A DNA stretch of 64,000 bases from an uncultured Pelagibacteraceae bacterium (lineage in GTDB: Bacteria; Pseudomonadota; Alphaproteobacteria; Pelagibacterales; Pelagibacteraceae), in NCBI GenBank assembly GCA_902557155.1, contig CACDYR010000002.1:71025-135024 (forward strand). The letters are read 5' to 3'. Below the pieces are notes generated by a model. It was not told where the DNA came from. It worked only from the letters and a program-made list of their open reading frames with translations, and ran no database searches. Shown piece by piece: positions 1 to 64,000 of this stretch. The first letter of the stretch is position 1. The number at the start of each line of letters is the position of its first letter. Position numbers and translations under genes: made by a program.

Positions 1-172
1 TCTGATGTTGAAAACCAATTAAAGTAGATTTTTTTCCGTCATCACTAAAATCAAACATTCCTGTGTAAACACTGAATTCTGTATTTTGATCTTTTAAAAC
101 TTTTTCCTCTGCAATTGAAGAAAATGCAAATGCGATCATTAACAGATTGATTAAAAATTTTTTTAAATTCAT
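1..172 (-). CDS. 5' part of a secreted/outer-membrane protein, probably acyloxyacyl hydrolase/PagL-like (runs off window)
   Basis: Manual translation from ATG at 172: MNLKKFLINLLMIAFAFSSIAEEKVLKDQNTEFSVYTGMFDFSDDGKKSTLIGFQHQ, open to the edge, with a signal peptide. Family call is from recall only. Confidence 0.5.
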   Translation of the reverse strand, partial: MNLKKFLINLLMIAFAFSSIAEEKVLKDQNTEFSVYTGMFDFSDDGKKSTLIGFQHQ

Positions 173-183
173 TACTAATTAAT

Positions 184-546
184 TTATTTTTTAACTATAA
201 AGCTTTTGTAGATTATTGCACCTCCGATTAAAAATATCAATATCGGCAATAACCAAAGAATATATGTATTTTTATTTAAACCAGGATCGTAAAGTATCCA
301 TTCTCCATATTTAGTTTTAAAATATTCATAAATTTGATCTTCAGAAAGACCTTCTTGAAGCTTTTTATCAACTACAATTTTTAAACTGTTTGCAAATTCA
401 GAGTCTGAATCGTAGACCGATTGACCTTGACATATAAGACATCGTAAATTTTTAGTTATTTTATTTCTTTTGTCGTTTTCCTCAGCATTAACACTACTTA
501 AAGGGAACAATATTATAACAATTAAAAAAAATTTAAGAAATTTCAT
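184..546 (-). CDS. ccmH: Cytochrome c biogenesis protein CcmH (N-terminal domain only)
   Basis: LRCLICQGQS motif, signal peptide, C-terminal TM; last gene of ccm run. Confidence 0.92.
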   Translation of the reverse strand: MKFLKFFLIVIILFPLSSVNAEENDKRNKITKNLRCLICQGQSVYDSDSEFANSLKIVVDKKLQEGLSEDQIYEYFKTKYGEWILYDPGLNKNTYILWLLPILIFLIGGAIIYKSFIVKK

Positions 547-1061
547 TTTATCAATAAATTAATTTCATCAACTAATTCTTGGTTAAGAGGTCCAATATAT
601 TTTTTAATAATTTCATTATTATAAATTAAAAATGATTCAGGAACCCCATATGCTCCCCACTCAATTGCAATTGTACCATCTAAATCAATAAAGATTTCTT
701 TATAAGGGTTTCCTAGTTCTTTTAAAAAATTTTCCGCATTTTTTAAATTATCTTTATAATTCATCCCAATAATATTTAATTTATTCTCTAAATTTAAATT
801 CATCAAAAAAGGATGTTCTTGTCGACATGGTACACACCAAGATGACCAAATATTTAATAAATAAACCTTATCTAACTCAAAGATACTTGATGATTTTACA
901 TTTTCTCCAGAAAAAAATTCTTCAGTATTAAACACTGGTATCTCTTTTTTTGTATTAACATCCGGAGTATATATTTTTGAGTCTTCTAAACCTTTGTAAA
1001 AAACAAAAAATATTATTCCAAAAATAATAATAACTGAAAAAGGTAATATTTTATTTTTCAT
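543..1061 (-). CDS. ccmG: Thiol:disulfide interchange protein CcmG/DsbE
   Basis: N-terminal anchor; WSSWCVPC thioredoxin motif; GAYGVPESF. Confidence 0.93.
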   Translation of the reverse strand: MKNKILPFSVIIIFGIIFFVFYKGLEDSKIYTPDVNTKKEIPVFNTEEFFSGENVKSSSIFELDKVYLLNIWSSWCVPCRQEHPFLMNLNLENKLNIIGMNYKDNLKNAENFLKELGNPYKEIFIDLDGTIAIEWGAYGVPESFLIYNNEIIKKYIGPLNQELVDEINLLIK

Positions 1062-2932
1062 GATCTTTTTTGTAAAAAGCTAACAATACCTCCAAAAGAT
1101 ATTAGAATTACTGATAACCAGATCCATAGCATAAATGGTTTAACTTGGTATCTTACGTTGAAAAAATCTTGATTTTGAACCAGATTAATTACAATAAATC
1201 TATCTGACATAAGTGTTGTTTTAATATCAGCTTCACTTGTGGCAATGACGGGTTGATTATAAATTCTCAGCTCTGGAGAAAATCTATCCTTTTCACCATT
1301 TAAATTACTTATAGAAAAATTCGCAACAATAGCATTATAATTTTTTTCTTTTTTCTGATCAACACTTTCAAAAATTATCTTAGTTTTCGAATTTTCAAAA
1401 GTTTCACCAACCTTAAGATTTGTTATAATTTCGCTTGCAAATAAATTATTAAATAAAATACTTAGGATTAATAAACTAAATCCAAAATGAGCAATATTCT
1501 GTGAAATATTTTTATATTTTTTTACAAAAAAATCTCTCAACGTCATAAAGAATAAATAAAGTGCACTCGATATCAAAATTGTATTTATTAAAATATTTTG
1601 ATTAAAATTTTTTAATACTAAAAATGCTAATAAAAGTGAGATAATCAAAAAAGAAATTAAATAAATTTTATCTTCTAGTTGAGATTTGATCCATTTAAAT
1701 TTTGGACCAATCGCCATCATGAATAAAAATGGAATTAAAAATGGAATTATCAATTTATGATAAAATGGTGGTCCGACAGATATTTTTTGAGAAGAAATTA
1801 CATCTAAAAAAATTGGATAAACGGTACCTACTAATACTACTGATAAAAAATACATCATGAACCAGTTATTAATTAATATTGAAGTTTCTTTGCTCAACCA
1901 AAAAAAACTATGAGATTTTCGTTCATTATCTTTATGAAAAAAGAAAAAAATTAAAATAGATAAAAAAATCAAAATGAATAGAAAAACAAGAATAAATAAA
2001 CCCCTTTCAGGATCATTAGCAAATGTATGAACTGAATTTAATATTCCTGATCTTACTAAAAATGTTCCACACATGCTTAATGTAAATGTTGCAATAGAAA
2101 GAATTATTACCCATGAAGTTAAAATAGATTTTTTTTCTAATACTAAAATACAATGTAAAAGAGTGGTTAATGCAAGCCACGGCATTAGAGAAACATTCTC
2201 AACTGGATCCCAAAACCAAAAACCTCCCCAGCCCAATTCGTAATAAGCCCAAATTGATCCAAGCAGTATTCCTAAAGTTAAAAATATCCATGAAATTAGG
2301 ATCCATTTTTTTATATGGGATGCCCAACTAGGAGAAATAATTTTTAAACTTGTTGCTGCCAAAACAGATGAAAAAATAATTGAAGAACCAACATAGCCTA
2401 AATATAAAACAGGTGGATGAATTGCTAAAGCAGGGTCTTGTAAAATTGGGTTTAATCCAAGACCTTCAGTAGGTATTGGAAAAATATAATTAAATGGATT
2501 TGATGTTTTGATTAAAAATAAAAAGAAACCAACTATTATTATTTGTTGAAAAACTAGTGTTAAAATTTTGTATTTTACTGGTTGATTTTTAGTTCTTACT
2601 AAAAATAAGAAAATAAACAACGTTAAAACAAGTAACCATAATAATAAACTACCTTCATGATTTCCCCAAGTTCCACTTATTTTGTAAAATAATGGTTTGG
2701 TAGTGTGAGAATTATTAAATACTGTTTCATTACTAAAATCCGAAATAACAAAAGAAAAAATCAAACACAAAAAACTAATGACAACAAAAAATAATTGTAA
2801 AAATGTAAATGATAATATTTTGGTATCTAATATGTTTGAATTGTTAAAATTTTTATATGAAAAATAAAATAATGATAATCCAATAATTAATCCTATTATT
2901 AATGAATAATATCCAATAAGACTATAGATCAA
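1058..2932 (-). CDS. ccmF: Heme lyase CcmF
   Basis: WAYYELGWGGFWFWDPVEN tryptophan-rich motif; polytopic membrane protein. Confidence 0.97.
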   Translation of the reverse strand: MIYSLIGYYSLIIGLIIGLSLFYFSYKNFNNSNILDTKILSFTFLQLFFVVISFLCLIFSFVISDFSNETVFNNSHTTKPLFYKISGTWGNHEGSLLLWLLVLTLFIFLFLVRTKNQPVKYKILTLVFQQIIIVGFFLFLIKTSNPFNYIFPIPTEGLGLNPILQDPALAIHPPVLYLGYVGSSIIFSSVLAATSLKIISPSWASHIKKWILISWIFLTLGILLGSIWAYYELGWGGFWFWDPVENVSLMPWLALTTLLHCILVLEKKSILTSWVIILSIATFTLSMCGTFLVRSGILNSVHTFANDPERGLFILVFLFILIFLSILIFFFFHKDNERKSHSFFWLSKETSILINNWFMMYFLSVVLVGTVYPIFLDVISSQKISVGPPFYHKLIIPFLIPFLFMMAIGPKFKWIKSQLEDKIYLISFLIISLLLAFLVLKNFNQNILINTILISSALYLFFMTLRDFFVKKYKNISQNIAHFGFSLLILSILFNNLFASEIITNLKVGETFENSKTKIIFESVDQKKEKNYNAIVANFSISNLNGEKDRFSPELRIYNQPVIATSEADIKTTLMSDRFIVINLVQNQDFFNVRYQVKPFMLWIWLSVILISFGGIVSFLQKRS

Positions 2933-2933
2933 T

Positions 2934-3353
2934 TTATTTTTCTCCCAATGCTTCTTTTACTTCTGGTGGCATATAATTTTCATCGTGCTTAGCTAAAATT
3001 TTTGTTGCAGAGAAAAAATTTCTATCTTTCAAAAAACCTTCTGCAACAACCCCTTTTCCTTCAGCAAATAAATTTGGCACTGCACCTGAGTAAGTAACAT
3101 TTATTTCATTTTTAAAGTCAGTAATTATAAAATTAACTTCATTTGAACTTATGGAAATAGAGTTTTTTTTAACCATTCCTCCAACTCTAATCTTGCTTTT
3201 ATCTATTTCAGAAAGTGATTTTATCTCGGAAGGAGATTGAAAATATACAACATTTTCCTCTAATGATTTTAAAATCAAAAATGTTGTTAGAATTAAAGTA
3301 ATTAAGATTATTACTACAAACAGAAATCTTAATTTAACTTTTCGACCATACAT
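2934..3353 (-). CDS. ccmE: Heme chaperone CcmE
   Basis: [13 protein letters not shown] heme-binding HxxxY motif. Confidence 0.97.
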
Positions 3354-3363
3354 GGTTTAAAAG

Positions 3364-3591
3364 TTAATTATTTGTTACGTTTGCTAAAATTTCTTTATTT
3401 ATTCTTTGTGATTTTGCAGAATTAGCTTGCTCAGCAGTAAGTGATCCAAATTTAGCAACAAATTTATTTTGTTCTTTAACAAATTGAATTTTAGTTACCA
3501 AATATAAACCTAGGAAACTTAATAAGGTAAAGCTAAAAGCAGATAACACGTACACCGCATATCCATTCATAAAAAGTAATTCATTTATCAT
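3364..3591 (-). CDS. ccmD: Heme exporter protein CcmD
   Basis: Small single-TM protein (GYAVYVLSAF) between ccmC and ccmE. Confidence 0.75.
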   Translation of the reverse strand: MINELLFMNGYAVYVLSAFSFTLLSFLGLYLVTKIQFVKEQNKFVAKFGSLTAEQANSAKSQRINKEILANVTNN

Positions 3592-4295
3592 AATCTATCT
3601 AAGCCTTTATTTTTAATTTTTATCAGTTCTGTATTATATTTCATTAAGAAAATTAACAATGAAAAAAGAGCAAATGCCGCAGTCATTATCAATAATGGGT
3701 AAAGCATTGATGAATGAATTGAGCTTTTTGACAAAATATTAATAGATGCAGGTTGATGGAGTGTATTCCACCAATCAACTGAGTACTTTATAATTGGAAC
3801 ATTAATAATTCCTAAAATAGTTATAAAAGTTGAAATCTTATAGACTTTTTCTTCCTTATCATAAATTCTCCATACAATTAAATACATTGCATAGAACAAA
3901 GCTAATATAAGCATTGAAGTAATTCTTGCATCCCAAGCCCACCATGTTCCCCAAGTTGGTTTTCCCCAAATTGATCCTGTAACTAAAGCTATAATATTAA
4001 AAACAAATCCCGAAGGAGCTAAACTTTTAGAAATTAAAAAAAAGTTTTTGTTTCTAAACACAAAACCACAAATAGATAACAAAGTTATAGATGAAAATAT
4101 TCCAAGTGAAATCCAAGCAGCAGGAACATGAACATACATAATCCTAACTGCATCACTTTGTTTATAATCTTCAGGCGATATGATTAATGCTTCAACTAAA
4201 CCAACACTCAATACAACAATAAACAAAAATAAAACGTACTTAGGTGCTTTTGAGGTGATTTTGAAAATCTTGTTAGGTTCAAAAAGTTTAAACAT
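3588..4295 (-). CDS. ccmC: Heme exporter CcmC
   Basis: WGKPTWGTWWAWDARITS (WWD domain), YVHVP, WWNTLHQ. Confidence 0.97.
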   Translation of the reverse strand: MFKLFEPNKIFKITSKAPKYVLFLFIVVLSVGLVEALIISPEDYKQSDAVRIMYVHVPAAWISLGIFSSITLLSICGFVFRNKNFFLISKSLAPSGFVFNIIALVTGSIWGKPTWGTWWAWDARITSMLILALFYAMYLIVWRIYDKEEKVYKISTFITILGIINVPIIKYSVDWWNTLHQPASINILSKSSIHSSMLYPLLIMTAAFALFSLLIFLMKYNTELIKIKNKGLDRL

Positions 4296-4341
4296 ATTTT
4301 AATTTAGAATTTTTTTTGGTGATTTCTATTATGAAATAGTT

Positions 4342-4407
4342 TTCTGATCAAGAATGCAGAGGGGAGATAATAAGATTGAAATTAACGTTTAACACTCTTG
4401 ACCAGAA
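4342..4407 (-). ncRNA. Candidate structured RNA / 5' leader hairpin between hspQ and ccmC
   Basis: On the minus strand TTCTGGTCAAGAGTG pairs with CATTCTTGATCAGAA (15 bp, two G-U pairs) around a 36-nt loop containing CTCCCC. Confidence 0.35.
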
Positions 4408-4474
4408 GATACTAAAAATATAGCTAATTTGTATGGCCTAGATTTGAGCTAAATGTGGTTGAATGATGGTTGCC

Positions 4475-4795
4475 TTAATTAGAAAGCTTGAAATAGCTAG
4501 AGCCTTTTTTTCCTGAAAAAATCTCTTCAATTAAAGGGTGTTTTATTGGTTCATCAGAATCATCCATCAGCAAATTTTGCTCAGAAACATAAGCTTCATA
4601 AGTTATCTCATCATTTTCTGCTAATAAGTGATAAAATGGTTGATCTTTTCTCGGTCTAACATTTTTTGGAATAGACTGATACCATTCTTCAGAATTATTA
4701 AACTCAAAATCAACATCATAAATCACACCTCTAAATTCAAAGTGTTTATGCTTTACAATGTCTCCAATTGAAAATTTAGCTTTTTGAACTGGCAT
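4475..4795 (-). CDS. hspQ: Heat shock protein HspQ (YccV-like)
   Basis: AKFSIGDIVKH..FRGVIYDVD, QPFYHLLAE, YVSEQNL. Confidence 0.92.
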   Translation of the reverse strand: MPVQKAKFSIGDIVKHKHFEFRGVIYDVDFEFNNSEEWYQSIPKNVRPRKDQPFYHLLAENDEITYEAYVSEQNLLMDDSDEPIKHPLIEEIFSGKKGSSYFKLSN

Positions 4796-4802
4796 TGATC
4801 TT

Positions 4803-4832
4803 AGTATGGGTATTTAGAAATAAAAATCAATG
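4803..4832 (-). promoter_or_regulatory. Putative RpoH (sigma32) promoter of hspQ
   Basis: Minus strand (C)ATTG-N17-CCCATACT ending 7 nt before the ATG; resembles CTTG-N17-CCCATNT. Confidence 0.55.
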
Positions 4833-4882
4833 CTAAAAATATAAATGTTTTGTGATGTGGCAAATATGTTAATATCTTTTAA

Positions 4883-5434
4883 GTGAATAAATCTTTTTTA
4901 AAATTTGTTACTGATTTCGGTCCTTTAGCAATATTTTTTTTCTATTATTACAATAGTGGTAAAAATTTATCTGTAGCAATACCTCCACTAATAGTTGCAA
5001 CTTTAGTTGCATTAGCAGTAGTTTGGTTTTTTGAAAAAAAAATTCCTCCAATGCCTTTGGTAAGTGGAATTTTAATTACTTTTTTTGGTGGGTTAACAAT
5101 CTACTTTAATGATCCTATATTTATTTACGTTAAACCAACTATCATTAACATTATGTTTGCTCTTGCGTTATTTTTTGGGAAATATTTTACCAATGAACCT
5201 ATTCTTAAAAAAATTATGGGTAAATCTATTCCTCTAACTGATATTGGCTGGGAAATTCTTAATAAACGATGGATGTATTTTTTCTTTGGTCTTGCTTTAT
5301 TAAATGAAATTGTTTGGAGAACTCAAACAGAAGAATTTTGGGTTAATTTTAAAGTATGGGGAATGCTTCCAATAACAATAATATTTACAGGGTTTCAGGT
5401 ACCATTAATTAATAAACATAAGATTGATGCGTAG
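4883..5434 (+). CDS. ispZ: Inner membrane protein YciB / septation protein A
   Basis: DFGPLAIFF, KPTII, WVNFKVWG. Confidence 0.9.
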   Translation: MNKSFLKFVTDFGPLAIFFFYYYNSGKNLSVAIPPLIVATLVALAVVWFFEKKIPPMPLVSGILITFFGGLTIYFNDPIFIYVKPTIINIMFALALFFGKYFTNEPILKKIMGKSIPLTDIGWEILNKRWMYFFFGLALLNEIVWRTQTEEFWVNFKVWGMLPITIIFTGFQVPLINKHKIDA

Positions 5435-5771
5435 TAATTTAAAATTAGTAGTAAATAATCCGCATAATAAAATAGAAGAAAAACATTTTTTTGAAAAAGA
5501 TGAGCTAAAAATTATATTAGACTTATATGCCAAGATGGTTTCTGAAGGTTCTTGGAAAGATTACGGTTTAAGTATTTCAAGTAAGCAAGTGGGGTTTAGT
5601 GTTTTTAGAAATGCTACTGAAAATGCCCTATATAAAATTTGTAAAAATTTTAAGCCTAAAAATAAAAATCTTAAATATTTGATTACTGATACGAGTGGTA
5701 AAATACTAAAAAATTCTTACGATCTTAGAATTTTATTAAAAAATACCAACTGGAAAAAACTTCAAAAATAA
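5424..5771 (+). CDS. DUF2794-like protein
   Basis: ILDLYAKMVSEGSWKDYGL...FSVFR pattern typical of this alphaproteobacterial family. Confidence 0.7.
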   Translation: MMRSNLKLVVNNPHNKIEEKHFFEKDELKIILDLYAKMVSEGSWKDYGLSISSKQVGFSVFRNATENALYKICKNFKPKNKNLKYLITDTSGKILKNSYDLRILLKNTNWKKLQK

Positions 5772-5773
5772 AT

Positions 5774-6535
5774 TTATCTTCTTTGACCAAATAATCTCAA
5801 CAACATTATAAATAGATTTATAAAATCTAGATATAAAGTTAAAGCGCCCATTACAGCTTTCTTGCCCATTAACTCTCCTGAGTCTGACGCAACATACATA
5901 TTTTTGATTTTCTGAGTGTCATAAGCTGTCAAACCAACAAATATTAAAACACCTAAAATTGAAATCACAAAATACATCATAGAAGATTTCATGAAGATAT
6001 TAACAATTGAAGCTATAATTATTCCAATTAGACCCATCATTAAAAAAGATCCTAACTTTGTAAGATCTCTTTTAGTTGTGTATCCATAAATGCTCATCGC
6101 TCCAAATGTTGCAGATGTAATGAAGAAAACTCTTGTTACACTCATTCCAGTATAAACCAATAAAATTGAAGATAATGATAGACCCATCAAAGCTGCAAAA
6201 ACCCAAAACGTGGTTTGTGCCTTTGATGCACTCATTTTATTAATTCCAAAACTCATGTAAAAAACGATACCTAGAGGTGCTAACATTACAAGCCATTTAA
6301 GACCTGATAAATAAATTGCATTCCCCATCTGCGTTAGACCAACGATTGAACCTGCATCATTAGTAACAACAGACATTTTAAATGTTAATAGTGCCACTAT
6401 TCCAGTTAGCAATATACCTGTTGCCATGTAGTTATAAACTTTTAGCATGTAGGCTCTTAAACCTTCATCCATTACAGCAGCTGTTTGTTGTGCTGCTTTT
6501 GCTCTATTTAGTATTCCGTTTTTATCAAATTCCAT
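5774..6535 (-). CDS. Bax inhibitor-1/YccA family membrane protein
   Basis: GLRAYMLKVYNYM, TAYDTQKIK, ALTLYLDFINLF. Confidence 0.93.
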   Translation of the reverse strand: MEFDKNGILNRAKAAQQTAAVMDEGLRAYMLKVYNYMATGILLTGIVALLTFKMSVVTNDAGSIVGLTQMGNAIYLSGLKWLVMLAPLGIVFYMSFGINKMSASKAQTTFWVFAALMGLSLSSILLVYTGMSVTRVFFITSATFGAMSIYGYTTKRDLTKLGSFLMMGLIGIIIASIVNIFMKSSMMYFVISILGVLIFVGLTAYDTQKIKNMYVASDSGELMGKKAVMGALTLYLDFINLFIMLLRLFGQRR

Positions 6536-6614
6536 AATAAGTAATATATATATTCTTTTACTAATTATTCAAGATACCTTAAAAGATTAACAAAATTTTA
6601 ACTTAATATTTCTA

Positions 6615-7649
6615 ATGAATTACAAAAATTTAGGTAATACCGATATTAAAGTGAGCACAATTTGTCTCGGTACTATGACGTGGGGAGAGCAAAATACTGA
6701 GCTTGAAGCATTTGAACAAATGGATTTTGCTTTAGATCAAGGAGTAAACTTTTGGGACACTGCTGAATTATATGCAGTACCACCAAGAAAGGAAACCTAT
6801 GGTGATACAGAAGAAATTATTGGAAACTGGTTTGAAAAAACAAAAAAAAGAGACAAAGTCATTCTTGCAACAAAAGTTGCTGGTCCAGCAAGAGATTATT
6901 TAAGAAGTGGAGAAAATAGTTTTACAGGTCCAAACTTAGAGTCTGCTTTAAATGACAGTCTTAAAAGACTTAAAACTGATTATATAGATTTATATCAACT
7001 TCATTGGCCAGAAAGAAATGTAAATAATTTTGGAAGACTTGGTTATGTTCATAAGGAAAATGAATGGAATAAATTTGAAGATGTTCTTGCAGAATTAAAT
7101 AAATATATTGATCAGGGAAAAATAAGATATGTTGGTTTATCAAATGAAACCCCGTGGGGAGTTTTAAATTATCTTCAATTATCTAAAGATAAAAAATTAC
7201 CAAGAATGATGTCAATTCAAAATCCTTACAGCTTATTAAACAGATCTTACGAAGTTGGATTAGCTGAAGTTTCTATAAGAGAAAATATTGGCTGCTTAGC
7301 TTACTCTCCACTTGCAAGTGGATATTTAAGTGGAAAATATAGAAACAAAAGTTTTCCTAAAGGATCAAGAATGGCGAGAGATTTTGATTTTTGGACAAGG
7401 TATAGAAAGCCGAATACTGAGGATGCAGTTGAGCATTATTACAAAATTAGTGAAAAATTTGATCTAGATATGAGTCAAATGTCTATTAAATTTTGTGAAA
7501 TCCAAGACTTTATGACTAGTGTAATAATTGGAGCAACTACAATGGAGCAGTTGAAAACAAATATAGAAAGTGTAAATGTAAACTTATCTGATGATGTCAT
7601 TAAAGAAATTAACCAAGTACAAACAATTTATCCAAATCCATGTCCATAA
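6615..7649 (+). CDS. Aldo/keto reductase (Tas-like)
   Basis: LGTMTWGEQN, DTAELY, DLYQLHWPER. Confidence 0.92.
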   Translation: MNYKNLGNTDIKVSTICLGTMTWGEQNTELEAFEQMDFALDQGVNFWDTAELYAVPPRKETYGDTEEIIGNWFEKTKKRDKVILATKVAGPARDYLRSGENSFTGPNLESALNDSLKRLKTDYIDLYQLHWPERNVNNFGRLGYVHKENEWNKFEDVLAELNKYIDQGKIRYVGLSNETPWGVLNYLQLSKDKKLPRMMSIQNPYSLLNRSYEVGLAEVSIRENIGCLAYSPLASGYLSGKYRNKSFPKGSRMARDFDFWTRYRKPNTEDAVEHYYKISEKFDLDMSQMSIKFCEIQDFMTSVIIGATTMEQLKTNIESVNVNLSDDVIKEINQVQTIYPNPCP

Positions 7650-8152
7650 TTAAAAAAATTACAATATTTTTAGGAATATTTTTTATAAGTGGTTTTACTC
7701 AACTTTCAGCCCAAGAAATTAAAAAAATTGGAAAATATAAAGATTGGGAAGCAATGGTTGTTATGGATGCTGATGGCAAAGTATGCTTTGCTCAATCACT
7801 GCCTATTTTACAAGCACCCAAAACTAATAAAAGAGATGCAAAATTATTTGTAGCATTCAGACCAAACGACAACATAAAAAATGAGGTAAGTGTTACCCCA
7901 GGTTATGAATTCAACAAAAATAATTCAGTAACAGCTGCTTCAGGGAAGAATAAATTTAAATTTGATATTAAAGAACAGGGTTTTGCGTGGATTGCAGACA
8001 ATAAAATCGAATTAAAAATGATCAAACAAATGAGAAAAGGATCTAGAATTATGATCACTGGCTACAATCAACAAGGTTCTCAAACAATTGATCATTACTC
8101 ATTACTAGGATTTACTAAAGCTTATAACGCTTCAAGAAAAGCTTGCAGTTAA
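7640..8152 (+). CDS. Invasion-associated locus B (IalB) family exported protein
   Basis: Signal peptide; GKYKDW..CFA; YSLLGFTKAY..C. Confidence 0.75.
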   Translation: MSIIKKITIFLGIFFISGFTQLSAQEIKKIGKYKDWEAMVVMDADGKVCFAQSLPILQAPKTNKRDAKLFVAFRPNDNIKNEVSVTPGYEFNKNNSVTAASGKNKFKFDIKEQGFAWIADNKIELKMIKQMRKGSRIMITGYNQQGSQTIDHYSLLGFTKAYNASRKACS

Positions 8153-8156
8153 TTCG

Positions 8157-9344
8157 ATGAAATCAAAAAAGAAAATTGTTCTAGCTTATTCTGGAGGGCT
8201 CGATACCTCTATAATTTTAAAATGGCTTCAAGAAAATTATGATGCAGATGTAATTTGTTACACGGCAGATGTAGGACAAGAAATTGATAGAAAAAAAATT
8301 ATAACTAATGCAAAAAAATTTGGTGTTAAAAATATAATTATTAAAGATTTAAAAGATATTTTTGTTAAAGATTATGTTTATCCCATGATCAGAGGACATG
8401 CGATCTATGAAGGTGTTTATTTACTAGGGACATCGATAGCGAGGCCTCTTATTGCAAAAGATCAAATAAGAGTAGCTAAAAAATTTAAGGCCTATGCAGT
8501 TTCGCATGGAGCAACTGGTAAAGGCAATGACCAAGTTAGATTTGAATTAGGCTATCATTATTTTGGGCCTAAAATTAAAATCATAGCTCCGTGGAGAATT
8601 TGGAAACTAAAATCTAGAACAGACTTAATTAATTATGCAAAAAAACATGGCATAGTTATTCCTAAAGATAAAAAAGGTGCACCTCCTTTTTCAGTGGATG
8701 ATAATTTATTTCATACATCAACTGAAGGTAAGGTTTTAGAAAATCCAAAAAATTCTGCACCAGAATTTATTTTTCAGCGAACAGTTTCTCCAGAAAAAGC
8801 GCCCAACAAACCATCGTTTGTTACTATCAATTTTAAAAATGGTGATCCTTTTGGAATCAACGGAAAAAAAATGTCTCCAGCTAAATTATTAACAAAGCTC
8901 AATGACATTGCAGGTAAAAATGGAATTGGAAGAGTTGACTTAGTAGAGAATAGATTTTTAGGTATAAAATCTAGAGGAGTATATGAAACACCCGGTGGAA
9001 CTCTTTTAATCAATGCTCATAGAGCAATCGAGTCTGTTACTTTAGATAAAGATACTATGCATAAAAAAGATCAGATTATTTCTAGATATGCTGAATTAAT
9101 TTACAATGGTTATTGGTATTCAAAAGAAAGATTTAAACTTCAAAAAATTGTAGATTTAAAAAGAAGTAAAGTTAATGGCTCAATTAAACTTAAATTGTAC
9201 AAAGGAAATATTACAATTCAATCAAGAGTTACTAATAGTGGTGCTTATTCAATGAAGAAGGTTTCATTTGAAGAAAATAAGTCATTTAATAAATCTAACG
9301 TTGAAAGATTTATCAATTTTCATAAGAAAAAGCTTCGTACTTAG
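8157..9344 (+). CDS. argG: Argininosuccinate synthase
   Basis: LAYSGGLDTS, HGATGKGNDQVRFE, RGVYETPGGT. Confidence 0.96.
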   Translation: MKSKKKIVLAYSGGLDTSIILKWLQENYDADVICYTADVGQEIDRKKIITNAKKFGVKNIIIKDLKDIFVKDYVYPMIRGHAIYEGVYLLGTSIARPLIAKDQIRVAKKFKAYAVSHGATGKGNDQVRFELGYHYFGPKIKIIAPWRIWKLKSRTDLINYAKKHGIVIPKDKKGAPPFSVDDNLFHTSTEGKVLENPKNSAPEFIFQRTVSPEKAPNKPSFVTINFKNGDPFGINGKKMSPAKLLTKLNDIAGKNGIGRVDLVENRFLGIKSRGVYETPGGTLLINAHRAIESVTLDKDTMHKKDQIISRYAELIYNGYWYSKERFKLQKIVDLKRSKVNGSIKLKLYKGNITIQSRVTNSGAYSMKKVSFEENKSFNKSNVERFINFHKKKLRT

Positions 9345-9401
9345 ATTGCTTTAGGACAAATTGACATTTGTTTAAATCACTAAAAATTATATCCTTAGAT
9401 C

Positions 9402-9860
9402 ATGGAATCAATAAAGAATTGGATGAGAGATGCTGCAAATATTTTATTTGATGATAGTAAGAACGATCTACGCGCACTTCCTAAAACAGTTAGATTACAA
9501 ATTCTTTTAGTTTTAAGTTTTATTTGGACTACTGTTTTTAGTTTATATGTTTTTTCTTACACAACTTTTGCATTTGGATGGGCTGGACTTTTTTTAGCTC
9601 ATATAGGTTTAATATTTGCCGTCTATATGACTTTTAAACAATTCCATAGAGCAGAAGAGAAGTCTGCAAGTGTTTTTCAAACAAAAAATTTTGATCCTTT
9701 TAAAATCATGGTCATTGTTTTTGTAATAGTATTTATTTTTGTATTTTCAAAAGGAATTGAAGTTTTAACAAGTCCAAACCCGAATTCTTATTCAATCCCT
9801 TATGATGGTCCCTTAAAATCTGCAATTGAAAAATGGTTACCTTTTAGTAAAGATAAATAA
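9402..9860 (+). CDS. Hypothetical membrane protein (about 3 TM)
   Basis: ORF with hydrophobic segments; stop overlaps next start. Confidence 0.7.
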   Translation: MESIKNWMRDAANILFDDSKNDLRALPKTVRLQILLVLSFIWTTVFSLYVFSYTTFAFGWAGLFLAHIGLIFAVYMTFKQFHRAEEKSASVFQTKNFDPFKIMVIVFVIVFIFVFSKGIEVLTSPNPNSYSIPYDGPLKSAIEKWLPFSKDK

Positions 9861-10240
9861 TGGATAAGATAGCAAAAAACTTACAGTTAGCATTAATGGT
9901 TATTATCTTAATCAGTACTGTTATTGCTGTTGGGATTGAGATGAAAAACATGTTTTTAAATCAATCTGTTACATTAGCAGATTTGCTTTTAATGTTTCTT
10001 TATTTGGAGGTACTAGCAATGGTTAGGGTTTTTTGGAACCAACAATCTATTAGTATTACACTACCACTTCTTATTGCGATTACCGCCCTTGCGCGTTTTA
10101 TTATTCTGCAAGGCAAAGAAATGGATCCTACTGCACTTGTTTATGAAGCAGTAGCTATTTTGTTAATAGCTGGAGCAATTGTTGTTTTAAGATTAAGACA
10201 TAGTGACAAATTAGGTCTTAAGAAAAAAAAATCAAAATAA
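9860..10240 (+). CDS. PsiE-family membrane protein
   Basis: LADLLLMFLYLEVLAMV, PLLIAITALARFIIL; 4 TM. Confidence 0.85.
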   Translation: MDKIAKNLQLALMVIILISTVIAVGIEMKNMFLNQSVTLADLLLMFLYLEVLAMVRVFWNQQSISITLPLLIAITALARFIILQGKEMDPTALVYEAVAILLIAGAIVVLRLRHSDKLGLKKKKSK

Positions 10241-10246
10241 TTTAAA

Positions 10247-11386
10247 ATGATATTTGAAGCTTCAAGGGCTAAGGCCTTAAATCAATTAAATTATTTTGTT
10301 GATAATAATCTTGGAGAATATTCAAAATTAAGAAATTTTGATTTTGGGCCTGAAAAAAGATCTAATATATCTTGCTTATCACCATATATAACTCATGGAA
10401 TAATTAATGAACAAGAAGTCGTTCAGAAAGCTCTAAGTAAATTTTCTTATTCAAAAAATGAAAAGTTTATTCAAGAAGTTCTATGGCGAACTTATTGGAA
10501 AGGTTGGTTAGAACTTAGACCAAATGCTTGGACAGATTACCTTGTTGAATTAAATCAAATTAAAAATGAATTTCAAAATGATCAAAATTATCTTAATGCA
10601 ATTAAGGGAAAAACAAACATAGATTGCTTTAATGAGTGGGTGAAAGAGCTTAAAGAAAACAATTATTTGCATAATCACACAAGAATGTGGTTTGCTAGTA
10701 TTTGGATTTTTACTTTAGAATTACCTTGGCAATTAGGTGCAGAATTTTTTATGCAACATCTTTATGATGGGGATGCTGCATCAAATACTCTTGGGTGGCG
10801 ATGGGTTGCGGGTGTTCAAACTCAAGGAAAACATTACCTTGCAAGTGAATGGAATATTAAAAAATTCACTTACAATAGATTTAAAAATATCAAATTAAAT
10901 GAAAATGCTCCTCCAAAAGTATCTGAAAAATCTTATCAAATAATTAAACAGGATTTCAATAACCCACAAAAGATTGAGAATAAGAATCTTTTAATTTTTG
11001 AAAATAATCTCTCGTTTGAAATCACTGACTTTAAGGAAAACAACTTTAAGAAAATTTACTTAGTTTCTAATAAAAATGAAAATAGAGCAATAAAACTCAG
11101 TGAAAAGTTAGTGAAATTTAAATCTCATTTAATAGAAGACCAAGAACAAAGATTAAAAAATCAATCTATTGATTGTCAAATTATAGATATAAGTGAATTA
11201 ACAAATATTGAAAATTATTACGGTTTGTATCCAACAGTAGGTGAAAATTTAGATTTTTTAAATTCTAATAATTTAAAGATAGATTTTTTATATAGAAATC
11301 TTGATCAATTAGCTTGGCAATACTGTAATAAAGGTTTTTTTAATTTTAAAAATTATATTCCTAAAATAGTTTCAAGCTTTAATTAA
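10247..11386 (+). CDS. Photolyase-family protein with N-terminal FAD-binding domain (NewPHL-like domain order)
   Basis: SCLSPYI, FIQEVLWR, YLHNHTRMWFAS, DGDAASNTLGWRWVAG all in the first about 210 aa; no N-terminal antenna domain. Confidence 0.85.
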   Translation: MIFEASRAKALNQLNYFVDNNLGEYSKLRNFDFGPEKRSNISCLSPYITHGIINEQEVVQKALSKFSYSKNEKFIQEVLWRTYWKGWLELRPNAWTDYLVELNQIKNEFQNDQNYLNAIKGKTNIDCFNEWVKELKENNYLHNHTRMWFASIWIFTLELPWQLGAEFFMQHLYDGDAASNTLGWRWVAGVQTQGKHYLASEWNIKKFTYNRFKNIKLNENAPPKVSEKSYQIIKQDFNNPQKIENKNLLIFENNLSFEITDFKENNFKKIYLVSNKNENRAIKLSEKLVKFKSHLIEDQEQRLKNQSIDCQIIDISELTNIENYYGLYPTVGENLDFLNSNNLKIDFLYRNLDQLAWQYCNKGFFNFKNYIPKIVSSFN

Positions 11387-11604
11387 AACCAACGAACCAT
11401 TCCAATAATTCCAGCGGTTGCATAAAAAAATTGCAAAAATAAAATTCCTTTATGACCTCCTCTATAGGCCCAAATTCCAATTAAAATGGCTGACAATAAC
11501 AATAGACAAAACCCAAAAAATTCTATGCCTATATTTAAAGCGACAAACAAAGAATACAATATTGCAGTTATAACTCCTGCCCATTCAAAAATTTTATTAT
11601 TCAT
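11383..11604 (-). CDS. Small 3-TM membrane protein, possibly PnuC half-module
   Basis: Three hydrophobic helices; C-terminal LQFFY...IGMVRW. Confidence 0.6.
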   Translation of the reverse strand: MNNKIFEWAGVITAILYSLFVALNIGIEFFGFCLLLLSAILIGIWAYRGGHKGILFLQFFYATAGIIGMVRWF

Positions 11605-12320
11605 AAAAGTTTTTTAAAATTATTATAAAGGATTGTAGAGTAGTTATTCATATCTTTCATGTTATCTTTTGCAGATTGATCAAACTTTTCTAACGCGCCA
11701 TTACCAAGCTGATCCTCCAAAGCTTTTTTATACTCCGGAACACACCCCCATTCATTTACCGTTGTATCTTTTATTTCTATATGAAATTGAATTCCATAAG
11801 CATGATTTTGATATTTAAAAATTTGATACTTTGTGATTGGAGAAGAGGCTAATAAAGTTATATCTTTATTATTTTCAATACCCTGGACCTCATAAGAATG
11901 CCATTGTAAACTTTTAATTTTGTCAGGAAATTTAGAAAATAATTTATCTAAATTTTTTTGATTGGAGAAATTTATATCCATAATTCCTATTTCTGCTGGT
12001 TTAGATTTAACCACTTTTCCGCCCACTACTTCTCCTAAAAGCTGACAACCTAAACAAAAACCTAAATAAGGTTTTTTTAGATCTACAACAAATTCTTTGA
12101 TTTTTTTCTTTTCTTCAATTAACCATGGGTATTCCTTCTCCATATAGGTATCCATTGGACCCCCCATGCAAAACATTCCATCAAATTTACTTAAATCGCC
12201 TGGTATTTTTTCACCTTCATCTAATTCAATGGTAGTTAAATTAAATCCATCAGCCAACATCAAATCTTTAATGTAACCTGGGTCTTCTATTTTAATATGC
12301 TGTAGTACTATTATGTTCAC
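11601..12320 (-). CDS. Class I glutamine amidotransferase-like protein
   Basis: GGPM, GFCLGCQ (Cys nucleophile), QFHIE (His-x-Glu). Confidence 0.9.
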   Translation of the reverse strand: MNIIVLQHIKIEDPGYIKDLMLADGFNLTTIELDEGEKIPGDLSKFDGMFCMGGPMDTYMEKEYPWLIEEKKKIKEFVVDLKKPYLGFCLGCQLLGEVVGGKVVKSKPAEIGIMDINFSNQKNLDKLFSKFPDKIKSLQWHSYEVQGIENNKDITLLASSPITKYQIFKYQNHAYGIQFHIEIKDTTVNEWGCVPEYKKALEDQLGNGALEKFDQSAKDNMKDMNNYSTILYNNFKKLL

Positions 12321-12325
12321 TAAGC

Positions 12326-12454
12326 TTAGCTTAGCTTAGAACACTTCTTGGAACAATATTTTACTCTATCCCAATTTAACTTCCATTTTTTTCGCCAAGT
12401 AAATGGTCTTTTGCAAACTGGACAAATTTTTGTTGGTAAATTTTCTTTTTTCAT
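12326..12454 (-). CDS. DUF2256-family small zinc-ribbon-like protein (absent from ORF track)
   Basis: Manual translation [42 protein letters not shown] (42 aa); ATG overlaps the upstream TGA (TGATG). Confidence 0.9.
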
Positions 12455-13944
12455 CAAATTGTATTTAGTTTAATAAATTTATCAGCTTCAGATAAAATTA
12501 ATTTTTTTCTATCAGATTTCATTTTATCAAATATTCTTACCATCATCGATAGACGAGGATTTTTTAAAAAAAATTTTCTATTGCGATCGATGAACCTCCA
12601 GTACAAACCATCCATGGTGCTACACCAATCACCTTTCTTAAAGTCCATCATTTTCATAAAATATGCAGATCCACAAATATAAGGTTTGGTTGCAAAAATT
12701 CCTCCATCACTAAATAATCCCATTCCATATACATTGGGAACCATTACCCAGTCTGAGGAGTCTACGAACATTTCCATGAACCATTTGTAAACAATTGTTG
12801 GCTTGATTTCACAAAGGTTCATAATATTTGATAAGATCATTAACCTTTCAATATGATGTGACCAACCATGATTAACGGCATTTTTAATTGCATAATCCAA
12901 AGGTGGAAGACCAGTGGTTCCATCGTACCAAGAATTTTTCATTTTTCTATTTTGTTTGAAAAAATTTCCAGTTTCCATTTCTTGAGAGTATGACTGATAA
13001 ATTCCTCGCATAAATTCTCGCCAACCAATCACTTGACGAATGTAACCCTCTAAAGAATTCATTCTAATTTTATTTTTCTTGTGAAAGTCTAAAACTTTTT
13101 GGACAACAAATTCAGGGGTTATTAAACCTAAATTTATGTAAGGACTTAATGCACTATGGAACAGGATATTATCTTTTTGATCAACTGCATCCTCATAATC
13201 ACCAAAAAGATTAGATTTTTCTTTTATAAAAAAATTCAATAGTTTAACTACATCTTCATATTCCGTTGCAAACCAAAAATTATTTGTACTCCCTGGGTGA
13301 TTTTTAAATTCCTTTTCAATAATAGGCTTTAATTTTTTTGTGTGACTGGTTTCATTTATTTTTGGAAATTTAGGAATTGAAATATTTTTAGGTAATTTAT
13401 TTCTGTTATCTTCATCAAAGCTCCATTTGCCCCCGATTGGATTACCATCTGGACCCATCAATATTCCAGATTTTTTTCTAACATCTTTGTAGAAAGTTGC
13501 CATAAAAGGTTTTTTTGATTTTGATAAATAATTTTTAAATTCAGTTCTTGAATTTAAAAACATAGGAGTTTGAACAACATTCCAGTGTATTTTTTCTTTT
13601 TTTAAAAATTGTGAAATTTTTTTTTCAAAAAATTTATCCTCTACTTCAAAACTAGAAATTTCTTTTACTTTTTTTTCTGTAATTTTTTTTTTTAATTTTT
13701 TTAAATAATCTTCATTAAATTCTTTATCTTCGATTTTAAAGTAATCTAATTTAAATTTGTTTTTTCTTAATCCATCTGCATAAGAACGCATAGAAGATAA
13801 AAATAGTAAAATTTTTTGTTTATGATGCTTTTCATAAGTGCATAAACCCTTATCTTCAGCCATAAAAAATAGGTGGTCTTTTTTGAAGCGGTCTAGGTAT
13901 TTTGTTGGAAATAATTGATTACCAAGTATAAAAAATAACTTCAT
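12454..13944 (-). CDS. Bacterial cryptochrome/(6-4) photolyase, PhrB/CryB class, lacking Fe-S cysteines
   Basis: [54 protein letters not shown]. Confidence 0.92.
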
Positions 13945-13971
13945 AGTTAAATATAACTAATAAAATTTTTT

Positions 13972-14682
13972 ATGTCAGAAAAATATCTAGTTTTTGGTGC
14001 GACAGGTTCTATTGGATCAAGTTTAGCGGAGCAATTAAAAAACTCTGGAAACAATATTCATTTAGTTGGAAGAAATGAAAGTGAACTTAGTTCTGTCGCT
14101 GAAAAACTTGGATGCACACATACCGTTGCAGATGTTTTAGAGGATGGGTTTATAGAAAAAGTTAAATCAGATATTTCTGAAATTAAAGGCCTAGCGTATT
14201 GTGTAGGTTCAATTGATTTGAAACCATTAAGAATGGTAAATGAACAAGACTTTCAAAAATGCATGAAACTTAATCTTTATTCTGCTGTAGAAGCTATTAA
14301 AGGATATCAGGAAAGTTTAAAAAAAAATAAAGGTTCAATAGTTTTATTTTCAACTGTTGCTGCTCAAAGAGGTTTTACCAATCATGCAATCATAGCTTCA
14401 GCAAAAGCTGCTGTTGAAGGATTGACGGTTTCTCTTGCAGCAGAATTCGCTCCAAACATAAGAGTGAATTGTGTGGCACCAAGTTTAACAAAATCTAAAA
14501 TAGCAGAACCAATGTTAAAAAATACTGCTATAGCTGAAGGTATTGCAAAAGCACATCCTCTTAAAAGATTAGGCGAAGGTAAAGACTCTGCTGCTCTTGC
14601 TAAATTCTTACTAACAGAAGATAGTTCTTGGGTTACAGGCCAAATAATTGCTGTAGATGGTGGTAGATCTAAACTTTCATAA
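13972..14682 (+). CDS. Short-chain dehydrogenase/reductase
   Basis: GATGSIG, ASAK, IRVNCVAP, VTGQIIAVDGG. Confidence 0.9.
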   Translation: MSEKYLVFGATGSIGSSLAEQLKNSGNNIHLVGRNESELSSVAEKLGCTHTVADVLEDGFIEKVKSDISEIKGLAYCVGSIDLKPLRMVNEQDFQKCMKLNLYSAVEAIKGYQESLKKNKGSIVLFSTVAAQRGFTNHAIIASAKAAVEGLTVSLAAEFAPNIRVNCVAPSLTKSKIAEPMLKNTAIAEGIAKAHPLKRLGEGKDSAALAKFLLTEDSSWVTGQIIAVDGGRSKLS

Positions 14683-15751
14683 AGTGATCAAATATTTTTT
14701 ATCGATATTTTTCTTTTTATTATTTTCATCGAAAAGTTTTTCTGAAAATTTTACTTTTAAAAAATTGACAGATTTAAATGACCCATGGGGATCATCTTTT
14801 ATAAATAATGAAGAGCTTATTATCACTGAAAAAACTGGAAAAATAAAAATAGTAAATATTATTTCTGAAGAAGTTTATGAAGTTGAACATAACTTAAATT
14901 ATTTTGTTCACGGACAAGGAGGCTTATTAGATATTATTTACAAAGATAATTACTTATGGATTTCTTATTCAGAAAATAGAGGAGACTGGAAAACTAGTAC
15001 ATCAATTGCAAAAGCTAAATTAAATAAAAAAAATTTAGATTTCAAAAATATATTTCAAGCTGAACCACCAATAGAATCTGGTTATCATTTCGGTTCAAGA
15101 CTGGCTATAAAAGAAAATTATCTTTTTGCATCTGCTGGTGAAAGAGGTGGTGGTATGATTGCTCAAGATCCGACTAGCCATCCTGGAAGTATTATCAGAA
15201 TTTATTTAGATGGTAGTATTCCAGAAGATAACCCTAAGTTTGATGGTAAATCAGATTGGTTACCAGAAATTTATCAAATTGGTGTTCGTAATCCTCAAGG
15301 TCTAACCTATTCCTCTTTTGATGGAAAAATTTATGCAAGCAACCATGGTGCAAAAGGTGGTGATTGGTTTGGTGAGATTAAAAAGGGAGAAAATTATGGT
15401 TGGAAAATTTTAGGTTGGGGCGGAACAAATTATTCAGGCTCAAAGATTGGACCTAAATGGAAACCAGGTTTTACTAAGGCAATCCAATACTGGGTACCTT
15501 CAATAGCTGCAAGTGCAATAACTATTTATAAGGGAAAAGAATTTAATGAATGGGATGGCGAAGCGCTCATTACTTCTTTAAAAGATAAATCAATGAGAAA
15601 ATTAAACTTTAAAAATTCATCAAAGATTGAAGAAGCAGTTATTTTCAAAGATAAAATTGGAAGAATAAGAGATATACAAGTTCACCCAGTTAATGGAAAA
15701 ATATATTTTCTTGCGGGAAACAGTTTGTGGTTAATGGAGAAAAAAAAATAA
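14657..15751 (+). CDS. PQQ-dependent sugar dehydrogenase (GSDH/YliI family); true start probably GTG near 14684
   Basis: GQGGLLDI, HFGSRL, GVRNPQGL, NYGW, GRIRDI; signal peptide. Confidence 0.9.
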   Translation: MVVDLNFHKVIKYFLSIFFFLLFSSKSFSENFTFKKLTDLNDPWGSSFINNEELIITEKTGKIKIVNIISEEVYEVEHNLNYFVHGQGGLLDIIYKDNYLWISYSENRGDWKTSTSIAKAKLNKKNLDFKNIFQAEPPIESGYHFGSRLAIKENYLFASAGERGGGMIAQDPTSHPGSIIRIYLDGSIPEDNPKFDGKSDWLPEIYQIGVRNPQGLTYSSFDGKIYASNHGAKGGDWFGEIKKGENYGWKILGWGGTNYSGSKIGPKWKPGFTKAIQYWVPSIAASAITIYKGKEFNEWDGEALITSLKDKSMRKLNFKNSSKIEEAVIFKDKIGRIRDIQVHPVNGKIYFLAGNSLWLMEKKK

Positions 15752-15752
15752 T

Positions 15753-16742
15753 ATGAAAGAAAGACCTTATCATCATTTACCTGATGGTACTTTCAGGAAT
15801 CCAAAAGGATCTCCAGTAATAATATCCAGATCAGGAAAATTTTCTTATAGAACTTTCAGTAAATTAAGAAAAAAAGTTGATTTATCTTATCCAAAAGAAC
15901 ATGTGATTGAAAAAGAAAAAGTATTAGCTGATTTAGAAAAATATAAAGATAATGATTATATTGCTTGGATAGGTCACGCGACATATCTTATAAAATTAGG
16001 TGGAACTACAATTATAACAGATCCTGTATTTTCAAAGAATGCTGGACCACTAATCTTTGGTCCAAAAAGATTTACTGATCCTGCAATAAAATTAAATGAG
16101 ATACCTAAAACGGATATATTTTTACTTACTCATAATCATTATGATCATCAGGACATGTCAACAATTAGAAATTTTCCTTTCAAGAGTGCAAAAGTATTGA
16201 CGCCATTAAACCTCGGTAAATATTTCAAAGGATATAAAGATGTAAATGAAATGGATTGGTATGATCAAATAATTATAAATGAGGATTTGAAAATTTCTTT
16301 ACTTCCTGCAGTTCATTGGTCAAAGAGAAGTTTAACAGACACTAATAAAACTTTGTGGGGTAATTTTTTAATAGAACATAAAAATAAAAAAATTTTATTT
16401 GCATGTGACACTGGATATGGGGAAATCTACAAAGAACTAGGTGAAAAATATGGTCCTATAGATCTGACAATGATTAATATTGGGGCTTATAATTTCAAAC
16501 CAATGTTTGATAAAACTATATATCATACTACGCCAGAGGAAGCCCTGAATGTTGCACAAGACCTAAAAAGTAAAAAAATATTAGGAATGCATTGGGGGAC
16601 ATTTGTTTTGTCATTAGAGCCGATTATGGAACCCCCAATTAGATTTAAAGATAGTGCTGAAAAATATGGTTTTAATAAAGAAGATGCAATTATTTTTAAA
16701 ATTGGAGAAGTTAGTCCTCTAGATAAATTGTTACAGAGTTAA
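15753..16742 (+). CDS. MBL-fold metallohydrolase (NAPE-PLD/RomA-like)
   Basis: WIGHAT, THNHYDH, ACDTGY, GMHWGTF. Confidence 0.9.
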   Translation: MKERPYHHLPDGTFRNPKGSPVIISRSGKFSYRTFSKLRKKVDLSYPKEHVIEKEKVLADLEKYKDNDYIAWIGHATYLIKLGGTTIITDPVFSKNAGPLIFGPKRFTDPAIKLNEIPKTDIFLLTHNHYDHQDMSTIRNFPFKSAKVLTPLNLGKYFKGYKDVNEMDWYDQIIINEDLKISLLPAVHWSKRSLTDTNKTLWGNFLIEHKNKKILFACDTGYGEIYKELGEKYGPIDLTMINIGAYNFKPMFDKTIYHTTPEEALNVAQDLKSKKILGMHWGTFVLSLEPIMEPPIRFKDSAEKYGFNKEDAIIFKIGEVSPLDKLLQS

Positions 16743-17657
16743 ATACTTAATTGCAAAAAATATAGTCCCTATAGATGCAATAGTAGACACAAAAATTGCT
16801 TTTATTATATTTTCGGGACTTACATTATAAGCGGCACATAAAACTATAGAAGTGACTCCACAAGGTGCAACACTAACGAAGAAAGCACCTGGTATTTCAG
16901 CTGGCAATCCTGCATTAAAAAACACTAATCCAATTAACAATAAAATTATCGGGGAAATAACTAATTTTAAAACTGAAATAGAAACAGATAATTTGTTAAT
17001 TACATTTTTAGTATAAAATGAAAGAGTTATGCCAATTGCAAACAATCCAACTGGCGAAACACATGCCGCAAGTTTAGACAGAGTATATTCAATCGGTGTT
17101 TGATCAATATTAAATTTTAATAATAAAAATAATAGACCTATAATTATTGAGAGAATAAATGGATTTAAAAATAAATTTTTAATAAAATTAGATAAATTTA
17201 CATTTTTTTTTGTAGATAATTCGAGAAATAAAGCGATTATAGATAATAAAATTATCCCATCCATTAATATAATACTTGCAACTTGTGTAATTACATTTTG
17301 TTCAAAATAAATTTCTGTTATTGGCAATAGCAAAGTCACATGGTTTGATAATGCAACTGTTAAAGCCCAAATAATTGACTCTGGGATTGATCTTTTAAAA
17401 TATTTTGAAGTAATTAAGTAAGCGATAATTCCACATATCGATTGCATAATTAAATAAGAAAAAATTTGTTTAAAATCTACTTGTCCAATTTCATTTTGTG
17501 CTATTAGCTTAATAATCAATGCTGGGACCGCAATATAGAACAAGAAAAGATTTAAAATTTTAGCATGGCTAAGGTCTAAGACTTTTAACTTACCAAATAC
17601 AAACCCTAAAAAAGTAATAAATATAAATGGAGTTAGTCCTAAAAAAATTGTGAACAT
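16731..17657 (-). CDS. AEC (auxin efflux carrier) family transporter
   Basis: About 10 TM; FYIAVPALI, SPVGLFAIG, APCGV. Confidence 0.8.
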   Translation of the reverse strand: MFTIFLGLTPFIFITFLGFVFGKLKVLDLSHAKILNLFLFYIAVPALIIKLIAQNEIGQVDFKQIFSYLIMQSICGIIAYLITSKYFKRSIPESIIWALTVALSNHVTLLLPITEIYFEQNVITQVASIILMDGIILLSIIALFLELSTKKNVNLSNFIKNLFLNPFILSIIIGLLFLLLKFNIDQTPIEYTLSKLAACVSPVGLFAIGITLSFYTKNVINKLSVSISVLKLVISPIILLLIGLVFFNAGLPAEIPGAFFVSVAPCGVTSIVLCAAYNVSPENIIKAIFVSTIASIGTIFFAIKYLTL

Positions 17658-17660
17658 AAA

Positions 17661-18452
17661 TTATTTGATTGTTATTCTATGCATTATTCTATTTCCTTTG
17701 AAAGGTGTTGCTTGATGAAGCATAGATCTATTATCCCATATAGCCAATTGATTTTTTTCCCAAGGCAATGAAAATTGAAACTTCTTCTTAATTTGATGGT
17801 TAAATAAAAATTTTTTTAACTTTTCTTGATTTTTTATCTTTGAGCTAAAACCAACAAAATGTCCTGGACTGCAATAAATAGAATAATTTGTGCTGATTTT
17901 CCTAATTATTTTATGTGAAGATTTAAGTTCTTTTATATTTTTTCCTTTTTCTTTTACTCTTTCTTTTGTTGTAACCGAGATTGGACCCTCAGAGGAATAT
18001 TTACCTTTAATATTTTTAAATTTTCTTTTTATTGGACTTGGTAATTCTTTATAAGCAAGATATTGAGAACAAAATTCTGTATTAGCTTTTCCTTTTTTTG
18101 GCACAAGTTTAGAAAGCAACATTGTAAATCTTGGTGGTTTTTTTGTATAAATCGAGTCTGTATGAAATTGTTCACCAAAACTTGGTCCTTTGTCAGTTGA
18201 TTTTCTTTGCACCACAGTAATTTGCGGAAATTTTTTATTTAAACCTTTTAGTCTTGGATAGTTGGCTAATTTTCCAAAATATTTCGCAAACTGAATGTAA
18301 AATTTAGAAGTTAATTCTTGTTGTTTAAAATACAACATTCCATATTTATTCAGTGCTTTCTTAATTTTTAAAATATCTTTATTCGTAATATCTTTTAAAT
18401 TTACAATTATTTCAGCTCCAATATTTTTTTTATTTGGAATTATTTTTAACAT
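17661..18452 (-). CDS. TauD/TfdA family Fe(II)/2-oxoglutarate dioxygenase
   Basis: FHTD (HxD), WDNRSMLH, HRITI. Confidence 0.9.
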   Translation of the reverse strand: MLKIIPNKKNIGAEIIVNLKDITNKDILKIKKALNKYGMLYFKQQELTSKFYIQFAKYFGKLANYPRLKGLNKKFPQITVVQRKSTDKGPSFGEQFHTDSIYTKKPPRFTMLLSKLVPKKGKANTEFCSQYLAYKELPSPIKRKFKNIKGKYSSEGPISVTTKERVKEKGKNIKELKSSHKIIRKISTNYSIYCSPGHFVGFSSKIKNQEKLKKFLFNHQIKKKFQFSLPWEKNQLAIWDNRSMLHQATPFKGNRIMHRITIK

Positions 18453-19317
18453 TTTTTAAAAAAAATTTTTTTAAGTGATTAATCGTTTGTTTAGGACTCT
18501 CTTCTGGAATGAAATGATCTGAATTAATTTCTGCCCCATAAACTTTTTTATTTGTGTATTTTTGCCAAATTTTAACTGATTTAAATTGCGTTCCAACAAC
18601 TCCCTTTTTACCCCACAAAACTTGTATAGGAATGTTTAATTTTTTTTTTCTGTCTTTTTTGTCATGCTCTAAGTCTATAGTGGCCGCAGCTCTATAATCC
18701 TCACAAGTTGCATGAATTCTTTTTTTTTGTTTAAAGGCTCTAAAATATTCATCTTCAACTTTTCCAATCGCACGTTTTGATGACCTATTAAAACGACTTT
18801 TTAACCATCTTTTAGGATCTGCCATTATCATTTTCTCTGGTAAAGGTGCTGGCTGTATTAAATAAAACCAGTGAAAATATCCTTTTGCAAATTTAATATC
18901 TGTATGCTCGTACATATCTAGAGTTGGACAAATATCTAATACACTTAAAGCCATAATCTTATTTCTATAATCTCTTGCCATTCTATGTGCAACTCTCCCG
19001 CCTCTATCATGTCCAGCAACAAAAAATTTTTTAAAATTTAATTTATTCATCAATTGAACCATATCTTTAGCCATTTCTCTTTTAGAATAATTTTTATGAT
19101 TAGTACCACCAGGTAAAACTAAACTATCTCCATATCCTCTAAGGTCAGCAACTATTACAGTGAAATATTTACTAAGCTCAGGGGCAGTCTTGTGCCACAT
19201 CACATGTGTTTGGGGATATCCATGAAGTAATAATAAGGGGGGACCGTTACCTTTAAATCTACAAAAAATTTTACCCTTGCTTACTTTAACAAATTTTTTT
19301 TTAAAACCATTAAACAT
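18430..19317 (-). CDS. Alpha/beta hydrolase, haloacetate (fluoroacetate) dehalogenase type
   Basis: LLHGYPQT, GHDRGGRVAHR, LDI, FHW, CEDYRA, HFIPEE. Confidence 0.85.
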   Translation of the reverse strand: MFNGFKKKFVKVSKGKIFCRFKGNGPPLLLLHGYPQTHVMWHKTAPELSKYFTVIVADLRGYGDSLVLPGGTNHKNYSKREMAKDMVQLMNKLNFKKFFVAGHDRGGRVAHRMARDYRNKIMALSVLDICPTLDMYEHTDIKFAKGYFHWFYLIQPAPLPEKMIMADPKRWLKSRFNRSSKRAIGKVEDEYFRAFKQKKRIHATCEDYRAAATIDLEHDKKDRKKKLNIPIQVLWGKKGVVGTQFKSVKIWQKYTNKKVYGAEINSDHFIPEESPKQTINHLKKFFLKNVKNNSK

Positions 19318-19328
19318 GATTAAACTAT

Positions 19329-19604
19329 TTAATTATTTAATAGTTTATTTTTCGCCTTTTCAAATTCCTCTTGAGAAATAATTCCTTTTTCTTTTAAATC
19401 ATTCAATTTAGTAAGTTCATCACTTAAATTGCTGCTTTGTTCATCAGAAGTTTCGCTTGTCTCCCTACCCTCACTTTCAGCTTCCTCTTTCTCAGCTCTA
19501 TTAGCTTCCTTAGACTTAAAACCATTCATAATTGCCATTCCACCTAAGTATAAAACATAAGCCATAATAGGAATAACCAATCCAAAAAAAATTATTTTTT
19601 CCAT
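19329..19604 (-). CDS. SHOCT-domain membrane protein
   Basis: N-terminal TM, acidic linker, C-terminal LTKLNDLKEKGIISQEEFEKAKNKLL. Confidence 0.85.
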   Translation of the reverse strand: MEKIIFFGLVIPIMAYVLYLGGMAIMNGFKSKEANRAEKEEAESEGRETSETSDEQSSNLSDELTKLNDLKEKGIISQEEFEKAKNKLLNN

Positions 19605-19607
19605 AAT

Positions 19608-19811
19608 TTAATCTTCATCTTCTTCACGCCAGTTTTTTTCATACATTAAATATGCAGCGTATATTACTGATACAGTACCTACAATCATACCATAATCAAA
19701 ACCAGTTTGCTTGTCATGCAAATACCAACCTAATTGTGTTGCCCCAATAGGTGGAACTGTAAGAAGCAAAAAAATTATACCAAATCTGTATGGTCGTTTA
19801 GGTTTTTTCAT
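19608..19811 (-). CDS. Hypothetical 2-TM protein
   Basis: ORF tightly packed with neighbours; two hydrophobic helices. Confidence 0.6.
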   Translation of the reverse strand: MKKPKRPYRFGIIFLLLTVPPIGATQLGWYLHDKQTGFDYGMIVGTVSVIYAAYLMYEKNWREEDED

Positions 19812-19849
19812 CCTAATAAATTAACAGATTACAGCTTATGGTTTAATTA

Positions 19850-20695
19850 TTAAATTTGCGATCTTTTGAAACAGTCGATCGTATTTTTAAGCAAACAAGC
19901 AATGGTCATTGGACCTACACCGCCTGGAACTGGTGTAAGTGCTTTTGCATTTTTTGAAACTTCATCAAAATGAACATCACCAACTATACCGTTATCAGTT
20001 TTGTTTATACCAACATCAATAACAATAGCATCTTTCTTAACCCAATCTCCTCTAACAAGTTCGGGTATACCTACAGCTGCAACAATTATATCCGCCTCTA
20101 AACATTCAGCTTTTAAATCTTTAGTTTTTGAATGAGTTATAGTTACTGTGCAATTTTCCTTTAAAAGAAGTTGTGTCATTGGTTTACCATTTAAATTTGA
20201 TCTACCTACAACCACAGCTTTTTTACCACTTAAATTAGGTTCAATTTTTTTTATCAACAAATAACATCCAAGCGGAGTACAAGGTACCGAACTTTCATAA
20301 CCAGATGAAAGATTACCTACATTCATTGGATGAAATCCATCTACGTCTTTTGAGGGATCAATAGCTTCTATAACCTTCTGCTTATCAATATGCTTAGGTA
20401 AAGGAAGTTGAACTAAAATTCCTGAAACAGTTTCATCACTGTTTAGTTCTTGAATTTTTTCTAGAACAGTCTTTTCTTCAACTGAGTCTGGATATTTTAT
20501 TACTTCAGATTTTAATCCTACCTCATTTGCTGACTTCTCTTTATTTCTTACATAAATCTGACTGGGTGTTAAATCACCAATAAGTATTACTGTTAAACCT
20601 GGTACTTTATTATGTTTTGATTTTAACTCTGCAACTTCTTCCTTTAACTCTGCTCTTAATTCTGCGGCTGCTTTTTTTCCATCAATTAAAATCAT
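19850..20695 (-). CDS. folD: Methylenetetrahydrofolate dehydrogenase/cyclohydrolase
   Basis: KDVDGFHP, PCTPLG, TPVPGGVGPMT. Confidence 0.98.
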   Translation of the reverse strand: MILIDGKKAAAELRAELKEEVAELKSKHNKVPGLTVILIGDLTPSQIYVRNKEKSANEVGLKSEVIKYPDSVEEKTVLEKIQELNSDETVSGILVQLPLPKHIDKQKVIEAIDPSKDVDGFHPMNVGNLSSGYESSVPCTPLGCYLLIKKIEPNLSGKKAVVVGRSNLNGKPMTQLLLKENCTVTITHSKTKDLKAECLEADIIVAAVGIPELVRGDWVKKDAIVIDVGINKTDNGIVGDVHFDEVSKNAKALTPVPGGVGPMTIACLLKNTIDCFKRSQI

Positions 20696-20704
20696 ATTTC
20701 TCTC

Positions 20705-20995
20705 TTAAAAAATCATTGGTGCGATGTACAGCTTCATACACATTTCGATAAACCAAATCAATAAAAGAAGAATGATTGGAGAAATATCTAGTGAACCTAA
20801 ATTTGGCAAAAAACGTCTAATTTTATTCAGGAAAGGCTCGGTTAATTTGTAACTCAACTCTAAAATTGCATACACGAACCTATTTTGAGTATTAAGAACG
20901 TTAAAAGCTATTAACCAACTTACGATAACATTGGCTATTACAACATAAGAGTACAATTTTAAAATTTGTAAAACTAAATAAAAAATAGCTATCAT
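20705..20995 (-). CDS. yggT: YggT family membrane protein
   Basis: SWLIAFNVLN, TEPFL..IRR, DISPI. Confidence 0.9.
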   Translation of the reverse strand: MIAIFYLVLQILKLYSYVVIANVIVSWLIAFNVLNTQNRFVYAILELSYKLTEPFLNKIRRFLPNLGSLDISPIILLLLIWFIEMCMKLYIAPMIF

Positions 20996-22077
20996 TTTTT
21001 CTCAACGTAAATCGACTGACTTGGGAAAGCAAATGAAGCACCATTTTTTTCTACAATTTCCTTAATCGCAATTGCTAATCTTTCTTTTACATCAAGCCAA
21101 TTATTCCAACTTCCTGTTTTTGTAAAGCATCTTACATACATATCTATTGAACTATCAGAAAATTTATCAACTCTTACCGCAACACCAATTGAGGTGTTAT
21201 AATCTTCACTTGAATTAATATGACTTTCGATTTCATCTCTAATTTTTTTTAACTGATCTACCGTAGTGTCATATTGAAGTGTAATAATCCAACTAATTAA
21301 CCAATTTGAAGTTTCACTTACATTCACAACTGCGTTTTCAGCAAATTGAAAATTTGGAATAATAGCAAGAGATTTATCAAACTTTCTAATTGTTGTTGAT
21401 CTAAATCCAATCTTTTCTACTACACCTTCAATAATACCCTCGACAGCTATCCAGTCTCCAATTTTAAATCTCTTTTCAACTAAAACTAAAATTCCTGATA
21501 TTAAATTTTTGAATAAATCTTGTGCCCCTAATGCTACAGCAACACCAAACAATCCTAGACCTGCAATGATTGGACCTATTTTAATTCCCCACAATTCTAA
21601 AACTGCTGCTAAACCTAAAATAAAAATTAAAATTTTTAGCGATTTAATTATCCAGCCAATAAGTTCTCTTGTTAACAATTTGTCTAAACCACTAAGTATG
21701 TATGAGATTGGTTCTATGATTTGGTGAATTACCCAAAAAATTAAAATAGTGATCAACGTTCTATTAATTGTATCTACCACTTCTCTTCCTTCTAGTGAGA
21801 AAGTCATGTAGTAGCTTGCAATAAAAAATCCTAATACAATTGGTAAAAATCTTGCTGGACCTACAAGTGATTGAACAAAAGTATCATCTAATTTATTTGT
21901 TGTTCTTTTAGAGATAATTTCTAATTTTTTAATAACTAATTTGCTTATTAGACCTCTAAAAATTAAGAATAGTAAAAATATTCCAATACCAATTAAGATT
22001 TGAAAAATATCAACACCAAGAATTCCTTTATTCCATACTGATAAGAATATCTCCGAAAAATTATTAAATAATTCCAT
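20992..22077 (-). CDS. Small-conductance mechanosensitive channel (MscS family)
   Basis: AGLGLFGVAVALGAQD, FKIGDWI, IPN, FAFPSQ. Confidence 0.93.
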   Translation of the reverse strand: MELFNNFSEIFLSVWNKGILGVDIFQILIGIGIFLLFLIFRGLISKLVIKKLEIISKRTTNKLDDTFVQSLVGPARFLPIVLGFFIASYYMTFSLEGREVVDTINRTLITILIFWVIHQIIEPISYILSGLDKLLTRELIGWIIKSLKILIFILGLAAVLELWGIKIGPIIAGLGLFGVAVALGAQDLFKNLISGILVLVEKRFKIGDWIAVEGIIEGVVEKIGFRSTTIRKFDKSLAIIPNFQFAENAVVNVSETSNWLISWIITLQYDTTVDQLKKIRDEIESHINSSEDYNTSIGVAVRVDKFSDSSIDMYVRCFTKTGSWNNWLDVKERLAIAIKEIVEKNGASFAFPSQSIYVEKK

Positions 22078-22079
22078 TT

Positions 22080-22778
22080 CTAAATTTTATATAACAAAAA
22101 CTCTTCTTCTCCAGGGTTAAAAAGAAAAATCTTTTTCCATTTAATTTCGTTCAGTATTGACGAGGTTTTTTCACCTATACACATCAAATTTGTATTCATC
22201 CATAAATTTTCGGTTTGGTAAATCTTTATGAAATTTAAGAAACTTGACGCACTATTTTGAGAGTAAACATAGACCATATCAGGCATGTTTAATTTTAATT
22301 CATTAACAAATTTCTCATCAAATTTTTGATTATGATCTACTCTGTAATTAATAATTCTTTTTACCTTAAAACCTTCGCTTAATAACTGTTGATCTAAATC
22401 AACCGATATTATTTCACCACTAACGTAAAGTAATTCTTTATTTTTAGACTCATAACTTTGTATAATTAATTCCTTTAAGTTCGTAACATTTCCTTCAGCT
22501 GCAATTGTATTTTGAAAACCAACACTTCTTGCTTTGTTTTCTGTAGCGTTTCCAACACAAAAGCATTTCATATTTTTATCTAATTTTACTGTGTTTAAAA
22601 ATTTTACTGCATTTGCACTAGTAAAAACAATTCCACCATATTCAGAAAAGTTAATTTCTTCATAATTAACCTTTTCAATTCTTATTAATGGAAGATGAGA
22701 AACTTGATGTCCTAATGATTGAAATTTTAATATCATTTCAGAACAATCCTCCAGTGGTCTAGTTAACAAAATATGCAT
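22080..22778 (-). CDS. hemD: Uroporphyrinogen-III synthase
   Basis: ILLTRP, FTSANAV, CVGNAT; adjacent to hemC. Confidence 0.88.
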   Translation of the reverse strand: MHILLTRPLEDCSEMILKFQSLGHQVSHLPLIRIEKVNYEEINFSEYGGIVFTSANAVKFLNTVKLDKNMKCFCVGNATENKARSVGFQNTIAAEGNVTNLKELIIQSYESKNKELLYVSGEIISVDLDQQLLSEGFKVKRIINYRVDHNQKFDEKFVNELKLNMPDMVYVYSQNSASSFLNFIKIYQTENLWMNTNLMCIGEKTSSILNEIKWKKIFLFNPGEEEFLLYKI

Positions 22779-22779
22779 A

Positions 22780-23697
22780 TTATCTTTTATATGAATTATT
22801 TGATTTTGTTTTTAAAAGTATTCCAATCTCTTTACCAATTTCTTTAAACTCATTCAAATTACCAACTTTTTTTTCATAAAATCTTTGTTTACCATCTAAA
22901 GAAAAAAGTTCAGCCTCCACTAAAATCTTATCTCCATCAATCACTGAATGAGCACCAATTGCTGTTTCACAATCTCCATCTAAAACTTTTAAAATATTTC
23001 TCTCAAGGTGAGCTCTTTTATATGTTTCCTCATGATTAATTTTGTTTAAAATAGAAATTGTCTCATCATCATTCTCCCTGCACTGAAGAGCAATTACACC
23101 TTGTCCTGCGCTAGGAATTATTTTTTCAGCTGAAAAAATTTCTGAGATTTCATTTTCAAATTTTAAAAATTTGATACCAGCATAAGACAAAATAATTGCA
23201 TCATACATCCCATCATTTAATTTTCTAATTCTAGTATCTACGTTTCCTCTAATTAGTTTACATTTCAAATCTTGTCTAATTTTTTTTATTTGAAATTCTC
23301 TTCTGTATGATGAGGTACCAACAATTGACTTTTGATCTAAGTCTTTAAGTTTTTTTTTGTTCTTTGTAATTAAAATCTCTCTAGGGTCATTTCTTTCAAG
23401 AAAAGAATCGGTCCTTAATCCTTTTGTTTCATTAGCAGGCATATCTTTCAGTGCATGGACTGCAATATCAATATTTTTTAACTGAAGTTCTTTTTCAATA
23501 TTACTAGAAAACAAACCTTTGCCACCAAGCTCAGATAATCTTATGTCCTGTACTTCGTCACCTTTAGTTGTGATTGATTTAATTAAAATATCTTCATTTC
23601 CAAGGTCGGTATTTTCAATAATCTTATCTTTTGCTTGTTGAGCATAAAGTAAGGCAAGCTTGCTACCCCTAGATCCAATTATTATTTTTTTTCTCAT
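22780..23697 (-). CDS. hemC: Hydroxymethylbilane synthase
   Basis: GSRGSKLA, GGKGLF, HALKDMP, RGNVDTR. Confidence 0.96.
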   Translation of the reverse strand: MRKKIIIGSRGSKLALLYAQQAKDKIIENTDLGNEDILIKSITTKGDEVQDIRLSELGGKGLFSSNIEKELQLKNIDIAVHALKDMPANETKGLRTDSFLERNDPREILITKNKKKLKDLDQKSIVGTSSYRREFQIKKIRQDLKCKLIRGNVDTRIRKLNDGMYDAIILSYAGIKFLKFENEISEIFSAEKIIPSAGQGVIALQCRENDDETISILNKINHEETYKRAHLERNILKVLDGDCETAIGAHSVIDGDKILVEAELFSLDGKQRFYEKKVGNLNEFKEIGKEIGILLKTKSNNSYKR

Positions 23698-23751
23698 AAA
23701 AAATTATTTCTTACTTGTATAAAGATTGTACAATTATTAAAAACTATTTGA

Positions 23752-24825
23752 ATGAGCAAAAAACCCTTAATTCTTGGAATAGAGTCTAGTTGTGATGAAA
23801 CAGCGGCCTCTTTAATAACTGAAAATGAAGAGGGATTCCCAGTGGTTTTATCCAACATTGTTTCGAGCCAAGTGGAGGTTCATAGGGAGTTTGGTGGTGT
23901 AGTTCCTGAACTAGCAGCACGTTCACACATTGAAAAAATTGATTGGATTGTCAAAAAAGCTATTGATGAAAGTGGAAGAAAAATTGAGGAAATAGATGCG
24001 GTTGCTTCTACCGCTGGTCCTGGATTAATTGTTTGTTTATCAGTTGGGTTAAGTTTTGGTAAAGCTTTCGCAACAGCAACAAATAAACCTTTTATTGCTG
24101 TTAATCATTTAGAGGGACATGCTTTAAGTCCAAAACTAAATACAAATTTAAATTATCCATATTTACTTCTTTTAATTTCAGGCGGGCACTCACAATATTT
24201 AAGTGTTCAGAACCTTGGTAAATATAAAAGATTAGGAACAACCATTGATGATGCATTAGGTGAGGCGTTTGACAAAACGGCAAAGCTTTTAGGAATAGAA
24301 TTTCCAGGAGGACCTCAAATAGAAATTTTAGCTAAAAAAGGTGATCCAGAAAAATATGATTTACCAAAACCAATTTTCAGCAAAGGAGGATGTAATCTTT
24401 CTTTTGCAGGTCTAAAAACTGCCGTGTTGAGGATAAGCAAAACAATTAAATCAGAACAAGATAAATATGATCTTGCAGCATCTTTTCAAAAAACAATTGA
24501 GGAAATTTTATATAAAAAAACAAAAATTGCTTTTACTGAATTTGAAAAAATAAATGAATTAAATGAAAAAATTTTCGTTGTTGCTGGAGGAGTTGCAGCA
24601 AATAAAAAAATTAGGTCTATGTTAATTAATCTATGTGAAGAAAATAATTATAAAAGTATTTTTCCACCTATAGAGCTTTGTGGAGATAATGCAGCAATGA
24701 TTGCAATGGTAGGTTTGGAAAAATTTAAAATAAATCAATTTGATGATTTAGATTATCCAGCAAAACCTAGATGGCCTTTAGATGAAGATGCAGTTTTTCT
24801 CAAAGGTGCCGGAGTTCAATTGTAA
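23752..24825 (+). CDS. tsaD: tRNA N6-threonylcarbamoyltransferase
   Basis: GIESSCDET, NHLEGH, DDALGEAFDK, DNAAMI. Confidence 0.97.
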   Translation: MSKKPLILGIESSCDETAASLITENEEGFPVVLSNIVSSQVEVHREFGGVVPELAARSHIEKIDWIVKKAIDESGRKIEEIDAVASTAGPGLIVCLSVGLSFGKAFATATNKPFIAVNHLEGHALSPKLNTNLNYPYLLLLISGGHSQYLSVQNLGKYKRLGTTIDDALGEAFDKTAKLLGIEFPGGPQIEILAKKGDPEKYDLPKPIFSKGGCNLSFAGLKTAVLRISKTIKSEQDKYDLAASFQKTIEEILYKKTKIAFTEFEKINELNEKIFVVAGGVAANKKIRSMLINLCEENNYKSIFPPIELCGDNAAMIAMVGLEKFKINQFDDLDYPAKPRWPLDEDAVFLKGAGVQL

Positions 24826-25238
24826 TGAAATATTGGTTGATGAAATCTGAACCAGATGTTTGGTCAATTGACCAACAAAAAAAAGCTGGAATTAAAGGTG
24901 CACCTTGGGATGGTGTCAGAAATTATCAAGCTGCAAAAAATTTAAAAAGTATGACTAAAGGAGATCTATGTTTTTTTTATCATTCAAACATAGGAAAAGA
25001 GATAGTTGGAATAGTAAAAGTTACTAAAGAATCGTATATAGATAAAACAGACAAAACAGGGAGATTTGTTGCCGTTACTGTTCAATTCAAGTCTAAATTT
25101 TCAAAGCCTATAACACTCGAAAGTATTAAAAAAAATAAGGATTTAAGCCATTTAGCTCTGATAAAGCAAAGTAGGCTTTCTGTAATGCCTGTTGATTATA
25201 AAAGCTGGAAAATTATAAATAACATGAGTAAAATTTAA
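24825..25238 (+). CDS. EVE domain protein
   Basis: YWLMKSEP, WDGVRNYQA, FFYHS, SRLSV. Confidence 0.93.
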   Translation: MKYWLMKSEPDVWSIDQQKKAGIKGAPWDGVRNYQAAKNLKSMTKGDLCFFYHSNIGKEIVGIVKVTKESYIDKTDKTGRFVAVTVQFKSKFSKPITLESIKKNKDLSHLALIKQSRLSVMPVDYKSWKIINNMSKI

Positions 25239-25253
25239 AAAAAAAATTATCCT

Positions 25254-27350
25254 ATGCCAAAAAAAAAGAAGAAGAAAAGCAAGGTAAGAAAAAAAAAGTC
25301 TAAAGTTAGAAAAAAAACCTCAAAAAAGATGAAGAGAAGATCTAAAGTTAGAAAAAGATCTTCTAAAAAAGCAAAAAAAAGAATTAAAGCAAAAAAGGAA
25401 AACGGAAATACACCTCCTGAAGTTGTTATTAAGACAAAACCAGAATGGGTTAAAAGTAGCTTAGCAAATAAAATTAAATACCAACAAAAATATTCTCAAT
25501 CTATAAAAAGCAATGACGAATTTTGGAGGAAAGAGGGAAAAAGAATAACTTGGATAAAACCATATAAAAAAATTAAAGACGTAAAATACAGTACAAAAGA
25601 AGTAAAAATTAAATGGTTTGAAGATGGCACTTTAAATGCTTCAGCAAATTGTATTGATAGACATTTAAAAGATAAAAAAGATAAAACTGCAATAATTTGG
25701 GTGGGAGATGATCCGAAAGATAGTCAAAAAATTTCCTATAAACAACTTCATCAAAAAGTTTCTAAAGCAGCAAATGGTTTAAAAAAATTAGGAATTAAAA
25801 AAGGTGACCGTGTAACAATTTATTTAACAATGATACCAGAGTTAGCAATTTTAATGCTAGCCTGTGTGAGAATTGGTGCAGTCCATTCAATTATTTTTGG
25901 TGGTTTTTCAGCAGACTCAATTTCGGGAAGAGTAAATGATTGCGAGTCTGAATATATAATTACCGCAGATGAAGGAGTACGAGGTGGAAAAACTATACCA
26001 CTGAAATATACAGTTGATGAAGCTTTAATGAGTTGTCCAAATGTTAAGAAATGTATTGTTGTTAAACGAACAGGAAATTACATCAACTGGGATCAAGGTA
26101 GAGATGTTTGGTATCATGATATAATTAAAGACGTTCCTAATCATTGTGAACCAGAGGAAATGAACGCAGAGGATCCTTTATTTATTCTATATACTTCTGG
26201 TTCAACAGGTAAGCCTAAAGGAGTTCTTCATACTACTGGTGGTTATATGGTTTATGCCTCAATGACACATCAATATATTTTTAACTACAAACCAAAAGAT
26301 ATTTATTGGTGTACTGCTGATATTGGTTGGGTAACTGGACATAGTTATATTATTTATGGACCACTTTCGAATGGTGCAACAACTATAATGTTTGAAGGAA
26401 TTCCAAATTATCCAGATAGTTCAAGGTGGTGGCAAATAGTTGATAAATATAAAGTGAATACATTTTATACAGCACCAACTGCAATTAGAGCTTTGATGCG
26501 TGAAGGTGATAAACCTGTTAAAAAAACATCTAGAAAATCACTTAAGCTTTTAGGAACTGTAGGAGAACCAATAAATCCGGAGGCTTGGATGTGGTACTAT
26601 AAAACTGTGGGTAATTCCAAATGCCCTATTGTGGATACTTGGTGGCAAACAGAAACCGGAGGTATAATGATTGCTCCTCAAACAGGGGCTATTCCTCTAA
26701 AACCTGGTTCTGCAACAAAGCCTTTCTATGGAATTAAGCCCGTCCTTGTTGATAAAAATGGTAAAGAGATAAAAGGTGCTGGTGAAGGAAGATTGTGTAT
26801 AGCTCAATCTTGGCCTGGCCAAATGAGAACCGTTTATGGCGATCATCAAAGATTTATCGATACATACTTTTCTCAGTTTAATGGAAAATATTTCACTGGT
26901 GATGGATGTCGAAGAGATAAAGATGGTTATTACTGGATCACTGGTCGTGTAGATGATGTAATTATTGTTTCAGGTCATAACCTGGGAACAGCTGAAATTG
27001 AAAGTGCTTTTGTTGCTCATCCAAAAGTAGCTGAAGCTGCTGTAGTTGGTTACCCTCACGATATAAAAGGTAATGGTTTATATTGTTATGTAACATTAAA
27101 TGCAGGAGAAAACGAAACAGGCGAACTTGAAAGAGATCTTAAACTTTGGGTTAGAAAACAAATCGGACCTCTTGCAACTCCAGATCTAATTCATTTTACT
27201 CCAGGTCTTCCTAAAACAAGATCAGGAAAAATAATGAGAAGAATTCTAAGAAAGATTGCTGCCAATGAACATGGTCAATTAGGAGATACAACTACTCTGG
27301 CAGATCCAAGTGTAGTTGATAGTTTGGTTGAAAATAGAAAAAATATTTAA
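25254..27350 (+). CDS. acs: Acetyl-CoA synthetase with Lys/Arg-rich N-terminal extension
   Basis: [32 protein letters not shown]. Confidence 0.97.
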
Positions 27351-27991
27351 AACTGAATTAAATCTTTAAACTCTTGTTTAACAACATCCCATTTTAAAAT
27401 CATCGAATTTAAAACAATCTTTCGATCTAAAGTTTTTAATTCATCTGCAATCGGAGCCCATTTATATAAAGAGAGTGCACTAGGATTAAAAGGTAAGTCC
27501 TGATAATAAACATCCCAATTTATTTTATCCAATCTTTCATCAAAACTTTTCCTAGCTTCATCAATAATATTTAATGGCATCTTATTAGAAATTTCATCAT
27601 CCAAAATTTTATTGAAAATTTCGTTAGCTTTATGAATATCCTGATAATTAAAATTAACTTTCAAATAGGAAAAAGTAAAAAAAGTTAAATCTTGTAATGC
27701 AACTGAGTAAATATTCCATTTGGCAAGATTTACTGATGACATAAATTCATCATTATCAAAATGAAGAACGTATCTTGTTCCCATTCTAGTTTTTAGATAA
27801 TTATATAAAGTAACTTGAGTGGCCCATGCAGATTTAGTTTGAATAAACTGTTCTAATTCATCTAAAGTTTTTATTTTTTTCTTTGGAATAAACGCCTTAA
27901 ACATGGCGAATAAATATGTTTTAAAATCCTCAAGTTTAATGTCTCTCCAAGTTAATTTATATTTTCCCATGTAAATTTGTAAGTGCGCCAA
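27347..27991 (-). CDS. Hypothetical protein (start may be 27970)
   Basis: Long ORF filling the gap between acs and DUF4212; no motif recognised. Confidence 0.7.
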
Positions 27992-28105
27992 TTATATCTT
28001 AAAAAAGTAAGTAAATAAGTACCTAATATGATCAATTTTTAGGGTTTTCAAAGCTCTCATAATGGTTATGGTTTTACCCAGTTATAACTAAAAAGAGAGG
28101 TATAA

Positions 28106-28366
28106 ATGTCAAATCAACAAAAACACTGGGAAAAAACCAGGTCATTGTTATTTATAACATTGGCAATTTGGTTTGTTTTCTCAATTGGCATCTTTCTCTT
28201 TGGAGCTGAAATGAACGAGGTCACAGGACCTTTCGGTTATCCATGGACATATTGGTTTACATGTCAGGGATCTCTTGGTGCTTTCGTAATCCTAATTTTC
28301 TGGTTTGCGAACAGACAAGAAAAAATCGATGAAGAGTTCGGCTTTAGCGAAAGAGAGGACGAATAA
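28106..28366 (+). CDS. DUF4212 small membrane partner of ActP-type symporter
   Basis: HWEKT..LL..LAIWF, YWFTCQGS; strong RBS; coupled to the SSS gene. Confidence 0.88.
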   Translation: MSNQQKHWEKTRSLLFITLAIWFVFSIGIFLFGAEMNEVTGPFGYPWTYWFTCQGSLGAFVILIFWFANRQEKIDEEFGFSEREDE

Positions 28367-30177
28367 TGAAAGGTAATTTCATAGATAATTTGCCAAAAGT
28401 TTATGGAATCTATACTGGAGGATTTATAGGTTTCATAATCATCATGGCAATTGCTGAACAGATGGGTATGACTGCAAAAGCGATTGGTATCGCTTTCGTT
28501 GCATTTACTGTATTCATCTATGCATTAATCGGTTGGCTATCAAGAACAGCCCAAGCAGATGCATATTACGTAGCTGGTAGGCAAGTACCAACAGTCTTCA
28601 ACGGAATGGCGACTGCAGCAGACTGGATGTCTGGTGCTTCATTCGTTGCAATGGCGGGTGGTATTTACTTTAAAGGTTACGGCTATATGGCTCTACTTGT
28701 AGGTTGGACTGGTGGTTACGTGCTTGTTGCATCTTTATTAGCACCATACTTAAGAAAATTTGGCTGTTATACAGTTCCAGATTTTATAGGTACTAGATAC
28801 GGTGGTAATTTAGCTAGATTTAGCGCAGTTGTAGTTTTAACTGTTGCTTCATTTACTTATGTAACTGCACAAATTAACGCTACGGGTACTATTGCATCTG
28901 TTGCACTTGATATCCCATTCCAATACGCAGTTTATGTTGGACTAATAAGTATTTTATTATGTTCAATGTTAGGTGGTATGAGAGGGGTAACTTGGACACA
29001 GGTTGCACAATACATTGTACTAATTATAGCTTACCTACTTCCAGTATTCTGGATCAGTAACAAAATGGGTGCAGGTTTCTTCCCTCATTTTATGTTAGCT
29101 GACGAGGTAGCTAGAATTGGTGAATTAGAACAACAGTTCGGTTTTGTTAAAAACGCGGCTGCTGATCTAAAATCAGTACCTAAAGGCTTAGCAGGAATAA
29201 CTAAAGCTCACTCTGCAGTGAACGCTACACCTTGGGCATTTATTTCATTAGCATTAGCGATGATGATGGGAACAGCGTCATTGCCTCACGTGATGATGAG
29301 ATACTTTACTACTCCAAGTGTAAAAGCAGCTAGAAAATCAGTAGGTTGGTCATTATTCTTTATCTTCCTACTTTATTCTTCTGCTCCAATGTTAGCTACA
29401 TTATCTAAGTTATCATTGATCGACCCGAATTTACCAACTGGTATTATCGGTAAGACATTTGCAGAAGTGGAAGCGATAGATTGGTACCAAAACTGGAACC
29501 AAGCAAACCTAATGTTTATCAGCGACTTTAACGGAAATGGAACTCTTGAATTAAATGAGTTCTTCATGGGTGGTAAAGCCGTTGTGTTAGCAACACCAGA
29601 GATAGCTGGATTACCTTACGTAATTTCAGGTCTAGTTGCTGCAGGAGGTATGGCAGCTGCCATGTCTACTGCCGATGGTTTGATTCTAGCGATTGCAAAC
29701 GCTATATCACATGATGTTTACTATAAGATCATTGATCCAAAAGCGGAAACTGCAAAACGACTACTTGTTGCAAGGGTATTACTTGTAATAATTGGTTTTG
29801 CTGGAGCAACTATTGCAGCAATGGAGATACAAGGAATCTTAGGTTCGGTTATCTGGGCTTTTGATTTTGCGATGTCTGGATTATTCTTCCCACTTGTACT
29901 TGGTGTATGGTGGAAGAGAGCTAATAGACAAGGTGCGATTGCTGGTATGCTAGGTGGTCTAATCGCCGGTGCATGGTACTTAGTTTGGGTACGAACTGGT
30001 GGAAGTGGATTCCTAGGAATTACACAGTTAACATTTGGTATCTTCGGATCAGCTGTTAGTTTAGTTTTAATGGTAGTAGTTAGTTTAATGACTGCAGAAC
30101 CAGATAAAGCTACTCAAAAAATGGTTGATGATGTACGTGTACCGAGTGGTAAAACAATTCTTGGTAAATCACACTAA
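28366..30177 (+). CDS. actP: Sodium:solute symporter, ActP-like (acetate/monocarboxylate)
   Basis: YYVAGR, NGMATAADWMSGASF, GTASLPHVMMRYFT, AAAMSTADG; next to acs. Confidence 0.88.
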   Translation: MKGNFIDNLPKVYGIYTGGFIGFIIIMAIAEQMGMTAKAIGIAFVAFTVFIYALIGWLSRTAQADAYYVAGRQVPTVFNGMATAADWMSGASFVAMAGGIYFKGYGYMALLVGWTGGYVLVASLLAPYLRKFGCYTVPDFIGTRYGGNLARFSAVVVLTVASFTYVTAQINATGTIASVALDIPFQYAVYVGLISILLCSMLGGMRGVTWTQVAQYIVLIIAYLLPVFWISNKMGAGFFPHFMLADEVARIGELEQQFGFVKNAAADLKSVPKGLAGITKAHSAVNATPWAFISLALAMMMGTASLPHVMMRYFTTPSVKAARKSVGWSLFFIFLLYSSAPMLATLSKLSLIDPNLPTGIIGKTFAEVEAIDWYQNWNQANLMFISDFNGNGTLELNEFFMGGKAVVLATPEIAGLPYVISGLVAAGGMAAAMSTADGLILAIANAISHDVYYKIIDPKAETAKRLLVARVLLVIIGFAGATIAAMEIQGILGSVIWAFDFAMSGLFFPLVLGVWWKRANRQGAIAGMLGGLIAGAWYLVWVRTGGSGFLGITQLTFGIFGSAVSLVLMVVVSLMTAEPDKATQKMVDDVRVPSGKTILGKSH

Positions 30178-30187
30178 ATAATCTTTT

Positions 30188-30214
30188 AAAGGGGCGATTA
30201 ATTTCGCCCCTTTT
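30188..30214 (+). terminator. Rho-independent terminator after actP
   Basis: AAAGGGGCGA-TTAATT-TCGCCCCTTTT. Confidence 0.9.
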
Positions 30215-30245
30215 ATTTCATAACATTTTCCAATATAAATTTTAA

Positions 30246-30596
30246 ATGTCAGCAAACTTCCATCCTTTAATTTATTTTATCGATTATTTGCTTGGGATCA
30301 TTATGTGGACTCTTATTGGAAGAGTAGCGATGAATATTTTTCAAAAAGAAGACTCGCAGTTTTTTTTCATGAGAGTGTTCGTAAAATATACAAATCCATT
30401 AATTAAGTTATTTAAACCAATAACACCCTCATTTATTATTGGGCCATTGGTGCCTTTGTATGTTGCTTGGTTTTTCTATATGATAAGATTTTATCTAATG
30501 CCTTGGATCTTAGGCTATTCGGTGATGGGAATGTTGTCATTTCCTTTGGAGAGTGAAATTTCTAGACAAATTTACCAATTTTTTAATTCATTTTAA
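30246..30596 (+). CDS. Hypothetical membrane protein, YggT-like
   Basis: 2-3 TM; DYLLGIIMWTLIGR, TNPLI..F. Confidence 0.65.
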   Translation: MSANFHPLIYFIDYLLGIIMWTLIGRVAMNIFQKEDSQFFFMRVFVKYTNPLIKLFKPITPSFIIGPLVPLYVAWFFYMIRFYLMPWILGYSVMGMLSFPLESEISRQIYQFFNSF

Positions 30597-30630
30597 TTTT
30601 TAAAATTGATACTAGTTAATCTAGTAATCA

Positions 30631-31290
30631 ATGAAAAATATACAAATTTCACCATCAATTTTATCTGCTGATTTTAGTCAGTTAGGTACAGAAATAAAAA
30701 GACTTGAAGAAGGCGGTGCTGATATGATTCATGTGGATGTAATGGATGGTCATTTTGTTCCTAATTTAACAATAGGGCCACCTGTAATAAAAGCTCTTCG
30801 AAAACATTGTTCACTAAAATTTGATGTTCATTTAATGATATCACCAGTGCATAAATATATAGATGCTTACGCCGATGCAGGAGCAGATATAATTACTATT
30901 CATCCCGAGGCAACTGATAATTTAGAAAATTCAATTAAAAAGATAAAAGAAAAAAATAAGAAAGTTGGAGTTTCACTTAATCCTGAATCTAAAATTGATT
31001 TAATATTAGATCTTTTAGATCAAATTGATTTAGTTTTAATTATGAGTGTAAATCCTGGATTTGGAGGTCAAAAATTTATGCCAGAAGTTTTGGATAAAAT
31101 CAAAGATCTAAAAAAAATAAAAGACCAAAAAAAGTTAGATTTTGACATAGAAATTGATGGTGGGATCAATTTTGATAATTGCAAAAGTGCAATTGATGCT
31201 GGTGCAAACATTCTTGTTTCAGGTACTACAATATTCAAAAGTAATGATGGAGATATAAAAAAAAATATTAATTTATTAAAATTAAAATAA
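30631..31290 (+). CDS. rpe: Ribulose-phosphate 3-epimerase
   Basis: SILSADF, HVDVMDGHFVPN, SVNPGFGGQ, DGGIN. Confidence 0.98.
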   Translation: MKNIQISPSILSADFSQLGTEIKRLEEGGADMIHVDVMDGHFVPNLTIGPPVIKALRKHCSLKFDVHLMISPVHKYIDAYADAGADIITIHPEATDNLENSIKKIKEKNKKVGVSLNPESKIDLILDLLDQIDLVLIMSVNPGFGGQKFMPEVLDKIKDLKKIKDQKKLDFDIEIDGGINFDNCKSAIDAGANILVSGTTIFKSNDGDIKKNINLLKLK

Positions 31291-31294
31291 GTTA

Positions 31295-32920
31295 ATGATT
31301 AATACAAATTCCTTAGGCATTTTGGGGCAATTTTATTTTAATATAAAAGAAAGTTTTAAATCAATTTATCAAAATTCAAATTTTTACGAGAGACAAATAT
31401 CAAAAACTTTTGAAAATAGCTTTGAATACAAACCTAGCCCTCATTTACTTTCATCTATAATTAAATATCAAAATAAAAAATATAAAATTGAAGATTTTGC
31501 TATCGAGTCAATTTGGCAAAAAAAATTAAGTCCTAAAGATTATGAAAAATTAAATAATTTTTTTTGGTTTTTCAGCTTAGATTTAAAATCTTCCAAAAAA
31601 ACTACACAAACAGTTATAAAAAACTGGATTTTAAATAACACCAAATATCAAAAAAAGAGTTGGGAATTTGATTTAACAGCAAAAAGAATTATTTCATGGT
31701 TATCAAATCATCAACTAACGTATGAAGATAGTGATCAAGAATATAGATCTATTTTTGATCATATGATTCAGAAGCAGGCTAATCATTTGTTAAATGAAAT
31801 AAAAAACCCAAAAGAAGTAGAAAATAAGATGATTGGGTGTGCTGCAATAATTTTGACTGGCCTGGCTTATAAGAATGAAAGACAATATCTTACTTTCGGA
31901 TTAAATTTATTAAAAAATATAATTAAATCCTCAATCGATAATCAAGGTTTTACAAAATCAAGAAATATCAGACAATTAATATTTTATTTAAAATATTTTA
32001 TAATAATTAGAGAGTGGTTTAAAGAATCTCAAAGTTTAATCCCTGAATATATTGATGAAACTATCTACTATTTAGGCTCAAGTTACGCTTTCATTTGGCA
32101 AAATATTAAACAAGATATTTTTTTTAATGGTAATTATTCTTCGGATAATAACGAGTTTGATCAATACTTGAAAAGGTTTGGTTACACTTTTAAAAATCAA
32201 ATTAATGAACTAGGAGGTTATGCTATACTTAAGAATAAAAAAATAATTCTTGCTGCTGATATTGGATCTAGCCCTAGCAAAATATTTTCTAACGACTATC
32301 AGGCAGGAGCTTTATCATTTGAAATATTTTCTAATGATAAAAAATTAATTTCTAATGCTGGTTACTATTCAGATAAAAATAATAAATTTAATAAATTATC
32401 AAGAAGTACAGCTTTACATTGTGCTTTAAACATTGAGGATTATTCCTCTTGTAATTTTATTAAGCATCAAAAAAAATTGATTGTTGATAAAGGACTGAAA
32501 GTATCAAAAAAAAATGTAGTTTTTGAAAATAATTATTGGAAAATATCAGGTTCACATGATGGGTATTTAATTAAATTCGGAGCCATACATGAGAGAGAAA
32601 TTGAGTTCTACCCAGAACAAATGAAATTTATTGGCTATGATAAGTTATTAAGAAAAAATCCAAGTAAAGAAATTAAATTTGATATTAGATTTCATCTTGA
32701 TCCAAACTCAAAAGTAATGAAAACACAAGATAACAAATCAATACTAATTGAATTAGATGAGGAAGGCTGGAAATTTAGTTGTGATAACTTTGATATTAAT
32801 ATTGATAATGGTTTATATTTCGGTAATAAAAATTCATATAAAGAAAACCAAAATATTTTTATCACAGGTATGAATAATGAAAAAGAACAGATAATAAAGT
32901 GGGAGATAAATAAATTATAA
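31295..32920 (+). CDS. Heparinase II/III-like protein
   Basis: AKRIISWL, AGALSFE, RSTALH, SHDGY, IRFHL; typical alphaproteobacterial position before purH. Confidence 0.8.
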   Translation: MINTNSLGILGQFYFNIKESFKSIYQNSNFYERQISKTFENSFEYKPSPHLLSSIIKYQNKKYKIEDFAIESIWQKKLSPKDYEKLNNFFWFFSLDLKSSKKTTQTVIKNWILNNTKYQKKSWEFDLTAKRIISWLSNHQLTYEDSDQEYRSIFDHMIQKQANHLLNEIKNPKEVENKMIGCAAIILTGLAYKNERQYLTFGLNLLKNIIKSSIDNQGFTKSRNIRQLIFYLKYFIIIREWFKESQSLIPEYIDETIYYLGSSYAFIWQNIKQDIFFNGNYSSDNNEFDQYLKRFGYTFKNQINELGGYAILKNKKIILAADIGSSPSKIFSNDYQAGALSFEIFSNDKKLISNAGYYSDKNNKFNKLSRSTALHCALNIEDYSSCNFIKHQKKLIVDKGLKVSKKNVVFENNYWKISGSHDGYLIKFGAIHEREIEFYPEQMKFIGYDKLLRKNPSKEIKFDIRFHLDPNSKVMKTQDNKSILIELDEEGWKFSCDNFDINIDNGLYFGNKNSYKENQNIFITGMNNEKEQIIKWEINKL

Positions 32921-34458
32921 TGAAGAAAAAAATCAAAACAGCTCTCATATCTGTATCTGACAAAAATAACTTAAAACCATTGCTAAATATTTTAAAAAAA
33001 AACAAAATTAAAATAATTAGCTCAGGTGGTACTTATAAAAAAATTAAAAAATTAAAATTTAACTGTTTAGAAGTATCTGATTTTACTAGTTCCCCCGAGA
33101 TTTTGGAGGGTAGGGTAAAAACTCTTCATCCAAAAATTCATGCAGGGATTTTAAGTAAAAGAGAAAAAAAATCTCACTTAAAAGATCTTAAAGATAATAA
33201 TTTTGAGAATATTGATTTAGTAATAGTTAATTTTTATCCATTTGAGAACACTCTTAAAAAAACAAATAATCATCTAAAAATTATTGAAAATATAGATGTA
33301 GGTGGTCCCACTATGGTTAGATCGGCGGCAAAAAACTACAATGATGTAGCTGTAATAACTTCTCCAGATCAATATGAGGAGTTAATTCAAGAACTAAAAA
33401 AATTCAAGGGATCTACTTCTTTAAATTTTAGAGAAAAACTATCAAGAATAGCGTTTGCTGAGACGGCATATTATGACTCTGTGATTTCAAACTATTTTAA
33501 CAAAAAAACAAATACTATTTTCCCCAAGAAAAAAATTTTTCATGGAAATCTAATAGAGCAACTTAGATATGGTGAAAATCCTCACCAATTAAGCGCAATT
33601 TATTCCAGTAGTTCAAATATGAACTTAAAACAAATTCATGGAAAACAGCTTAGTTATAACAATTATAATGACATATTTAGCGCTCTTACTATTTCAAGAT
33701 CTTTACCAAAAGGGAAAGGAACAGTCATAGTTAAGCACGCAAACCCGTGTGGAGTTTCTGCTAAAAATGATCATTTAGAGAGTTATAAGTCCGCTCTGTC
33801 TTGTGACCCTGTAAGTGCTTTTGGTGGAATAGTTTCTTGTAATTTTAAAATTAAAAGAGATTTAGCTGTTGAATTAAATAAGTTATTTTTAGAAGTAATA
33901 ATTGCAAATGGTTTCGATAGCAATTCAATCAAAATATTAAATGCTAAAAAAAACTTAAGATTGATTGATGGAACAAATTATACATCAGGAGAACTTTTTA
34001 AGTTTGTATCATTTAATCAAGATATAATGATGCAATCAGAGGACTTAAATATATTTGCAAAAAAAAATTTTAAAGTTGTATCAAAACGAAAACCAACATC
34101 TAAACAACTTAAAGATCTAATTTTTGCTTTTAATGTATGTAGGTATGTAAAATCAAATGCAATAGTATTAGCATCTAATGAAGCTACTGTTGGTATTGGT
34201 TCTGGTCAACCAAGTAGACTAGATAGTTGCCAAATAGCAATAAATAAAATGAAAAAATTTAATCTTCAGACTGATAATTTAGTAGCAGCCTCAGACGCAT
34301 TTTTTCCTTTTGTAGATGGTATCGAAAAATTAGTCCAATCAGGTGTTAGAGCTGTTATTCAACCATCTGGATCAATAAGAGATAAAGAAATAATTAATTT
34401 TGCAAACGAGACTGATACTGTGCTTCTTTTTTCAGAGACAAGACATTTTAGACATTAG
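32920..34458 (+). CDS. purH: AICAR transformylase/IMP cyclohydrolase
   Basis: GRVKTLHP, IDVGGPTMVR, LRYGENPHQ, KHANPCG, SDAFFPF. Confidence 0.98.
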   Translation: MKKKIKTALISVSDKNNLKPLLNILKKNKIKIISSGGTYKKIKKLKFNCLEVSDFTSSPEILEGRVKTLHPKIHAGILSKREKKSHLKDLKDNNFENIDLVIVNFYPFENTLKKTNNHLKIIENIDVGGPTMVRSAAKNYNDVAVITSPDQYEELIQELKKFKGSTSLNFREKLSRIAFAETAYYDSVISNYFNKKTNTIFPKKKIFHGNLIEQLRYGENPHQLSAIYSSSSNMNLKQIHGKQLSYNNYNDIFSALTISRSLPKGKGTVIVKHANPCGVSAKNDHLESYKSALSCDPVSAFGGIVSCNFKIKRDLAVELNKLFLEVIIANGFDSNSIKILNAKKNLRLIDGTNYTSGELFKFVSFNQDIMMQSEDLNIFAKKNFKVVSKRKPTSKQLKDLIFAFNVCRYVKSNAIVLASNEATVGIGSGQPSRLDSCQIAINKMKKFNLQTDNLVAASDAFFPFVDGIEKLVQSGVRAVIQPSGSIRDKEIINFANETDTVLLFSETRHFRH

Positions 34459-34792
34459 TTATTTTATCTATTTTTGCAGCAAGAATAAAATCACTCTCGG
34501 CAAGACCCTTTATCGCATGCGTAAATATTTTAATTCTCGCATAACCCCACCCAAACCATAGATCAGGATGATGACCTTCAGCTTCAGCTATTTGTCCAAC
34601 TTTATTGACAAATTCCTGACTTTTTAAAAAGTTATCAAATTTAAAATTCTTGATTAAATGAAAGCCATCAATTTTATCTTCTAAAACTTCCCAGCCATCA
34701 ACTTTTTTAAGATATTTATGTATCTCCTCTGCATTAAATGGAGGAATATTTCCTTCACAAGGAACACACTTTTTGTTTGCTAGATCACTCAT
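34448..34792 (-). CDS. Pterin-4-alpha-carbinolamine dehydratase (start corrected to MSDLANKK)
   Basis: CVPC, EGHHPDL, FTHAIKGL..DFILAAKID; the longer ORF call overlaps the tRNA. Confidence 0.92.
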   Translation of the reverse strand: MSDLANKKCVPCEGNIPPFNAEEIHKYLKKVDGWEVLEDKIDGFHLIKNFKFDNFLKSQEFVNKVGQIAEAEGHHPDLWFGWGYARIKIFTHAIKGLAESDFILAAKIDKITNV

Positions 34793-34801
34793 AATTTTTT
34801 T

Positions 34802-34876
34802 TGGAGCGGGCAAAGGGGGTCGAACCCTCGACCTTCTCGTTGGCAACGAGACGCTCTACCACTGAGCTATGCCCGC
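34802..34876 (-). tRNA. tRNA-Gly(GCC)
   Basis: GCGGGCATAGCTCAGTGGTAGAGCGTCTCGTTGCCAACGAGAAGGTCGAGGGTTCGACCCCCTTTGCCCGCTCCA; cloverleaf, GCC anticodon, encoded CCA. Confidence 0.98.
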
Positions 34877-34878
34877 TT
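34837..34878. repeat. att core copy 1 (42-bp direct repeat = 5' half of tRNA-Gly)
   Basis: TCGTTGGCAACGAGACGCTCTACCACTGAGCTATGCCCGCTT, identical to 36668-36709. Confidence 0.97.
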
Positions 34879-34893
34879 CTTAAATTATTATTG

Positions 34894-34922
34894 AAATTAG
34901 AGGCTTTTTAAAAATTTAGCAA
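34894..34922 (-). promoter_or_regulatory. Island-supplied candidate sigma70 promoter for the intact tRNA-Gly
   Basis: Minus strand TTGCTA-N17-TAATTT, 17 nt upstream of the tRNA 5' end. Confidence 0.45.
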
Positions 34923-34949
34923 GAGGCTATTTTAGTAAAATTTGGACCC

Positions 34950-34971
34950 AACTGTGCCGACAGTGTGCCGA
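34950..34971. repeat. Tandem arm-type repeat pair (left end)
   Basis: TGTGCCGA at 34953 and 34964 (11-bp period). Confidence 0.65.
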
Positions 34972-34990
34972 GATTTTAGATAAAAATTTT

Positions 34991-35018
34991 ATCTGGGGCT
35001 GCATGCAGTGCCCCAGAT
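34991..35018. terminator. GC-rich hairpin just downstream of the HNH gene; probable terminator
   Basis: ATCTGGGGC-N10-GCCCCAGAT, 9-bp perfect stem flanked by A/T tracts. Confidence 0.7.
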
Positions 35019-35024
35019 TAGTTT

Positions 35025-35447
35025 TTAATTTTCAATGTAAGGTATTTGCAATTCCCAATAGCCAGCTACTTTCATATGTTCATGAAAATTTTCATGGCAG
35101 TTGTTACACAAAGCAACTACATCTTGCATGGGAACTTCTCTAAACTTTACACCATGATATTTATTATGATGAGCACATTGTGAAGATCTAGCACAGTTCA
35201 CGCATTTTGGTGAATTAGCTAAAGTATACGCAGAAACAGCCTGCCAATGGTCTGTTTTATAGTACATCTTTAACGTAAGCATCTCACACACAAAGTGTCC
35301 ATGTTCAATAATGATACTTGCTTGCCTGAAATCATTTCGCTTCAGAGCATCTTCTTTTTCACGGAATAATTTATTAGCTAAATCAAAGAGCTTGTCTGTT
35401 CCTAAAAGATTTCTTGCGTTATCATAATCTTGTTTGGTTCTGCTCAT
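35025..35447 (-). CDS. HNH-family endonuclease with CxxC...CxxCH zinc site
   Basis: YYKTDHWQ..., CVNC, HH, LCNNCHENFH; AGGAGG Shine-Dalgarno 8 nt before ATG. Confidence 0.8.
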   Translation of the reverse strand: MSRTKQDYDNARNLLGTDKLFDLANKLFREKEDALKRNDFRQASIIIEHGHFVCEMLTLKMYYKTDHWQAVSAYTLANSPKCVNCARSSQCAHHNKYHGVKFREVPMQDVVALCNNCHENFHEHMKVAGYWELQIPYIEN

Positions 35448-35763
35448 AGTTATTTCCTCCTTTCTTCCTTTTTTAAAAAAGGAAATAACCCTAAATTCTT
35501 GTTACACTTTTCTTTTAGTGAGTCAACAGAACATTCATAGAAAGAAATGTGTACGTAGTTATAGTTTCGTTATCATTTAATTATAATAAGGTTATTTTTT
35601 TTTTGGCTTAAAATAACAATTTTTAAAGAATTTATTTTAGATATCTAAAAAATAAAACTTATACAAATTTATCCCCATGAATATTTATTTAAAACCTATG
35701 GTTTTTTAAATCTTAGGGTGTGTGCAAATTATGGAATTAGATGATATTTTTTGATACTCTAAA

Positions 35764-36357
35764 TTGATGTTAGGTGATTTATTACTAGACTTTTTAGACC
35801 AAAAAAAAGTCATTAAAAATTCTGCTAAAGAGTTTGCAAGACTTTACGATTTTTTTGAAATTTATAAAAAATCAACCCCTGAAAATTTTAAAAAATACAT
35901 TGATGAACAAAATGAATATATAATCTCAGAAATTCTAACGAGTTTATATTTAATCGCTTATGTGGCCAAAATTCGAAACAACAAAAAACTAATATTTAAA
36001 TCTGCTTTTCAAAAAGACGAATTTTTCATGCAAGATATCTTTCTTCAAAATAAAGATATTAGAAAAGTTTTTACAACCGAATATCAAATTATAATAACTG
36101 CATTATCAAGTAAATTTGGTATGGATAAAAAGGATGTAAAATTAGTCATAGATGGAATGCACGCTATTTTAATACTTAAGACTGAGGAAAAAAATAAAGA
36201 GGAACCAGATGAAACGCCAATACCTGATTTTTCTTCTATAGCTCAATCTTTAGATAATGACTTTCGTAAAATTGAAGATTTTGAGAACGACTCACCTGAT
36301 AAAATAGATAATTTTGTTAAAAAATTAATTGAAAAACATTATTGGGGAAAAAACTAA
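35764..36357 (+). CDS. Hypothetical protein (island cargo)
   Basis: 197-aa ORF, helical-looking with acidic C-terminal third; no motif recognised. Confidence 0.65.
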   Translation: MMLGDLLLDFLDQKKVIKNSAKEFARLYDFFEIYKKSTPENFKKYIDEQNEYIISEILTSLYLIAYVAKIRNNKKLIFKSAFQKDEFFMQDIFLQNKDIRKVFTTEYQIIITALSSKFGMDKKDVKLVIDGMHAILILKTEEKNKEEPDETPIPDFSSIAQSLDNDFRKIEDFENDSPDKIDNFVKKLIEKHYWGKN

Positions 36358-36539
36358 TCTTTGGGACTTATTTTTCTTAATTTTTTATTTTGAATATAAA
36401 TTATACCTATAAGTAAAAATACTAACAAAGGGTAAGCAATAATAAATATGATGATATTTATTAATTCATAACTAGTTCCAGTGAGATCTGCCAACCAAAC
36501 AAGAATATCTACACATAAATAAAAAATATAATCAATCAT
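36354..36539 (-). CDS. Small membrane protein (island cargo)
   Basis: 61 aa; amphipathic N-terminus, TM helix, basic tail. Confidence 0.6.
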   Translation of the reverse strand: MIDYIFYLCVDILVWLADLTGTSYELINIIIFIIAYPLLVFLLIGIIYIQNKKLRKISPKD

Positions 36540-36587
36540 TAATCTTTTAATTAATATTAATTTTGACTTATGTTCTTTTTTTTTCTT

Positions 36588-36609
36588 AACTGTGTCGTCA
36601 GTGTGTCAA
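36588..36609. repeat. Tandem arm-type repeat pair (right end)
   Basis: TGTGTCGT at 36591 and TGTGTCAA at 36602 (11-bp period); 17/21 identical to 34950-34970. Confidence 0.65.
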
Positions 36610-36667
36610 AAAATAAAGTTAACGTAAAAATTACAGAAAATTGAGTTATTTATTAAAGAATTAAGGA

Positions 36668-36709
36668 TCGTTGGCAACGAGACGCTCTACCACTGAGCTA
36701 TGCCCGCTT
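36668..36709 (-). repeat. att core copy 2: orphan 5' half of tRNA-Gly
   Basis: tRNA nt 1-40 plus 2 upstream nt; no T-arm or 3' acceptor strand follows. Confidence 0.97.
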
Positions 36710-36720
36710 GTTTAAAAAAC

Positions 36721-36749
36721 ATTGTAGTTAGCGGTTTTTATAAATGCAA
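36721..36749 (-). promoter_or_regulatory. Probable native sigma70 promoter of tRNA-Gly, now facing into the island
   Basis: Minus strand TTGCAT-N17-TACAAT, 13 nt upstream of the tRNA-half 5' end. Confidence 0.65.
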
Positions 36750-36766
36750 GCAATAAGAAGAAATTT

Positions 36767-37618
36767 TTATTTTAGATAATTTAATTCTTTTAAATTATTT
36801 TCAAAAATTGAATTTAATTTATTTTGGTAGCTTTTATCAAATATGCTTTTCCAATCGTTTTTTGGTCCTAAATGAAAAAAAGGAATTTTTTTAGGATCAT
36901 TTTTTGATAAAACAGATTCCAGAAAACCACTGTTTTTTTCCATGTTTTTTAAATTTTCAAAATTACATGATTTTACAGAATTTTGAGCTTTTAAGTTATT
37001 AATCTCTTTTTTTTCTTGAATAGTATTTTGAATAAAATCTATTATTTCCCTTAAAATGTCTAAAGGTTTGACTATAAGATCTTCATACTTAATTAATTTA
37101 ACTGGGAAAATCTTTTGATTTATCCAGGACTTATAATTTTTTTCCCAAGAACTTATAAATTGAAAATCACTAAAATCGTTTTTTACATGGTAATCGTGGA
37201 TATATTTTTTTTCACTTAACATAAATTTCAAAGCTTCATCTTTAGATAATTCATAATGATTTTGTAAAGAGGTTAATACATTTCTTGGATCGCGCACAAT
37301 GTAAATAGCACCAATAGTGTTTTTTTTATTTGTAAAATTACTGTTATTGATTGATCCTAAAATATTATGGGTTTTGAGAAAATTTAATTCATTATTTAAA
37401 TTTATTTTTTCCTGAGCTTTAATCCAAAATTTAGATGTGTCAGTTACTATTTTTGGATCATAATTAAAATCGCTAAAATGTCTTTTTTCAGGGAATTGAT
37501 CAATATTTTTAAGTAAATCTTGATTGAAAATGCCTTCTTCTGAATAAAAATATGATGACAACAATGCTCTTAACCATGTGTTCCCACTTTTGGGATATGA
37601 GGCTATCCAAAATATCAT
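36767..37618 (-). CDS. PAPS-dependent sulfotransferase (Sulfotransfer_1-like), paralogue 1
   Basis: [10 protein letters not shown] (5'-PSB loop), LKTH, YIVRDPRN..S (3'-PB), KYEDL. Confidence 0.92.
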   Translation of the reverse strand: MIFWIASYPKSGNTWLRALLSSYFYSEEGIFNQDLLKNIDQFPEKRHFSDFNYDPKIVTDTSKFWIKAQEKINLNNELNFLKTHNILGSINNSNFTNKKNTIGAIYIVRDPRNVLTSLQNHYELSKDEALKFMLSEKKYIHDYHVKNDFSDFQFISSWEKNYKSWINQKIFPVKLIKYEDLIVKPLDILREIIDFIQNTIQEKKEINNLKAQNSVKSCNFENLKNMEKNSGFLESVLSKNDPKKIPFFHLGPKNDWKSIFDKSYQNKLNSIFENNLKELNYLK

Positions 37619-37654
37619 TTAAATTTATTTTAATAATATATTATAAAATAAATT

Positions 37655-38293
37655 ATGAACAATTTTCCAAAAATAATTCCAGTGTTTCCTCTAAGTAATT
37701 TCATTATTTTCCCTAATACTACAGTACCATTAAATATTTTTGAACCAAGATACCTTGATATGGTTAATGATAGTATGAAATCAAATAAATTAATAGGAAT
37801 GATCCAGCCGAAAAATTCTAAAGACAAAAATGGAATACCAAAATTACATAATGTTGGATGTATGGGAAAAATAATGAGTTTTAGAGAAACTGAAGATGGT
37901 CGTTATCTAATTGAGTTAAGAGGAAAAATTAGATTTCATATCATAAATGAAATAAATTCAGATAAAAAATATAGAAGTGTAGAAGTCGACTATAAAGATT
38001 TTTCAAATGATTTAAGTGATGAAAAAGAAAAACTAAATTTTTCTGATCTTGAACTAATTTTCAAAGATCTAAAGTCTTTATTTGAAAAAAGAGGTTTTAT
38101 TATAAATTGGAAAGCGTTAGAGAAACAAAGTTTGGATGAGACTATTAATGCTTTAGCTATGGCATCACCATTTTCACTTGAAGAAAAACAGATTTTACTT
38201 GAAGCTAAAAACTTAGATATTAGAAAAAATAAAATTGCAGAAATTCTTAAAACTTACATATTTGATGATTACGAAAATACTACACTTCAATAG
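37655..38293 (+). CDS. Stand-alone Lon N-terminal substrate-binding domain protein
   Basis: IPVFPL, VPLNIFEPRYLDM, DGRYLI.L.G..RF; no ATPase or protease domain. Confidence 0.9.
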   Translation: MNNFPKIIPVFPLSNFIIFPNTTVPLNIFEPRYLDMVNDSMKSNKLIGMIQPKNSKDKNGIPKLHNVGCMGKIMSFRETEDGRYLIELRGKIRFHIINEINSDKKYRSVEVDYKDFSNDLSDEKEKLNFSDLELIFKDLKSLFEKRGFIINWKALEKQSLDETINALAMASPFSLEEKQILLEAKNLDIRKNKIAEILKTYIFDDYENTTLQ

Positions 38294-38300
38294 AAACTAA

Positions 38301-39374
38301 TTAAAATAAAAGACCTTTATCTGCAATTTTTGTAAAAATTTTGTTGATACTTGGATTTTTATTAAAATATTTAATTGATTTGCTTAAAAAATCATTTTCA
38401 GTCCTTCTCTCTAAATTAAAAAATTCATGAATTAAATCAATACCTGTAGAAAATATATAATTTTTATGCTTTTGATTGTTTTCAAATTCTTTATTTAGTG
38501 CTGTATCTAATGGTAAACCAAGATCAATTTTTTTTTGAATTAAATCATTTAAAATCTTTATATCCCTAATCGTCATATTAAAACCCTGTCCTGCAAGAGG
38601 ATGAATTCTGTGGAGCAAATCTCCAAATGCCAAAATATTTTTATGAAAATACGATCTCAGACTTAATCCATGTAGCTTAAAAGAATTAATTTTATTTATT
38701 TTTTTTAAAATGTATTTAGAATTATAAGTATTAATTAAATTACTTACTTCTTTCTCACCTTTCAAATGATTGCTAATAGAATAAACGATTGATGTTTCAT
38801 AATCTGAAATAGGCAAAAAAGCTAAAGGACCATTTTTTGTAAATATTTGTATAGCAACGTTATTAGAAATCCTTTCATGTTCTAAAATTGTAGTGTAAGC
38901 AACACTGTTGTACTTTTTTTCAATTTTTTTATTAAAATATTTTTTTGTAATTGGGCTATTGTAATCAGTATTAAAAACTAAGTGATAATCCTTGATATAA
39001 TTTAACTTTTTTTTATAATTAATTTTTCTAAAATACTTACTTCGAAATAGATTTTTTTCTAAAATTTCTTGAAGTTTATGATTTTTGACAATCGAAAATA
39101 AATAATCATTATTATTTCCAAAATTAATTAACTTTTGTTTTTCTAAATTATCACTGTAAATTTCTATTTTATTTAATTTATAAATAATTTTTTCAATATT
39201 AATTATTTTTTCATTAAAAAATTCTACATTGCTTTTGGAAATACCTATTGTGCGAGTTTTATTTACTAAAAATTTTTTTTTAGAATATAAAAGATCTACA
39301 CAAATTTTTTGATTAACTAAAGATTTAGCCAAAGTTAAGCTCGATAAACCATTGCCAAGAATACAAACTCTCAT
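38301..39374 (-). CDS. UbiH/UbiF-family FAD-dependent hydroxylase (start at MRVCILG)
   Basis: GPLAFLP, GDLLHRIHPLAGQGFN. Confidence 0.85.
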   Translation of the reverse strand: MRVCILGNGLSSLTLAKSLVNQKICVDLLYSKKKFLVNKTRTIGISKSNVEFFNEKIINIEKIIYKLNKIEIYSDNLEKQKLINFGNNNDYLFSIVKNHKLQEILEKNLFRSKYFRKINYKKKLNYIKDYHLVFNTDYNSPITKKYFNKKIEKKYNSVAYTTILEHERISNNVAIQIFTKNGPLAFLPISDYETSIVYSISNHLKGEKEVSNLINTYNSKYILKKINKINSFKLHGLSLRSYFHKNILAFGDLLHRIHPLAGQGFNMTIRDIKILNDLIQKKIDLGLPLDTALNKEFENNQKHKNYIFSTGIDLIHEFFNLERRTENDFLSKSIKYFNKNPSINKIFTKIADKGLLF

Positions 39375-39436
39375 ATTATTTTTAATTTTAACAACAAAAA
39401 TTAGATGATACAAAGTGGTATAATTGATTTATATAT

Positions 39437-41521
39437 ATGGATATAAAAAAAGTAGCTAATTTGTTCATTGATTTTGCAAGTAGGCGGTTAGCTGAGATTG
39501 CTGGATTAATCCTCCTGTTTTTAGGTTTAGCTTTATTTGTAGCACTATTTACCTATTCACCTCAGGATCCAAATTTTATTTTTCCAGATAACACTGAAAT
39601 CAAAAATTTTTTTGGTTTTAAAGGTAGTTTTGTTTCTGACTTATTTTTTCAATCTGTTGGATTAATTGCTTATCTAATTTCCTTAACTTTTATAATTACT
39701 GGTATTAATCTATTGAAGAGTAAACAATTTATTTTGATTATTGAAAACACTTTCTTTGTTGTACTCTATTGTATTTTTGGAACTCTTTTCTTAACTCATT
39801 ATTATTCCAATGCATTTACATTTTATATAAATGGAAATGGTGGTTTTATTGGCAATTTTCTCAACCAGACTTACTTAAACCAAATTTTACTTATAAACAG
39901 TCAACTAACTTATTATTTTTTAATTATTTTAATTTTATTCTTATTCTTGAAAAGTATAAATTTTAATCCAGTAAAATTTTATAAATTAATTTTAAAATCC
40001 TTAAATTTATTTAAAAAAAAAGAAGAGAAAAATTATACCGACAAAAGTGAAATAATAAGTGAATATATACCACAAAATGAAATTAAAAATCTTATACAAG
40101 AGGATTTACCTTTTATAAAAGCTGAAAATAAAAAAGATAGCAAAATTAAATTTAAACTCCCAAGTATAGATTTATTAAAAATACCTTCTAAAAAAGAAAG
40201 AGAGGTATCTGAAAAAAATGAAAATAATGATCCTGAATTTTTAGAAAAAATATTATTAGATTTTGGGGTTAATGGTAAAATTAAAAAAGTAAGTCATGGT
40301 CCTGTTGTTACACTAAACGAATTTGAACCTGCTGCAGGAGTAAAAGTTTCAAAAATTATTAATTTATCAGATGATATAGCAAGAAATACCAGTTCGGAGT
40401 CCGCAAGAATATCTACGATTCCTGGAAGCAATACTATTGGTATTGAGCTACCAAATAATTCTAGAGAAAATGTTTATTTAAGTGAAATTTTAAACAATAG
40501 TGATTTTAAAAAAAGAGATATCAAACTACCAATCGCACTTGGCAAAAGTATATCAGGCAATCCAATAGTTGGTGATTTATCATCAATGCCACATTTGCTA
40601 ATAGCCGGAACTACGGGATCTGGTAAATCAGTATGTATAAATACAATTATTTTATCACTTCTTTACCGACACACTCCTGATAAATGTAAATTTATTTTAA
40701 TTGATCCCAAGATGTTGGAGTTGTCAACTTACGAAGGAATTCCACATTTACTTTGCCCAGTGATAACAGAAGCAAAAAAAGCAGCTTCAGTTTTAGGCTG
40801 GGTAGTTAAGGAAATGGAAAGTAGATATAGATTAATGACGAAAGAAGGTGTGAGGAACATTGATGGTTACAATGCAAAACATAAACTTCCAATGCCTTAT
40901 ATTGTGGTGGTAGTTGATGAAATGTCTGACTTAATGTTAGTTGCTGGAAAAGAAATTGAAAATTATATTCAAAAACTATCACAAATGGCAAGAGCTGCAG
41001 GGATCCATATTATAATGGCCACTCAAAGACCAAGTGTAGACGTAATTACAGGTACAATAAAAGCTAATTTTCCTACAAGAATATCTTTCCAAGTAACCTC
41101 TAAAATAGACAGTAGGACAATTCTTGGAGAACAAGGAGCTGAACAATTGTTAGGAAAAGGAGACATGTTGTACATGTCCTCAGCTAATAGAATAGTAAGA
41201 ATTCATGCGCCTTTTGTATCTGACGGTGAAATTGAAAAAATAAATAATTCTTTAAGATCTCAAGCAGAGCCAGATTACGTTGATGAGATTTTAAATTTCG
41301 CTGATGAGAAAGAGATTGGTGATAGCCAAAATCAAGGTGAGAAAGATGAGCTTTATGAACAAGCTTTAGATATAATTAGGTCTGAAGGTAAAGCGTCTAC
41401 TTCTTTTTTGCAAAGAAAACTTCAGATTGGATACAATAGAGCAGCAAGAATTATTGACATGATGGAAGCAGATGGAGTCGTTAGTAAAGCAAATCATGTT
41501 GGCAAAAGAGACGTGCTTTAA
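39437..41521 (+). CDS. ftsK: DNA translocase FtsK
   Basis: N-terminal TMs, GTTGSGKS, ATQRPS, gamma domain LQIGYNRAARII. Confidence 0.98.
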   Translation: MDIKKVANLFIDFASRRLAEIAGLILLFLGLALFVALFTYSPQDPNFIFPDNTEIKNFFGFKGSFVSDLFFQSVGLIAYLISLTFIITGINLLKSKQFILIIENTFFVVLYCIFGTLFLTHYYSNAFTFYINGNGGFIGNFLNQTYLNQILLINSQLTYYFLIILILFLFLKSINFNPVKFYKLILKSLNLFKKKEEKNYTDKSEIISEYIPQNEIKNLIQEDLPFIKAENKKDSKIKFKLPSIDLLKIPSKKEREVSEKNENNDPEFLEKILLDFGVNGKIKKVSHGPVVTLNEFEPAAGVKVSKIINLSDDIARNTSSESARISTIPGSNTIGIELPNNSRENVYLSEILNNSDFKKRDIKLPIALGKSISGNPIVGDLSSMPHLLIAGTTGSGKSVCINTIILSLLYRHTPDKCKFILIDPKMLELSTYEGIPHLLCPVITEAKKAASVLGWVVKEMESRYRLMTKEGVRNIDGYNAKHKLPMPYIVVVVDEMSDLMLVAGKEIENYIQKLSQMARAAGIHIIMATQRPSVDVITGTIKANFPTRISFQVTSKIDSRTILGEQGAEQLLGKGDMLYMSSANRIVRIHAPFVSDGEIEKINNSLRSQAEPDYVDEILNFADEKEIGDSQNQGEKDELYEQALDIIRSEGKASTSFLQRKLQIGYNRAARIIDMMEADGVVSKANHVGKRDVL

Positions 41522-42069
41522 TGCTACGATACTTTCTAATATTTTTTTTGTTTGTATCTACCTCTATCTCAAATGCTGAGATTAAAGACAAAATAGTAAA
41601 AAATTTAAAAAATACAGATAATCTAGATTTTAAATTTGAGCAAAATATTAATGGAAAAATAGAAAATGGAAACTGTACTATTCAGTATCCAAAAAAAATT
41701 TTTTGTGAATACGCAAGAAGTAACAATAAAATTTTAGTTTCAAATGGGAAATCTTTAGTAATTAAAACTAGAACAAGTTATTATAGATATCCACTTGAAA
41801 AAACTCCTTTAAATTTAATTTTAGATAAAGATTATTTAATAAGTAAAATTTTCGAACTTGAGGAAAGAATTGTTGATAAAAGTCTTATTAACTTTACAAT
41901 TCAAGAAAAAGATAACGAAATTAATATATTTTTTGATGATCAAACTTATGATTTGGTCGGGTGGCAAAATACAGATATTTATCAAAATTTTAATATTACT
42001 TTTCTTTCTTCAATAAGAAAAAATAGAGTTTTATCAAAAAATTTATTTGAAATTCCCTCACAGAACTAA
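41521..42069 (+). CDS. lolA: Outer-membrane lipoprotein carrier LolA-like
   Basis: Signal peptide, FKFEQ, ILVSNGKSL, YPLEKTPL; follows ftsK. Confidence 0.75.
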   Translation: MLRYFLIFFLFVSTSISNAEIKDKIVKNLKNTDNLDFKFEQNINGKIENGNCTIQYPKKIFCEYARSNNKILVSNGKSLVIKTRTSYYRYPLEKTPLNLILDKDYLISKIFELEERIVDKSLINFTIQEKDNEINIFFDDQTYDLVGWQNTDIYQNFNITFLSSIRKNRVLSKNLFEIPSQN

Positions 42070-42569
42070 ATATTTAAAATTTCAGTTTTAAATATTTTCA
42101 TTCCTCTTGAAATATAATTACTTAATGCATTTTTATGATCTAATGAACATGTATGAACCCAAACACGATTAACTTTATTTTCAAACGACTTTTTAATAGC
42201 CTCAGATAATAAATATGAACCTAATTTTTTATTTTGATATTCTTCTAATATTCCAAAATAAGCTATTTCAGTCTCATTTTTTTCTGGATGAATAATTAAT
42301 TCAAAAAAACCAACTAAATCATCTTTAAATTTAAATACATATGTTTTAACCATTTCAGATGAAACATAATTGATCCATTTTTCCTCTGACCAAGATAATC
42401 TATCGATCCATTTGTGATTTTTTCCGATAGTTTTATAAAAAAATTTATTTAATTGAAAATTAATTGGATCAATTAAACATAAAGAATAATCCTCTGAAGG
42501 CTTATTTCCTTCTTTAAGATCTTGAAGTGAGTTTATTTCTAAATAATTTCTTTTAACTTCCTCGGTCAC
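42066..42569 (-). CDS. GNAT family N-acetyltransferase
   Basis: EIAYFGIL..YQNKKLGSYLL, VWVHTCSLDH..AL.NY..RG. Confidence 0.9.
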   Translation of the reverse strand: MTEEVKRNYLEINSLQDLKEGNKPSEDYSLCLIDPINFQLNKFFYKTIGKNHKWIDRLSWSEEKWINYVSSEMVKTYVFKFKDDLVGFFELIIHPEKNETEIAYFGILEEYQNKKLGSYLLSEAIKKSFENKVNRVWVHTCSLDHKNALSNYISRGMKIFKTEILNI

Positions 42570-42931
42570 TCAACCATTTTTCCTACTCGTTCACCTCCAA
42601 ATAGATGAAAGTGTAAATGAGGTACCTCTTGTCCACCATGATCACTGATATTTGCTAAAGCTCTATAACCCTTACCCACTTCTGTTGAAATACCTAGCTT
42701 TTTAGCAACTATATTAATACCTTTTAATAATCCAACCATCTCATCCGATGAGGCATTCAAACTAAAATCATCTAAATCTATGTATTTTCCTTTAGGGATA
42801 ACTAAAGCATGAATCTTTTTTTGTGGATTAATATCGTGAAATGACAAAACAAAATCATCCTCATAAATTTTATTACAAGGTATCTCACCACGTAAAATTT
42901 TTGCAAAAATATTATTCTCGTCGTAACTCAT
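42566..42931 (-). CDS. HIT family nucleotide hydrolase (HinT-like)
   Basis: NIFAKIL.GEIPC, QEVPHLHFH. Confidence 0.95.
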   Translation of the reverse strand: MSYDENNIFAKILRGEIPCNKIYEDDFVLSFHDINPQKKIHALVIPKGKYIDLDDFSLNASSDEMVGLLKGINIVAKKLGISTEVGKGYRALANISDHGGQEVPHLHFHLFGGERVGKMVE

Positions 42932-43200
42932 TTTTTTCTTTTTTCTAATTCTGACATTACTTCTTCGATCTTTATATTGTTTGCCTCAAGATACATTAAC
43001 AAATGGTAAAATACATCTGCAGCTTCATGAATTTTGTTTGAATTTTCCTCCACTGCCTCAATCAATTCATTAACTTCCTCTAAGACCTTTGCCTTGCTTA
43101 ATAATTTGTCTGTAAGCAACTTATTTGTGTACGAACCTTCAACTGGGGAAGATTTTCTTTCTCGTGCAAGTTTGATTAAGTTTTCTAATGTATTAAGCAT
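42928..43200 (-). CDS. hisE: Phosphoribosyl-ATP pyrophosphatase
   Basis: SYTNKL, KVLEE, EAADVFYHL. Confidence 0.93.
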   Translation of the reverse strand: MLNTLENLIKLARERKSSPVEGSYTNKLLTDKLLSKAKVLEEVNELIEAVEENSNKIHEAADVFYHLLMYLEANNIKIEEVMSELEKRKK

Positions 43201-43201
43201 A

Positions 43202-43957
43202 TTAAATTCTAACAGGAATTCCTTTTGAATCCAAATACTCCTTAGCTTCTTTCACAGAATATTTGCCATAGTGAAATATTGATGCAGCTAAAACTGCGCT
43301 TGCTTTTCCTAATTTAATTCCATCTACTAAATGATCTAGATTTCCAACTCCACCTGAAGCAATAACTGGAATATTTACCATAGAAGATATCTTAGACATA
43401 AGATCAATATCATAACCAACTTGAGTACCGTCCCTATCCATTGATGTAACTAGAAGTTCACCTGCTCCACTATCTTCCATTTTTTTTGCAAATTCTATTG
43501 CATCAATGCCGGTATTATTTCTTCCACCATGAGTGAAAATTTCCCATTTATCTCCATTTTTTTTAGCATCTATAGCTACCACAATACATTGTGACCCAAA
43601 TTTTTTAGAGCTTTCTACTACTACTTCTGGATTTTGAACAGCAGCAGTATTGATTGATACTTTATCTGCACCACAGTTCAGTAGTTTATTGATATCCTCA
43701 ACACTTCTAATACCACCTCCAACTGTCAGAGGAACAAAACATTTCTTCGAGGTTTTCTCTACTACATCGTAAATAGTATCTCTATTTTCATTTGATGCAG
43801 TAATATCTAAAAAGCAAATCTCATCTGCTCCACCGTCTGAATAAATTTTAGCTTGTTCGACGGGATCACCTGCATCTTGCAAATCAACAAAGTTAATTCC
43901 TTTTACAACACGTCCATTTTTAACGTCTAGACATGGTATAATTCTGTTTTTAAGCAT
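43202..43957 (-). CDS. hisF: Imidazole glycerol phosphate synthase cyclase subunit
   Basis: [29 protein letters not shown]. Confidence 0.98.
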
Positions 43958-44675
43958 CTAGTTCCTTCACTAGTTCGTCTAATTTAATATCACCATCATA
44001 GATAGCTTTTCCAATTATAATACCTTCAATGTTATTATTATTTAATTCTTTGGCCTTTTTAATGTCATCAATTGAAGAAACTCCACCAGATATAATTACC
44101 GGGCAGTTAGAAATATCTGCAACCTTTGCTGTCTCATCGAAATTGGGACTTTGCTTCATCCCATCTCTATTGATATCTGTGTAAATCAATCTGCTTGCAC
44201 CATAATCATTCACCTCTTTTAAATAATCTAAAGTTAATTTGTTGGAATTTTCTTTCCAACCAGAGACAGATAAATAGCCATCTTTAGCATCTAAACCTAA
44301 AGCAATCCTGTTTGGAAATTTTTCACAAGCTTCTTTTAAAAAGTTTTTATCTTTTATAGCTGCACTTCCTAAAATAACCTTTTCAACACCAGCATCAGTA
44401 TATTTCTGAATGCTTTCAAAGTTTCTAACTCCTCCACCTATTTCAATTTTAAGATCAAATTTACTAACTATTTCTTTAATAATATCTAAATTAATTGTTT
44501 CGCCAGTTAAAGCTCCATCTAAATCAACTATGTGTAAGTTTTTAAAACCATGATCATTAAATTTGCCAGCTTGTTCGATTGGAGAAATTTTATATTCAGT
44601 TTTGTTATCAAAATCTCCTTTGACTAACCTCACACACTTTTTATCTTTAATATCAATGGCTGGGAATATTTTCAT
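43950..44675 (-). CDS. hisA: ProFAR isomerase
   Basis: [29 protein letters not shown]. Confidence 0.97.
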
Positions 44676-45302
44676 TTACAAATTTATAAAATTATCAATT
44701 ATTTTAAGTCCAATTTTATCGCTCTTCTCGGGGTGAAATTGTGTTCCAAAAATATTTTCTTTTTCAACAGAACAAACAATATTAGATGAATAATCTGTTG
44801 TTGCTGAAACTACATTTTTATCCTCTGGAACAATTTCATAACTATGAACAAAATACATGTGAGAATTATTTTCTATACCTTTAAAAATTTTACTATCCTT
44901 AACAATATTAATTTGGTTCCATCCAATATGAGGAAGTTTGTATTTTCCATTTTGATTAGCAATTTTTGATACTTTACCTGATATCCAACCAAGACCCTTG
45001 GTTTCAGTTTCTTCATAGCCAATATCTGCAAACATTTGAAGTCCAACACAAATACCAAGAAGAGGTTTTTTATTATTAATTGCAAACTCATTTAAAGTAT
45101 CTACCAGACCACTGATTTTATTAAGTGCATCAACACAACTCTTAAACGAACCCTGACCTGGCAAAACAACTTTATCTGACGATTTAATCTTATTTAAATC
45201 TGAAGTTACTTCGATATTTACTTTGTCTTTAGCAACTTCCTTAAAGGAGTTTATCACCGAGCTTATATTGCCCGAATTATAATCAACAATTGTGACGTTC
45301 AT
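44676..45302 (-). CDS. hisH: Imidazole glycerol phosphate synthase glutaminase subunit
   Basis: LPGQG, GICVGLQ, PHIGWN, QFHPEKS. Confidence 0.97.
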   Translation of the reverse strand: MNVTIVDYNSGNISSVINSFKEVAKDKVNIEVTSDLNKIKSSDKVVLPGQGSFKSCVDALNKISGLVDTLNEFAINNKKPLLGICVGLQMFADIGYEETETKGLGWISGKVSKIANQNGKYKLPHIGWNQINIVKDSKIFKGIENNSHMYFVHSYEIVPEDKNVVSATTDYSSNIVCSVEKENIFGTQFHPEKSDKIGLKIIDNFINL

Positions 45303-45307
45303 TAAAC

Positions 45308-45898
45308 TTATAATGAGCCTTTAGTGGATGGAATACTTTTTTTATTTCTTGGATCCATCTCTAACGCAGCTCTTAATGATCTTGCTAAAGCTTTATAACA
45401 AGACTCAATTATGTGGTGACTATTATCACCATAAATGTTTTCAACGTGCATTGTAATACCTGCGGATTGAGAAAATGCCTGAAACCATTCTTTAAATAGT
45501 TCTGTGTCCATCTCGCCAAGTTTCTCAACTTTTAATTTTACTTTCCAAATCAAATAAGGTCTGTTTGAAACATCTATTGCAACTCTTGTTAATGTTTCAT
45601 CCATTGGAATAACTGTGTGTGCATATCTTTTTATTCCTACAAATTTTTTAGCTGCTTTTTTTAAAGCTTCTCCAATTGCAATACCCGTATCTTCTGTTGT
45701 GTGGTGAAGGTCAATATGTGTATCTCCTTTTGCTTTAACTTTTAAATCAATTAAAGAATGCTTTGATAATTGCTCAAGCATGTGGTCTAGAAAACCTATT
45801 CCAGTGTCAATTTGGTACTTGCCTTTACCATCAATATTTACTTCAACATTGATGCTGGTTTCTTTTGTTTTTCGAGATACTTTTCCTTTTCTAGCCAT
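45308..45898 (-). CDS. hisB: Imidazoleglycerol-phosphate dehydratase
   Basis: [27 protein letters not shown]. Confidence 0.98.
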
Positions 45899-45952
45899 AT
45901 ATTTTTAATGGTATACATACATAATCCCACGATATCAATATCAGTATGAACA

Positions 45953-45980
45953 CTTGAAGTATCAAAAATAGTTACCATTT
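45953..45980 (+). promoter_or_regulatory. Putative RpoH (sigma32) promoter of hslVU
   Basis: CTTGAA-N15-ACCATTT, 7 nt before the hslV ATG. Confidence 0.6.
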
Positions 45981-45987
45981 ATTAGTT

Positions 45988-46503
45988 ATGACAACAATTG
46001 TGCTAGTTAGAAAAAATAATGAAGTGGTAGTTGCTGGTGATGGACAAGTCAGTATGGGAAATACTGTTGTTAAAAGTACAGCTTCAAAAGTCAGAAAAAT
46101 TGAAAAAAGAGATGTAGTTGCTGGGTTTGCGGGATCAACTGCTGATGCATTAACTTTATTTGAAAGGCTTGAAGGAAAATTAGAAAAACATGCGGGCAAC
46201 TTATCAAGGGCCGCTGTTGAATTAGCAAAAGATTGGAGAACAGATAAGTATTTAAGAAGATTAGAAGCGCTTATGGCAGTTGGAGACAAAAATAATAGTT
46301 ACATTATTTCTGGAACTGGAGATGTATTGGAACCTGAAGGAGATGTTATTGGAATAGGTTCAGGTGGTAATTATGCATTAGCAGCTGGAAAAGTTTTAAT
46401 GGAAGGCAATATGTCAGCTGAAGAAGTTGCCAAAAAGGCAATTAAAGTTGCAGCAGACATATGTGTTTTCACAAATGATAATGTAAAAATAGAAAAAATT
46501 TAA
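45988..46503 (+). CDS. hslV: ATP-dependent protease subunit HslV
   Basis: N-terminal Thr nucleophile (MTTI), [20 protein letters not shown]. Confidence 0.98.
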
Positions 46504-47876
46504 TGGATAAATCAAACGTAACACAACTACACCCAAAAGATAAAAATCAAAAAGAGGAAGCTTCTTTAGTAAGTTCTTTATCGCCAAGAGAAATAGTTTC
46601 TGAATTAGACAGATTTGTTGTAGGACAAAATAAAGCAAAAAGAGCTGTTGCTGTAGCACTGAGAAATAGATGGAGAAGACAAGCGTTAAAGGGTGAAATG
46701 AAAAATGAGGTTTTGCCAAAAAATATTTTAATGATAGGGCCGACTGGAGTGGGTAAAACGGAAATTTCAAGAAGACTATCAAAACTTGCAGAAGCTCCAT
46801 TTGTTAAAGTAGAAGCTACAAGATTTACAGAAGTTGGGTATGTTGGAAGAGATGTGGAACAAATCGTAAGAGATTTAATTGAGATAGCAATCTCAATGGA
46901 AAAAGTTAAAAAAAGAAAAGAAGTTTTTGCTAAAGCTCAAAAGGCTGCTGAGGAAAAAGTTTTAGACGCTTTAGTTGGCAAAAAAGCAAGTCTTGCAACA
47001 AGAGAAAGTTTTAGAAAAAGATTAAGAAATGGTGATTTAGACGATAACGAAATTGAAATTGCTGTTAGCGATACTGGTTCAAGTGGTGCTTCTTTTGAAA
47101 TTCCTGGAATGCCTGGTGCAAATGTTGGCATGATAAATATTGGTGAGATGATTGGAAAATCAATGGGCAATAAAGAAAAGAAAAAGAAAATGACAGTAAA
47201 AGAATCTCATGAGATTTTAATCAATGACGAGTCCGATAAATTAATTGAACAAGATAAAATTATAAAAGCTGCAAAACTTTCTACAGAAAATAATGGAATA
47301 GTATTTTTAGATGAAATAGACAAAATTTCAGCTAGAACCGACAGAGTAGGAGGTGATGTTTCAAGAGAAGGTGTCCAGAGAGATTTATTGCCTTTAATTG
47401 AAGGAACAACTGTTAACACAAAACATGGTCCAATTAAAACTGACCATATTTTATTTATTGCATCAGGTGCTTTCCAGCTTGCAAAACCATCAGATCTACT
47501 TCCTGAATTACAAGGAAGATTGCCAATCAGAGTTGAATTGGAAGCTTTGACTAGTGAAGATTTCAAAAGAATTTTGAGAGAACCTGATTTTAGTTTAATA
47601 AAACAATATGTTGCTCTATTGAAAACAGAAAATGTTGATTTAGAATTTTCTGATGACGGGATTGATGCAATTGCTAACATAGCATCTGAGGTCAATGCTT
47701 CAGTCGAGAACATTGGCGCAAGAAGACTACATACTATTATTGAAAAAATATTGGACGAAATCAGTTTTACAGCTACTGATCGTGCGGGTGATAAAATTAT
47801 TATTGATAAAAACTATATAAATAAAAATTTAGATACTTTGGTTAAAGATACTGATTTATCAAAGTTTATTTTATAG
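46503..47876 (+). CDS. hslU: ATP-dependent protease ATPase subunit HslU
   Basis: [22 protein letters not shown]. Confidence 0.98.
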
Positions 47877-48707
47877 ATAACCTAATTCTTTCATTTCCTT
47901 TTCAAATTTATCTTCTATCTCTTTTTTTAAATTTACATCAAGCATTTTTTTCCAATCATTTTTTGGACCAAGATAGAAAAATTTATTTTTTATCCCTGTA
48001 TTTTTGTTTTTTAAACTTTCCTCAAATCCAAATTTATTTTCCATATTCTGCATTTGATTAAAAGAAGTGGTATCTAGACATTTCTGAAATTTTTTTTTAT
48101 CTAAAACTAATTCAATTTTTTTTAATTTGTGTATAAAATTTAATATTTTAAAAAAAAATTTTTCTTTATCAGCAATTAAATCTTCGTATTTAATTAAGAG
48201 ATATCTATCTACATTTTTAAAAGATTTCCAACTGTTATAATTACCGTTCCAAGTTCCTGTATATGTCCAGATATCATTTTTGTTTTTTCTCAATGGTTTT
48301 CCACTAATCATATCATCGGCACTATTTCTATGTGTTGAGCTATTATGATTTGCAGCTGAAATTATGATATTTCTTGGGTCTCTTACCAAGTATATAACTC
48401 CTAAAGAATTATTTAGATTAGTAAAAGGATTGTTTTCAATATTAAATAAATAGCTATGAGTTTTTAAAAATTGAGTACTATTTTTAACATTAATTGAATT
48501 TTGTATTTTTATATAATTTCTAATAACTTCTTTTTCATCACGTACATTAATTCCATGCTTTGAAAAAAGATATTTATCTGGAAATTGTTTGATATTTTCG
48601 AGTAATTTAAAATCAAAAATTCCTTCTCGAGAAAAAAAATAAGAGGCCAATAATGATCTTGTAAGTGTATTGCCACTCTTAGGGTATGAAGCTATCCAAA
48701 CAAACAT
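47871..48707 (-). CDS. PAPS-dependent sulfotransferase, paralogue 2
   Basis: [27 protein letters not shown]. Confidence 0.92.
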
Positions 48708-48811
48708 AATATTAGAGAAAAAATAATTATAAATAAAGAATATATTAATAAAAATTTAGATAATTCATTTAAAGATACAGATTTATTAAAATTCATTTTT
48801 TTATTTAAGAT

Positions 48812-49663
48812 TTATAGATATCCCAATTCAAGCATTTCTTTTCTAAAGGCTTCTTCAATTTTTTTCCTTATGTTTTTATCTAACATTTTCTTCCAATCAT
48901 TTTGCGGACCAAGATTAAAAAATGGTATTTTTTTTCCAGTTTCTATATTGGTTTTAGCTTCAAAAAAACCTTTTTCTTTCTCCAGTGATTTCATTTTATC
49001 AAAATCGGTTGTTTCAATTGCGTTTTGAAATTTTTTTTGATCAATTTTAAATTTAGCTCTTTGAATTTTATATATAAATTTTAATATTTTTCTAAATACA
49101 AAATCTCTATCACTTATTAAATCTTCGTATTTAATTAATAAATATCTTCCATCACTATCAAAAGATTTCCAACTGTTATAATTTCCGCCCCATGTTCCTA
49201 AATAAAGTCTTGTTTGTTCGGCTATTTGATCGCTGAATATATTTCCAAATTTAAACGAATTTATTAAAATATCTGCAGATTTTTCAGCAGAAGCTCCCAA
49301 ATGATTTGCTAGAGAATTTACAATATTTCTTGGATCTCTGACTATATAGATTGCCCCAAGGGAATTATTTAAATCAGTGAAAGCATGATTATTAATATTA
49401 AATAAATAACTATGTGTTTTCAAAAATTGAACACTATTTTTTTTATTAAAAGACGCTTGAACTTTTATATAATTTTTTAAGACTTGTTCTTCGTCCTGAA
49501 TATCAATACCCATTCTTTGAAATAAAGCATTTACTGGGAATTGTTTGATGTTCTTAATTAAATCAAAATTATATACACCATCATTAGAAAAAAAATATGC
49601 AGCCAGCATTGACCTTACTAAGGTATTACCACTCTTAGGATATGATGCTAACCAAATAAACAT
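48812..49663 (-). CDS. PAPS-dependent sulfotransferase, paralogue 3
   Basis: [28 protein letters not shown]. Confidence 0.92.
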   Translation of the reverse strand: MFIWLASYPKSGNTLVRSMLAAYFFSNDGVYNFDLIKNIKQFPVNALFQRMGIDIQDEEQVLKNYIKVQASFNKKNSVQFLKTHSYLFNINNHAFTDLNNSLGAIYIVRDPRNIVNSLANHLGASAEKSADILINSFKFGNIFSDQIAEQTRLYLGTWGGNYNSWKSFDSDGRYLLIKYEDLISDRDFVFRKILKFIYKIQRAKFKIDQKKFQNAIETTDFDKMKSLEKEKGFFEAKTNIETGKKIPFFNLGPQNDWKKMLDKNIRKKIEEAFRKEMLELGYL

Positions 49664-49678
49664 TTAAAATAAATTAAT

Positions 49679-50092
49679 TTACTTTAATTTTTTTAAATAT
49701 ACATAAAAAGCACCGCTGCCACCATCTTTTACGTCTGCTTCTCTAAATTCAGTTATTTTTTTCATAAGTTCTTCATTATTTTTAATGAACTCTGGAACAG
49801 AGTATTTTAAAATACTTAAATCTTTAGAAACAAACGGATCAGCCTCATTTTTTGAATGAAGTCCCTTACCGGTTACTATAACAAGCTTGTTGGTCCCTTC
49901 TTTAAAATTTTTATTTATAAATGACTCCACAATTACATTTGCTTTTTCTAAAGTATAACCATGTAAATCTAATAATTTGGTTTTAGATGTTTTTTTTTCC
50001 TTATTTTTAATATCTTTATTTGGAAGCTTTTCCTCACTTTTTAAAAAAGTGTTCCAATCCCTTTTGTCTTTATCTGTAAGGTTATTGTTCAA
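49679..50092 (-). CDS. Smr domain protein (TTG start)
   Basis: LDLHG, IVTGKG, GGSGAFYV. Confidence 0.9.
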   Translation of the reverse strand: MNNNLTDKDKRDWNTFLKSEEKLPNKDIKNKEKKTSKTKLLDLHGYTLEKANVIVESFINKNFKEGTNKLVIVTGKGLHSKNEADPFVSKDLSILKYSVPEFIKNNEELMKKITEFREADVKDGGSGAFYVYLKKLK

Positions 50093-50689
50093 TTATGTTA
50101 AAATATTTACCAATTTCCAGTTTGGATTACCCGATGTTGTGTCTCTTGAAAATGTCCATGTATCGTATATTTTTTTAATTTTTTCTGGGTCTCCTGAAAC
50201 TATTTTTTTATCCTTATCTTTTATACAAGTGATTATTTCCGCAATAAAATCCACTGTAACGTTTAAAATGTTACCAATCTTTTTATGTTCTTTTATTTTT
50301 GCTGAATTAACACCAATAAAAGTTATTTCTGCGTAATGCCCTCTATCGCTTCTTTCTTTAAGGGCTTTATTAAACTGATCAAATATTTCTTTATTTAAAA
50401 GTGGCTTGCTAGCTATGATTTTATTATCATTATCACTAAAGTCTGTAATAATTGTTTCATAGGCAACTTTTGCTCCTTTTAAAAATTCATTTTGTGCATT
50501 TGTATCAAAAATATCATTATCTTTCTTAGGTTGGACCTTTTCTACTTTCTTCAATATCTCTTGGAATTGGCCCGGAGCTTTTCCTTCAAAACCAGTTCTT
50601 TTCCCCAATATACCTCTAAGTCTTAAGAAAATAAATCCAGCTATCATCGCTAGTAAAATAATATCAATGTATTCAAAACTATAATTCAT
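50093..50689 (-). CDS. Tim44/TimA family protein (start at MNYSF)
   Basis: IILLAMIAGFIFLRLR..LG.RTG, FLKGAK.AYE, DTWTF.R, PNWKL. Confidence 0.9.
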   Translation of the reverse strand: MNYSFEYIDIILLAMIAGFIFLRLRGILGKRTGFEGKAPGQFQEILKKVEKVQPKKDNDIFDTNAQNEFLKGAKVAYETIITDFSDNDNKIIASKPLLNKEIFDQFNKALKERSDRGHYAEITFIGVNSAKIKEHKKIGNILNVTVDFIAEIITCIKDKDKKIVSGDPEKIKKIYDTWTFSRDTTSGNPNWKLVNILT

Positions 50690-50747
50690 TCGATAATAGT
50701 AATTACTATGTTGATTAATTTCAACCAGCAATTTAGATTAAGGACAA

Positions 50748-51173
50748 ATGAACTCAATATTATTAGCCATAATTTTAATACCTGTTATTGAAATTTACCT
50801 TTTAATTAAAATTGGGTCCCAAATAGGTGCATTAACAACAATTTTATTAATTTTTACAACTGCAATAATTGGAATTTATTACGCAAAATATGAGGGCCTG
50901 AATACTCTTAAAGCTGGGTTTGCTCAATTAAACAAAAATCAGGCACCAACCTATGAAATGTTATCTGGTGCAGCTATTGCAATGGCAGCAGTTTTATTAA
51001 TTATTCCAGGTTTCATGACTGATTTAATTGGATTTATTTTAATATTTCCGCCTAGTAGAAAGTTCATTTTTGATAATATTTTTAAAAAATTTAAACAAAA
51101 GAAAAATATTAAAAATAATTTTATTGATGGAGAATTTGAGGATATAGAAGACGACAATGACAGAAAAGTTTAA
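50748..51173 (+). CDS. fxsA: FxsA family protein
   Basis: IEIYLLI.IG, LLIIPGF.TD.IG, IDGEF. Confidence 0.92.
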   Translation: MNSILLAIILIPVIEIYLLIKIGSQIGALTTILLIFTTAIIGIYYAKYEGLNTLKAGFAQLNKNQAPTYEMLSGAAIAMAAVLLIIPGFMTDLIGFILIFPPSRKFIFDNIFKKFKQKKNIKNNFIDGEFEDIEDDNDRKV

Positions 51174-51579
51174 AATTTTAGGCCAGTATATTAAAGACCT
51201 ATCAAGTGAAACACCGGATATTGAAACTTATCTATATGTTAGAGACAATATTTCACAATATAATCTTGGTATAGACATAAATTCAAAAGCAATAAAAAAT
51301 AAAATGATCGAAGTAAATACAACATTTAAATTTGAGGATAAAAATAAAAGTCTTAAAAAAGCCTACTTTGAAATTGTATACTCAACAATAATTCAGGTTG
51401 ATGATGATATAAAAGAAAAAAAGGAATTGGAGAAAATTATACTTTGTGATGTTCAAAATAAAATATATCCAAATTTAGAAAAAGCTCTTTTAAATTTATT
51501 GCATAACTCGGGATATCCAGAAATAAAATTTGAAAAGAAGATTGATTTTGAAAACTTATATAATCAAAAATTTAATTAA
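51157..51579 (+). CDS. secB: Protein export chaperone SecB
   Basis: QYIKDLSSE.P; IDFE.LY; fxsA-secB synteny. Confidence 0.85.
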   Translation: MTEKFKILGQYIKDLSSETPDIETYLYVRDNISQYNLGIDINSKAIKNKMIEVNTTFKFEDKNKSLKKAYFEIVYSTIIQVDDDIKEKKELEKIILCDVQNKIYPNLEKALLNLLHNSGYPEIKFEKKIDFENLYNQKFN

Positions 51580-52238
51580 TAATAATTTTTTTTTAAATTT
51601 TTATTAAGATAGCTTTTATGGTTTTCAAGTTCTTTGGTGCTTGGTCTAACAATTTTTTTAAAATATTCTACATTTGAACCAAAGCTATTACTTTCTTGCT
51701 CATCGACATTTTTAAAATCCAATAAAGGTTCTTTTTGATCAATTAAATTTATATAAACTTTTGATAGTAAATCACAATCGATTAAAGCAGTATGAGTAAC
51801 TCTTCTAGAATTATCTATTCTAAATCTTTTACATAGAGCATCCAAACTCGATTGGGCTCCTGGAAACTTTTCTCTTGCTAAAATTAAAGTATCAATTATT
51901 TCATTACTAATTTCATTTATCCCAATTAATTTTAGTTCATTATTTAAATGAGACAAATCAAATTGAGCATTATGAATTATAATTCTTTTGTTTTTAATAA
52001 ACTCTAAAAACTCCTCACTTATTTCATTGAATTTTTTTTGTTTAGACAAAAATTCATCGTTATATCCATGAATTTTTAAAGCTTCTTCTGAAACTTTTCT
52101 TTCAGGATTTAAATAACAATGAAATTTATTTTTGGTTGGTACTAAGTTGTCCAGCTCTATACATCCTATTTCAACAATTCTATGACCATCTTTTACAGAT
52201 ATTCCTGTTGTCTCAGTATCTAAAACTACTTCTTTCAT
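51576..52238 (-). CDS. dnaQ: DNA polymerase III epsilon subunit
   Basis: DTETTG, HNAQFD, HTALID. Confidence 0.96.
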   Translation of the reverse strand: MKEVVLDTETTGISVKDGHRIVEIGCIELDNLVPTKNKFHCYLNPERKVSEEALKIHGYNDEFLSKQKKFNEISEEFLEFIKNKRIIIHNAQFDLSHLNNELKLIGINEISNEIIDTLILAREKFPGAQSSLDALCKRFRIDNSRRVTHTALIDCDLLSKVYINLIDQKEPLLDFKNVDEQESNSFGSNVEYFKKIVRPSTKELENHKSYLNKNLKKNYY

Positions 52239-52810
52239 TGGTTTATTTTTTTTTTAAAATCTTTGATATTAATATTAATTGTTTTTTTGGTAAAATCATT
52301 TTTAATTATGAAATTGGACTTTCTAATTTTGTATTGTGATGAATATTGAATTTTTTGAAATTTATTAAATAACTTTTTATTAAAATTTTTTCTTTTCGTT
52401 AATTTTTTTAAGATATCTGATTTTTTAGAGTCTATAAATATTAAGATATCCCCTTTTTTATTAAGTTTGTTTTCTAAGAGCAAAGGAATGTCTAACACTA
52501 CAAATTTTTTATTTTTATTTTTATTTAAAAATAATTTCATTTGTTTCCGAACCTCTAAGTGAACAATATTAATAATTTTTTTTAAATTATTTTTGTTACT
52601 TAATATTGCTGCACTTACTTCGTTTTTATCTATTGGAAATTTAGATATATATCTTGGTAATTTTTTTTTTAATTTATTAAAAATTTTTTTATTTTTTTTA
52701 TAAATTTTTGATACTTCACTATCTGCATTAAATACTGGATATCCAAAATTCTTTGCTACATAACTTTTTCCCGAACCTATATCTCCTAAAATTCCAATTC
52801 TTATCATCAA
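52235..52810 (-). CDS. coaE: Dephospho-CoA kinase
   Basis: GDIGSGKS P-loop, NAD, VLDIPLL.E; position between aroE and dnaQ. Confidence 0.88.
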   Translation of the reverse strand: MMIRIGILGDIGSGKSYVAKNFGYPVFNADSEVSKIYKKNKKIFNKLKKKLPRYISKFPIDKNEVSAAILSNKNNLKKIINIVHLEVRKQMKLFLNKNKNKKFVVLDIPLLLENKLNKKGDILIFIDSKKSDILKKLTKRKNFNKKLFNKFQKIQYSSQYKIRKSNFIIKNDFTKKTININIKDFKKKINQ

Positions 52811-53646
52811 TCTAATAATTTAATTACTTCTTCATCAATAGTTGGGCTGACGCCTGTCCACATTTTAAAAGCTAAATGAGCTTGCCATAAAAACATCATT
52901 TTGCCATTCATTGTCCTGTTTCCTCTAATTCTAGCATCTTTAAGAAAATTTGTTTCTTTAGGATTGTAAATTAAATCATAAAACAAGACATCTTTTTTGT
53001 TGTTATAATCACTAAAATCAAAATTTAATTTTTCATCTTTTGTCAGACCCACACTGGTTGTATTTATTACTAAATCACATAATTCACTTTTTTTTTCCCA
53101 ATCTATAACTTCGATTCTATCCTTTTTCATTTGATTAATGCCAAGGGCTTTATCCCAGAATTTTTTTAGCTCTTCAGCCTTACTCCGTGTTCTGTTAGAC
53201 AAATAAATCTTTTCTGCTCCATCCACTTTAATGAAAGTGGATAAAATTGAAGGCGTGACACCTCCTGCTCCGATAATTAAAATTTTTTTATCTTTACAAT
53301 CCCAGTCATTTTCTTCCAAGCTTATTTCAAAGCCCTGTTGATCTGTATTATATCCAACAACTTTGTCATTTTCTTTTACTAATGTATTTACGGATTTAGT
53401 AAATTGAACTTCATGTGAGGCTGTATCTATAAAATTAAAGATTTCCCTTTTAAAAGGAACAGTTACATTAACTCCTTTAACTTCATCATTCCTAATTTGC
53501 TCAACAATTTTTTTTAAATCCTTTTTCTCTACTTTTTTTTTTTCATAAATTGAGTCAAGAAATCTATATTTTTTAAACCAATAATTGTGCAACAATGGAG
53601 ATAAAGAATGTGCTATTGGATTTCCAATTACCAAATATTTATTCAT
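52807..53646 (-). CDS. aroE: Shikimate dehydrogenase
   Basis: GNPIAHSLSP, NVTVPFK, SVNT, NTD, GAGG. Confidence 0.96.
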   Translation of the reverse strand: MNKYLVIGNPIAHSLSPLLHNYWFKKYRFLDSIYEKKKVEKKDLKKIVEQIRNDEVKGVNVTVPFKREIFNFIDTASHEVQFTKSVNTLVKENDKVVGYNTDQQGFEISLEENDWDCKDKKILIIGAGGVTPSILSTFIKVDGAEKIYLSNRTRSKAEELKKFWDKALGINQMKKDRIEVIDWEKKSELCDLVINTTSVGLTKDEKLNFDFSDYNNKKDVLFYDLIYNPKETNFLKDARIRGNRTMNGKMMFLWQAHLAFKMWTGVSPTIDEEVIKLLD

Positions 53647-54226
53647 AATTTTTTAAATAATCTTTAATTTTGTCAATAGGAAGGCCCATAATTGTATTTT
53701 CGTTTCCTTCAATTTTTGAGAACAAATGTCTGCCCTCACCTTCAATTTGATAAACATTATAAGCATATAGTGCTTCATCAGATATTTTGGTTAAATAATT
53801 CTTTAGCTCATCTTCAGTAAAATTTTTCATAGTTAATTTTGCCTTATCAGTATAGTTCCAAATCATTGATCCATTTTTTGATATGCAAACAGAACTGATT
53901 AATAAATGTGATTTACCATTAAGTTTTCTTAGTATTTGCATTGCCTCTTCTCTGTTTTCTGGCTTGGATATTAATTCCCCCTCCAAATCTATCACGCTAT
54001 CTGCTCCTAAAACTATTTCATCAGTTTTTTTCATGCTAACTTTGTTTGCTTTCAATTCGGCTAGGTTTTTTGAAATTATTTCTGAGCTTGCTTGTTCTTT
54101 TAACAGGCTTTCTTTAACAGGATCTTCGTCTACGTTTGATGGCTCAACAAAACATTTTATATCGTTTTTATCTAAAATATCTTTTCTAACTTTGCTTTTA
54201 GATGCAAGAATGATTTTATTTTGCAT
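53639..54226 (-). CDS. maf: Maf family nucleoside triphosphate pyrophosphatase
   Basis: ILASKS..R, GADS, KPE, YQIEG, IMGLP. Confidence 0.92.
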   Translation of the reverse strand: MQNKIILASKSKVRKDILDKNDIKCFVEPSNVDEDPVKESLLKEQASSEIISKNLAELKANKVSMKKTDEIVLGADSVIDLEGELISKPENREEAMQILRKLNGKSHLLISSVCISKNGSMIWNYTDKAKLTMKNFTEDELKNYLTKISDEALYAYNVYQIEGEGRHLFSKIEGNENTIMGLPIDKIKDYLKNYE

Positions 54227-55043
54227 TATTTAAATATATTTCGTGGATTTTAATTATAGAAGCTGCTGTTTCTTCAACAGATTTTCTTGTTACATCTATA
54301 AGTGGCCATTTATATTTTTGAAATGTTTTTTTAGCTTCCAGCACCTCTTTTTTGATATTTTCTAAATCTGTGTATTGTATATTTTCTGTTTCTTTTAATG
54401 AATTCATTCTATTTTTTCTCAAATCAGCCAACCTTTCTGGCTCGGTGCTTAATCCTACCACACAAGCCATTTTGGGGTTTTTTTTAAGAGTTTCGGGCAA
54501 TGAATTTTCGTTTACTAAAGGAATATTTGATGTTTTGAATCCTTTGTTAGCTAAATAAATAGACGTAGGTGTTTTGCTGGTTCTGCTTACACCTACAAGA
54601 ATAATATCAGATTTATGTACTTCGTTTATTAAATTCCCATCGTCATGATTCATTGTAAATTGAATTGCTTCAATTCTATCGTAATATTCTTCATTTAATA
54701 TATGCTGACCGCTTGGTTCATGGGTTGCTTTTTGATTAAGAATTTTTGAAAAATTTAAAATTAAATTTCCAAGGACACCAAAACATGGAATTTTTTTATC
54801 TTCGCTAACATTTGCTAAATATTTAGCTAAATTATTATCTACAATAGTATATAAAATTATTGCATTAGAGTTTTTTTCTGCATCTTCTAAGATTTTTAAA
54901 ATTTGGTTTTCTGTTCTTGTAAAAGAATAAGAGTGAACCTTATATTCTATATTTAAAAATTGTGCCTTAAGAGCTAAAAAAATTCTATCTAAAGTTTCGC
55001 CGGTTGAGTCAGAAATTAAATATATTTGGTATGTATTGCTCAT
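54216..55043 (-). CDS. Pyruvate,phosphate dikinase/PEP synthase regulatory protein (DUF299)
   Basis: SDSTGET, IEAIQFT..HDDG, GVSRTSKTP, RKSVEETA. Confidence 0.95.
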   Translation of the reverse strand: MSNTYQIYLISDSTGETLDRIFLALKAQFLNIEYKVHSYSFTRTENQILKILEDAEKNSNAIILYTIVDNNLAKYLANVSEDKKIPCFGVLGNLILNFSKILNQKATHEPSGQHILNEEYYDRIEAIQFTMNHDDGNLINEVHKSDIILVGVSRTSKTPTSIYLANKGFKTSNIPLVNENSLPETLKKNPKMACVVGLSTEPERLADLRKNRMNSLKETENIQYTDLENIKKEVLEAKKTFQKYKWPLIDVTRKSVEETAASIIKIHEIYLNNAK

Positions 55044-55310
55044 GAAAAAATTGTTAATAAATTTGTATTATTTTAATTAAATTACACAATTTAAAATTAT
55101 TTAAATTAACCTTGTAAAAACTGTTATTTATTAACATTAATAATAAATAGGGCAAAACAATCCACAAAAATTAATATGATAAAAAAAGCTTCATTTTAAA
55201 CAATTTTAATCACATAAGATGTTAGTAAAATGTGAATATAATGTTTATAAAAAATAATCACCTTTATTCACAGGATATATTACAACTACAATAATTAATA
55301 ATACTTATTT
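55044..55310. other. oriC: Predicted chromosomal replication origin (oriC)
   Basis: Largest core intergenic gap, extremely AT-rich, between DUF299 gene and hemE; DnaA-box matches TTATTCACA (55264), TGTGAATAT (55231), TTAATCACA (55206), CAATCCACA (55158); flanking genes diverge from it. Confidence 0.8.
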
Positions 55311-56315
55311 ATGAAACCTTTAAACAAGATAATAATCAACAAAGACACTTCCTTTAATCCTATATGGATTATGAGACAAGCTGGAAGATATTTGCCTGAA
55401 TTTAGGGAAATTAGGAAAGAAAATCCTAATTTTATTAATCTATGTTTAAATGAGGATTTGTCTTCAGAAATAACGTTACAACCCTTAAAGAGATTTGATT
55501 TAGACGCTGCAATAATATTTTCGGATATCTTAATGCTTCCATATGGATTAGGTCAAAAAGTAGAGTTTGAAAAAAACTTTGGACCCAAATTAGGAGAATT
55601 AAATCTAAATGAAATTACTAAAATTGATGAAATTGATTTTGTAGAAAAAATTCATCGTGTTTATAAGGCAATAAATAAAGTTAGTTCAAATTTAATTTTA
55701 AATGACAAAAACACCATTGGATTTGTTGGAGCTCCATGGACTTTATTAGTTTATATGATTAATCAACAATCACCCAAAAAGAATTTAAAAAAGGATTTTT
55801 TCAAAGATGATTTTTTAATAAATAGAATTTTATTAATTATTGAAAAATTTTTAAAAATCCACATAAAAAATCAAATCGACAGTGGGGCAAATGTAATTCA
55901 AATTTTTGATAGTTGGGCAGGCTTATTAGAAGAAAAAGATTTACCTAACTATGTTTATACCCCAACTTTAAATTTAGTAAATTATGTAAAATCTTTAAAT
56001 GCGCCAGTGATATGTTTCCCTAGAGAAATAAAAAATTATAAAGAATTCTGTGATATTGTGAAGCCCGATGCAATTAGTATTGATTATAATGTTGATCCAA
56101 AAAAAATACTTAGAGATATAAAAATACCTATTCAAGGCGGTTTAGACCCTAAAATTCTATTAACAGACAAAGAAATATTAAAAAAAGAAGCCTCTAGATA
56201 TTTGGAAATTTTCCGAGATCATCCATATATATTTAATCTCGGCCATGGTATTCTGCCCGAAACAAATCCAGAGATGGTTGAAAACTTAATTAAAATTGTA
56301 AAAGATTTTAAATGA
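55311..56315 (+). CDS. hemE: Uroporphyrinogen decarboxylase
   Basis: WIMRQAGRYLPE, FSDIL, GAPWT, FNLGHG. Confidence 0.97.
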   Translation: MKPLNKIIINKDTSFNPIWIMRQAGRYLPEFREIRKENPNFINLCLNEDLSSEITLQPLKRFDLDAAIIFSDILMLPYGLGQKVEFEKNFGPKLGELNLNEITKIDEIDFVEKIHRVYKAINKVSSNLILNDKNTIGFVGAPWTLLVYMINQQSPKKNLKKDFFKDDFLINRILLIIEKFLKIHIKNQIDSGANVIQIFDSWAGLLEEKDLPNYVYTPTLNLVNYVKSLNAPVICFPREIKNYKEFCDIVKPDAISIDYNVDPKKILRDIKIPIQGGLDPKILLTDKEILKKEASRYLEIFRDHPYIFNLGHGILPETNPEMVENLIKIVKDFK

Positions 56316-57307
56316 TTGATAAAAACCACCCACAAATAAAACATGGTAAGACAGGTGTGCTCATAATCAATCTTGGTACACCCGATTCTACTAATTGGTT
56401 TGACATAAGAAAATATTTAAAAGAGTTTCTTTCTGATAGAAGAGTTATCGAGGTAAATCCTTTAGTTTGGCAGATTATTTTAAATTTGTTTATTTTAAAT
56501 TTTAGACCCTCTAAAACTGCAAAAGCCTACAAAGAAATCTGGATGAAAGATGAAAATATTTCTCCACTTCTTTATTATACAAAAAAGCAAAGTGAGAAAA
56601 TTTCAAATTTAATATCAAAAGAAAATATCGTTGTGGATTTTGCTATGAGATATGGAAATCCAAGTATTAAGAGCAAGATTCATAAACTGCATAAAATGGG
56701 CTGTGAAAATTTAGTGATACTTCCTCTGTATCCTCAATATGCAGCAGCCACAACGGCGACTGTTTGTGATGAAGTATACAGAACTTTGATGAAAATGAGA
56801 TGGCAACCTTCTTTAAAAATAATTCCTCATTACGAATCCAATCCGCTTTATATTGATGCCCTCGTTAATTCAATTGATAAGAAAGTAAAAGAAATTAATT
56901 GGAAACCAGACTTAATTGTGGCCTCTTATCACGGGATACCAAAGAAATATTTTGATAAGGGTGACCCTTACCATTGTTATTGTCATAAAACGACAAGACT
57001 TATTTCAGAAAAATTTACTTCAATTGAGATTAAAACTACATTTCAGTCAAGATTTGGTCCACAAGAATGGCTACAACCATATACTGACAAGACTTTAGAA
57101 AATTTACCCAAAGAGGGTGTTAAAAAAGTTCTCACAATCTGCCCAGGATTTGCATCAGATTGTGTAGAGACTTTAGAAGAAATACAAATTCAAGCCAAAG
57201 AAAGCTTTTTAAATTCAGGTGGGGAAAATTTTGATATGATCCCCTGCTTAAATGATAATAATGATCACATAGTTTTACTCAAGTCCTTAATTGAAAGAAA
57301 TATCTGA
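56312..57307 (+). CDS. hemH: Ferrochelatase
   Basis: NLGTP, AMRYGNP, LYPQY, SYHG.P, QSRFG, DCVETLEE. Confidence 0.97.
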   Translation: MIDKNHPQIKHGKTGVLIINLGTPDSTNWFDIRKYLKEFLSDRRVIEVNPLVWQIILNLFILNFRPSKTAKAYKEIWMKDENISPLLYYTKKQSEKISNLISKENIVVDFAMRYGNPSIKSKIHKLHKMGCENLVILPLYPQYAAATTATVCDEVYRTLMKMRWQPSLKIIPHYESNPLYIDALVNSIDKKVKEINWKPDLIVASYHGIPKKYFDKGDPYHCYCHKTTRLISEKFTSIEIKTTFQSRFGPQEWLQPYTDKTLENLPKEGVKKVLTICPGFASDCVETLEEIQIQAKESFLNSGGENFDMIPCLNDNNDHIVLLKSLIERNI

Positions 57308-57310
57308 TAT

Positions 57311-57745
57311 ATGAATTCGTATTTATTATTTAAATCTTTGCATTTAGTTGCGGTTGTTTCTTGGATGGCTGGTCTTTTATATCTTCCTAGAATTTTTGTT
57401 TATCATGTCGAAAATAAAGAAAAAAAAGAAGCAGTTGATATTTTTGAGGTGATGGAAAAAAGATTATTTTTTTACATTATGCGACCTGCAATGATTTTTA
57501 CTTGGGTTTTTGGGTTAGTATTAATTTATCTCAATGGTATAGACATTTTCTCTCAATTATGGTTTCAAATAAAGATTGTCTTGGTGATATTGTTATCAGC
57601 ATACAATGATTATTTAGGAAAATGTCTTGTTGCTCTAAAAAATTCTACAAACACAAGATCCTCAAAATTCTTTAGAATTATTAACGAAATACCTACTGTA
57701 ATCTTGATTATTGTTGTATTTTTAACTATTTTTAAGCCAATCTAG
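57311..57745 (+). CDS. hemJ: Protoporphyrinogen IX oxidase HemJ
   Basis: KSLH...VSWMAGLLYLPRIFVYH, R..NEIP, KP. Confidence 0.95.
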   Translation: MNSYLLFKSLHLVAVVSWMAGLLYLPRIFVYHVENKEKKEAVDIFEVMEKRLFFYIMRPAMIFTWVFGLVLIYLNGIDIFSQLWFQIKIVLVILLSAYNDYLGKCLVALKNSTNTRSSKFFRIINEIPTVILIIVVFLTIFKPI

Positions 57746-57811
57746 GGTTGAAATAACGACAGCAGTATATATATTATAGGTAACTGATAAGTCCTTATCA
57801 AAAAATTAATC

Positions 57812-59080
57812 ATGAATATTCAAGAACTAAAATTAAAATCATCTGAACAGCTTATTACGCAAGCAGAAGAGCTTGGAATAGAAAATGCCAGCACTTTAAG
57901 AAAACAAGAAATACTTTTCGCAATCCTTAAAAAGGTTGCTGAAAAAGAGGAAATTACTGGCGTTGGAGTTCTGCAGTTATTACAAGACGGCTTTGGGTTC
58001 TTAAGAGCAATGGAATCAAATTATCTTCCAGGACCTGATGATATATATGTGAGTCCAAGTCAAATAAGAAAATTTGGATTGAGAACTGGAGATACTGTCG
58101 AAGGTCCAGTGAGAGCACCTAAAGAAGGAGAAAGATATTTTGCGTTATTACAAGTTAGCAAGATAAATTTTGAAGAACCAGAAAAAGCAAGACATAAAAT
58201 TGCATTTGATAACTTAACTCCTTTATATCCAGACAAACAGCTGGTGATGGAAGTTGAAACTACAAAAGTTGAAAAAAAACAAGATTTAACCCCAAGACTT
58301 ATTGATCTGGTTAGTCCAATTGGAAAGGGACAGAGATCTATAATTATATCTCCACCCAAAGCTGGAAAAACAATGATTTTGCAAAGTATTGCAAACTCAA
58401 TAGCTAAAAATTATCCAGAATGTTATCTTATGGTATTGCTTATTGATGAGCGTCCAGAAGAAGTAACTGATATGCAAAGAACAGTTAAGGGCGAAGTAAT
58501 TAGCTCTACTTTTGATGAACCGGCTCAAAGGCATGTAGCAGTAGCTGAAATGGTTATTGAAAAAGCTAAAAGACTAACTGAGCATAAAAAAGATGTTATT
58601 ATTTTGTTAGATTCTATAACACGATTAGGAAGAGCTTATAACGCAGTAATACCAAGTTCTGGTAAAGTTTTAACAGGGGGTGTTGACGCAAATGCACTAC
58701 AAAGACCTAAAAGATTTTTCGGTGCAGCAAGAAACATTGAGGAAGGTGGTTCATTAACAATTATCTCTACAGCTTTAATTGATACAGGAAGCAGAATGGA
58801 TGAAGTTATTTTTGAAGAATTTAAAGGAACAGGTAATAGTGAAACAATATTAGATAGAAAAATTGCAGACAAAAGGATATATCCAGCTATTGATATAACA
58901 AAATCAGGCACAAGAAGAGAAGAATTATTATTTGACAAAAATGATTTACAAAAAATGAACGTGCTTAGAAGAATAATTGCTCCAATGGGAACCATGGATG
59001 CCATAGAGTTTATTAACTCAAAATTAAAAGACACAAAAAATAATGCTGAGTTTTTTAATTCAATGAATAAACCAGCTTAA
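57812..59080 (+). CDS. rho: Transcription termination factor Rho
   Basis: [30 protein letters not shown]. Confidence 0.99.
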
Positions 59081-59106
59081 AAGAATTTTTCATTACAATT
59101 TTAAGT

Positions 59107-59136
59107 TTTACAGAGGCATAAATTTGAAGATATAAT
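59107..59136 (+). promoter_or_regulatory. Candidate sigma70 promoter giving a leaderless mnmE mRNA
   Basis: TTTACA-N18-TATAAT ending 6 nt before the ATG at 59143. Confidence 0.5.
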
Positions 59137-59142
59137 CTTTAA

Positions 59143-60474
59143 ATGACAATTTATGCTTTATCGAGTGGTCCTGGCATATCAGGTGTGGCTGTTATAAGAC
59201 TTTCAGGACAAGATACCTCAAAAGTAATTAAGCTTTTAACTAGCAAGGGGCCACCAAAACCGAGAGTAGCAACATTAAGAAAAATCAATAAAATCAACAC
59301 TTCTGAGCTGATTGATGAGGGACTAATCCTTTGGTTTCCTGGGCCTGAGAGCTACACAGGTGAAGATATGGCTGAAATTCAAGTTCATGGCAGTAAAGCT
59401 GTTGTGGATGCCCTACACTCTTCTCTTTCAGATATAGAAAATTGTAGATTAGCTGAGCCAGGTGAATTTACAAAACTTGCATTTCAAAATGGAAAAATAA
59501 ATTTACTTAAAGCAGAAAGCATTGCTGATTTGATTTCTTCAGAAACAGAAATTCAAAGACAACAAGCAATTAAAATCATGAATGGAAAATCAGCAGAGCA
59601 ATTTAATTTTTTAAGAGAAAAACTTTTAAAAATTTTATCTCATGTTGAGGCAAAAATTGATTTTCCAGAAGAAGATCTACCTAATAATATTTTAGATGAA
59701 ATTAAAAACAGTTCAGATGAAGTAATAAATAAACTTAAAAAAATATTAAACGATCAAAAAGTTGGAGAAAGAATTAGAGAAGGTTTTAAAATTGCCATAC
59801 TGGGACCAACTAATGCTGGCAAATCTAGCTTGATGAATCTCTTATCTAATCGTGATGTTGCAATCGTCTCTGAAATTGCAGGTACGACTAGAGACGTGAT
59901 TGAAACCCATTTAAATATAGACGGTTATCCTGTTATAATTTCTGATACAGCCGGAATAAGAGATTCTAAAGATGAGATAGAAAAAAAAGGAATTAAATTA
60001 TCTCTAAATAGAGCTGAAGAAGCAGATTTAAAGCTTGTTGTGATTGATGCAAAAAGCCCTGATTTTACTGATATTTTGAAGGATTTGTTACATAAAAATG
60101 CAATTTTAGTTGTAAATAAGTCTGATCTTTTAGAAAAAGATATTGATCCTGAAATTAAAAAAACAAATCATGTTTTAATTTCTATTAAAGAAAATAAAAA
60201 CATTGAAGAATTAATATTAAAAATAAAAAATAATTTAAAAAATAAATTTCTTACAAGTGATGATATTTTAATTACGAGAGAGAGACACAGGCAACATCTG
60301 CATCAGTGTTTGGATCATCTAAATAATTTTAATCAAAAAAAAGAAATCGAAGATTTTGATAAAGCTGCAGAGGATTTAAGATTAGCTACTAGACATTTAG
60401 GTATGATAGTTGGAAAAGTTGATGTAGAGGAGATATTAGGTAGTATTTTCAACGATTTTTGTATCGGCAAGTAA
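59143..60474 (+). CDS. mnmE: tRNA modification GTPase MnmE
   Basis: TIYALSS, SYTGED, GPTNAGKSS, GTTRD, DTAG, FCIGK. Confidence 0.98.
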   Translation: MTIYALSSGPGISGVAVIRLSGQDTSKVIKLLTSKGPPKPRVATLRKINKINTSELIDEGLILWFPGPESYTGEDMAEIQVHGSKAVVDALHSSLSDIENCRLAEPGEFTKLAFQNGKINLLKAESIADLISSETEIQRQQAIKIMNGKSAEQFNFLREKLLKILSHVEAKIDFPEEDLPNNILDEIKNSSDEVINKLKKILNDQKVGERIREGFKIAILGPTNAGKSSLMNLLSNRDVAIVSEIAGTTRDVIETHLNIDGYPVIISDTAGIRDSKDEIEKKGIKLSLNRAEEADLKLVVIDAKSPDFTDILKDLLHKNAILVVNKSDLLEKDIDPEIKKTNHVLISIKENKNIEELILKIKNNLKNKFLTSDDILITRERHRQHLHQCLDHLNNFNQKKEIEDFDKAAEDLRLATRHLGMIVGKVDVEEILGSIFNDFCIGK

Positions 60475-60591
60475 TACACTATTTTGCTGGTTTTTTGCAC
60501 TCTTTTTATCAAAAAACGTTGATAAATAAGGCTTATTTACAAAAAATTAAGCCTATCTTGTAAATTATTTAATCACATATAGATTTGAATT

Positions 60592-62463
60592 ATGAAAAAT
60601 GATTTGTCATTTGATGTTGTTGTAATTGGAGGTGGTCATGCTGGATGTGAAGCTGCAGCAGCATCTGCTCGTCTTGGAGTGAACACTGCACTATTTACTC
60701 ATAAAATAGAAACTATCGGTGAGATGTCTTGTAACCCGGCAATAGGAGGCTTGGGTAAAGGTCATTTGGTTAGAGAAATAGATGCCCTTGATGGTGTTAT
60801 GGGGTATGTAGCAGACAAATCAGGTATACAATTTAGATTGTTAAATAGAAGTAGAGGGCCAGCAGTCAGAGGACCACGAACTCAATCAGATAGATCACTT
60901 TATCGTAAATATATGCAAGAAATATTGCTAAACTATTGTAATTTAAGCGTTTTTTCTGATCCTGTAGTAAAGTTTAATTTTGATAAAAATTCAATAAGTG
61001 GATTTGAAACTAAAGAAGGTAAGAAAGTTCTATCTAACAAGATAATACTCACAACAGGAACTTTTTTGAATGGTTTGATACATATAGGTGATGAAAGAAC
61101 TCCTGCTGGAAGATACGATGAAAAACCTTCTACAGGTTTGAGTGAACAATTAGCAAAATATAATTTTAAAATTGGAAGATTAAAAACCGGAACACCACCA
61201 AGGTTAGATTCAAGGACAATTAATTTTGGAAACTTAGAAGAACAATTTGCAGACGACGATCCTTATTTTTTTTCATTCTTAACAAAAAAAAATTTGAACA
61301 AACAAGTGTCCTGCCGGATGACATATACAAATGAGAAGGTTCATAAAATTATAGAAAAGAATTTATCTAAGAGTGCTATGTACTCAGGTAGTATAAAAGG
61401 AGTAGGCCCAAGATATTGTCCTTCTATAGAAGATAAGATAGTAAAATTCGCAGATAAAGTTCGTCATCAGATATTTTTAGAACCAGAAGGTCTAAATGAT
61501 CACACAATTTACCCAAATGGTATCTCTACATCACTTCCTGCTGAGGTACAACAAGAAATATGTAATAATATCAATGGCTTAGAAAATGTTACTATATTAA
61601 GACCAGGATATGCAATAGAATATGATTATATAGATCCGCGTGAACTATTCCTAACTCTTGAAACTAAGAAGATAAGCAATCTTTATCTTGCAGGTCAAAT
61701 TAACGGGACAACAGGATATGAGGAAGCTGCTGCACAAGGTCTTATAGCGGGAGTAAATGCTGCCTTGTCTGTTAAAAAATCAGAACCATTCATACTTGAT
61801 AGATCTGACGCTTACATTGGTGTAATGATTGATGACTTGGTGACTAAAGGAGTAGCTGAGCCATATCGAATGTTTACATCAAGAGCAGAATATCGATTAA
61901 GTTTGAGATCTGATAATGCTGACCAAAGATTAACTGCAAAGGGTATTGATATTGGTTTAGTAGGTGATGAAAGAAAAGCTTTATATTTAAGTAAATTTGA
62001 GCAAATCAAACAAATAAGTCTTAAGATGAGTCAATTCAAGATTTCACCATCTAAAGCTGAAAAATTTGGAATAAAAATAGCAAAAGACGGAATATTAAGA
62101 TCATCTAGCGAGGTTTTAACTCAAAAAGGTGTTAATATGAGTAAAATCAGAGAAATATGGTCCGATATACCCTTTTTTAGCAAAGAAATTGATGAGCAAG
62201 TGGAAATTAACGCTCATTACAGAGGATATTTAAAGAAGCAAAAAGCTGATATTTTAGCATTTAAGAGGGACGAAAACCTGATTATTCCCGATAAAATTAA
62301 TTATGATGGGCTATCAGGTTTATCTAATGAGGTAAAAGCAAAATTTAAAGAAATAAAGCCCAAAACAATGGGTCAAGCTCTAAGAATTGACGGAATAACT
62401 CCTGCCGCTGTATATATTTTGTTGTCACATGTCAAAAGAAAGTCTATTAAGCATATAGCTTAA
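60592..62463 (+). CDS. mnmG: tRNA modification enzyme MnmG (GidA)
   Basis: [46 protein letters not shown]. Confidence 0.99.
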
Positions 62464-63125
62464 TGGATCAGGAAATTTTTAATTCTTATTCTAGAATCAA
62501 TCACTTAAATGTTTCACGTGAAACATTTTTGGACTTTGAAAACTATATTTCTATGATTCTTGAAAAAAATACAAAAATAAACATAATTAGCCAAAATACA
62601 GCATCAAAAAAGGCTATAATTGACCGTCATATTATAGATTCAGCGCAAATTATTGATTTTGTTGATTTAAATAGTAATACAACCACTGATATAGGTTCAG
62701 GAGGGGGTATGCCAGGTATAATCGTGGCAATTATACTAAAAAATATGAAAAATAATATGAATGTACACCTTTATGAAAAAAGTTATCATAAAAGCCATTT
62801 TTTAAAGGAAGTTTCAAAAAAATTAAATTTAAACACAAAGGTTTTTCAAAAAAATATTTTTGAAATAAAAAATTTAGAAACAGGAACCATAATGTCTAGA
62901 GCATTTAAACCAATGCCAGTAGTTTTAGAATTAGTATATGAAAATTTTTCAAAATATAAAAATATAATTTTTTTTATGGGGAAGAGTGGAAAAAAAATTT
63001 TTGAAAATTCCAAAAAAAATTGGGAGCTGGAGTATATAGAAAAGAAAAGTTTAACAAGTGAAGACTCATTTTTAATAAATATTAAAAAAATTAAAAAAAA
63101 AATTAAATGCAAATTATTTCAGTAA
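62463..63125 (+). CDS. rsmG: 16S rRNA m7G527 methyltransferase RsmG (GidB)
   Basis: RHIIDS, DIGSGGGMPG, SRA; between mnmG and parA. Confidence 0.92.
   Translation: MDQEIFNSYSRINHLNVSRETFLDFENYISMILEKNTKINIISQNTASKKAIIDRHIIDSAQIIDFVDLNSNTTTDIGSGGGMPGIIVAIILKNMKNNMNVHLYEKSYHKSHFLKEVSKKLNLNTKVFQKNIFEIKNLETGTIMSRAFKPMPVVLELVYENFSKYKNIIFFMGKSGKKIFENSKKNWELEYIEKKSLTSEDSFLINIKKIKKKIKCKLFQ
62510..62525. promoter_or_regulatory. parS: parS centromere site
   Basis: Exact TGTTTCACGTGAAACA inside the 22-bp palindrome AAATGTTTCACGTGAAACATTT (62507-62528). Confidence 0.95.
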
Positions 63126-63901
63126 TTAATCAAAAGGGTGGGGTTGGAAAAACTACTACAGTAATAAATCTTGCAGCAGGTTTATCTCAAATAGATAAAA
63201 AAATTTTAGTTATTGACCTAGATCCTCAAGGTAATGCTACCACAGGTCTAGGATTATCTAATATGGATAACTCAAGTGATACAATTTATGGAGTTTTGAA
63301 TGGAACGAGAGAAATTAGTGATGTGATTAAAAAAACACAGTTTGAAAATTTAGATATTATAACATCTAATGTAGATTTATCGGGCTTAGAAGTAGAGACT
63401 GCTGATGACAGCAATAGGGCTTTTATACTAAAGACTAAATTAACCTCATATTTAAACGATTCTAGAAGATTATATGATTATGTCTTGATCGATTGCCCAC
63501 CTTCGCTAAGCTTGTTGACAGTAATGGCACTTGTAAGTTCAAACTCTCTATTGGTACCACTTCAGACTGAATTTTTTGCTTTAGAAGGGTTAACACAGCT
63601 AATGAAAACAATCGAAAGGATAAAAGTAAATTTAAATCCAGATTTGAAAATCAGGGGTATACTTTTAACTATGTACGACAAAAGAAATAAGCTTTCATCA
63701 CAAGTTGAGAAAGAAGCTAGGGATTATTTTAGTGAAAAAGTTTACTCAACTGTCATACCAAGGAATGTCAGACTATCAGAAGCACCCTCCCATGGTATGC
63801 CAGTTTTGATTTATGACAAGACCTGTCCGGGTAGTAAATCATATTTTAGTTTTACCGATGAGTTTATGAGTCAAGAAGCAACAATAGGGAGCGCAGCTTA
63901 A
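63107..63901 (+). CDS. parA: Chromosome partitioning ATPase ParA
   Basis: NQKGGVGKTT, DLDPQGN, DCPP, RNVRLSEAPS. Confidence 0.98.
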   Translation: MQIISVINQKGGVGKTTTVINLAAGLSQIDKKILVIDLDPQGNATTGLGLSNMDNSSDTIYGVLNGTREISDVIKKTQFENLDIITSNVDLSGLEVETADDSNRAFILKTKLTSYLNDSRRLYDYVLIDCPPSLSLLTVMALVSSNSLLVPLQTEFFALEGLTQLMKTIERIKVNLNPDLKIRGILLTMYDKRNKLSSQVEKEARDYFSEKVYSTVIPRNVRLSEAPSHGMPVLIYDKTCPGSKSYFSFTDEFMSQEATIGSAA

Positions 63902-64000
63902 TGGACAAAATTAAAAAAGGTTTGGGTAGGGGATTATCTTCATTGATAGGAGAAACAAAAGTAGAGCCTCAAAAAAATCAAGTATCAATTAGTGATTTAG
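63901..64000 (+). CDS. parB: ParB, 5' end (runs off window)
   Basis: MDKIKKGLGRGLSSLIG ParA-activating peptide; ATG overlaps the parA TAA. Confidence 0.92.
   Translation, partial: MDKIKKGLGRGLSSLIGETKVEPQKNQVSISDL

What the first reader, a model, noticed from the sequence alone, without database searches (positions are those of the whole stretch)
36668..36749. The 5' half of the tRNA is duplicated, not the usual 3' half, so the island replaces the tRNA promoter
Seen: the orphan copy is tRNA nt 1-40 and lies upstream of the complete tRNA. It has a good promoter (TTGCAT-N17-TACAAT). The complete tRNA instead has island DNA upstream with its own candidate promoter (TTGCTA-N17-TAATTT, 34894-34922). 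The two upstream regions share a TAAAAA.C..CTAA.T.CAAT pattern, suggesting the element carries a diverged copy or mimic of the host promoter. Established: most tRNA-targeting elements restore the 3' end, and 5'-restoring ones are the minority. Inference: expression of this tRNA now depends on island DNA, which could stabilise the island without a toxin-antitoxin pair if it is the only tRNA-Gly(GCC).
Basis: partly seen in the sequence, partly recalled or inferred. Interest (0 to 1): 0.75.

Follow-up and report, generated by a model that had tools for sequence, protein, structure and literature searches.

The report
Promoter-carrying mini-island at SAR11 tRNA-Gly
A 1.8-kb integrase-less mobile cassette sits in the only tRNA-Gly(GCC) gene of a Pelagibacter (SAR11) genome and supplies the tRNA's new promoter and first 40 bases. 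It belongs to a cassette family that has spread at this site across many SAR11 species, though the general kind of element is already known.

Summary
An exact 42-nt direct repeat (34837-34878 = 36668-36709) is tRNA-Gly(GCC) nt 1-40 plus 2 upstream bases. The orphan lies 1,831 bp upstream of the complete gene.

A Tara Oceans contig that is 99% identical to the host flank runs from the sulfotransferase gene through the orphan's promoter into an uninterrupted tRNA. So the orphan's promoter is native and the 1.83 kb is an insertion.

The insert has no integrase. Its ends carry paired GRCACAC repeats with an 11-bp period, about 96 nt on either side of the tRNA segment. The same ends flank other cargo in at least 30 Pelagibacter species. 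They also flank a 5.2-kb element with a tyrosine integrase that is 100% identical in four species. One metagenome contig shows both types in tandem.

The element-borne promoter is a homologue of native Pelagibacter tRNA-Gly promoters. It travels with the element, while orphan-side promoters differ from host to host.

I read this as a non-autonomous derivative of an anticodon-loop-targeting integrative element that restores the tRNA's 5' part.

5'-restoring attP sites are already documented for SAR11 podophages. The "stabilisation without toxin" idea is weak, because loss through the repeats restores the native gene.

The parts
34448..34792 (-). Host flank: pterin-4a-carbinolamine dehydratase gene, directly downstream of the tRNA
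   Evidence: Pfam PF01329, E = 1.8e-26. Its position next to the tRNA is conserved in 19 relatives.
34802..34876 (-). Complete tRNA-Gly(GCC). By inference nt 1-40 are element-derived and nt 41-75 host-derived.
   Evidence: ARAGORN. Rfam tRNA model, 71.9 bits. 100% identical to the tRNA of island-free relatives.
34837..34878 (-). Direct-repeat copy 1 (attR core): tRNA nt 1-40 plus 2 nt upstream
   Evidence: Exact 42-nt repeat. The empty-site contig L161 switches flank exactly at the repeat boundary.
34894..34922 (-). Element-borne tRNA promoter candidate, TTGCTA-N17-TAATTT
   Evidence: Read from the sequence. The same TTGCT(A/T)-N17-TA.TTT layout sits upstream of tRNA-Gly in G010, G024, G005 and G020. 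80% identical to G010 over 50 nt. No transcription-start data.
34950..34974 (-). Right-end repeat m2 (GGCACACTGTCGGCACAG): two GRCACA units with an 11-bp period. Proposed integrase arm-type site, starting 97 nt upstream of the tRNA.
   Evidence: 2 matches in the window against 0 expected. Conserved position in 15 elements.
34993..35016 (-). GC-rich hairpin after the HNH gene. Likely a terminator that insulates the tRNA promoter from cargo transcription.
   Evidence: Read from the sequence. An analogous hairpin of different sequence follows the cargo in G018 and G011. Inference only.
35025..35447 (-). Cargo: 140-aa HNH-like protein
   Evidence: phrog_8060 (7.7e-7) and phrog_119 HNH endonuclease (5.8e-5). 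The identical protein occurs on 5 marine metagenome contigs. No PADLOC hit.
35764..36357 (+). Cargo: 197-aa protein of unknown function
   Evidence: No Pfam, PHROGs, PADLOC or NCBIfam hit. A homologue lies in the 1,079-bp cassette of G219.
36354..36539 (-). Cargo: 61-aa hydrophobic protein, co-directional with and downstream of the displaced native tRNA promoter
   Evidence: ORF list. A homologue lies in the G219 cassette. In the integrase-bearing element this position is occupied by the integrase gene.
36588..36612 (-). Left-end repeat m1 (GACACACTGACGACACAG). Proposed arm-type site, starting 96 nt after the orphan's first base.
   Evidence: In G264 the same repeat sits 13 nt before the integrase start codon.
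36613..36667 (-). Spacer: decayed 3' half of the element's ancestral tRNA-Gly copy
   Evidence: The whole region 36632-36707 still scores 21.8 bits on the full tRNA model. Graded decay is visible across elements: G264 keeps nt 1-66, while L073 and G018 are intermediate.
36668..36709 (-). Direct-repeat copy 2 (attL core): orphan tRNA nt 1-40 (36707 to 36668) plus 2 nt
   Evidence: G000:C2:107692-107731.
36721..36749 (-). Native tRNA-Gly promoter, TTGCAT-N17-TACAAT, now in front of the orphan and the cargo
   Evidence: The same promoter, with TATAAT, precedes the intact tRNA in the empty-site contig L161. 84% identical to G015 and G006.
36767..37618 (-). Host flank: sulfotransferase gene
   Evidence: PF00685, 2.8e-21. 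The exact protein is on L161.

Best explanation
The 1,831-bp segment between the repeats is a non-autonomous, integrase-less member of a family of small integrative elements. These elements target the anticodon-loop region of Pelagibacter tRNA-Gly(GCC).

The family's attP descends from a whole tRNA-Gly gene with its promoter. Its layout is arm repeat m2, about 70 nt of promoter, tRNA nt 1-40 (up to nt 66 in the integrase-bearing form), a decayed 3' half, then arm repeat m1.

A tyrosine integrase crosses over within the shared 5' segment, most likely in the 7-nt anticodon loop. The autonomous 5.2-kb relatives encode this integrase. It is absent from this genome.

Integration leaves the host promoter plus the host 5' half joined to the element's dead 3' half; this is the orphan. 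It joins the element's promoter plus 5' half to the host 3' half; this is the working gene. The tRNA is therefore transcribed from element DNA. The displaced host tRNA promoter now points into the element, at the integrase gene in the autonomous form and at the 61-aa ORF here.

Shown: the insertion, its exact boundaries, the empty site, the shared ends, the autonomous relative, tandem accretion, and the homology of the promoters.

Inferred: use of the promoters, the arm-site role of the repeats, the crossover position inside the 42 nt, and mobilisation in trans.
For: 1. Empty site. Contig L161 is 99.06% identical to window 37622-36668 and then continues into the tRNA 3' half.
2. Same ends, different cargo. 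G018 and G011 carry a 416-aa choice-of-anchor-I protein, G219 carries only the 61-aa and 195-aa genes, and L160 carries an 810-aa protein.
3. Autonomous relative. G264, G148, G228 and G127 have a 5.2-kb element at the same site with a phage-type tyrosine integrase directly after m1 (PF00589 2.6e-15, phrog_1 5.5e-47). The integrase is 100% identical in these four species.
4. Tandem array. L160 shows an integrase-less cassette followed by the left end of the integrase-bearing element.
5. Horizontal spread. The 416-aa cassette is a median 96.4% identical over 1.6 kb among 22 loci, of which G018=L071 and G011=L129 are the same contigs, so 20 distinct species. Flanks give only short matches of 73-81% identity, or none.
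6. Promoters. The element-side promoter is constant for a given cassette, while orphan-side promoters vary with the host.
7. Crossover position. In G018, L118 and L089 the orphan has T at nt 38 where the tRNA has C, which places the crossover 5' of nt 38.
8. Parallel case in the same genome. A related integrase (27.5% identity) at tRNA-Arg(TCT) on contig C13 has its own 11-bp-period repeats (ATGACGA) at both element ends and an identity block that starts at the anticodon loop. A 23.5-kb pilus island at the same tRNA-Gly site carries yet another end repeat.
Against: - No integrase is present in the island or elsewhere in this 95%-complete genome beyond one distant (27.5% identity) integrase and one further tyrosine recombinase. 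Mobilisation in trans is unproven, and the island may simply be a dead remnant.
- No free attP or circular form was found. The one metagenome hit is a tandem array. Neither the repeat nor the integrase occurs in IMG/VR or GenBank phages.
- No transcription data are available.
- The G000 cargo is no more conserved relative to G219 than the flanking genes are (by eye), so this particular cassette need not have moved recently.
- The 416-aa gene also occurs at non-tRNA sites, bounded inside the repeat. The arm-site model does not explain this.
Confidence: 0.8

Rival explanations
1. The insertion and spread of the cassette happen by RecA-dependent homologous recombination through the short tRNA and promoter homology. 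This could be Campbell-type insertion of a circle or double crossover of transformed DNA. No site-specific recombinase is involved.
For: No cognate integrase exists in this genome or in the other cassette-bearing genomes sampled. The repeat is 42 nt of perfect identity. SAR11 is known for high recombination rates (my own knowledge).
Against: The arm-like repeats keep their sequence and their distance of about 96 nt on both sides in 15 elements with unrelated cargo. Homologous recombination has no need for that. An integrase-bearing element has the same ends. The identity block always stops at nt 39-41, in the 3' strand of the anticodon stem. Upstream flanks are unrelated between hosts, so the homology arms would be only about 40 and 35 nt.
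Confidence: 0.1
2. The GRCACAC repeats are themselves the crossover sites, in an integron-like cassette exchange. The duplicated tRNA 5' half would then be a fixed docking platform rather than a product of each insertion.
For: Different cargo lies exactly between m1 and m2. At six non-tRNA loci the 416-aa gene block begins and ends inside the repeat, and in L117 it is flanked by a CACTTYGACRCARAAAAGAAA direct repeat.
Against: The empty site L161 has neither a repeat nor a tRNA duplication, and the breakpoint is at the 42-nt tRNA repeat. No 'empty platform' (orphan, about 190 nt, then tRNA) was seen among some 40 loci. Orphan-side promoters are host-specific.
Confidence: 0.07
3. The segment is a remnant of a full pelagiphage prophage that integrated with a 5'-restoring attP and then lost nearly all its genes.
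For: HTVC019P-type pelagiphages integrate into SAR11 tRNA genes and supply the 5' part. The HNH protein has weak PHROG hits.
Against: Neither the DNA nor the proteins match 50,697 phage records. The related autonomous element is only 5.2 kb and has no capsid or polymerase genes. tRNA-Gly is not among the reported pelagiphage targets.
Confidence: 0.03

Closest known systems
attP sites of HTVC019P-type pelagiphages (Zhao et al., bioRxiv 10.1101/410191)
   Same: Same host group (SAR11). A tyrosine integrase and a target inside a tRNA gene. The element supplies the 5' part of the tRNA, so the reconstituted gene is a hybrid.
   Different: Those are 35-40-kb podophages that target tRNA-Cys, tRNA-Leu and tRNA-Arg. 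Promoter supply is not discussed in the paper. Here the target is tRNA-Gly(GCC), the elements are 1-5 kb, most lack an integrase, and there is no phage gene or DNA similarity.
CIMEs (cis-mobilisable elements) of streptococcal ICEs, and accretion-mobilisation (from my own knowledge)
   Same: Elements that keep functional-looking att ends of an autonomous element but have lost the recombinase. They occur alone or in tandem with the autonomous element.
   Different: CIMEs derive from conjugative elements in Firmicutes and use 3' ends of genes. Mobilisation has been shown experimentally for them, not here.
VEIMEs, marine phage satellites (Eppley et al. 2022, PMC9618062)
   Same: Small tyrosine-integrase elements that are abundant in Pelagibacter. 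Some modules carry HNH genes. The 5.2-kb relative has a phage-type integrase and a phrog_4756 protein.
   Different: No evidence of encapsidation here. Neither the repeat nor the integrase was found in IMG/VR. The island in the window has no replication or integrase gene.
Genomic islands in tRNA and tmRNA genes as defined by Williams and Islander (PMC4383910)
   Same: An intact tDNA plus a displaced fragment in the same orientation. The anticodon-loop sublocation (attribution to Williams 2002 is from my own knowledge).
   Different: The more common polarity restores the 3' end. Islander also rejects candidates shorter than 2 kb, so this 1.83-kb island falls below its filter.
Tycheposons of Prochlorococcus (Hackl et al. 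2023, from my own knowledge)
   Same: tRNA-associated cargo cassettes in tandem arrays, in a streamlined marine bacterium.
   Different: Different recombinases and hosts. Not tested here.

Membership tests
tDNA-targeting tyrosine-integrase genomic island (Islander definition) | Intact tDNA plus a displaced terminal fragment, in the same orientation, with a 5' fragment lying upstream | tested here: met
   The configuration rule is quoted.
tDNA-targeting tyrosine-integrase genomic island (Islander definition) | The island encodes its own tyrosine integrase | tested here: not met
   No PF00589 hit in the island's ORFs. The genome-wide search found only C13 and C5. tblastn with the cognate integrase gave no hit in the island. 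The feature is met in the G264-type relative.
tDNA-targeting tyrosine-integrase genomic island (Islander definition) | An uninterrupted target exists in a close relative (empty site) | tested here: met
   L161, 99.06% identical over 955 nt and then an intact tRNA.
Non-autonomous (CIME-like) integrative element | Both ends are homologous to the att ends of an autonomous element that uses the same target | tested here: met
   Alignment of reconstructed attP sequences from 15 elements, including the integrase-bearing G264. Repeat positions.
Non-autonomous (CIME-like) integrative element | Occurs in tandem with the autonomous element (accretion) | tested here: inconclusive
   Seen for a sister cassette in metagenome contig L160, not for the island in this window.
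Non-autonomous (CIME-like) integrative element | Excision or integration catalysed in trans by the partner's integrase | not testable with these tools
   Only indirect evidence: the 416-aa cassette is a median 96.4% identical across 20 distinct species whose flanks are unrelated.
HTVC019P-type pelagiphage prophage or remnant | Phage genes (RNA polymerase, capsid, terminase) or DNA similarity to pelagiphages | tested here: not met
   blastn and tblastn against 50,697 phage records matched only unrelated phage tRNA-Gly genes.
VEIME / phage satellite | Found in virus-particle DNA; carries integrase and replication genes | tested here: not met
   No match to the repeat or the integrase in IMG/VR. 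The island lacks both gene types. The VEIME data set itself was not searchable.
Integron gene cassette | attC with imperfect inverted repeats, and an IntI integrase beside attI | tested here: not met
   The end repeats are direct, not inverted. The related integrase scores 20 bits against a cut-off of 265 on the integron-integrase model.

The most novel reading that the evidence does not exclude
In Pelagibacter the tRNA-Gly(GCC) gene may act as a cassette-capture site. Integrase-less cassettes, each carrying a complete attP with its own tRNA promoter and 5' half, would be moved between species in trans by a small satellite-like element's integrase and stacked in tandem. Each insertion would swap promoters: the newcomer feeds the tRNA, and the displaced tRNA promoter drives the first gene of the element. 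This would be a tRNA-embedded functional analogue of an integron and a route of gene flow into the most abundant marine bacterium.
Probability: 0.3. Interest if true: 0.7.

Novelty: new member of a known kind. Interest (0 to 1): 0.5.

Why it matters
SAR11 genomes are streamlined and long seemed nearly free of mobile elements. How new genes enter them is still debated.

This locus gives a concrete and testable route. It has a defined attP architecture, a candidate integrase, an empty site and an occupied site in the same natural population, and a cassette that is about 96% identical across some 20 species.

It also illustrates a general point. An element that restores the 5' part of a tRNA must bring a promoter with it. 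Here that promoter is a captured homologue of the host's own tRNA promoter.

The principle is not new: tRNA-targeting islands, 5'-restoring pelagiphage attP sites and integrase-less derivatives are all known.

Tried and rejected
- **GenBank phages.** DNA and protein searches of the island matched only unrelated phage tRNA-Gly genes.
- **IMG/VR.** Scans for the repeat and for the integrase found nothing.
- **Metagenomes.** The scan for a free attP gave one hit, which is a tandem array and not a circle junction.
- **Cargo function.** PADLOC, NCBIfam and Pfam gave no function beyond a weak HNH signal.
- **Promoter scanner.** The generic promoter/terminator scan does not discriminate here: 9 sites found against 11.6 expected.
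- **Exact-protein look-ups.** The dehydratase and the 197-aa protein found nothing.
- **Repeats as crossover sites.** I considered this seriously because of the non-tRNA copies of the 416-aa gene. I rejected it for this island because the empty site breaks at the tRNA repeat and holds no GRCACAC repeat.
- **Is the island-side promoter the native one?** I considered this because the closest relative on the dehydratase/purH side (G024) has a similar promoter type. The empty-site contig ruled it out.
- **The C13 integrase as partner.** At 27.5% identity it has its own, different arm repeats, so it is unlikely to act on this island.

Full report
**What is in the sequence.** The window is C2:71025-135024 of a 1.27-Mb, 22-contig, roughly 29% G+C genome. 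Its relatives are Pelagibacteraceae single-cell genomes and MAGs. ARAGORN finds one tRNA, tRNA-Gly(GCC), at 34802-34876 on the minus strand. An exact 42-nt direct repeat, 34837-34878 = 36668-36709, covers tRNA nt 1-40 plus two upstream bases.

The assembly holds one tRNA-Gly(GCC) and one tRNA-Gly(UCC) among 32 tRNAs. GGT and GGC together make up 51% of glycine codons in long ORFs. The gene is therefore very probably indispensable.

**Which copy is native.** The exact sulfotransferase protein of the window (36767-37618) occurs on a Tara Oceans contig, L161. That contig is 99.06% identical to window 37622-36668. From the end of the 42-nt repeat onward it continues into the true 3' half of the tRNA. 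This is the empty site in a near-identical strain. It shows that the orphan's promoter is the native one and that the segment between the repeats is an insertion whose junction lies inside the tRNA segment. In L161 the -10 hexamer is TATAAT; in the window's orphan it is TACAAT.

Other metagenome contigs carry the identical HNH protein, with the 61-aa and 196-aa genes or with the dehydratase gene beside it. Both alleles therefore exist in the ocean.

Across 19 same-genus genomes the order is ftsK, ubiH-like, Lon-N, [variable], tRNA-Gly, [variable], dehydratase, purH. In ten of them the Lon-N gene lies 74-183 nt from the tRNA.

**The promoters.** Every native upstream region in the genus has a CTTGC-type -35 element, an A-rich spacer and a -10 element. 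They come in two main flavours:
- TTG(C/A)AT-N17-TA(T/C)AAT, ending 13 nt before the tRNA.
- TTGCT(A/T)-N17-TA.TTT, ending 16-17 nt before the tRNA.

The orphan has the first flavour, 84% identical to G015 and G006. The element-side copy has the second, 80% identical to island-free G010. The two copies in the window are 70% identical to each other, against a background of 55 +/- 5%.

So the element carries a genuine homologue of a Pelagibacter tRNA-Gly promoter, not a chance look-alike. For the commonest cassette in other species the element-side promoter is always the same sequence, whereas the orphan-side promoter changes with the host. That is the pattern expected if the promoter travels with the element. 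Promoter use itself is inferred.

**What the insert is.** It encodes a 140-aa HNH-like protein, a 197-aa protein and a 61-aa hydrophobic protein. It has no integrase.

Each end carries a pair of GRCACA(C/G) units with an 11-bp period, in direct orientation. One starts 97 nt before the tRNA and the other 96 nt after the first base of the orphan.

The same ends recur with other cargo:
- G018 and G011: a 1.65-kb cassette with a single 416-aa secreted choice-of-anchor-I protein.
- G219: a 1,079-bp cassette with only the homologues of the 61-aa and 197-aa genes.
- Other species: cassettes of 2.3 and 3.9 kb.

A scan of one genome per species found the repeat in 38 Pelagibacteraceae loci, almost always next to tRNA-Gly. 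In a sample of 401 family genomes, 230 matched the 5'-half pattern and 19 of those had a second match.

**The autonomous relative.** G264, G148, G228 and G127 carry a 5.2-kb element at the same site. Its parts, in order, are:
- the host promoter;
- a tRNA copy intact to nt 66;
- repeat m1;
- a ribosome-binding site and a 316-aa tyrosine integrase (PF00589; phrog_1, 5.5e-47; about 33% identical to Acinetobacter and Pseudomonas phage integrases);
- a 513-aa phrog_4756 protein;
- by inspection, cytochrome c, cupredoxin-like and Rieske-type genes;
- repeat m2;
- the complete tRNA.

The integrase is 100% identical in these four species representatives.

An alignment of reconstructed attP sequences from 15 elements shows invariant repeats, a promoter, an invariant tRNA nt 1-37, and then every stage of decay of the 3' half. 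The window's orphan region still scores 21.8 bits against the full tRNA model. The attP of this family thus descends from a whole tRNA-Gly gene with its promoter. Only the part that ends up in the working gene has been kept intact.

**Crossover and mechanism.** The identity block ends at nt 39-41, in the 3' strand of the anticodon stem. In three hosts the orphan has T where the tRNA has C at nt 38, which puts the exchange 5' of that base. This fits the classical anticodon-loop sublocation of tyrosine integrases (my own knowledge of Williams 2002), but with the 5' side retained.

A parallel case sits in the same genome. On contig C13 an integrase 27.5% identical to the G264 enzyme lies directly after tRNA-Arg(TCT), in a 6.4-kb element. 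That element is bounded by a 3' fragment whose identity starts at the anticodon loop. It has its own 11-bp-period repeats (ATGACGA) at both ends. A 23.5-kb type IV pilus island at the tRNA-Gly site of G281 has the same 40-nt orphan but yet another end repeat.

Three elements with three different repeats in the same layout support the arm-type-site reading. The integrases differ in the two cases where one was found; none was identified in the G281 island. This remains an inference.

**Mobility.** The 416-aa cassette is a median 96.4% identical over its full 1.6 kb among 22 loci (20 distinct species, because G018=L071 and G011=L129). Their flanks give short 73-81% matches or none. An integrase-less cassette has therefore spread horizontally and recently.

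Metagenome contig L160 shows an integrase-less cassette (810-aa cargo) immediately followed by the left end of the integrase-bearing element. This is the tandem state needed for mobilisation in trans.

None of the sampled cassette-bearing genomes, including this one, has the cognate integrase. The island in the window is thus at present either stranded or dependent on an incoming partner.

**Consequences.** After integration the tRNA depends on the element's promoter. A GC-rich hairpin after the HNH gene probably insulates that promoter from cargo transcription (34993-35016, inference). The displaced host promoter points at the first element gene: the integrase gene in the autonomous form and the 61-aa ORF here.

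Excision, or deletion through the repeats, regenerates the native gene, which demonstrably exists. Only the roughly 100 bp beside the tRNA are protected. That may help explain why the ends survive while the internal genes are lost.

**Comparison with what is known.** HTVC019P-type pelagiphages already show 5'-restoring attP sites in SAR11 tRNA-Cys, tRNA-Leu and tRNA-Arg. Islander accepts upstream 5' fragments but discards islands under 2 kb. Small integrase elements are abundant in Pelagibacter. Integrase-less derivatives are known elsewhere as CIMEs (my own knowledge).

New here are the tRNA-Gly target, the element family and its attP anatomy, the explicit demonstration that the promoter is carried, and the scale of cassette spread. 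I rate it a new member of a known kind, of moderate interest.

**Unexplained.** The 416-aa gene block also occurs at six non-tRNA loci, with boundaries inside the repeat.

Noticed in passing
G000 contig C13 (outside the window), reverse-complement coordinates 7262-13730: A second small integrative element, about 6.4 kb, at tRNA-Arg(TCT). The complete tRNA is followed by a 332-aa tyrosine integrase, a 603-aa protein that looks primase-like by eye (not searched), and further small ORFs. It ends in a 3' tRNA fragment whose identity starts at the anticodon loop. ATGACGA repeats with an 11-bp period lie at both ends. Its polarity is opposite to that of the tRNA-Gly island.
   Followed up: partly
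L057, L083, L086, L087, L074, L117 (Pelagibacteraceae single-cell genomes): The 416-aa choice-of-anchor-I gene, with its terminator and a single hybrid GACACAC repeat, sits at three different non-tRNA contexts. In L117 it is flanked by the direct repeat CACTTYGACRCARAAAAGAAA. This suggests a second way in which this gene block moves, or the locus from which the element captured it.
   Followed up: partly
G281:C6 (L141/L142), about 23.5 kb between the orphan and tRNA-Gly: A type IV pilus gene cluster with PilM/PilN and more than ten pilin-like genes is inserted at the same tRNA-Gly site. It has a 40-nt orphan but a different end repeat (AGTGATAG[C/T]ATAGGGATAGA). No integrase was recognised in it.
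   Followed up: partly
window 36721-36726 versus L161: The displaced native promoter has TACAAT at -10, while the empty-site strain has the consensus TATAAT. This could reflect relaxed or altered selection after displacement. It is a single difference, so no conclusion can be drawn.
   Followed up: no
G127:C1 about 549 kb and about 1,381.7 kb (L145, L146): The two ends of the integrase-bearing element lie about 830 kb apart on opposite strands of one chromosome. This suggests a large inversion with one breakpoint inside the element.
   Followed up: no
G000 C2:173881 (outside the window) and C5:66175-66251: A 28-nt copy (at most 2 mismatches) of the 3' end of tRNA-Pro(TGG) lies on a different contig from the tRNA-Pro gene. 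It could be the far end of another island or an old remnant.
   Followed up: no
L160 142-2574 (metagenome contig MDTB01090468.1): The sister cassette carries an 810-aa protein full of CxxC zinc-ribbon-like repeats as its only cargo. Its function is unknown.
   Followed up: no
Region between the Lon-N gene and purH in 19 same-genus genomes (L031-L049): Both sides of tRNA-Gly are variable. They carry sulfotransferases, and ORFs that by eye look like TPR-sulfotransferases, FkbM-type methyltransferases and a carbamoyltransferase. Most have no detectable tRNA fragment, so the locus is a small hypervariable spot beyond the cassette family.
   Followed up: partly
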